Assembly: GCA_021790375.1 (NCBI GenBank)
Contig: JAJYEB010000001.1
Coordinates: 1 to 24,265 of the forward strand
DNA length: 24,265 nucleotides
Direction: 5' to 3'
Source of the DNA: Chloroflexota bacterium
GTDB taxonomy: Bacteria > Chloroflexota > Limnocylindria > Limnocylindrales > CSP1-4
Both the position numbers and the translations under genes were made by a program. Below the pieces are notes generated by a model that worked only from the letters and a program-made list of their open reading frames with translations, was not told the DNA's origin and made no database searches. Positions 1 to 24,265 of the stretch are shown here, piece by piece. Each line of letters opens with the position of its first letter. The stretch's first letter is position 1.

Positions 1-1
1 G

Positions 2-694
2 GACGTCGCGATCGAGGCGGCCGACGTCACGCTGGTCGGCGGGGACCCGCGCGCGGTGGCCTCGGCGATCGCGCTGTCGCGGCGCACGATGGCGGTGATC
101 CGCCAGAACCTGACCTGGGCCTTCGGGTACAACGTGCTGCTGATCCCCGTCGCGATGGGGCTCCTGTACCCGTTCACCGGCACCACGCTCAGCCCGGCCC
201 TGGCGGCCGGCGCGATGGCGTTGAGCTCCGTCAGCGTGGTCACCAACTCCCTGCGGCTGCGCGGCTTCGACGCGCGGCCCGGGCGGGCGCGGCTCGGGCG
301 CCAGCCGCTGTGGTCTCGCGTGCGCGACGCCGGCTACCTGGTCGCGATCGCGGTTGCCGGCCTGGTGCTGGCGGGCGCCGTGCTTGCCGGCAACCAGTGG
401 CTGGACGCCTCGGCCCAGCAGGTGTCGATCACGGCGCGGGCCGCCACAGTGTCGCCGTTTGACGTCCACGTCCGCACGGGGCAGTTCGTCTACCTGCGCT
501 TCACCAACGATGGCCCGGCCTTCCAGGACCTGGCGGTCCAGGGCATCCCGAACGTCGAGCTGCCCGCCCGCCCAGGCCAGACCACGGCGTTGCGCTTCAT
601 GGCTCCGGCTCCGGGGCGCTTCGAGCTGCAGCTCGGCGCGTCGAGCGGGACGGGCACCGCGGCCGGGACGCTGGTGGTGGATCCGGCGAGCTAG
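2..694 (+). CDS. Heavy-metal-translocating P1B-type ATPase, C-terminal part (5'-truncated by window), with an extra TM helix and a cupredoxin-like domain
   Basis: The frame is open from base 2 ([16 protein letters not shown]...). [19 protein letters not shown] and [16 protein letters not shown] match the last two helices of Cu-type P1B ATPases. A hydrophobic helix and a cupredoxin-like pattern (FTNDG...PGQT...F...PGRF...GTLVV) follow. Confidence 0.9.
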
Positions 695-769
695 GCTCGC
701 CCGCCGGACGGCACTCCGTGCGGTGACGGCCCGCGCGAATGGCAGCCGGCGCGCCGCCGGCGGTCGCGC

Positions 770-2374
770 TCACTCGCCGCGGATCCGCCACTCCGTCACG
801 CCGCCCGGGCGGTCCATGAGCTCCACCCCCAGCGCCGCCAGCTCGTCGCGGAGCTCGTCCGAGCGCTCGTAGTTCCGGGCCGCGCGCGCCCCGGCCCGCT
901 CGGCGAGGAGCGCCTCCGCGCCCGGCGGGAGCGAGGGCGGCCCCGCCGCGCCCGAGCGGACCGGTCCGGCGGCACCCGACGACGCGCTCGCGCCCGAGGT
1001 CGCGTGGAGGCCGAGCCCGAGGACGGCATCTGCGTCCAGCACCAGCCACCGCAGCTCATCCGGGTCGAGCGGCGTGCGCAGCGCCTCGCGGATCGCTGCC
1101 AGCGCGGCGGGCATGTCCAGGTCGTCGTCCAGCGCGGCCACGAACCGCTCGTGGAGCGCCCGACCGGCGTCGGAGAGCGGCACCGCCGGCGCGTGGGCAC
1201 GGTCGAGGAGCCGGTACGCGTCGAGGTCCGGATCGGGAATCGCCTGGTGGCCGCGCACGCCGTCCGCAACGCCGACCGGGCGCGGCCCGGCTGAGCCCGC
1301 CACCAGCGCGGGCGGCATGGTCCACGGTCCGTCCGCCGGGGCAGGACCGAGCGCATGCAGGCGGGAGCGGAGCGAATCGAGGGCCGCCGCAGCCGCCCGC
1401 AGGGAATCGGGCGAGAAGTCGAGCTTGTGGCCGTACTGCGCGGTGAGGCAGAGGTACCGAAAGGCGAGGGGATCGATGCCGTCGTCGGCAAGCTCCGTGA
1501 TCCGCTGGAAGTTGCCTGCCGACTTGGCCATCTTCCGGCCGCTCATCAGCAGGTGTTCCCCGTGCACGTAGGAGGCGGCCGGCACCTGGCCGGTGAGCGC
1601 CTCCGACTGCGCGATCTCGTCCTCGTGGTGCGGGAAGACGTTGTCGACGCCGCCCGTGTGCAGCTCGAACCGCTCGCCCAGGTAGCGCATGGCCATCGCG
1701 GAGCACTCGATGTGCCAGCCGGGGTACCCCTCGCCCCAGCGAGCGGTGGGCCACTTCACCAGGCGACCTTCGCCCGCGCGCTTCCAGAGCGCGAAGTCGG
1801 CCGGGTCGTGCTTGTCCGCCTCCACCTCCACGCGGTGGCCGGCGCGCAGCGCGTCCAGCGTGTTGCCCGAGAGCTTGCCGTACCCGGGGAAACGGGCCAC
1901 GTCGTAGTAGACGGTGCCCTCCGGCGTGGCATAGGCGAAGCCGGCGTCCTGCAACCGCTCGACCATGTCCAGCATCTCGGGGATGTGCTCGGTGGCCCGG
2001 GGGTAGACGTGCGCGGGAAGGAGATTGACCAGCGCGGCGTCGGCGTGGAAGGCGTCCTCGTATGCGGCGGCGATCTCGGCCGGGGACTTGTCCTCGAGTT
2101 TCGCGGCCACCAGCATCCGGTCCTCGCCGCGGTCGAAGCGCTCGTCGCGCATGTGGCCGACGTCCGTGATGTTCTGGACGTGCACGACGCGCAGGCCGTG
2201 GTAGAGGAGGACGCGGCGGATGAGGTCGGCCAGCAGGAACGTGCGCAGGTTCCCGATGTGGGCGTAGCGGTAGACGGTCGGGCCGCAGCTGTACATGCGG
2301 ACGGTCCGGTCGCCGCGCAGCGGCAGCACCGGCTCCGCCCGCCTCGACAGCGTGTTGCGGAGACGGAGCGTCAC
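770..2374 (-). CDS. cysS: Cysteine--tRNA ligase
   Basis: YSCGPTVY, HIGN (HIGH motif), PGWHIECSAM, GGVDNVFPHHEDE, KMAKS (KMSKS motif), DDDLD and SDELRDEL in the anticodon region. GTG start at 2374, 13 nt after the upstream stop; the ORF-track start 2467 overlaps the kinase gene. Confidence 0.96.
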   Translation of the reverse strand: MTLRLRNTLSRRAEPVLPLRGDRTVRMYSCGPTVYRYAHIGNLRTFLLADLIRRVLLYHGLRVVHVQNITDVGHMRDERFDRGEDRMLVAAKLEDKSPAEIAAAYEDAFHADAALVNLLPAHVYPRATEHIPEMLDMVERLQDAGFAYATPEGTVYYDVARFPGYGKLSGNTLDALRAGHRVEVEADKHDPADFALWKRAGEGRLVKWPTARWGEGYPGWHIECSAMAMRYLGERFELHTGGVDNVFPHHEDEIAQSEALTGQVPAASYVHGEHLLMSGRKMAKSAGNFQRITELADDGIDPLAFRYLCLTAQYGHKLDFSPDSLRAAAAALDSLRSRLHALGPAPADGPWTMPPALVAGSAGPRPVGVADGVRGHQAIPDPDLDAYRLLDRAHAPAVPLSDAGRALHERFVAALDDDLDMPAALAAIREALRTPLDPDELRWLVLDADAVLGLGLHATSGASASSGAAGPVRSGAAGPPSLPPGAEALLAERAGARAARNYERSDELRDELAALGVELMDRPGGVTEWRIRGE

Positions 2375-2387
2375 GGCCCGGGGCGCG

Positions 2388-3874
<1,487 letters not shown>

Positions 3875-3878
<4 letters not shown>

Positions 3879-5533
3879 AGGGTGGCCAGGTACTGGTGGA
3901 TGAACTGGACCGCCATGGAGCCCTCGCCCACCGACGACGCGATCCGTTTGACGGATCCGGACCGGACGTCCCCCGCCACGAAGACCCCGGGCACGCTGGT
4001 CTCGAGGAGGAACGGGTCCCGCCGCAGGGGCCATCTGCCGGGTTGATCACCGGTGCGGGTGAGCCCGGGACCCGACACGACGAACCCCGCCGGATCGCGC
4101 TGCACGGCGTCGCCGAGCCAGTCGGTGCGCGGCTGCTGCCCGATGAAGACGAACAAGGCTGCGACTCCGCACGTCTGCCGCATCTCCTCGCCCGTCGCGA
4201 TGTCGATGGCCTCGAGCGCCTGGCCACCGTGCACGGCGACGACGCTCGAACGGAGCAGCACACGGATGTTCGACGTGGTCCCGATCCGGTCCACCAGGTA
4301 CTGCGACATGCCGGCCTCGATCGAGCCACCGCGGATGATGAGCATGACGTCCTCGGCGTACCGCGCGAGGTAGACCGCTGCCTGCCCGGCGGAGTTGCCT
4401 CCGCCGACCACGGCGACGTGGGCGTCGCGGTAGAAGGGCGCCTCCGTCGTTGCCGCGCCGTAGAACACGCCGGCGCCCGTGAGCATGTCGAGCCCTGGCA
4501 CGTCCAGGCGCCGGTACTCGACGCCGGTCGCGACCAGCAGCGCCTGGGAGCTCACCGCCGACCCGTCCGCCAGCTGCACCACCTTGTACGGGTCGTTGAC
4601 GCTCATGCCGACCACGTTCTGCGGCGTAAGGATCTCCGCGCCGAGGCGGCTCGCCTGGGCCAGCGCGCGCCGCGCCAGGTCGGAGCCCGACAGGCCGGAG
4701 GGGAACCCCAGGTAGTTCTCGATCCGCGACGTGGTGCCGGCCTGCCCCCCGGGGGCCTCCCGCTCGACCAGCAGCGTACGCAGTCCCTCGGATGCGCCGT
4801 AGACGGCGGCCGCCAGGCCGGCGGGGCCGCCGCCGACGATGACCAGGTCGTAGAAGGGCAGGGCGGCCTGGGTCCGCAGCCCCACCTTCTCGGCGATCTC
4901 GAGGTTGGTGGGTGCGACCAGGTGGGAGCCGTCGGGAAAGACCACCAGCGGCTCGGTGTCCTCGCCCTCGCCGGCGCTCGCGACGAGCGCCGGGGCGTCG
5001 GCGTCCGTCTCCATGTCGAGCCAGCGGTAGGGGATCTGGTTGCGGGCGAGGTAGTCCTTGATCTCGTGCGCACGGGAGTCCCACCGGTGGCTCACCAGGC
5101 GGAGCCCCTCGAACGGCGGCACGTAAGCCGCCTGCCAGTCGCCGAGGAGGTCTTCGAGGACCGGGTAGAGCTTCTCCTCGGGCGGGTCCCAGGGCTTGAG
5201 CAGGTAGTGGTCGAGGCGGATCGCGTTGATCGCCTGGATGGCGACCTCAGTGTCCGCGTACGCGGTCAGCAGCACCCGCTTCGCATCCGGGAAGACGTCC
5301 CGCGCCGACTCCAGGAACTCGGTCCCGGTCATCCCGGGCATGCGCTGGTCGGCCAGGAACAGCGCGACCGCCGACCCGCGGAGCTTCAGGCGCTTCACGG
5401 CGTCCAGCGCGCTCGGCCCGCTCTCGGCGGCCACCACGCGGTAGTCATGCCCGAAACGTCGCCGGAGGTCGCGCTCGACGGCTCGAAGGACCTGGGGGTC
5501 GTCGTCGACCGCAACGATGACGGGGTTCGCCAT
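3875..5533 (-). CDS. Response-regulator receiver fused to a thioredoxin-reductase-like FAD/NAD(P)H oxidoreductase
   Basis: Receiver motifs VDDD, ADQRMP, LLTAY and LLKPW. TrxB-like motifs VGGGPAG, IENYLGFP, ATG, VGGGNSA and GVFVAGDVR. ATG at 5533 is preceded by GGAGG. Confidence 0.95.
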
Positions 5534-5604
5534 GGGGTCCTCCGTGACCAGGGGAGGCGCGACCTTCGCGCCCTGGGCTGGAGCGCGGCCTCCCACTCCT
5601 GTGC

Positions 5605-5610
5605 ACAATA
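5605..5610 (-). promoter_or_regulatory. Candidate -10 element (TATTGT) for the receiver-TrxB/kinase/cysS operon
   Basis: TANNNT hexamer in a rare AT-rich patch about 70 nt upstream of ATG 5533. No good -35 seen. Confidence 0.4.
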
Positions 5611-5653
5611 GCCGAAGTTCCCGTTGAGAGGGGCGATTCGGCCCACTCGTCCG

Positions 5654-5689
5654 CCGGCTCGCCGCCCGGCCCGTCCCCCGGCTCCCAGC
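5654..5689. repeat. Degenerate 12-bp tandem repeat (ccggcNcNNNNc, three copies)
   Basis: ccggctcgccgc / ccggcccgtccc / ccggctcccagc in the divergent intergenic region. Confidence 0.4.
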
Positions 5690-5748
5690 CGGGCCACTCC
5701 GTGCGCTCGTTCGGGCACAATGGCCAGCATGTGCCGAGTGGCCGCACC

Positions 5749-6297
5749 ATGAGCCGATCCCACCCGCCCGACGGTCCGTTCCGGTATCGACGCCCCATCG
5801 AGGTGCGCTTCGCCGACACCGATGCGATGGGCCACGTCAACAACGCCGTCTTCCTGAGCTACTTCGAGATGGCGCGGGCCGGCTACTACCAGGGCGTCAC
5901 GGGCTCGACGTTCGGCATCGGCGCCCAGTCGCACGACCGCAGCTTCATCCTGGCCGAGGCACGCGTGACGTACGTCAGCGCGGTCCGCTTCGGCGAGCCA
6001 CTGGTCTGCGAGGCCCGCGTGGGCTGGGCGGGGCGCTCGTCGTTCGCGATGGAGTTCCGGCTGCTTGCGCAGGACTCGCCCTTCGGCCGGGCCCGGCTCG
6101 CCGCCTACGGCGAGACCGTGCAGGTCATGTACGACTATGCCGCGGGGCGCGTGCAGCCGCTGCCGGCCGAGCTGCTGACGATGGTGGAGGCGTATGAGGG
6201 TCGCCGAGTCCCGGGCCGGGACGCCGCCGGGGGCGCCGGCGGGGATAGCGCCGCCGCAGGGCCCCTGCGCGCGGGATCAGGGCTGCAGCAGCTGTGA
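5749..6297 (+). CDS. Acyl-CoA/acyl-ACP thioesterase (4HBT/YbgC hot-dog fold)
   Basis: Signature VRFADTDAMGHVNNAVFLSYFEMAR and C-terminal G-ETVQVMYD...PLP. Start ATG 5749 (GTG 5731 possible). The 3' end overlaps the convergent CapA-like gene by 21 nt. Confidence 0.92.
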   Translation: MSRSHPPDGPFRYRRPIEVRFADTDAMGHVNNAVFLSYFEMARAGYYQGVTGSTFGIGAQSHDRSFILAEARVTYVSAVRFGEPLVCEARVGWAGRSSFAMEFRLLAQDSPFGRARLAAYGETVQVMYDYAAGRVQPLPAELLTMVEAYEGRRVPGRDAAGGAGGDSAAAGPLRAGSGLQQL

Positions 6298-7953
6298 CGC
6301 CGAGAGGACCTGGTGCAGCACGAACTGGCCGTCGGTGGCGGGATCCGTGAGGTTGGGCTGGGCGTCGTCGAGGACGACCGTGGGGATCAGCCGCACCTGC
6401 GCCAGCCGGGTGCCCACGAACGTCAGCATGGTCATGACGCCTTCCTGGGTCTGGCGGCTCCAGCTCTGCCCGAACCAGAAGTTCCCCTGGCTCGCGGTGA
6501 CGAACCGGTAACCCGACCGGCTCCCGGGCGTGATCGAGATCGCGCCGGCCCAGTGGAAGTCCGCGCCGATGATCTCGTCCGCGCCCGCCGCCTCCAGCTC
6601 GGTGATCAGCGACCGCTGGAAGCCGGTGAAGGCCGCGCGGTACTCCACCGAGCTCCATTGCGGCAGCGCGAACACCACCTGCGCGCCGGCGCTCCGTGCG
6701 GCGGCGATCGCGGCCCGCGCCGTGGCAGGTGTCAGGGGCGCCACTCCAGGGCTGTCGGCGGTCGCGTACGCCGATCCGCCGATGGCATCGAACCCCACGA
6801 AGCCGAACCGGACACCGTCGACGTCGATCACGGCCGGCCGGAGCGCCTGCGCGAGCGTGCGTCCCCCGCCGACCGGCTGGATCCCGTTGGCGCGGAACAG
6901 GTCGACCGTCTCGCCGATGGCCCCCAGTCCGGGGTTCGTGTTGTGGTCGGCCGCGATCGTGGCCACGTCGAACCCCGCCCTGGCCATCAGCGGGGCCACG
7001 CGGGGGTCGATCGAGAAGACCGTGCCGCTGTCGTGCTGGGTGAAGTGGCTGGTCATGGAGCACTCGAAGTCGCTGACCGCGACGTCGGCGTTGCGGATCA
7101 GCGCCCAGACGGCCCCGGCGTGGTCGGTCCGGACCGCGTCCACCACCCACCAGCCGAAGGCGGGGTCCCAGTGCCGGCCCGTGTACTTCGCGGTGCCGGC
7201 CTGGAGCAGCCAGTCCCATCCCTTCCCGAGCACGTTGGTCTGGTAGCTCACGCCGCGGTCCGGGCAGTTGACGCCGGTGGTGAGCACGACCCGCACGTTC
7301 GAGGGGTTGTAGGCGGTCCAGGTCGCGGGCCACCCGGCCGGCGTCGGGATCGTCAGCGGGTAGGGCGCGGTCCGCGCGGGCGTCTCGCCGAACAGGTCGG
7401 CCGTCCCGATGGGCACCACGCGCAGGGCGGGCGTGATCAGGCCCGGTGGGAGGAGCGCCAGGCCGGTCGATGAGGCCGGCAGCCGGGCGGGGATGGCGTC
7501 ACCCGGGACGCACGCGGCCGACGGCACGGCCTGCAGCGCCGTGGCGATCGCCGCTTCTGCGCCGCAGGGCACGATCAGCGTGCCGGACGCGAGCCGGGTG
7601 GCCAGGTCCGCCGGCGTCACGGAGTCCACGCGGTAGTTCGAGAAGCCGGTGACCACGGCCAGCGGAACCGACGAGCCGGGCGAGCCGGACACGCCGGGCG
7701 ATCCGGACGCGCCGGGCGATCCGAACACGCCGGCCGACGCTGCCGCCGTGGGCGACGGGACCTCCGATGCGGGCGTGGAGGCGGATGCTGCTCCGGGCGA
7801 GGGCGACCCTGCGGGTCCACTCGCACCGAACGCCGCGGCCGGAGACGCGGAGGCGACCGTGGAGGGCGTCGCGGGCGACGCAGGTGCGCCGCACGCCGAG
7901 AACGCCATTCCCACGACGAGGGGCAGGGCGACGAGCCGACCGCACCGACTCAT
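6277..7953 (-). CDS. CapA (PGA_cap, metallophosphoesterase-fold) family lipoprotein with divergent motifs
   Basis: Signal peptide ending in FSA-C (lipobox-like) and a Ser/Pro/Ala linker. C-terminal half aligns by eye to CapA: DFEC, GFDVATIAADHN, QWSSVEY, GADEIIGADFH, SQGNFWF. Confidence 0.82.
   Translation of the reverse strand: MSRCGRLVALPLVVGMAFSACGAPASPATPSTVASASPAAAFGASGPAGSPSPGAASASTPASEVPSPTAAASAGVFGSPGASGSPGVSGSPGSSVPLAVVTGFSNYRVDSVTPADLATRLASGTLIVPCGAEAAIATALQAVPSAACVPGDAIPARLPASSTGLALLPPGLITPALRVVPIGTADLFGETPARTAPYPLTIPTPAGWPATWTAYNPSNVRVVLTTGVNCPDRGVSYQTNVLGKGWDWLLQAGTAKYTGRHWDPAFGWWVVDAVRTDHAGAVWALIRNADVAVSDFECSMTSHFTQHDSGTVFSIDPRVAPLMARAGFDVATIAADHNTNPGLGAIGETVDLFRANGIQPVGGGRTLAQALRPAVIDVDGVRFGFVGFDAIGGSAYATADSPGVAPLTPATARAAIAAARSAGAQVVFALPQWSSVEYRAAFTGFQRSLITELEAAGADEIIGADFHWAGAISITPGSRSGYRFVTASQGNFWFGQSWSRQTQEGVMTMLTFVGTRLAQVRLIPTVVLDDAQPNLTDPATDGQFVLHQVLSASQLLQP
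7675..7728. repeat. 18-bp coding tandem repeat, three copies (GSPG-containing linker)
   Basis: gccgggcgagccggacac / gccgggcgatccggacgc / gccgggcgatccgaacac. Confidence 0.85.
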
Positions 7954-7963
7954 CGCCGGTCGC

Positions 7964-9232
7964 TCAGGGCTCGAAGCGCCGGAAGACCGCCACCGCGTTC
8001 TGGCCCCCGAACCCGAACCCGTTGACGATCGCCGTGTCCACGCGCTGCCGGCGTGGCACGAGCGGGACGTAGTCGAGGTCGCAGTCGGGGTCGGGGTCTT
8101 CCAGGTTGGTCGTGGGCGGGATCACGCCCTCGCAGATCGAGGACACCGCCACCAGGGCGTTTGCCACGCCCGCCGCTCCGAGCAGGTGGCCGATCATCGA
8201 TTTCGGGGACGTGATCGGGACGCGGTACGCGTGGTCGCCGAACGCCGTCTTGATCGCCCGTGTCTCCGTGACGTCGTTGAGCGGCGTCGACGTGCCGTGT
8301 GCCACGATCAGGTCGATCTCGTCCGGCGCGACACCCGCGTGGCGGAGCGCCAGCCCCATCGCGCGCGCGGCTCCCCGGCCGGTGGGCTCGGGGGCGCTGA
8401 CGTGGTACGCGTCCGCGGTCAGCGCGGCGCCCAGGACCTCGGCGCGGATGCGTGCCCCCCGGTCCACGGCGTGGGCGGCCGACTCGAGCACCATGACCCC
8501 GGCGCCTTCGCCGAAGAGGAAGCCATCCCGGTTCCGATCGAACGGGCGGGACGCGTGCTCCGGGTCGTCGTTGCGCTTCGACAGGGCGCCCATGTTGCCG
8601 AGCGCCGCGAACGCGATCGGCAGCAGCGGGGCCTCCGCGCCGCCCACGAGCACCACGTCGCACTCGCCGTCCTGGATGAGGCGCAGCCCGTCGAGGAACG
8701 CGATGACCGAGCTGGCGCAGGCGGCAACCTGGGTGATCACGGGGCCGGTCAGGCCGTACTTCATCGAGACCATGCAGGCGGCCATGGAGCCCGACAGGCC
8801 GGGGATGGCGAACGGGCTCACCTGGCCCGGCCCCCGCTGCTCGAGGGCATGCGTCCCGTCGACCACCTGTTCCAGGCCGCCGCCGCCCGTGTTGATCGCG
8901 ACGCCCACGCGATCGCGCCGCTCCGGCGACCAGTCCGCGAAGTCGAGCCCGGAATCCGTCACCGCCTCCTGCGCGGCCGCCATCCCGAAGTGGATGAAGC
9001 GGCTCATCCGGCGCGCCATCTTGCGATCCATGGCGATGGTCGGGTCGAAGCCCTTGACCTCCGCCGCGATCCGCACGTCGAACCGGGATGCGTCGAAGGA
9101 CGTGATGGGGCCGCCGCCGTTCACGCCGGCGAGCAGGTTTCGCCAGTACGTGGGGTAATCGTTGCCGATGGGGGTCACGGCGCCGAGGCCCGTGACGACG
9201 GCGCGGCGGGCAGGGTCGGTGCTGGGGGGCAC
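7964..9232 (-). CDS. fabF: Beta-ketoacyl-ACP synthase II, paralogue A
   Basis: VVTGLGAVTPIG; Cys-His-His triad in AACASS, AHGTSTPLND and KSMIGHLLGAAG; C-terminal NGFGFGGQN. GTG start. Confidence 0.95.
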   Translation of the reverse strand: MPPSTDPARRAVVTGLGAVTPIGNDYPTYWRNLLAGVNGGGPITSFDASRFDVRIAAEVKGFDPTIAMDRKMARRMSRFIHFGMAAAQEAVTDSGLDFADWSPERRDRVGVAINTGGGGLEQVVDGTHALEQRGPGQVSPFAIPGLSGSMAACMVSMKYGLTGPVITQVAACASSVIAFLDGLRLIQDGECDVVLVGGAEAPLLPIAFAALGNMGALSKRNDDPEHASRPFDRNRDGFLFGEGAGVMVLESAAHAVDRGARIRAEVLGAALTADAYHVSAPEPTGRGAARAMGLALRHAGVAPDEIDLIVAHGTSTPLNDVTETRAIKTAFGDHAYRVPITSPKSMIGHLLGAAGVANALVAVSSICEGVIPPTTNLEDPDPDCDLDYVPLVPRRQRVDTAIVNGFGFGGQNAVAVFRRFEP

Positions 9233-9251
9233 GGATCGGCTCCTCCTCGGG

Positions 9252-10103
9252 TCAGGTGCGATCGATTGTAGCCGCCCACATCCGGCGGTCGGCGGCTCTC
9301 GCCGGCGGCATGGCCCGCCACGCCGGGGGCAGTCGGCGCCCCCAGAAGCCGAACGCCGTGCGCAGCCAGGACGAGACGGCGGCGCGGCCCGGCCCCCACG
9401 GGATGCCGTACTCCTCGCGGACGCGATCCGGCAGCAGTTCGAGTGCCGGCCACAGCAGCCAGTCGTAGAGCACGGGCGGCAGGGGCCCGACCGGTGGGTG
9501 GAGGATCGTGGCGATCAGCGATCGGGCCGTGGGGGTGACGTGGACCGGCCCATCCGGCGCGAGCATCGTCCACCAGTACCGGTCGAACGCATCCAGGTCG
9601 GCCGGCAGCAACTCGTCGGGAATCCCGAAGCCACGGCCGATGGGCAGTGTCTCGCAGTAGAACGCCGCGCGCCGTTCGCGGTGAAGTGGCTCGTACCAGG
9701 CGTCGTACGCGGTCATCGTGGATTCGATGAGCGTGGCATGCACCCACAGCGACAGCTCCGGGTCCCGGGCGCGGTAGGTCTCCGCGCCCGTGGTCCCGCG
9801 CGCGACGGCATCCCGCACGGGACCCACCACGGTCTGGTGCAGGCGGTTCAGCCGGGCGATCTCCCGGGTCGCGCCTCCGGTGGTGCCGTACACGATCCGC
9901 AGGTAGCTGCGCAGGGTGCCGTCCAGCCGGCCCCACGGATCCGCGCGGAAGTTGCTGTGCTGGTCCACCCCCTCGGCCACAAGTGGATGGGCGAGCTGCA
10001 GCAGCAGCGCGCGAGGGCCGGCGCCCAGCAGCAGAAACGCCTCGCGGTTGAGGCGCCAGGCCTCGCTGCCGGGACCGTAGAGGCCGGGGTCGGCCGCTGC
10101 CAT
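9252..10103 (-). CDS. DUF2236 / MpaB-like (Lcp-related) oxygenase family protein
   Basis: GPGSEAWRL, GPRALLLQLAHPLVAEGVDQHS, PWGRL, NRLH, YRARDPEL-LWVHATL and ELLPDRVREEYG match the recalled family pattern. Confidence 0.88.
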   Translation of the reverse strand: MAAADPGLYGPGSEAWRLNREAFLLLGAGPRALLLQLAHPLVAEGVDQHSNFRADPWGRLDGTLRSYLRIVYGTTGGATREIARLNRLHQTVVGPVRDAVARGTTGAETYRARDPELSLWVHATLIESTMTAYDAWYEPLHRERRAAFYCETLPIGRGFGIPDELLPADLDAFDRYWWTMLAPDGPVHVTPTARSLIATILHPPVGPLPPVLYDWLLWPALELLPDRVREEYGIPWGPGRAAVSSWLRTAFGFWGRRLPPAWRAMPPARAADRRMWAATIDRT

Positions 10104-10108
10104 GCGCC

Positions 10109-11371
10109 TCAGTCGCCGTCGTAGCGCTTGAAGATCACCGCCCCGTTGTGGCCGCCGAGCCCGACGTTCTCGGACATGGCGTACCGGATGCGCATCGGCC
10201 GGGCGGTGGTCGAGATGTTGAGCTGGATCTCCGGGTCGGGGTCACGGTAGTTGATGGTGGGGGGCACGACCTGGTGGTACACGCTGAGCACCGTGGCGAG
10301 CCCTTCGAACGATCCGGCGGCACCCATCATGTGCCCGGTCATCGACTTCGTGGCACTGATCGCGATGTCCGCGGTGTGGTCGCCGAAGACGCGGTGGAAG
10401 GCCTGGGACTCGGCCAGGTCTCCCAGCGGGGTGGACGTGCCGTGCGGGTTGATCATGTCGATCTCGTCGGCCGGGACCCCACGACGGGCCAGGGCCATCT
10501 CCATCGCCCGCGCCACGCCGTCGCCGCCCTCGATCGGCTGGATCAGGTCCCAGGCGTCGTTGGTCGAGCCGTAGCCCACGACCTCGGCGTAGATCCTCGC
10601 CCCGCGAGCCTTCGCGAGCTCCAGGTCCTCCAGCACCAGGGCGGCCGCGCCCTCGCCCAGGATGAACCCGTTGCGGGTCAGGTCGAACGGCCGCGACACG
10701 GTCTGGATCGGCTCCCCGGGCCGGGGCGACCCGATCCCGCGCATGTTCCCGAAACCCACCCAGACCATCTCGTAGATGGGCGACTCGGTGGAGCCGGCGA
10801 TCACCGCGGTGCAGTCGCCGCGGCGGATGGCCTCGGCGGCCTCGCCGATCGAGTGCGTGCCGGTCGAGCAGGCAGTGACGACGGCCATGTTGTGGCCGCG
10901 GATGCCGGTCTCGATCGCGATCTGGCCGGACGCGGTGTCCACCAGCATGTTGGCGATGAAGAACGGGCTGACCAGCCGCGCGCCCTTCGTGTCCCAGGTT
11001 TCCTTGTTGTCCATCATGAGCTTCGGCTCGCCGGCACCCGACGCGAAGATGATGCCGATGTCGTCGCGGTTGTCCGGCGTGACCTCGATGCCCGAGTCGG
11101 CCAGCGCCTGCTTCGCGGCGGCCACCCCGAACTGGACGTTGAGCCCGGTGCGGCGGGCGGCCTTGAAGTCCATCCAGTCGCGCGCCTCGAAGCCCTTGAC
11201 CTCGCCGGCGGCGTTCGATTCGTAGGCGGAGGCGTCGAAGCGGGTGATCGGGGCGAGCCCGCTGCAGCCGCCGGCCAGGTTCTTCCAGACGGTGTCCACG
11301 TCGTTGCCCACCGGGCTGACGGTGCCGAGACCGGTGACGGCGACGCGGCGGTTGTAGTCAGGGCGACGCAT
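10109..11371 (-). CDS. fabF: Beta-ketoacyl-ACP synthase II, paralogue B
   Basis: VAVTGLGTVSPVG; triad TACSTG, PHGTSTPLGD and KSMTGHMMGAAG; divergent C-terminal ENVGLGGHN. Confidence 0.93.
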   Translation of the reverse strand: MRRPDYNRRVAVTGLGTVSPVGNDVDTVWKNLAGGCSGLAPITRFDASAYESNAAGEVKGFEARDWMDFKAARRTGLNVQFGVAAAKQALADSGIEVTPDNRDDIGIIFASGAGEPKLMMDNKETWDTKGARLVSPFFIANMLVDTASGQIAIETGIRGHNMAVVTACSTGTHSIGEAAEAIRRGDCTAVIAGSTESPIYEMVWVGFGNMRGIGSPRPGEPIQTVSRPFDLTRNGFILGEGAAALVLEDLELAKARGARIYAEVVGYGSTNDAWDLIQPIEGGDGVARAMEMALARRGVPADEIDMINPHGTSTPLGDLAESQAFHRVFGDHTADIAISATKSMTGHMMGAAGSFEGLATVLSVYHQVVPPTINYRDPDPEIQLNISTTARPMRIRYAMSENVGLGGHNGAVIFKRYDGD

Positions 11372-11422
11372 GGTTCGGGGCTCTCCTGTGGGCAGGGTGG
11401 GCGAACGGTTGGCGAGGGACGG

Positions 11423-12412
11423 TCATCTGGCGGGGGCCGCGGCGGAGCCGGGGTCGGGCTGGATCGCCGGGACCGCGAGCCTGCCCGGCGCATCGGGCTC
11501 GTCGAGGGCCACGGAGGCGGCATCCAGCGCGATGCGTTTCCCCAGGCCGGTCAGGACCCTGCCCGGCCCGATCTCGACGAACATGGACACGCCGGCGGCG
11601 GACATCGCCCGGACGGCGGCCACCCAGTCGACGCCGGTGGTAAGGTGCTCGACCAGCTCGGCCCGGCAGGCCTCGCCGGTGGTCAGCGGGCTGCCGTCCG
11701 CGTTGGCCAGCAGGGGGGCGACTGGGTCGTGGAAGGGGACCGCTGCGAGGGCGGCCCGCATGCCGGCGGCCGCCTCGGACATCAGTGGAGAGTGGGCCGC
11801 GACGCTGACCGGCAGGGTCACCGCGCGTCGAGCGCCCAGCCCCCTGGCGGCGGCCACCGCGGCATCCACCGCGGCGCGCTCGCCGGAGACCACGACCTGG
11901 CCCGGGGAGTTGAGGTTCGCGATCGTGAAGATCCCGGCCGCGCTGCCGGCGGCCCTGACGTCCGGAAGGCGCTCGTCGTCGAGGCCGATGATCGCCGCCA
12001 TCGCGCCGTCCCGGCCCTGGCCGGACGCCTGCATCTGGCGCCCGCGCTCGCGCACCAGGCGAACGCCGTCCGACACCGAGATCACGCCCGCGGCGACCAT
12101 CGCGGAGTACTGGCCCATGGAATGGCCGGCATAGAAGGCGGGGGCGAGCGGCCCGGTTCCCGTGGCCGCGAGGCGTTCGTCGAGTGCCCGCAGGTAGGCG
12201 ATCGAGGTGGCCAGGAGGGCGGGCTGCGCGTTCACCGTCAGGTCCAGGTCGGCCGACTGGCCGGACCAGGCGAGGGTCGACAGTGGCTCTCCGAGCGCCG
12301 CGTCCGCCTCGGCGAAGACCGCGGCCGCCGCCGGCGACGCCTCGGCCAGTGCCTTCCCCATGCCGACGTACTGCGATCCCTGTCCCGGGAAGACGAACGC
12401 GACGGTGCCCAT
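11423..12412 (-). CDS. fabD: Malonyl-CoA:ACP transacylase
   Basis: FVFPGQGSQYVGMG, AQPALL, catalytic GHSMG, NLNSPGQVVVSG, VSVAAHSPLM and EIGPG. ATG 12412 has a GGAGGG Shine-Dalgarno. Confidence 0.96.
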   Translation of the reverse strand: MGTVAFVFPGQGSQYVGMGKALAEASPAAAAVFAEADAALGEPLSTLAWSGQSADLDLTVNAQPALLATSIAYLRALDERLAATGTGPLAPAFYAGHSMGQYSAMVAAGVISVSDGVRLVRERGRQMQASGQGRDGAMAAIIGLDDERLPDVRAAGSAAGIFTIANLNSPGQVVVSGERAAVDAAVAAARGLGARRAVTLPVSVAAHSPLMSEAAAGMRAALAAVPFHDPVAPLLANADGSPLTTGEACRAELVEHLTTGVDWVAAVRAMSAAGVSMFVEIGPGRVLTGLGKRIALDAASVALDEPDAPGRLAVPAIQPDPGSAAAPAR

Positions 12413-12520
12413 GTCCCTCCCTCTGGTACACGGGTCGTGCGGCGGACACGCCGCGACATCGGCCAGTGCGCGCACACGGTACCAGCCATGAGGGCGATCG
12501 GGCCGAATTCGTGTGCATCT

Positions 12521-12549
12521 CTGCATGGATGGGCGGCCGTAGATATGCT
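12521..12549 (+). promoter_or_regulatory. Candidate sigma70-type promoter for a leaderless marR transcript
   Basis: CTGCAT-N17-TATGCT, with the in-frame ATG 7 nt after the -10 and no Shine-Dalgarno. Confidence 0.5.
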
Positions 12550-12556
12550 TCGGGCC

Positions 12557-13171
12557 ATGGATGTCCCGGGGCGCATGAGCAACGGCGGTGCGGCGGTCAG
12601 GCAGGCGGCACGCGGTGATGCCGGGGCACGCGGTGATGCCGGGGCGCATGGCTCGGCGGCCGATGTCCTGATGAGCCGGGTCGTCGAGGCGGCCGGTGCG
12701 GAGCTGCAGAACCCGCGCCAGCTCTCGGACCGCATCGCGATGGGACGGGCGCTCTGGCGCGAGCTGGTGATCGGGTTCGCGGGCCAGCTCTCCGAGCTGC
12801 ACCTGGGGTTCACCCAGCTGGCCGCGCTCTACGCCGTGGCGGGTGCCGTCACCGTCACGGTCGGCGACCTGTCCGCGTACCTCGGTCGCTCGCCGTCGGC
12901 GACGAGCCGGCTGGTATCCGGGCTCGAACGACGCGGCCTGCTGGCGCGCCACGAGGAGCAGGCCGATCGACGGGAGCGCACCCTGGCACTGACCGAGGCG
13001 GGCGCCGCGCTGCTCGGCCAGGTCGATCGGGCCAGGGCCGAGCAGTTTCTCGCGGTGGTTCGGCCGCTCCCGGCCGCGGAGCGCGCGCTGGTGGCAATGG
13101 GCGTGGCGGCGCTCGCGGAGCGCGCGATCACGCGGCGCGGGAAGCTGATCAAGGCCGGCCTGGGCGGGTAG
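12557..13171 (+). CDS. MarR-family transcriptional regulator
   Basis: Winged-helix pattern LGFTQLAAL...VGDLSAYLGRSPSATSRLVSGLERRGLL...DRR-RTLALTEAG. Start uncertain (12557, 12575 or 12671); 12557 chosen from the -10 spacing. Confidence 0.9.
   Translation: MDVPGRMSNGGAAVRQAARGDAGARGDAGAHGSAADVLMSRVVEAAGAELQNPRQLSDRIAMGRALWRELVIGFAGQLSELHLGFTQLAALYAVAGAVTVTVGDLSAYLGRSPSATSRLVSGLERRGLLARHEEQADRRERTLALTEAGAALLGQVDRARAEQFLAVVRPLPAAERALVAMGVAALAERAITRRGKLIKAGLGG
12608..12645. repeat. Exact 18-bp tandem duplication (ARGDAG twice)
   Basis: gcacgcggtgatgccggg occurs twice in the marR 5' region. Confidence 0.9.
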
Positions 13172-13188
13172 CGCCGGGCGCGTCCGGT

Positions 13189-13671
13189 CTAGCGGTCGGT
13201 GTGCCCGGTGTAGACCAGGTTGTCGTAGAGGCTCGCGATGTACCCGGGGGTCACCACGGCCGGCGGCGTCGGCGGCGGACACTCGTAGAAGGAGCTGAGA
13301 TCTGCCGCCCACGTGAAGGCCCCCGTATCGGGGTTGAACGTGGCGGTCCAGATGGCGAGTGTCATGGTGACCGTGTCGTCCGCTGCCGCGACCTGGTACT
13401 GGCCGTGGCCGGTGGACATGTGGTGCGCACCGTCGTACCAGGCGTGGACCGTCACGGTCGCGGTGCGGTCGTTGCCGAGGTTGAGCGTCCAGGTTCCGGT
13501 CACCTGATGTGGCGGCGGTTTGATCGGCACCGTCGGGGTCTCGCTCGTGCTGCAGTAGAAGGAGCCGCCATCGAACACGCCCTTGTAGGTGGCGCCCCTG
13601 CTCTCCGCCGCCACCGGCGCGACCAGCGCGAATGCGATGAGCAGGGCCATTGGCAACGCGAATCTGCGCAT
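13189..13671 (-). CDS. Secreted hypothetical protein (160 aa)
   Basis: Sec-type signal peptide MRRFALPMALLIAFALVAPVAA, GGAGGG Shine-Dalgarno, and a beta-rich Thr/aromatic composition unlike the shadow ORFs. Confidence 0.85.
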   Translation of the reverse strand: MRRFALPMALLIAFALVAPVAAESRGATYKGVFDGGSFYCSTSETPTVPIKPPPHQVTGTWTLNLGNDRTATVTVHAWYDGAHHMSTGHGQYQVAAADDTVTMTLAIWTATFNPDTGAFTWAADLSSFYECPPPTPPAVVTPGYIASLYDNLVYTGHTDR

Positions 13672-13690
13672 GTTCCATCCCTCCGCTCGA

Positions 13691-13724
13691 CGTGCCCCGG
13701 TGCCGTGCCCCGGTGCCGTGCCCC
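13691..13724. repeat. 13-bp tandem repeat, about 2.6 copies, in the leader of the secreted-protein gene
   Basis: cgtgccccggtgc twice, plus cgtgcccc. Confidence 0.85.
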
Positions 13725-13770
13725 CGCGCGGCAGCCCGGCGCGTCGATCGACAGCACCATCCCGTACGTG

Positions 13771-13792
13771 CCGTTCCCCGGGCGTTCCCCGA
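13771..13792 (-). promoter_or_regulatory. Putative SARP-type operator, copy 1 (two CGGGGAACG direct repeats, 11-bp period)
   Basis: Minus strand reads tcggggaacgcccggggaacgg, 20/22 identical to 17043-17064. It points toward the secreted-protein gene, with GATGGT 10 nt after the second 9-mer. Confidence 0.65.
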
Positions 13793-13900
13793 ATCGCCTG
13801 TTCGCCGGGTGACGGCGTCGCTTCGGCGGCCGCGACTCCCTGTCCTCGCAGGGTCTGTTTGGCACGTCCCAGGTGACGCTGCGGTCGCTAGCCTCTCGAC

Positions 13901-16900
13901 ATGGTCAGCGCGGCGGCGCGCGGCCGACGGCCCTCGGCTGGGCCGGCCTCACCCATCCAGGCGCGTGTGCTCGGCGGGTTCGAGGTGACGGTGGCCGGCC
14001 GCGTCGTGTCGCGCGCGGCCTGGCAACGCGTGTCGGCGGAGCGGCTCGTCAAGCTGCTTCTCGTGACGCCGGGACATCGTGTTACCCGCGAAGCCGCGGC
14101 GGAGATCCTGTGGCCCGACGCGGCAGCCCAGGCGAGCCGCGCGAACCTGCGCAAGGCGGTCTACTTCGCCCACGACGCACTGGGGAGCGGGGACGCGCTG
14201 GTCGTTGACGTCCGATCCGTCGGGTTCGAACCCGATCGGCTCGACCTCGATCTCGACAGGCTCCAGGAGGCGTTCCGGGTGCTCTCCACCGGCGCGGCAG
14301 CGCCCGGTCAGGACGGTCGGTCGGGGGAGCTCGATCGCGCGACCGAGGTCGTGCTGGACCTCGGATCGCGCGAGCTGCTGCCGGACGATCCCTACGAGGA
14401 CTGGCTGTTCGCTCCCCGGGAACGTCTCCGCAGCCGCTGGCAGACCGTCGCGCTGGCGGCGGCGCGGCACGCCCACGAGTCCGGACGGACAGCCGAGGCC
14501 CATGAACTGGCCGGCCGGCTGCTCGACCGCGACCCGACCGACGAGGCGGCCCACCGCCTGGCCATCGAGCTGTATGCGGCCGAGGGGCGCCATCACGCCG
14601 CGCGCCGGCAGTTGGAGCTGTGTCGCGCGGCGCTGCGGGAGAACCTGGACGTGGACCCGTCGCCCGCGACGGAGGCGCTGCTCCGGGCGGCCGTGGCGAA
14701 GGCCGAGCGCGCAGGGACCGAACCGCCCGTTCCCCGGCTCGTCGCGCGCCACGAAGAGCTCCAGCAGATCGAGCCGCTGCTCGACCGCGTCGCGGCCGGA
14801 CAGCTCGCTGCCCTGGTGATCAGGGGGCCGGCGGGGATCGGCAAGTCCCGCCTGCTGCGGGAAGTCGTGTCGTACGCGCGGGCCGCCGGATGGAGCGTGA
14901 CCGAGTGGCAGGCGGTGGAGGCCACGCGGTCGCTGGCGTATGGCCCGTTCCGGATCGGGCTGGCCGGATCCCTCGGTCCGGGGGAACTGGCGTTGCTGGA
15001 GGATCCCGCGTCCAGCGCCATCGCGACCGTGCTCCCGTGGCTGGGCGTGCCCCCGCAGGTGGAGTTCGCCGAGCGGCAGGCGCTGGTGTCCGCGCTCGTG
15101 ACCGCGCTGGGGCGGCTCGCCGCGCGCCGCCCTGCGGTCATCGCCGTGGACGACCTTCCCTGGCTCGACCGGGCGTCGCTCGAGACGCTCGGTGCCGTCG
15201 TGTCCGGGCTCTCGAATGCGCCGATCCTGCTGGCCACGACGTACCGGGACGATGAGCCGACCGGCGAGGCACCCGCGGCGCTGGTCGACCAGATCCGGCG
15301 TGCCGGAGGCCTCGAGCTTACGCTGGGTCCGCTGGCGCCACGCGACATGGAGCCGCTGCTGCTCGGGCACCTCGGCGGCGAGTCGGTCGAGCCCCGCCTC
15401 GCCCGGCTGGCCCACGAGCACAGTGCCGGCAACCCGCTCTTCTGCCTGGAGCTGCTGCGGGCCGCGCGTGACCACGGGCGAGTCCGGCTCGACGGGGGTC
15501 GGTGGGCCATCGCGTCGGGGTCGGTCGCGGACGAGATCCCCGACAGCGTCCGGCGGCTTGTCGCGGGCCGCGCCACCAGGCTGCCGGAAGCGGCAAGGGA
15601 TCTCCTGGCCGCGGTGGCCGAGCTCGGCGGCGGGGTGTCCTTCGACACGCTCGCGGCGATGCTGCCGGACCCGCCGGGCGGGCTCGTGGCCGCGCTCGAC
15701 AGGGCGCTCGAGTCGGGGCTGCTGGTCGAACGGGGGACCGGCTACGCGTTCGCCCATCCCCTCTTTCGCCTGGTGGTACGTGGATCGGTCCCACCCAGCC
15801 GTCGCGGCGCCTTCCACCTCGCGGCAGCCCGAGCCCTCGCCGGCGTCGGCCCGGAGGCGTCCGCAGAGGATCTGTGCGTGGCGGCGGCCGCGAGCGCCGA
15901 CCCGGCAGGCATCGCCGATCATGCGCTGGCCGCCTGCGAACTGGGGATCGAGGGCGCCGTGCCCCTCGCCATTGCCTATGGATTCGAGGGGGGCGAGCGA
16001 GAGGCTCGGGTGTTCGATCACGCCGCCGCGATCGGCCTGCTCGAGCGCGCCCTCGCCGCCTGGAGGCGTCTGCCGTCGGGAGATGCCTCCGCCTACCGGG
16101 CGAGCGCGGCGTATGCGCGGCTCGGCGCCCAGTACCTGCTCCTCGGCGACGAGCCGGCGGCGACGGCGGCCTGCCGCAACGCCATCGCCGCTGCCCGGAC
16201 GCCCGATGAGCTGGTGCAGGCCTACGTCGCGCTGAGGTACATCTCGTACCGGCACGGCGACTTCGAGGCAGGACTGTCCGTCCTGGCCGAGGGTATCGCG
16301 CGGTTGCCGCCCGACGCCACGGCGATGCGGGCCCGCCTGCAGGCCGAGATCGGGTGGTCGCTGGTGCGCCTGCGCCGCCTCCCGGAGGCGCTCGAGGCAC
16401 TGGCGGGGACAGCCGGCATCCTCGAGGACCTGGGCGACCGGCCGGGTGCCATGACGGCGCTGGATTCCCTGGGCGTGCTGCTGCGGATGCTCGGGCGCGT
16501 CGAGGAGTCGATCGTGCAGCTGGAGCGGTCGCTGACCCTCGCACTCGATCTGCACGACTCCCGCGGTGAGCTGTACGCACGCATCCACCTGGTCGGGAGC
16601 CTCACGAGTGCCGGCCACCCGGCTCGGGCGAAGCCGCACGCCGAGCGGTCGCTCGAGCTGGCCCGCATGATGGGCGACCGGTACCTCGAGTCCGTCGCGG
16701 CCTGGATGGCGGCGGAGATGTCGGACTCGCGCGGTGACACGGAGGCGGCCGTCCGTCTCCGACGGCACGAACTCGACCTGCTCGCCGGGATCGGGGGCAA
16801 CGCGCACAACGAGGCGCTCGCGCACGCCCACCTGGCGGTGCTGCTCGGCCGGGCCGGAGATCCCGCGGCAGCCGGGGAGGCAAGCGCGGCGCGCGAGCTG

Positions 16901-16984
16901 GCACGCCGCTCGGAGGAGTCCGGATACCCCGAACGCATCGGCCGGGTCCTCGCGCTGGGCGACTGGAGTGCCCTGGAGGGCTGA
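13901..16984 (+). CDS. AfsR/SARP-like regulator: winged-HTH + BTAD + STAND AAA ATPase + TPR-like repeats
   Basis: N-terminal ARVLGGFEV...LVKLLL...EILWPD...NLRKAVY; BTAD (ELLPDDPYEDWL...RERL...DPTDEAAHRLAIELYAAEGR...PSPAT); Walker A GPAGIGKS; Walker B VIAVDDL; GNPLF; helical repeats at the C-terminus; no C-terminal LuxR HTH. Confidence 0.93.
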   Translation: MVSAAARGRRPSAGPASPIQARVLGGFEVTVAGRVVSRAAWQRVSAERLVKLLLVTPGHRVTREAAAEILWPDAAAQASRANLRKAVYFAHDALGSGDALVVDVRSVGFEPDRLDLDLDRLQEAFRVLSTGAAAPGQDGRSGELDRATEVVLDLGSRELLPDDPYEDWLFAPRERLRSRWQTVALAAARHAHESGRTAEAHELAGRLLDRDPTDEAAHRLAIELYAAEGRHHAARRQLELCRAALRENLDVDPSPATEALLRAAVAKAERAGTEPPVPRLVARHEELQQIEPLLDRVAAGQLAALVIRGPAGIGKSRLLREVVSYARAAGWSVTEWQAVEATRSLAYGPFRIGLAGSLGPGELALLEDPASSAIATVLPWLGVPPQVEFAERQALVSALVTALGRLAARRPAVIAVDDLPWLDRASLETLGAVVSGLSNAPILLATTYRDDEPTGEAPAALVDQIRRAGGLELTLGPLAPRDMEPLLLGHLGGESVEPRLARLAHEHSAGNPLFCLELLRAARDHGRVRLDGGRWAIASGSVADEIPDSVRRLVAGRATRLPEAARDLLAAVAELGGGVSFDTLAAMLPDPPGGLVAALDRALESGLLVERGTGYAFAHPLFRLVVRGSVPPSRRGAFHLAAARALAGVGPEASAEDLCVAAAASADPAGIADHALAACELGIEGAVPLAIAYGFEGGEREARVFDHAAAIGLLERALAAWRRLPSGDASAYRASAAYARLGAQYLLLGDEPAATAACRNAIAAARTPDELVQAYVALRYISYRHGDFEAGLSVLAEGIARLPPDATAMRARLQAEIGWSLVRLRRLPEALEALAGTAGILEDLGDRPGAMTALDSLGVLLRMLGRVEESIVQLERSLTLALDLHDSRGELYARIHLVGSLTSAGHPARAKPHAERSLELARMMGDRYLESVAAWMAAEMSDSRGDTEAAVRLRRHELDLLAGIGGNAHNEALAHAHLAVLLGRAGDPAAAGEASAARELARRSEESGYPERIGRVLALGDWSALEG

Positions 16985-17042
16985 CGGTCACCGGCCCCGA
17001 CGATCGGGCCGATCGATGGCGCCCGGCGTCGACCGCGACGGA

Positions 17043-17064
17043 TCGGGGAACGCCGGAGGAACGG
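17043..17064 (+). promoter_or_regulatory. Putative SARP-type operator, copy 2
   Basis: tcggggaacgccggaggaacgg with GGAACG half-sites at 17047 and 17058. A -10-like GACACT follows 9 nt after the second repeat and lies 6 nt before ATG 17085. Confidence 0.65.
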
Positions 17065-17084
17065 TGCCACTCGACACTGGACGC

Positions 17085-17321
17085 ATGGACGGCTCCCGGT
17101 ATCGATCCTACGTGATCCGCGTCTGGCGTCCGCTGGAGGTGGGGGACGGTGGAATCCGCGTGGCCGTGGAGGAGGTCCAGTCCGGGCGGCAGGTCGAGAT
17201 GCGCGGCAGCGCGGCCGCAGCGCTGGCGTCGGCGGTGGCCGGCGCGTTGCCCTGTCCGGAGGAGCGGCCCGTGGAGGAGCGGACCGCCGTCGGGTCGGCG
17301 ACGGGCATCGTGGAGGAGTGA
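17085..17321 (+). CDS. Small hypothetical protein (78 aa, SYVIRVW motif)
   Basis: The 3' part of ORF 16734..17321 lies in the intergenic gap. YRSYVIRVWR...IRVAVEEVQSG reads as real protein, and it sits just downstream of the conserved box. Confidence 0.72.
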   Translation: MDGSRYRSYVIRVWRPLEVGDGGIRVAVEEVQSGRQVEMRGSAAAALASAVAGALPCPEERPVEERTAVGSATGIVEE

Positions 17322-17381
17322 GGGATCCGTGGGCACGACCGGCGGTGGCGCCGGGCTCGGGGTGACAGGGAGGGACGGTCG

Positions 17382-18284
17382 ATGATCCTCGTGGTCGGGG
17401 CGACGGGAATGCTGGGCGGCGAGGTCTGCCGGCAACTCACTGTGAAGGGGGAAACGGTACGGGCCCTCGTGCGTCCCACGTCGGAGCCCGTGAAGGTGGC
17501 GGCCCTGAAGCAGCTCGGCATCGAGATCGTCGCAGGCGACCTCCGGGATCCGGCGTCGCTGGCGCAGGCGTGCCGGGGTGTCTCGGCCGTGATCACGACG
17601 GTCTCGTCGATGCCGTTCTCGTACGTTCCCGGTGAGAACGACATCCGGACCACCGACACGGACGGGGCAGCCGGTCTCATCGCGGCCGCGCGGGCGGCGG
17701 GCGTGTCGCACTTCGTGTACACGTCGTTTTCGCGCAACATCGACGACCCGTTCCCGCTCCGGGATGCCAAGCGTGCGACCGAGACGATCCTGCGAACGAG
17801 CGGGATGCGGTACACGATCCTGCGCCCGAGCTGCTTCATGGAGGTCTGGCTCACCCCGGCGGTGGGCTTCGACGCAGCCGGAGCGAAGGTGACGATCTAC
17901 GGGACGGGCGAGGCCGGCATCAGCTACATCGCGGTACCCGATGTCGCGACGTTCGCGGTGCGCAGCCTGGAGACGCCGGCTGCGTGGAACGTTGCGCTGG
18001 AGCTCGGCGGCCCGTCCGCCGTCTCGCAGGCCGAGGCAGTCCGCCTCTTCGAGCGCGTCGCGGGGCGATCCTTCGAGATCACCCACGTCCCCATGGAGGC
18101 CCTGGCGGCGCAGTACGAAGCGGCGACCGATCCGATGCAGCGTTCGTTCGCGGGCCTGATGCGGTGCGTCGCCAACGGCGACCCGATCGACATGTCCGGG
18201 ACGCTGCAGGCGATCCCGGCTCGCCTCACCGGCGTCGAGGAGTTCGCGGAGCGGGTGCTCGGGGCAGTGCCGGCGCACGTCTGA
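17382..18284 (+). CDS. NmrA-like / atypical SDR NAD(P)-binding protein
   Basis: ILVVGATGMLG Rossmann motif, ALVR, AGDLRD, GVSHFVYTS, AKRATE, YTILRPSCFME, IAVPDVA and ELGGP. GGGAGGG Shine-Dalgarno. Confidence 0.93.
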   Translation: MILVVGATGMLGGEVCRQLTVKGETVRALVRPTSEPVKVAALKQLGIEIVAGDLRDPASLAQACRGVSAVITTVSSMPFSYVPGENDIRTTDTDGAAGLIAAARAAGVSHFVYTSFSRNIDDPFPLRDAKRATETILRTSGMRYTILRPSCFMEVWLTPAVGFDAAGAKVTIYGTGEAGISYIAVPDVATFAVRSLETPAAWNVALELGGPSAVSQAEAVRLFERVAGRSFEITHVPMEALAAQYEAATDPMQRSFAGLMRCVANGDPIDMSGTLQAIPARLTGVEEFAERVLGAVPAHV

Positions 18285-18302
18285 CGAATATCGCGGGGGG
18301 TT

Positions 18303-18339
18303 GGGGGCCGGGCTTCCCGGGCACCGGGGCCCGGCCCCC
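18303..18339. terminator. GC-rich hairpin after the NmrA-like gene (terminator-like, no U-tract)
   Basis: gggggccgggc (18303-18313) pairs with gcccggccccc (18329-18339); inner cccgg/ccggg stem. It begins 18 nt after the stop, between convergent genes. Confidence 0.55.
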
Positions 18340-18345
18340 GTGCAG

Positions 18346-18453
18346 GTGCCACGGACTGTCGCGGTGCCGTGGACCCCCGCGGTGCCACGGTCTGTCGCGC
18401 TGCCCCGGACGGTCGCGCAGCCCCGGACGGTCGCGCTGCCTCGGACGCTCGCG
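18346..18453. repeat. Degenerate 18-bp minisatellite, six copies (intergenic)
   Basis: gtgccacggactgtcgcg / gtgccgtggacccccgcg / gtgccacggtctgtcgcg / ctgccccggacggtcgcg / cagccccggacggtcgcg / ctgcctcggacgctcgcg. Confidence 0.85.
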
Positions 18454-18501
18454 TGGTCGGCGATCGTCGGGGCGGCGTGATCCCCGCGTGGTCGGCGACG
18501 G

Positions 18502-18963
18502 TCAGATTGCGAGCGAACCCCAGCCGGAGGTCCTTCGGATCGACACCCGGATGATCAGGCGTCCCTCGAGGTCGTGACCTGCGTACTGCGGGTATCGCTC
18601 GCGGAGCGCCGTCGCCGCGGCGTTGTGCTCGGCCGCGTCCGCGGCCCCGGGCTCGAGCAGCCGCGCGTCTCCCTCGAGCCGCAGCCAGGCGAGTCGCGAC
18701 CAGTCCTCGTCCCAGTGGTCGGCGAGGAGGGCGACGCGGGGGCGCGCGATGACGTCCCGAACCCTCGCGAGGTCGTGCGGGTCGTCCGCCCGCTTCGGCT
18801 TCCCGTCCAGCGGTGTGTACAGGACGTCGAGCGGCGGCGGCGCGAGCGCGAAACAGACCGGCACGGGCCGGGGCAGCCCGGTGGGGGCGATGGTCACGAG
18901 CACGAGGCGGCGAGCCTCCTGCAGGAAGGCGCGCTGTGTCTCGTCGAGGACCGGCTCGGTCAC
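18502..18963 (-). CDS. PPOX-class probable F420-dependent enzyme (Rv0121-like split-barrel flavin-binding protein)
   Basis: LVTIAPTGLPRPVPVCFAL, YTPLDGKPKR, LARVRDV-ARPRVALLADHWDEDWSRLAWLRLEG and LRERYPQY. GTG start at 18963. Confidence 0.88.
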   Translation of the reverse strand: MTEPVLDETQRAFLQEARRLVLVTIAPTGLPRPVPVCFALAPPPLDVLYTPLDGKPKRADDPHDLARVRDVIARPRVALLADHWDEDWSRLAWLRLEGDARLLEPGAADAAEHNAAATALRERYPQYAGHDLEGRLIIRVSIRRTSGWGSLAI

Positions 18964-19102
18964 GGCGTCATCATGGCGGCGTCGCGGGTGCCGCGCCACG
19001 GGACGTGCCTCCGCCAGGGCGTGTCCGCGACGCCGAGCACGCGCGGCCGGCCGGCAGCCGGTCGGCAGTTCGCGGGCTTTCGGCAGGTGCCATCATCAGG
19101 CG

Positions 19103-19752
19103 ATGACGCACCCGCTGTGGCCGCTGTTCGATCTCCGGATCGTCACGCCGCACCTGGAGTTGCGCCTCCCGGCGGACGACGAGCTGGCGTCGCTGTGCGC
19201 GCTCGCGCGGGAGGGCATCCACGATCCGTCGTGGATGCCGTTCGGTTACGGCTGGACGGACCTGCCGAGCCCTGCGTTCGAGCGGGGGTTCGCCCAGTAC
19301 CACTGGTCCAGGCGTGCCGAGTGGCGCCCGGAGCACTGGTCGCTGGACCTGATGGTGTCCCTGGACGGCGAGCCGATCGGAATGCAGGGCGTCTACGCAC
19401 GGGACTTCCCGACGCTGCGTACGGTGTCGTCCGGTTCATGGCTGGGGCGCACGTTCCAGGGCCGGAGCCTGGGCAAGGAGATGCGGGGGGCGGTACTGCA
19501 CCTCGCCTTCGCCGGGCTCGGCGCAGATGTGGCACTCACGGAGGCGTTCACCGATAACCTCGCGTCGATCGGGGTGTCGCGGGCGGTGGGCTACGAGGAG
19601 AACGGCACGGGGAGGCTGGCGCGCCGGGGCGCCGCGAGCGACACGCTGCGGTTCCGGCTCACGCGCGAGCGCTGGGCTGCGCTGCAGCGGCCCGAGGTGC
19701 GGATCGAGGGGCTGGAGGCCTGCTCGATCTGTTCGGGGCGTCGCGGGGCTGA
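19103..19752 (+). CDS. GNAT acyltransferase (RimJ/RimL-type, Rv0802c-like) with an apparent 1-nt frameshift near the 3' end
   Basis: WPLFDLRIVTPHLELRLP, GSWLGRTFQGRSLGKEMRGAVLHLAFAGLG and DNLASIGVSRAVGY. Adding one C at about 19723 gives ...EGLEACLDLFGASRG* with TGA at 19750-19752. Confidence 0.88.
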
Positions 19753-19820
19753 CGATCCGCACCAGGCTGCCGGCCCGCGCCGGGCTGACGATCCGCACCA
19801 GGCTGCCGGCCCGCGCCGGG
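19746..19820. repeat. Exact 36-bp tandem duplication
   Basis: gggctgacgatccgcaccaggctgccggcccgcgcc at 19746-19781 and 19782-19817, followed by ggg. Confidence 0.95.
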
Positions 19821-19851
19821 TGGCACCGACCCGGCCGCGCGGATCCCTGCC

Positions 19852-20047
19852 ATCCTGCAGGACTTGCAGGGGAGGAACCGTAACGCCGGTCCGGGCGGGC
19901 CGGGGGCCGACGGCGACGACGGCACTCCGCCCGCGACGGTCGGCGCGTGCGGGACCGCGCGCCGCGACCGGCTCCATCCGGCCGCGCGCCGGCCGCGCGC
20001 CATCGTGCACCCGACATACCGTTCCCCGGGTGCAGGTTCTGCAGGAT
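19852..20047. repeat. Imperfect 31-bp inverted repeat pair enclosing 134 bp
   Basis: 19852-19882 vs the reverse complement of 20017-20047: 24/31 identical, with core atcctgcag(g/a)ac(t/c)tgca 15/17. Confidence 0.7.
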
Positions 20048-20170
20048 CGCCGGTCCCGGCGGGTGGCGCGCCGCGGCCGGGGCGAGGTGTGACCGGCGGG
20101 TGGCGGCGCAGCGGCGCAGCGGCGGAGCGAAGCGGGCGCGACCCCGGGCAGGTGCCCGTGCGCACGCGAC

Positions 20171-20242
20171 CCCCGGCGCGCGTGCGGTTCCCCGGCGCGC
20201 GTGCGCTCCCCGACCCGTGCACGTCACACCGGCGCGCGTGCG
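20171..20242. repeat. ccggcgcgcgtgcg repeated three times at roughly 19-bp phasing
   Basis: Copies with flanking C-runs at 20171-20186 and 20190-20205, and at 20229-20242. Confidence 0.7.
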
Positions 20243-20270
20243 GCTCCGCCCGCAGGCGGACACGCGCGCC
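20231..20270. terminator. GC-rich hairpin downstream of ilvD (terminator-like)
   Basis: ggcgcgcgtg pairs with cacgcgcgcc and tccgcc with ggcgga (16-bp stem, 4-nt bulge, 4-nt loop), 20 nt past the ilvD stop. Confidence 0.55.
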
Positions 20271-20290
20271 CCGTCGTCGCCGGAGGCGGG

Positions 20291-22042
20291 TCAGCCTCGG
20301 CCGGGGATGGCCGTCGCGCCCGCAACCCGCCGCGCGCCGGGATCGGTCACGGCGCCCTCGCTCGCGGACGAGACGAGCGCGACGTACTTCGCGAAGACGC
20401 CACCGGCGTAGTGCGGGGCCGGTGGCTGCCAGGCCGCTCGCCGCCGCTCCAGCTCATCGGGCGGAACGTCCAGGTCGACCGCGTGCCGGTCGACGTCGAT
20501 CACGATCGGATCGCCGTCCCGGACGAGGGCGATGGGGCCGCCCAGCGCGGCCTCGGGCGCCACGTGCCCGATCATGAGGCCGTGGGTGGCGCCGCTGAAG
20601 CGCCCGTCGGTGAGCAGCGCGATGCTGTCGCCCAGCCCCTCGCCGACGAGTGCCGCGGTCACGTGCAGCATCTCGCGCATGCCGGGTCCGCCGGCGGGAC
20701 CCTCGTAACGGATCACCACGCAGTCCCCGGGCTGGATCTGGCGCGCCTTCACGGCCGCGAAGCTCGCCTCCTCCGAATCGAAGACGCGGGCCGGACCGCG
20801 GAACTGGCGCCGCTCGTGACCGGCGAGCTTGATGACGCATCCGTCGGGGGCGAGGCTGCCGTGCAGGATGGTCAGGCCACCGCGCTCCTTCAGCGGGCGG
20901 TCGATGGGGCGGACGACCTCCTGGCCGGGGGTCTCGTGGACGGCACTCGCCACCTCTGCGATGGTGCGGCCGTCGACCGTGCGCGCGTCACCGTGGAGAA
21001 GGTCCCGCTTCAGGAGCTCGCGCATGACCAGGGCCACCCCGCCGGCCCGGTGGATGTCGAGCGCGACGAAGCGGCCGCCCGGGACGAGATCGGCCAGGAT
21101 CGGGGTGCGGTCCGCGATCTCGCCGAACTCGTCGATGGTGAGCGGGACGCCGAACTCGCGGGCGATCGCCAGCAGGTGGAGCAGCCCGTTGGTGGAGCCG
21201 CCGGTCGCCGCGACCGAGGCGACGGCGTTCTCGAGCGCCTGCCGCGTGACGATCGAGCGCGGGCGGACGTCCTCCCGCACCAGGCGGACGGCGAGCTCCC
21301 CGGTCGTGCGCGCGGCCTCCAGCTTCTCCGGGAACGGCGCCGGGATCCCGTTGAGCCCGGCGGGAGAGATGCCCAGGAACTCGAGGGCCGTGCTCATGGT
21401 GTTCGCGGTGAACTGGCCGCCGCAGGCGCCCGCCCCCGGACAGGCCACGTTCTCGAGCTCCCAGAGGTCCTGGCCGCTCATGGTGCCGGCCTCGTACGCG
21501 CCCACGGCCTCGAAGACCGTCTGGACCGTGACGTCGCGGCCGCGGAACCTGCCGGGGAGGATGGTGCCGTTGTAGAGGACCACGCCGGGGATGTCGAGGC
21601 GGCCCAGGGCCATCACCGCCGCCGGGATGGTCTTGTCGCACCCGACCAGGCAGACCAGGCCGTCGAAGAGGTGACCGCGGGCGACCAGCTCGATCGAGTC
21701 GGCGATGACCTCGCGGCTGACCAGGCTTGCCTTCATCCCCTCGGTGCCCATCGAGACACCGTCGCTGATCGCGATGGTGTCGAACTCCATGGGGGTGCCG
21801 CCGGCCGCCCGGATGCCGGCCTTGACCTGCTCGGCCAGCTCGCGCTGGTTCCAGTTGCAGGGCATGGTCTCGATCCAGGTGGTCGCGACGCCGATCAGGG
21901 GGCGGGCAAGGTCGTCGTCGGTGAAGCCGATCGCCTTGAGCATGGCGCGCGCGGGGGCGCGGTCCGGGCCATCGGTCAACGCCGCGGAGTGACGCTTCGC
22001 GGGGTCGGTGGGCAGGCCGTACGGCAGCGGTCGGTCGGGCAC
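20291..22042 (-). CDS. ilvD: Dihydroxy-acid dehydratase
   Basis: MPCN, GCDKT, GACGGQFTANTMS, GGSTN, RYEGPAGGPGMREM, TDGRFSG and GHVAPEA. GTG start with GGAGGG Shine-Dalgarno. The PCN cysteine suggests the 2Fe-2S type. Confidence 0.97.
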   Translation of the reverse strand: MPDRPLPYGLPTDPAKRHSAALTDGPDRAPARAMLKAIGFTDDDLARPLIGVATTWIETMPCNWNQRELAEQVKAGIRAAGGTPMEFDTIAISDGVSMGTEGMKASLVSREVIADSIELVARGHLFDGLVCLVGCDKTIPAAVMALGRLDIPGVVLYNGTILPGRFRGRDVTVQTVFEAVGAYEAGTMSGQDLWELENVACPGAGACGGQFTANTMSTALEFLGISPAGLNGIPAPFPEKLEAARTTGELAVRLVREDVRPRSIVTRQALENAVASVAATGGSTNGLLHLLAIAREFGVPLTIDEFGEIADRTPILADLVPGGRFVALDIHRAGGVALVMRELLKRDLLHGDARTVDGRTIAEVASAVHETPGQEVVRPIDRPLKERGGLTILHGSLAPDGCVIKLAGHERRQFRGPARVFDSEEASFAAVKARQIQPGDCVVIRYEGPAGGPGMREMLHVTAALVGEGLGDSIALLTDGRFSGATHGLMIGHVAPEAALGGPIALVRDGDPIVIDVDRHAVDLDVPPDELERRRAAWQPPAPHYAGGVFAKYVALVSSASEGAVTDPGARRVAGATAIPGRG

Positions 22043-22069
22043 GTCTTCCCTCCTCGGATGGGTCGGCCA

Positions 22070-22075
22070 ATTCTA
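22070..22075 (-). promoter_or_regulatory. Candidate -10 element (TAGAAT) for ilvD
   Basis: Near-consensus hexamer 27 nt upstream of the ilvD start, in an otherwise GC-rich region. Confidence 0.5.
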
Positions 22076-22171
22076 TGCGGGCCGCGGCCGTGGGTCGGTG
22101 GACGTGGTTCCGGACACGCGGCGGCCATCCGGCACTTGCCCCGGGTACCGCCCTTCGGGCACGGTCGGGGC

Positions 22172-22966
22172 ATGGAGCGCGAGAGCGGTTCCGAAGATGG
22201 CGCGCCGGGGACTGCGCAGGCGCCGGCCCCTGCGCGGACGCCGGTCTCTGCGCGGACGCCGGGGACTGCGCGGACGCCGGGGACTGCGGCGGCTGGCGGC
22301 CCAGACGCGTCACTGCCCTATGGCGAGCGCCTGTCGCGGATGCTGCCGGGCATGCACCGGTGGTTCCTGTGGCTCAACCGGTGGGTCGGTGTGCCGCTCA
22401 TCAGGGCCGGCCTGTCGCCGGCCTGGGGCACCCCATACGGCGGGTACTTCGTGCTGTTGCGGACGCGCGGCCGCACGTCGGGCAAGATGAGGGAGGCGCC
22501 GCTGGGTTACGGGCTGGCCGACGGCAACGTCTACGTGATGGCCGGCTTCGGCCGGCGAACGCAGTGGCTGCGCAACATCGAGGTCGACCCGAACGTCGAG
22601 GTGATCCTGCCCGGACGAGCCCGGCGCGGGCTGGCCGAGGAGGTCACCGACCCGGCGGAGCGCCTCCGCGGCATGCGAGCGGCGACGATCGGCTGCGGAC
22701 TCGTGGGCGCGGCAACGCTGCGACTGGACCCCCGCCGTGCGAGCGACCAGGCGCTGCTGCGCGCCACCGACGGGATCCCTCTCGTGCGGATCCGTGCTTC
22801 GGGCGTCGCGGCCGGGCCGTGGGACCCTGGTGGATGGGGATGGATCCCCGTGCACCTGGTCGCGGCATGGATGGCGTGGCGGTGGTGGATACGCCGTCAG
22901 GGCGGGTCCGCAGGGGCGGGGATGCGTCGGGGCGCGGGTCGGGATCTGCGGCCGGTCGATCGGTGA
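22172..22966 (+). CDS. Nitroreductase-family deazaflavin (F420)-dependent oxidoreductase (Ddn-like) with a putative C-terminal membrane anchor
   Basis: LLRTRGRTSGKMREAPLGY...VYVMAGFGRRTQWLRNIEVDPNVEV; repeat-derived N-terminal tail; hydrophobic Trp-rich C-terminal segment. Start position uncertain. Confidence 0.85.
   Translation: MERESGSEDGAPGTAQAPAPARTPVSARTPGTARTPGTAAAGGPDASLPYGERLSRMLPGMHRWFLWLNRWVGVPLIRAGLSPAWGTPYGGYFVLLRTRGRTSGKMREAPLGYGLADGNVYVMAGFGRRTQWLRNIEVDPNVEVILPGRARRGLAEEVTDPAERLRGMRAATIGCGLVGAATLRLDPRRASDQALLRATDGIPLVRIRASGVAAGPWDPGGWGWIPVHLVAAWMAWRWWIRRQGGSAGAGMRRGAGRDLRPVDR
22203..22292. repeat. Degenerate 18-bp coding minisatellite, five copies
   Basis: cgccggggactgcgcagg / cgccggcccctgcgcgga / cgccggtctctgcgcgga / cgccggggactgcgcgga / cgccggggactgcggcgg (TPGTAR-like hexapeptides). 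Confidence 0.88.
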
Positions 22967-23018
22967 TCCCCGTCACTCGATGATCACCAGTCGCTCGGCG
23001 ATCACGGGCCGCTCCTCG

Positions 23019-23055
23019 GCCGTCCTTCGGGCATGACGCCGTCCTTCGGGCATGA
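23019..23055. repeat. Exact 18-bp direct repeat with a 19-bp period, upstream of the MMPL gene
   Basis: gccgtccttcgggcatga at 23019-23036 and 23038-23055. Confidence 0.88.
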
Positions 23056-23247
23056 TTGACGTGCGATCCGGGCGCCCGCCGTCCGGCTCGCCGGGAGACC
23101 ACCTGCGGTCGTGCCGTCTTGCCTGCGCATGCCGTGCCGCCCGGCGGTGTGCATGGCAGCCGCCGGTCTCTAGCGTGGGGCGCGCTCGCGTCGAACAGTG
23201 ACTTTTCGTGCGTGCCCGGCGGGCGGGCCACGCTGCAGGGGCACGTG

Positions 23248-24265
23248 ATGTTCCAACGGTTGGGCTCGATCGCGTTCCGGTTCCGTTTCCTGATCCTGGC
23301 GGTCTGGATCGTCGCGGCGGGAGCGGCGCTGGCACTAGCGCCCTCCCTTGCGCAGGTCGGATCGACCGACCAGAGCTCGTTCCTGCCGGCCACGGCAGAG
23401 TCGATCCAGGCGCGCACGCTGCTGGAGAAGGCGTTTCCGAGCGAGGTCTCGGCGGGCTCGGCGACGATCGCGTTCTTCCGCGCGTCCGGCCTGACGTCGT
23501 CCGACCGCTCGTACATCGCGCAGGTCGGCACCTGGATCACCAGCCCCCAGGCCCCCTCGGGGCTCCGGAGCATCGTCTCCAGCGTCCAGACGCCCGAGTC
23601 GGACCCGCAGCTGGCCGCGATGATGCGCAGCCCCGACGGCCAGCTCGAGCTGATGAACGTGAACCTGACCGTGGCCTCCCTGGCCGGCGGAGCCAGCGAC
23701 GCGGTGGACGCGCTGCGAGCCCACCTCGCGCAGACGGTCCCGAGCGGGCTCCAGGCCCACGTCACCGGGTCGGCCGGGATCAGCCTCGATTACATGAACG
23801 CGATCATGAAGGGGACCGACAGCACGCTGCTGGTCACCATCCTGCTGGTGGTGGTGATCCTGCTGTTGGTCTATCGCGCGCCCCTGGCGGCGCTGGTGCC
23901 GCTGGCGACGATCGGGGTGGCGTACCTGGTGTCGCGCGGCGTGCTGGGCTACATGGCCAGCGCGGGCTGGAAGATCTCCTCGCTCCTCGACACGTTCGTG
24001 GTCGTGCTGGTCTTCGGCGTGGGGACCGACTACACGATCTTCCTGATCTCGCGCTTCCGGGAGGAGGTCAGCCGGGGCGACTGGCACATGGCCTCGCAGG
24101 CGACCGTGAAGCGCATCGGGGCGGTCATCACGGCCAGCGCGGCCACGGTCATCGTGGGGCTGGGCTCGATGGCGTTCGGCCAGTTCGAGATGATCCAGAC
24201 GACCGGCCCGGCCCTGGCCATCGCGATCTTCGTGACCCTGCTCGCCGGGCTCACCTTCACGCCGG
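23248..24265 (+). CDS. MMPL (RND superfamily) transporter, 5' part (runs off the window)
   Basis: Read by hand, since it has no stop in the window and is absent from the ORF track: MFQRLGSIAFRFRFLILAVWI, FLP-TAES, HVTGSAG, LLLVYRAPLAALVPL, FGVGTDYTIFLISRFREE and ITASAATV. Confidence 0.95.
   Translation, partial: MFQRLGSIAFRFRFLILAVWIVAAGAALALAPSLAQVGSTDQSSFLPATAESIQARTLLEKAFPSEVSAGSATIAFFRASGLTSSDRSYIAQVGTWITSPQAPSGLRSIVSSVQTPESDPQLAAMMRSPDGQLELMNVNLTVASLAGGASDAVDALRAHLAQTVPSGLQAHVTGSAGISLDYMNAIMKGTDSTLLVTILLVVVILLLVYRAPLAALVPLATIGVAYLVSRGVLGYMASAGWKISSLLDTFVVVLVFGVGTDYTIFLISRFREEVSRGDWHMASQATVKRIGAVITASAATVIVGLGSMAFGQFEMIQTTGPALAIAIFVTLLAGLTFTP

Follow-up and report, generated by a model that had tools for sequence, protein, structure and literature searches.

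In an uncultured member of the Chloroflexota that comes from mine drainage, a regulator gene is flanked by two nearly identical 22-bp boxes, and the question that this locus raises is whether the boxes are operators of the regulator encoded between them or elements of another kind. The locus lies in a 24,265-nucleotide stretch of DNA (hereafter, the window) that belongs to a 2.19-Mb assembly, 62% complete, denoted G000.

Two outward-facing boxes flank the regulator gene

The boxes and the features around them are listed in Table 1. The two 22-mers are 20/22 identical because two positions differ, both in the spacer, as can be read directly from the sequence; both boxes point away from the regulator gene, and box 2 starts 59 nt past its stop codon. 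An earlier analysis of this DNA, made from the letters alone (the sequence-only reading), had described the same positions, identity, 11-bp distance and outward orientation, with an xANNNT hexamer 9–10 nt downstream of each box, and had named the flanking genes as those for a secreted protein, a small protein and an NmrA-like protein; direct inspection, together with the Sec signal and the Pfam match, bears this description out. No -35 hexamer is recognizable on reading the sequence of either box promoter, and no Rfam families are found within positions 13000–18500. Elsewhere in the window, a plus-strand ORF (10148–13171) that would encode a 1007-aa MarR protein was rejected as spurious, the real genes being minus-strand ketosynthases and a 183-aa MarR.

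Table 1. Features of the locus (positions in the window; promoter elements are putative)
Feature	Positions	Strand	Remarks
SEC160, 160-aa secreted protein	13189..13671	minus	Sec signal peptide; all-beta; two conserved Cys
Putative -10 of SEC160 gene, GATGGT	13756..13761	minus	10 nt past core
Box 1	13771..13792	minus	two GGAACG half-sites, 11-bp period; towards SEC160 gene
Exact core GGAACG-N5-GGAACG, box 1	13772..13788	minus	
Putative -10 of regulator gene, TAGCCT	13889..13894	plus	6 nt before ATG
Regulator, 1027 aa	13901..16984	plus	SARP domain ~1-270; AAA_16 279-443; TPR region ~735-1000
Box 2	17043..17064	plus	two GGAACG half-sites, 11-bp period; towards small ORF S78
Exact core GGAACG-N5-GGAACG, box 2	17047..17063	plus	
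Putative -10, GACACT	17073..17078	plus	9 nt past core (8 past heptamer); 6 nt before ATG
S78, 78-aa ORF, predicted leaderless	17085..17321	plus	conserved ~55-residue N-terminal core; variable tail
NmrA-like NAD(P)-binding protein, 300 aa	17382..18284	plus	Pfam NmrA E 5e-34; second gene of box-2 operon

The boxes are enriched and have the layout of SARP operators

In the window, the core with at most one mismatch occurs 3 times against 0.25 expected, and none of 100 shuffles gave 3. A scan of G000, of the kind that the sequence-only reading had proposed, yields five exact cores (~1.1 expected from the hexamer frequency), all of them intergenic and pointing at a gene start. Among pairs of GGAACG in G000, the N5 spacing accounts for these 5, and each of the other spacings that are not a multiple of three for 0–3. 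With a weight matrix built on 22 sites, all from genomes other than G000, the five sites are the top five of the assembly at 22–40 bits, followed by a site at 18 bits, and nothing above 14 bits is found in the reversed genome. That the similarity of the boxes is fortuitous, or that they are copies of some dispersed repeat that plays no part in regulation, is a view that can draw on the abundance of imperfect repeats in G+C-rich genomes: the window contains 277 low-identity inverted pairs, and a repeat search of it is uninformative in such DNA. Nevertheless, the enrichment over shuffles, other spacings and reversed controls, the five copies, all between genes and directed towards gene starts, and the conservation of the site beside regulator orthologs and across genera, with spacer and flanks diverged, leave this view with hardly any probability.

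SARP activators bind repeats 11 or 22 bp apart, the 3' repeat lying 8 bp from the -10 element (PMC10936776), and the geometry of the boxes agrees with it, with direct repeats 11 bp apart and a 3' repeat ~8 bp from the putative -10. The claim of the sequence-only reading that the boxes are built like SARP operators holds equally for an alignment of 27 sites, in which both half-sites are invariant and the 11-bp period is fixed. The common layout is a heptamer GGAACGS, a 4-nt spacer, a second heptamer, 8–9 nt and a GACACT-like hexamer, with the repeat consensus G-g-GGAACG-C-y-s; in the hexamer, position 2 is A in 20 of the 27 sites and position 6 is T in 18.

GGAAC is also a common -35 motif of ECF sigma factors, so that one half-site of each box might be read as such an element and the duplication as incidental. 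The usual spacing in ECF promoters is 16–17 nt, whereas here the hexamer lies 10 nt from the 3' GGAAC and 21 nt from the 5' GGAAC; moreover, the hexamer (xANNNT) is housekeeping-like and not CGT-rich, both half-sites are invariant with an 11-bp period in the 27 sites, and the box co-varies with a SARP recognition helix (see below). We therefore regard an ECF promoter as very unlikely.

The regulator combines a SARP domain with an AAA_16 ATPase and TPRs

The regulator has a Pfam BTAD match (E 8.8e-9) and an AF2 model with a pLDDT of 93. Detection of its relationship with characterized activators required a sensitive profile: a full-length phmmer search of PDB gave TPR proteins only (residues 784–936), and neither this search nor a 7-sequence profile reached AfsR or EmbR. 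A 51-sequence profile of the SARP domain (residues 8–265) retrieves EmbR of Mycobacterium tuberculosis (PDB 2fez, 2ff4; E 1e-15), the best profile and fold match of this domain, and AfsR of Streptomyces coelicolor (PDB 8hvr, 8k60, 8jke; E 1.8e-15), which likewise has its SARP domain at the N-terminus. The best six Foldseek matches of the AF2 model are all EmbR or AfsR, with TM of 0.69–0.78 (query TM 0.69–0.70 for EmbR and 0.74–0.78 for AfsR). By profile and predicted fold, the first ~270 residues of the regulator are a true SARP domain, in which a winged helix of the OmpR type is followed by a helical BTA domain. Pfam Trans_reg_C is not found in the regulator even at E 10; it is present in the homolog P0089 (E 9e-10) and weak in the family member P0070 (E 5e-4).

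The central ATPase belongs to Pfam AAA_16 (E 5.7e-21), with weak matches to ATPase_2, AAA_22 and AAA_30, and both its Walker A (GPAGIGKS at 309) and Walker B motifs are intact. Its best NCBIfam likeness, far below the cut-off, is to positions 482–880 of TIGR03903, where this fusion of a kinase with a cyclase has its ATPase. Pfam detects neither an NB-ARC nor a LuxR/GerE domain in the protein, and the TPR region matches TPR_12 (E 2e-9) and, weakly, TPR_MalT, TPR_1 and TPR_2. The putative -10 of the regulator gene lies so close to the ATG, within a GTCGCTAGnnT...AC-ATG stretch that is conserved in three relatives (G001, G009 and G010), as to imply that the regulator mRNA would be leaderless.

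The box accompanies regulator orthologs and its half-site follows the recognition helix

The sequence-only reading had suggested a search for analogous boxes at homologous regulators. Orthologs of the regulator (40–92% identity) are encoded in seven related genomes, and in all seven at least one exact core adjoins the gene; across genera, the half-sites beside orthologs are unchanged while the spacer and the flanks vary. In the metagenome loci L053 and L057, an exact core adjoins a regulator homolog, and in L058, a core with one mismatch does so. The eight regulator-bearing genomes (G000 and the seven relatives) contain on average 4.25 cores vs 0.86 in 29 genomes of the family that lack the regulator, with a reversed-pattern control of ~0.4, counts that overstate independence because related genomes are kin.

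The half-site co-varies with the recognition helix of the SARP domain, with two half-site types in all. The helix ANLRKAxHFA pairs with GGAACG half-sites, and the helix ANLHKTATLARQA pairs with GGAAGG-N5-GGAAGG at three independent loci, where TACAGT or TACGGT follows at a 9-nt offset, as in the GGAACG boxes. A BTAD relative of 568 aa from Mesorhizobium japonicum MAFF303099 (BA000012, around 1.978 Mb), with the helix ANLRKAVHFARR, is encoded next to a divergent 1-Cys peroxiredoxin gene that is preceded by GGAACG-N5-GGAACA. In the limited literature collection that we searched, GGAAC-type SARP boxes, Chloroflexota SARPs and the Mesorhizobium regulator–peroxiredoxin pair are not described.

These observations also bear on the possibility that the boxes are promoter elements read by another protein. 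OmpR-family proteins bind 11-bp-phased direct repeats adjoining the -10, so an OmpR/PhoB-family response regulator might be the reader; alternatively, it could be a second BTAD protein of G000, encoded on contig C351, which is a SARP of the classical type and has an ATPase similar to NACHT, and the assembly is only 62% complete. The C351 protein, however, has a different helix, and its contig carries no core with fewer than two mismatches; furthermore, wherever a genome encodes an ortholog of the regulator, the box adjoins it, as it does in metagenome loci, and the half-site shifts along with the recognition helix of this particular family. Another reader thus appears improbable.

Finally, the sequence-only reading had offered, as its own alternative, that the boxes are recombination sites at which the 3.3-kb regulator segment inverts, in line with their inverted arrangement around the gene. 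The window contains no gene for a recombinase, lone boxes occur on three other contigs, several orthologs have just one flanking box, and the orientation of the regulator gene relative to its neighbors is unchanged in G009 and G010. Logan contigs are assembled from DNA runs and can miss rare inverted forms. Box 2 is spanned by such contigs from three runs, in the reference arrangement, and the contigs of four runs contain no strand-changing junction at either box; box 1 is covered by one X1 Logan contig that has just 25 nt to one side of it, short of the 31-nt bridging rule. The proposal of inversion sites finds no support here, and we give it a negligible chance. Given the conservation of the boxes beside orthologs and the covariation of helix and half-site, which tie the boxes to this regulator, we consider it very probable that this regulator, whose gene lies between them, uses them as operators, in a promoter design of the SARP type, as predicted from sequence comparison and structure models.

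Predicted targets at the locus and elsewhere in the genome

Box 1 faces the gene of SEC160. Its hexamer, at a 10-nt offset, is a weaker putative -10 than those of the other sites; at an equal offset, the orthologous promoters have AAGGAT (G010) and AACACT (G009). In the same two genomes, an exact core is present at the box 1 position with a SEC160 homolog downstream, and in G019, G036 and the metagenome locus L053, cores precede the genes of other secreted proteins. SEC160 has no family in Pfam or NCBIfam, and a fold search with its AF2 model (pLDDT 79) gives weak lipocalin/calycin-like matches alone, with TM below 0.5, so we claim no fold. Similarly, because the SEC160 5' UTR does not fold better than shuffles (z -0.35), we propose no riboswitch or attenuator.

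Box 2 faces S78, the start codon of which lies 6–8 nt past the -10 in orthologs and metagenome homologs (L052, L053 and L055). A word-based search for S78 homologs returns only four near-identical proteins, and a profile search retrieves a family of 122 cluster representatives. In three cases (G007, P0138 and P0151), S78 is fused in frame to an NmrA-like domain. Judging from its homologs, S78 is a real gene, the product of which constitutes the N-terminal module of NmrA-like proteins in some genomes. It has no match in Pfam or NCBIfam, and it has no relationship with the small protein, similar to SCO4226, that occurs in the GGAAGG sister clade (hhalign probability 0.1%); ESM Atlas feature searches with S78 and SEC160 give unnamed clusters alone, below 0.9. 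The NmrA-like gene has its own ribosome-binding site, GGGAGGGA. Its synteny is conserved in G001, G007, G009 and G010; an exact core occupies the box 2 position in these four genomes as well as in G014, G036, L053 and L057, and in G019, a box lies directly 5' of NmrA-like genes.

The other three boxes of G000 are at unlinked promoters, namely, those of an MBL-fold lipoprotein, of an M20-peptidase operon that also includes a small protein, and of a protein of ~400 aa, and the congener G001 contains nine cores. With the box also present at these unlinked promoters, the module of G000 cannot be called self-contained, contrary to the sequence-only reading. Three of the targets have no family assignment; in relatives, box-linked targets include OsmC, a 1-Cys peroxiredoxin and a PNPOx-like protein. 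The presence of hydrolases and reductases among the targets, along with these proteins of relatives, suggests, as a guess from annotations, that the regulator responds to redox stress or serves detoxification and does not control antibiotic synthesis.

A model of activation and its relation to known SARP systems

The domains, geometry, conservation and covariation, all established in silico, suggest the following course of activation. Two SARP domains would bind side by side on the two 11-bp repeats, which would stand in for the missing -35, with the 3' heptamer 8–9 nt from a GACACT-like -10. From there, in the manner of AfsR at the afsS promoter, the bound domains would recruit the polymerase. 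The box 1 promoter would drive the secreted beta-rich SEC160, and the box 2 promoter would drive a leaderless mRNA for S78 and the NmrA-like NAD(P)-binding protein; at least three unlinked G000 promoters would be served as well. The ATPase-TPR part presumably gates the activity of the regulator on some signal.

Most of this design has precedents. AfsR is likewise a large multidomain activator with C-terminal TPRs, and the afsS promoter likewise has a 22-bp two-repeat box that replaces the -35, lies 8–9 nt from a weak -10 and has a small ORF as the adjacent target; the afs box is made up of two repeats of 11 bp, with contacts to their first 8 bp (PMC10936776). In contrast, AfsR has an NB-ARC rather than an AAA_16 domain, comes from an actinomycete rather than from what appears to be a Chloroflexota (Limnocylindrales-like) MAG and is linked to antibiotic clusters, unlike the locus described here; the afs box is unrelated to the GGAACG half-site. 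The label AfsR-like given in the sequence-only reading is thus apt for the SARP domain and the TPRs but not for the ATPase, which may be of the kind present in PimR and other SARP-LAL regulators. The analogy of S78 with AfsS is likewise one of position only; S78 is predicted to be leaderless and is fused elsewhere to NmrA-like enzymes.

By description, the SARP-LAL regulators (PimR, PteR, FilR, SanG and PolR; PMC5930380, PMC3367932) likewise combine a SARP domain with a P-loop ATPase and lack a LuxR HTH, the ATPase of the PimR type being guanylate-cyclase/LAL-like. Their operators are, again, 22 nt long, with two heptamers and 4-nt spacers (PMC5930380), and require at least two monomers. The heptamer consensus is CGGCAAG for PimR and GGAACGC for the present boxes; the operator of PimR lies clear of the -35, which the present box replaces; and PimR has one target, within a polyene cluster, vs at least five predicted promoters here (those of hydrolases, a reductase and secreted proteins). 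EmbR, unlike our regulator, has a C-terminal FHA domain, is controlled by Ser/Thr phosphorylation and contains no ATPase or TPRs. The statement in the sequence-only reading that no described system has these components therefore overstates the novelty, the mechanism being the standard SARP design: the promoter design is already known, and what is new is confined to the taxon, the half-site and the target genes.

Implications for the SARP family

SARP activators have been studied almost solely as switches of antibiotic clusters in actinomycetes. The present locus makes a SARP outside the antibiotic setting directly testable, with a defined candidate operator of GGAACG heptamers and a regulon that is predicted to comprise hydrolases, a reductase and secreted proteins but no biosynthetic cluster. 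The GGAACG and GGAAGG boxes, with the matching changes in the recognition helix, would provide a natural specificity pair, and the Mesorhizobium japonicum homolog adjoining the peroxiredoxin gene offers a culturable test case. Furthermore, S78 represents a widespread, mostly unannotated family of small proteins that is linked by fusion to NmrA-like enzymes.

A broader reading is conceivable, if rather doubtful: the regulators of GGAAC boxes might form a cross-phylum clade of SARP-domain proteins with the core task of activating genes for detoxification and redox stress when a small molecule or an oxidant signals the need, the large members sensing via the ATPase-TPR part and S78 acting as a dedicated partner of the NmrA-like enzyme or as a feedback element of the regulator. 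The clade would include members from Chloroflexota, the alphaproteobacterium Mesorhizobium japonicum, where helix and box are the same, and an Acidimicrobiales MAG (Actinomycetota; the GGAAGG sister clade), and the genes in question would be those of NmrA-like reductases, MBL-fold, alpha/beta and M20 hydrolases, OsmC, 1-Cys peroxiredoxin and PNPOx-like proteins. If this reading is true, stress defense, rather than antibiotic synthesis, would be a major function of SARP proteins and perhaps the older one.

Two direct-repeat boxes around the regulator gene

The two 22-mers described in the sequence-only reading were read directly from the DNA at the coordinates that it assigned to them (see table). 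They differ at two positions, both in the spacer, and each contains an exact GGAACG-N5-GGAACG core oriented away from the intervening regulator gene. With up to one mismatch allowed, the core has 3 matches in the window against 0.25 expected, a number reached in 0 of 100 shuffles. A scan of the whole source assembly (2.19 Mb in 376 contigs, 72.7% G+C, 62% complete), suggested by the same reading, yielded five exact cores, compared with about 1.1 expected from hexamer frequency; all are intergenic and face gene starts. Among direct GGAACG pairs in this assembly, N5 is the sole enriched spacing among non-multiples of three. Judging by the window, assembly and spacing counts, chance does not explain the boxes.

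The opposed orientation of the boxes had raised the alternative that they are inversion or recombination sites, which we consider extremely improbable: no recombinase gene is present in the window, solitary boxes occur elsewhere in the genome, and synteny is constant across orthologs. The locus occurs in sequencing runs of mine-drainage metagenomes. In three of the runs, assembled contigs extend across box 2 in the reference arrangement; a strand-changing junction was found at neither box in the assembled run contigs, which rare variants could escape.

Coordinates of the features discussed (positions in the window unless a contig (C) or locus (L) is named)
Feature	Location	Strand	Remarks
Box 1	13771-13792	-	faces SEC160 gene
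Box 2	17043-17064	+	faces S78 ORF
Regulator ORF	13901-16984	+	1027 aa; BTAD, AAA_16, TPR domains (Pfam)
Region upstream of regulator	13840-13900
SEC160 gene	13189-13671	-	secreted 160-aa protein
Tandem repeat, SEC160 5' UTR	13693-13733	-
MarR gene	12620-13171	+	183 aa; convergent with SEC160
Rejected ORF	10148-13171	+	1007 aa
S78 ORF	17085-17321	+	78 aa
NmrA-like gene	17382-18284	+
Core, source assembly	C178:1902		faces 122-aa protein without family assignment, then M20 peptidase
Core, source assembly	C201:4007		faces MBL-fold lipoprotein
Core, source assembly	C256:3005		faces ~400-aa protein without family assignment
SEC160 paralog locus, source assembly	C118 (L051) 3404-5509
Second SARP gene, source assembly	C351:11188-13195
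S78-NmrA fusion, relative G007	L025:5665-6753
BTAD-peroxiredoxin box	L063:2416-2432		Mesorhizobium japonicum MAFF303099, BA000012, around 1.978 Mb
BTAD-peroxiredoxin box	L062:2443-2459		second such locus

A SARP domain in the regulator

Pfam detects no winged helix in the regulator, and shallow sequence searches with this protein did not reach AfsR. However, a profile of 51 sequences covering residues 1-280 yields matches over the entire SARP domain to EmbR (E 1e-15) and AfsR (E 1.8e-15). The AlphaFold model has a pLDDT of 93, and its best six Foldseek matches are EmbR and AfsR chains (TM 0.69-0.78), including AfsR within the transcription initiation complex. Given these profile and model matches, the N-terminus is a SARP domain. 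The Walker A motif (GPAGIGKS at residue 309) is followed further on by a Walker B-like hhhhDD motif. Unlike AfsR, which has an NB-ARC ATPase, the regulator contains AAA_16, and this layout resembles that of PimR-type 'SARP-LAL' proteins (PMC5930380). Close homologs bear NCBI names that indicate Candidatus Limnocylindrales, in the phylum Chloroflexota.

The region upstream of the regulator gene, conserved in four relatives (G001, G009, G010 and G007), contains a TGGCAC-N-TCCCA element ~40 nt upstream of the start codon and the sequence GTCGCTAGnnT, 6 nt after which comes the ATG; no GGAACG box facing the regulator gene is found there. This conservation points to a regulator mRNA without a leader and perhaps to an additional binding site. 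Two metagenome gene calls, P0035 (1379 aa; regulator and NmrA domains) and P0092 (1639 aa; regulator and alpha/beta hydrolase), are either read-through calls over a box-driven operon or true regulator-target fusions.

Linkage of the box to the regulator

Orthologs of the regulator (40-92% identity) are encoded in 7 of the 36 genomes of the same family. Analogous boxes, which the sequence-only reading proposed to seek beside such homologs, were found at all seven, with at least one exact core directly adjoining the gene; G009, G010 and G036 have cores on both sides, like the source assembly, and the five spacer bases are free to vary. The eight genomes with the regulator contain on average 4.25 cores, versus 0.86 in the 29 without it (~0.4 for a reversed-pattern control), which is a descriptive comparison, not a test, because the genomes are kin. 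On metagenome contig L053, the regulator is flanked by two exact boxes; L057, whose regulator is 46% identical over the SARP domain, has exact boxes, one straight after the stop codon, facing a PNPOx-like gene; and in L058 (40% identity), GGAACA/GGAACG faces an OsmC gene.

In three regulators of a sister clade (P0096, P0109 and P0088, one labelled as an Acidimicrobiales MAG), the recognition helix is ANLHKTATLARQA in place of ANLRKAxHFA, and all have the box GGAAGGTTTGAGGAAGGT; the altered residues lie in the helix that an HMM alignment puts opposite the base-contacting T88 and R92 of AfsR. At the sister-clade loci (L059, L060, L061), this box overlaps the stop codon (TGA) of the regulator itself, so that the last regulator codons would be constrained by the predicted operator of the protein that they encode; 9 nt later come TACAGT or TACGGT and then an 83-aa SCO4226-like gene. 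Shorter BTAD proteins (568-571 aa) keep the ANLRKAxHFARR helix and have the box GGAACG-N5-GGAACA, followed after 9 nt by TAGTCT or TACGGT and facing a divergent operon of 1-Cys peroxiredoxin and pyridine-nucleotide disulphide oxidoreductase.

This covariation of helix and half-site is the strongest argument that the box very probably belongs to this regulator. Together with the box-regulator linkage, it disfavours the alternative that another protein reads the boxes, either an OmpR-type response regulator or a second SARP, which we regard as unlikely. The source assembly does encode a second, classical SARP on contig C351, in a gene truncated by the end of the contig; its helix, GAKTVAFHVSRLRDAL, is followed by an NACHT/nSTAND-like P-loop, and no GGAACG core with fewer than two mismatches occurs on that contig.

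Promoter geometry

In SARP promoters, direct repeats are spaced at 11 or 22 bp, and 8 bp separate the 3' repeat from the -10 element; the afs box consists of two 11-bp repeats, the first 8 bp of each being contacted (PMC10936776). The alignment of 27 sites from the source assembly and its relatives gives the consensus c-G-g-GGAACG-C-y-s-G-g-GGAACG-s and, 9 nt farther on (8 counted from the heptamer), a hexamer whose second base is A in 20 sites and whose sixth is T in 18; at this offset, the hexamer is exactly GACACT in ten sites and GAGACT in three. Six cores located inside coding sequence or without a downstream gene were left out; five of these have no xANNNT hexamer at the consensus offset, and in four of the six the first heptamer is GGAACGG, not GGAACGC. 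Both window promoters lack a -35-like hexamer at the usual distance, a hallmark of activator-dependent SARP promoters. GGAAC could itself be read as the -35 element of an ECF sigma factor, but the half-sites lie 10 nt and 21 nt from the hexamer, a misfit that makes this reading very unlikely.

Genes behind the boxes

The S78 frame is conserved across orthologous loci, and a search with its 56-column profile yielded 122 cluster representatives, which with few exceptions are 60-130 aa long and have the module N-terminal. In-frame fusions of the module to an NmrA-like domain occur in G007, P0138 and P0151 (356-379 aa); these natural fusions argue that S78 and the NmrA-like protein may work together. 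Behind the box in L053 there is no gene other than the small ORF, which thus can also act alone. In orthologs and in the metagenome homologs L052, L053 and L055, the S78 start codon follows the -10 hexamer by 6-8 nt, with no ribosome-binding site before it, and a leaderless mRNA is therefore predicted; the NmrA-like gene in the window has its own ribosome-binding site, GGGAGGGA. This arrangement resembles the AfsR-AfsS pair in position alone.

With its Sec signal peptide and two conserved cysteines, SEC160 represents a small family of 14 clusters confined to the lineage. The structure model is all-beta (pLDDT 79), and because the lipocalin/calycin-like matches are weak, no fold was assigned. 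The divergent box faces another secreted protein in G019, G036 and L053; two of these proteins are very large and have TIG/Big_1 or HYR domains. In the SEC160 gene, the 5' UTR contains a tandem direct repeat (2.5 copies of ~13-14 nt, GGCACGGCACCGG-like), and its predicted folding is no more stable than that of shuffled sequences (z -0.35). A SEC160 paralog on contig C118 (60% identity over the first 93 residues) is cut by the contig end, with its promoter off the contig and an IS-like transposase ORF (559 aa) directly downstream. The rejected 1007-aa ORF is a high-G+C artefact, as judged by codon-position G+C and Pfam; the minus strand there encodes two ketosynthases and an MpaB/Lcp-like protein.

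The predicted regulon

The boxes at the three unlinked targets (C178, C201, C256) are also present in G001 or G010. Additional box-linked targets are an alpha/beta hydrolase in G001 and an MBL-fold hydrolase and a second NmrA-like gene in G007. With a weight matrix built from other genomes' sites only, the five sites of the source assembly are the five best in the genome, and the reversed genome has nothing above 14 bits. In other genera (G014, G019, G036, G009), credible boxes occur only at two or three regulator-near promoters (three extra cores in G009 all lack a -10). The notion of a self-contained module thus fits these relatives but not the source genome with its three unlinked box promoters. 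Two G001 loci (L030 and L032, contigs C5 and C13) share a near-identical box, -10 and 5' gene segment, which indicates either that a box-driven gene was duplicated recently or that the assembly contains a duplicate; the N-terminus TRGPCSxRL is common to these genes and the C256 target.

The targets here (hydrolases and a reductase), those in relatives (OsmC, peroxiredoxin, PNPOx-like) and the FMN reductase and catalase-peroxidase genes adjoining one sister-clade regulator are the basis for a tentative reading, which we hold with considerable doubt, that the system serves detoxification or the redox-stress response.

In the literature searched, we found no description of GGAAC-type SARP boxes or of SARPs in Chloroflexota, and no paper on the Mesorhizobium BTAD-peroxiredoxin pair. 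Mechanistically, this is the standard SARP design; the new features are its half-site, host phylum, predicted non-antibiotic regulon and small-protein family, and the Mesorhizobium japonicum pair provides a culturable system for the box.
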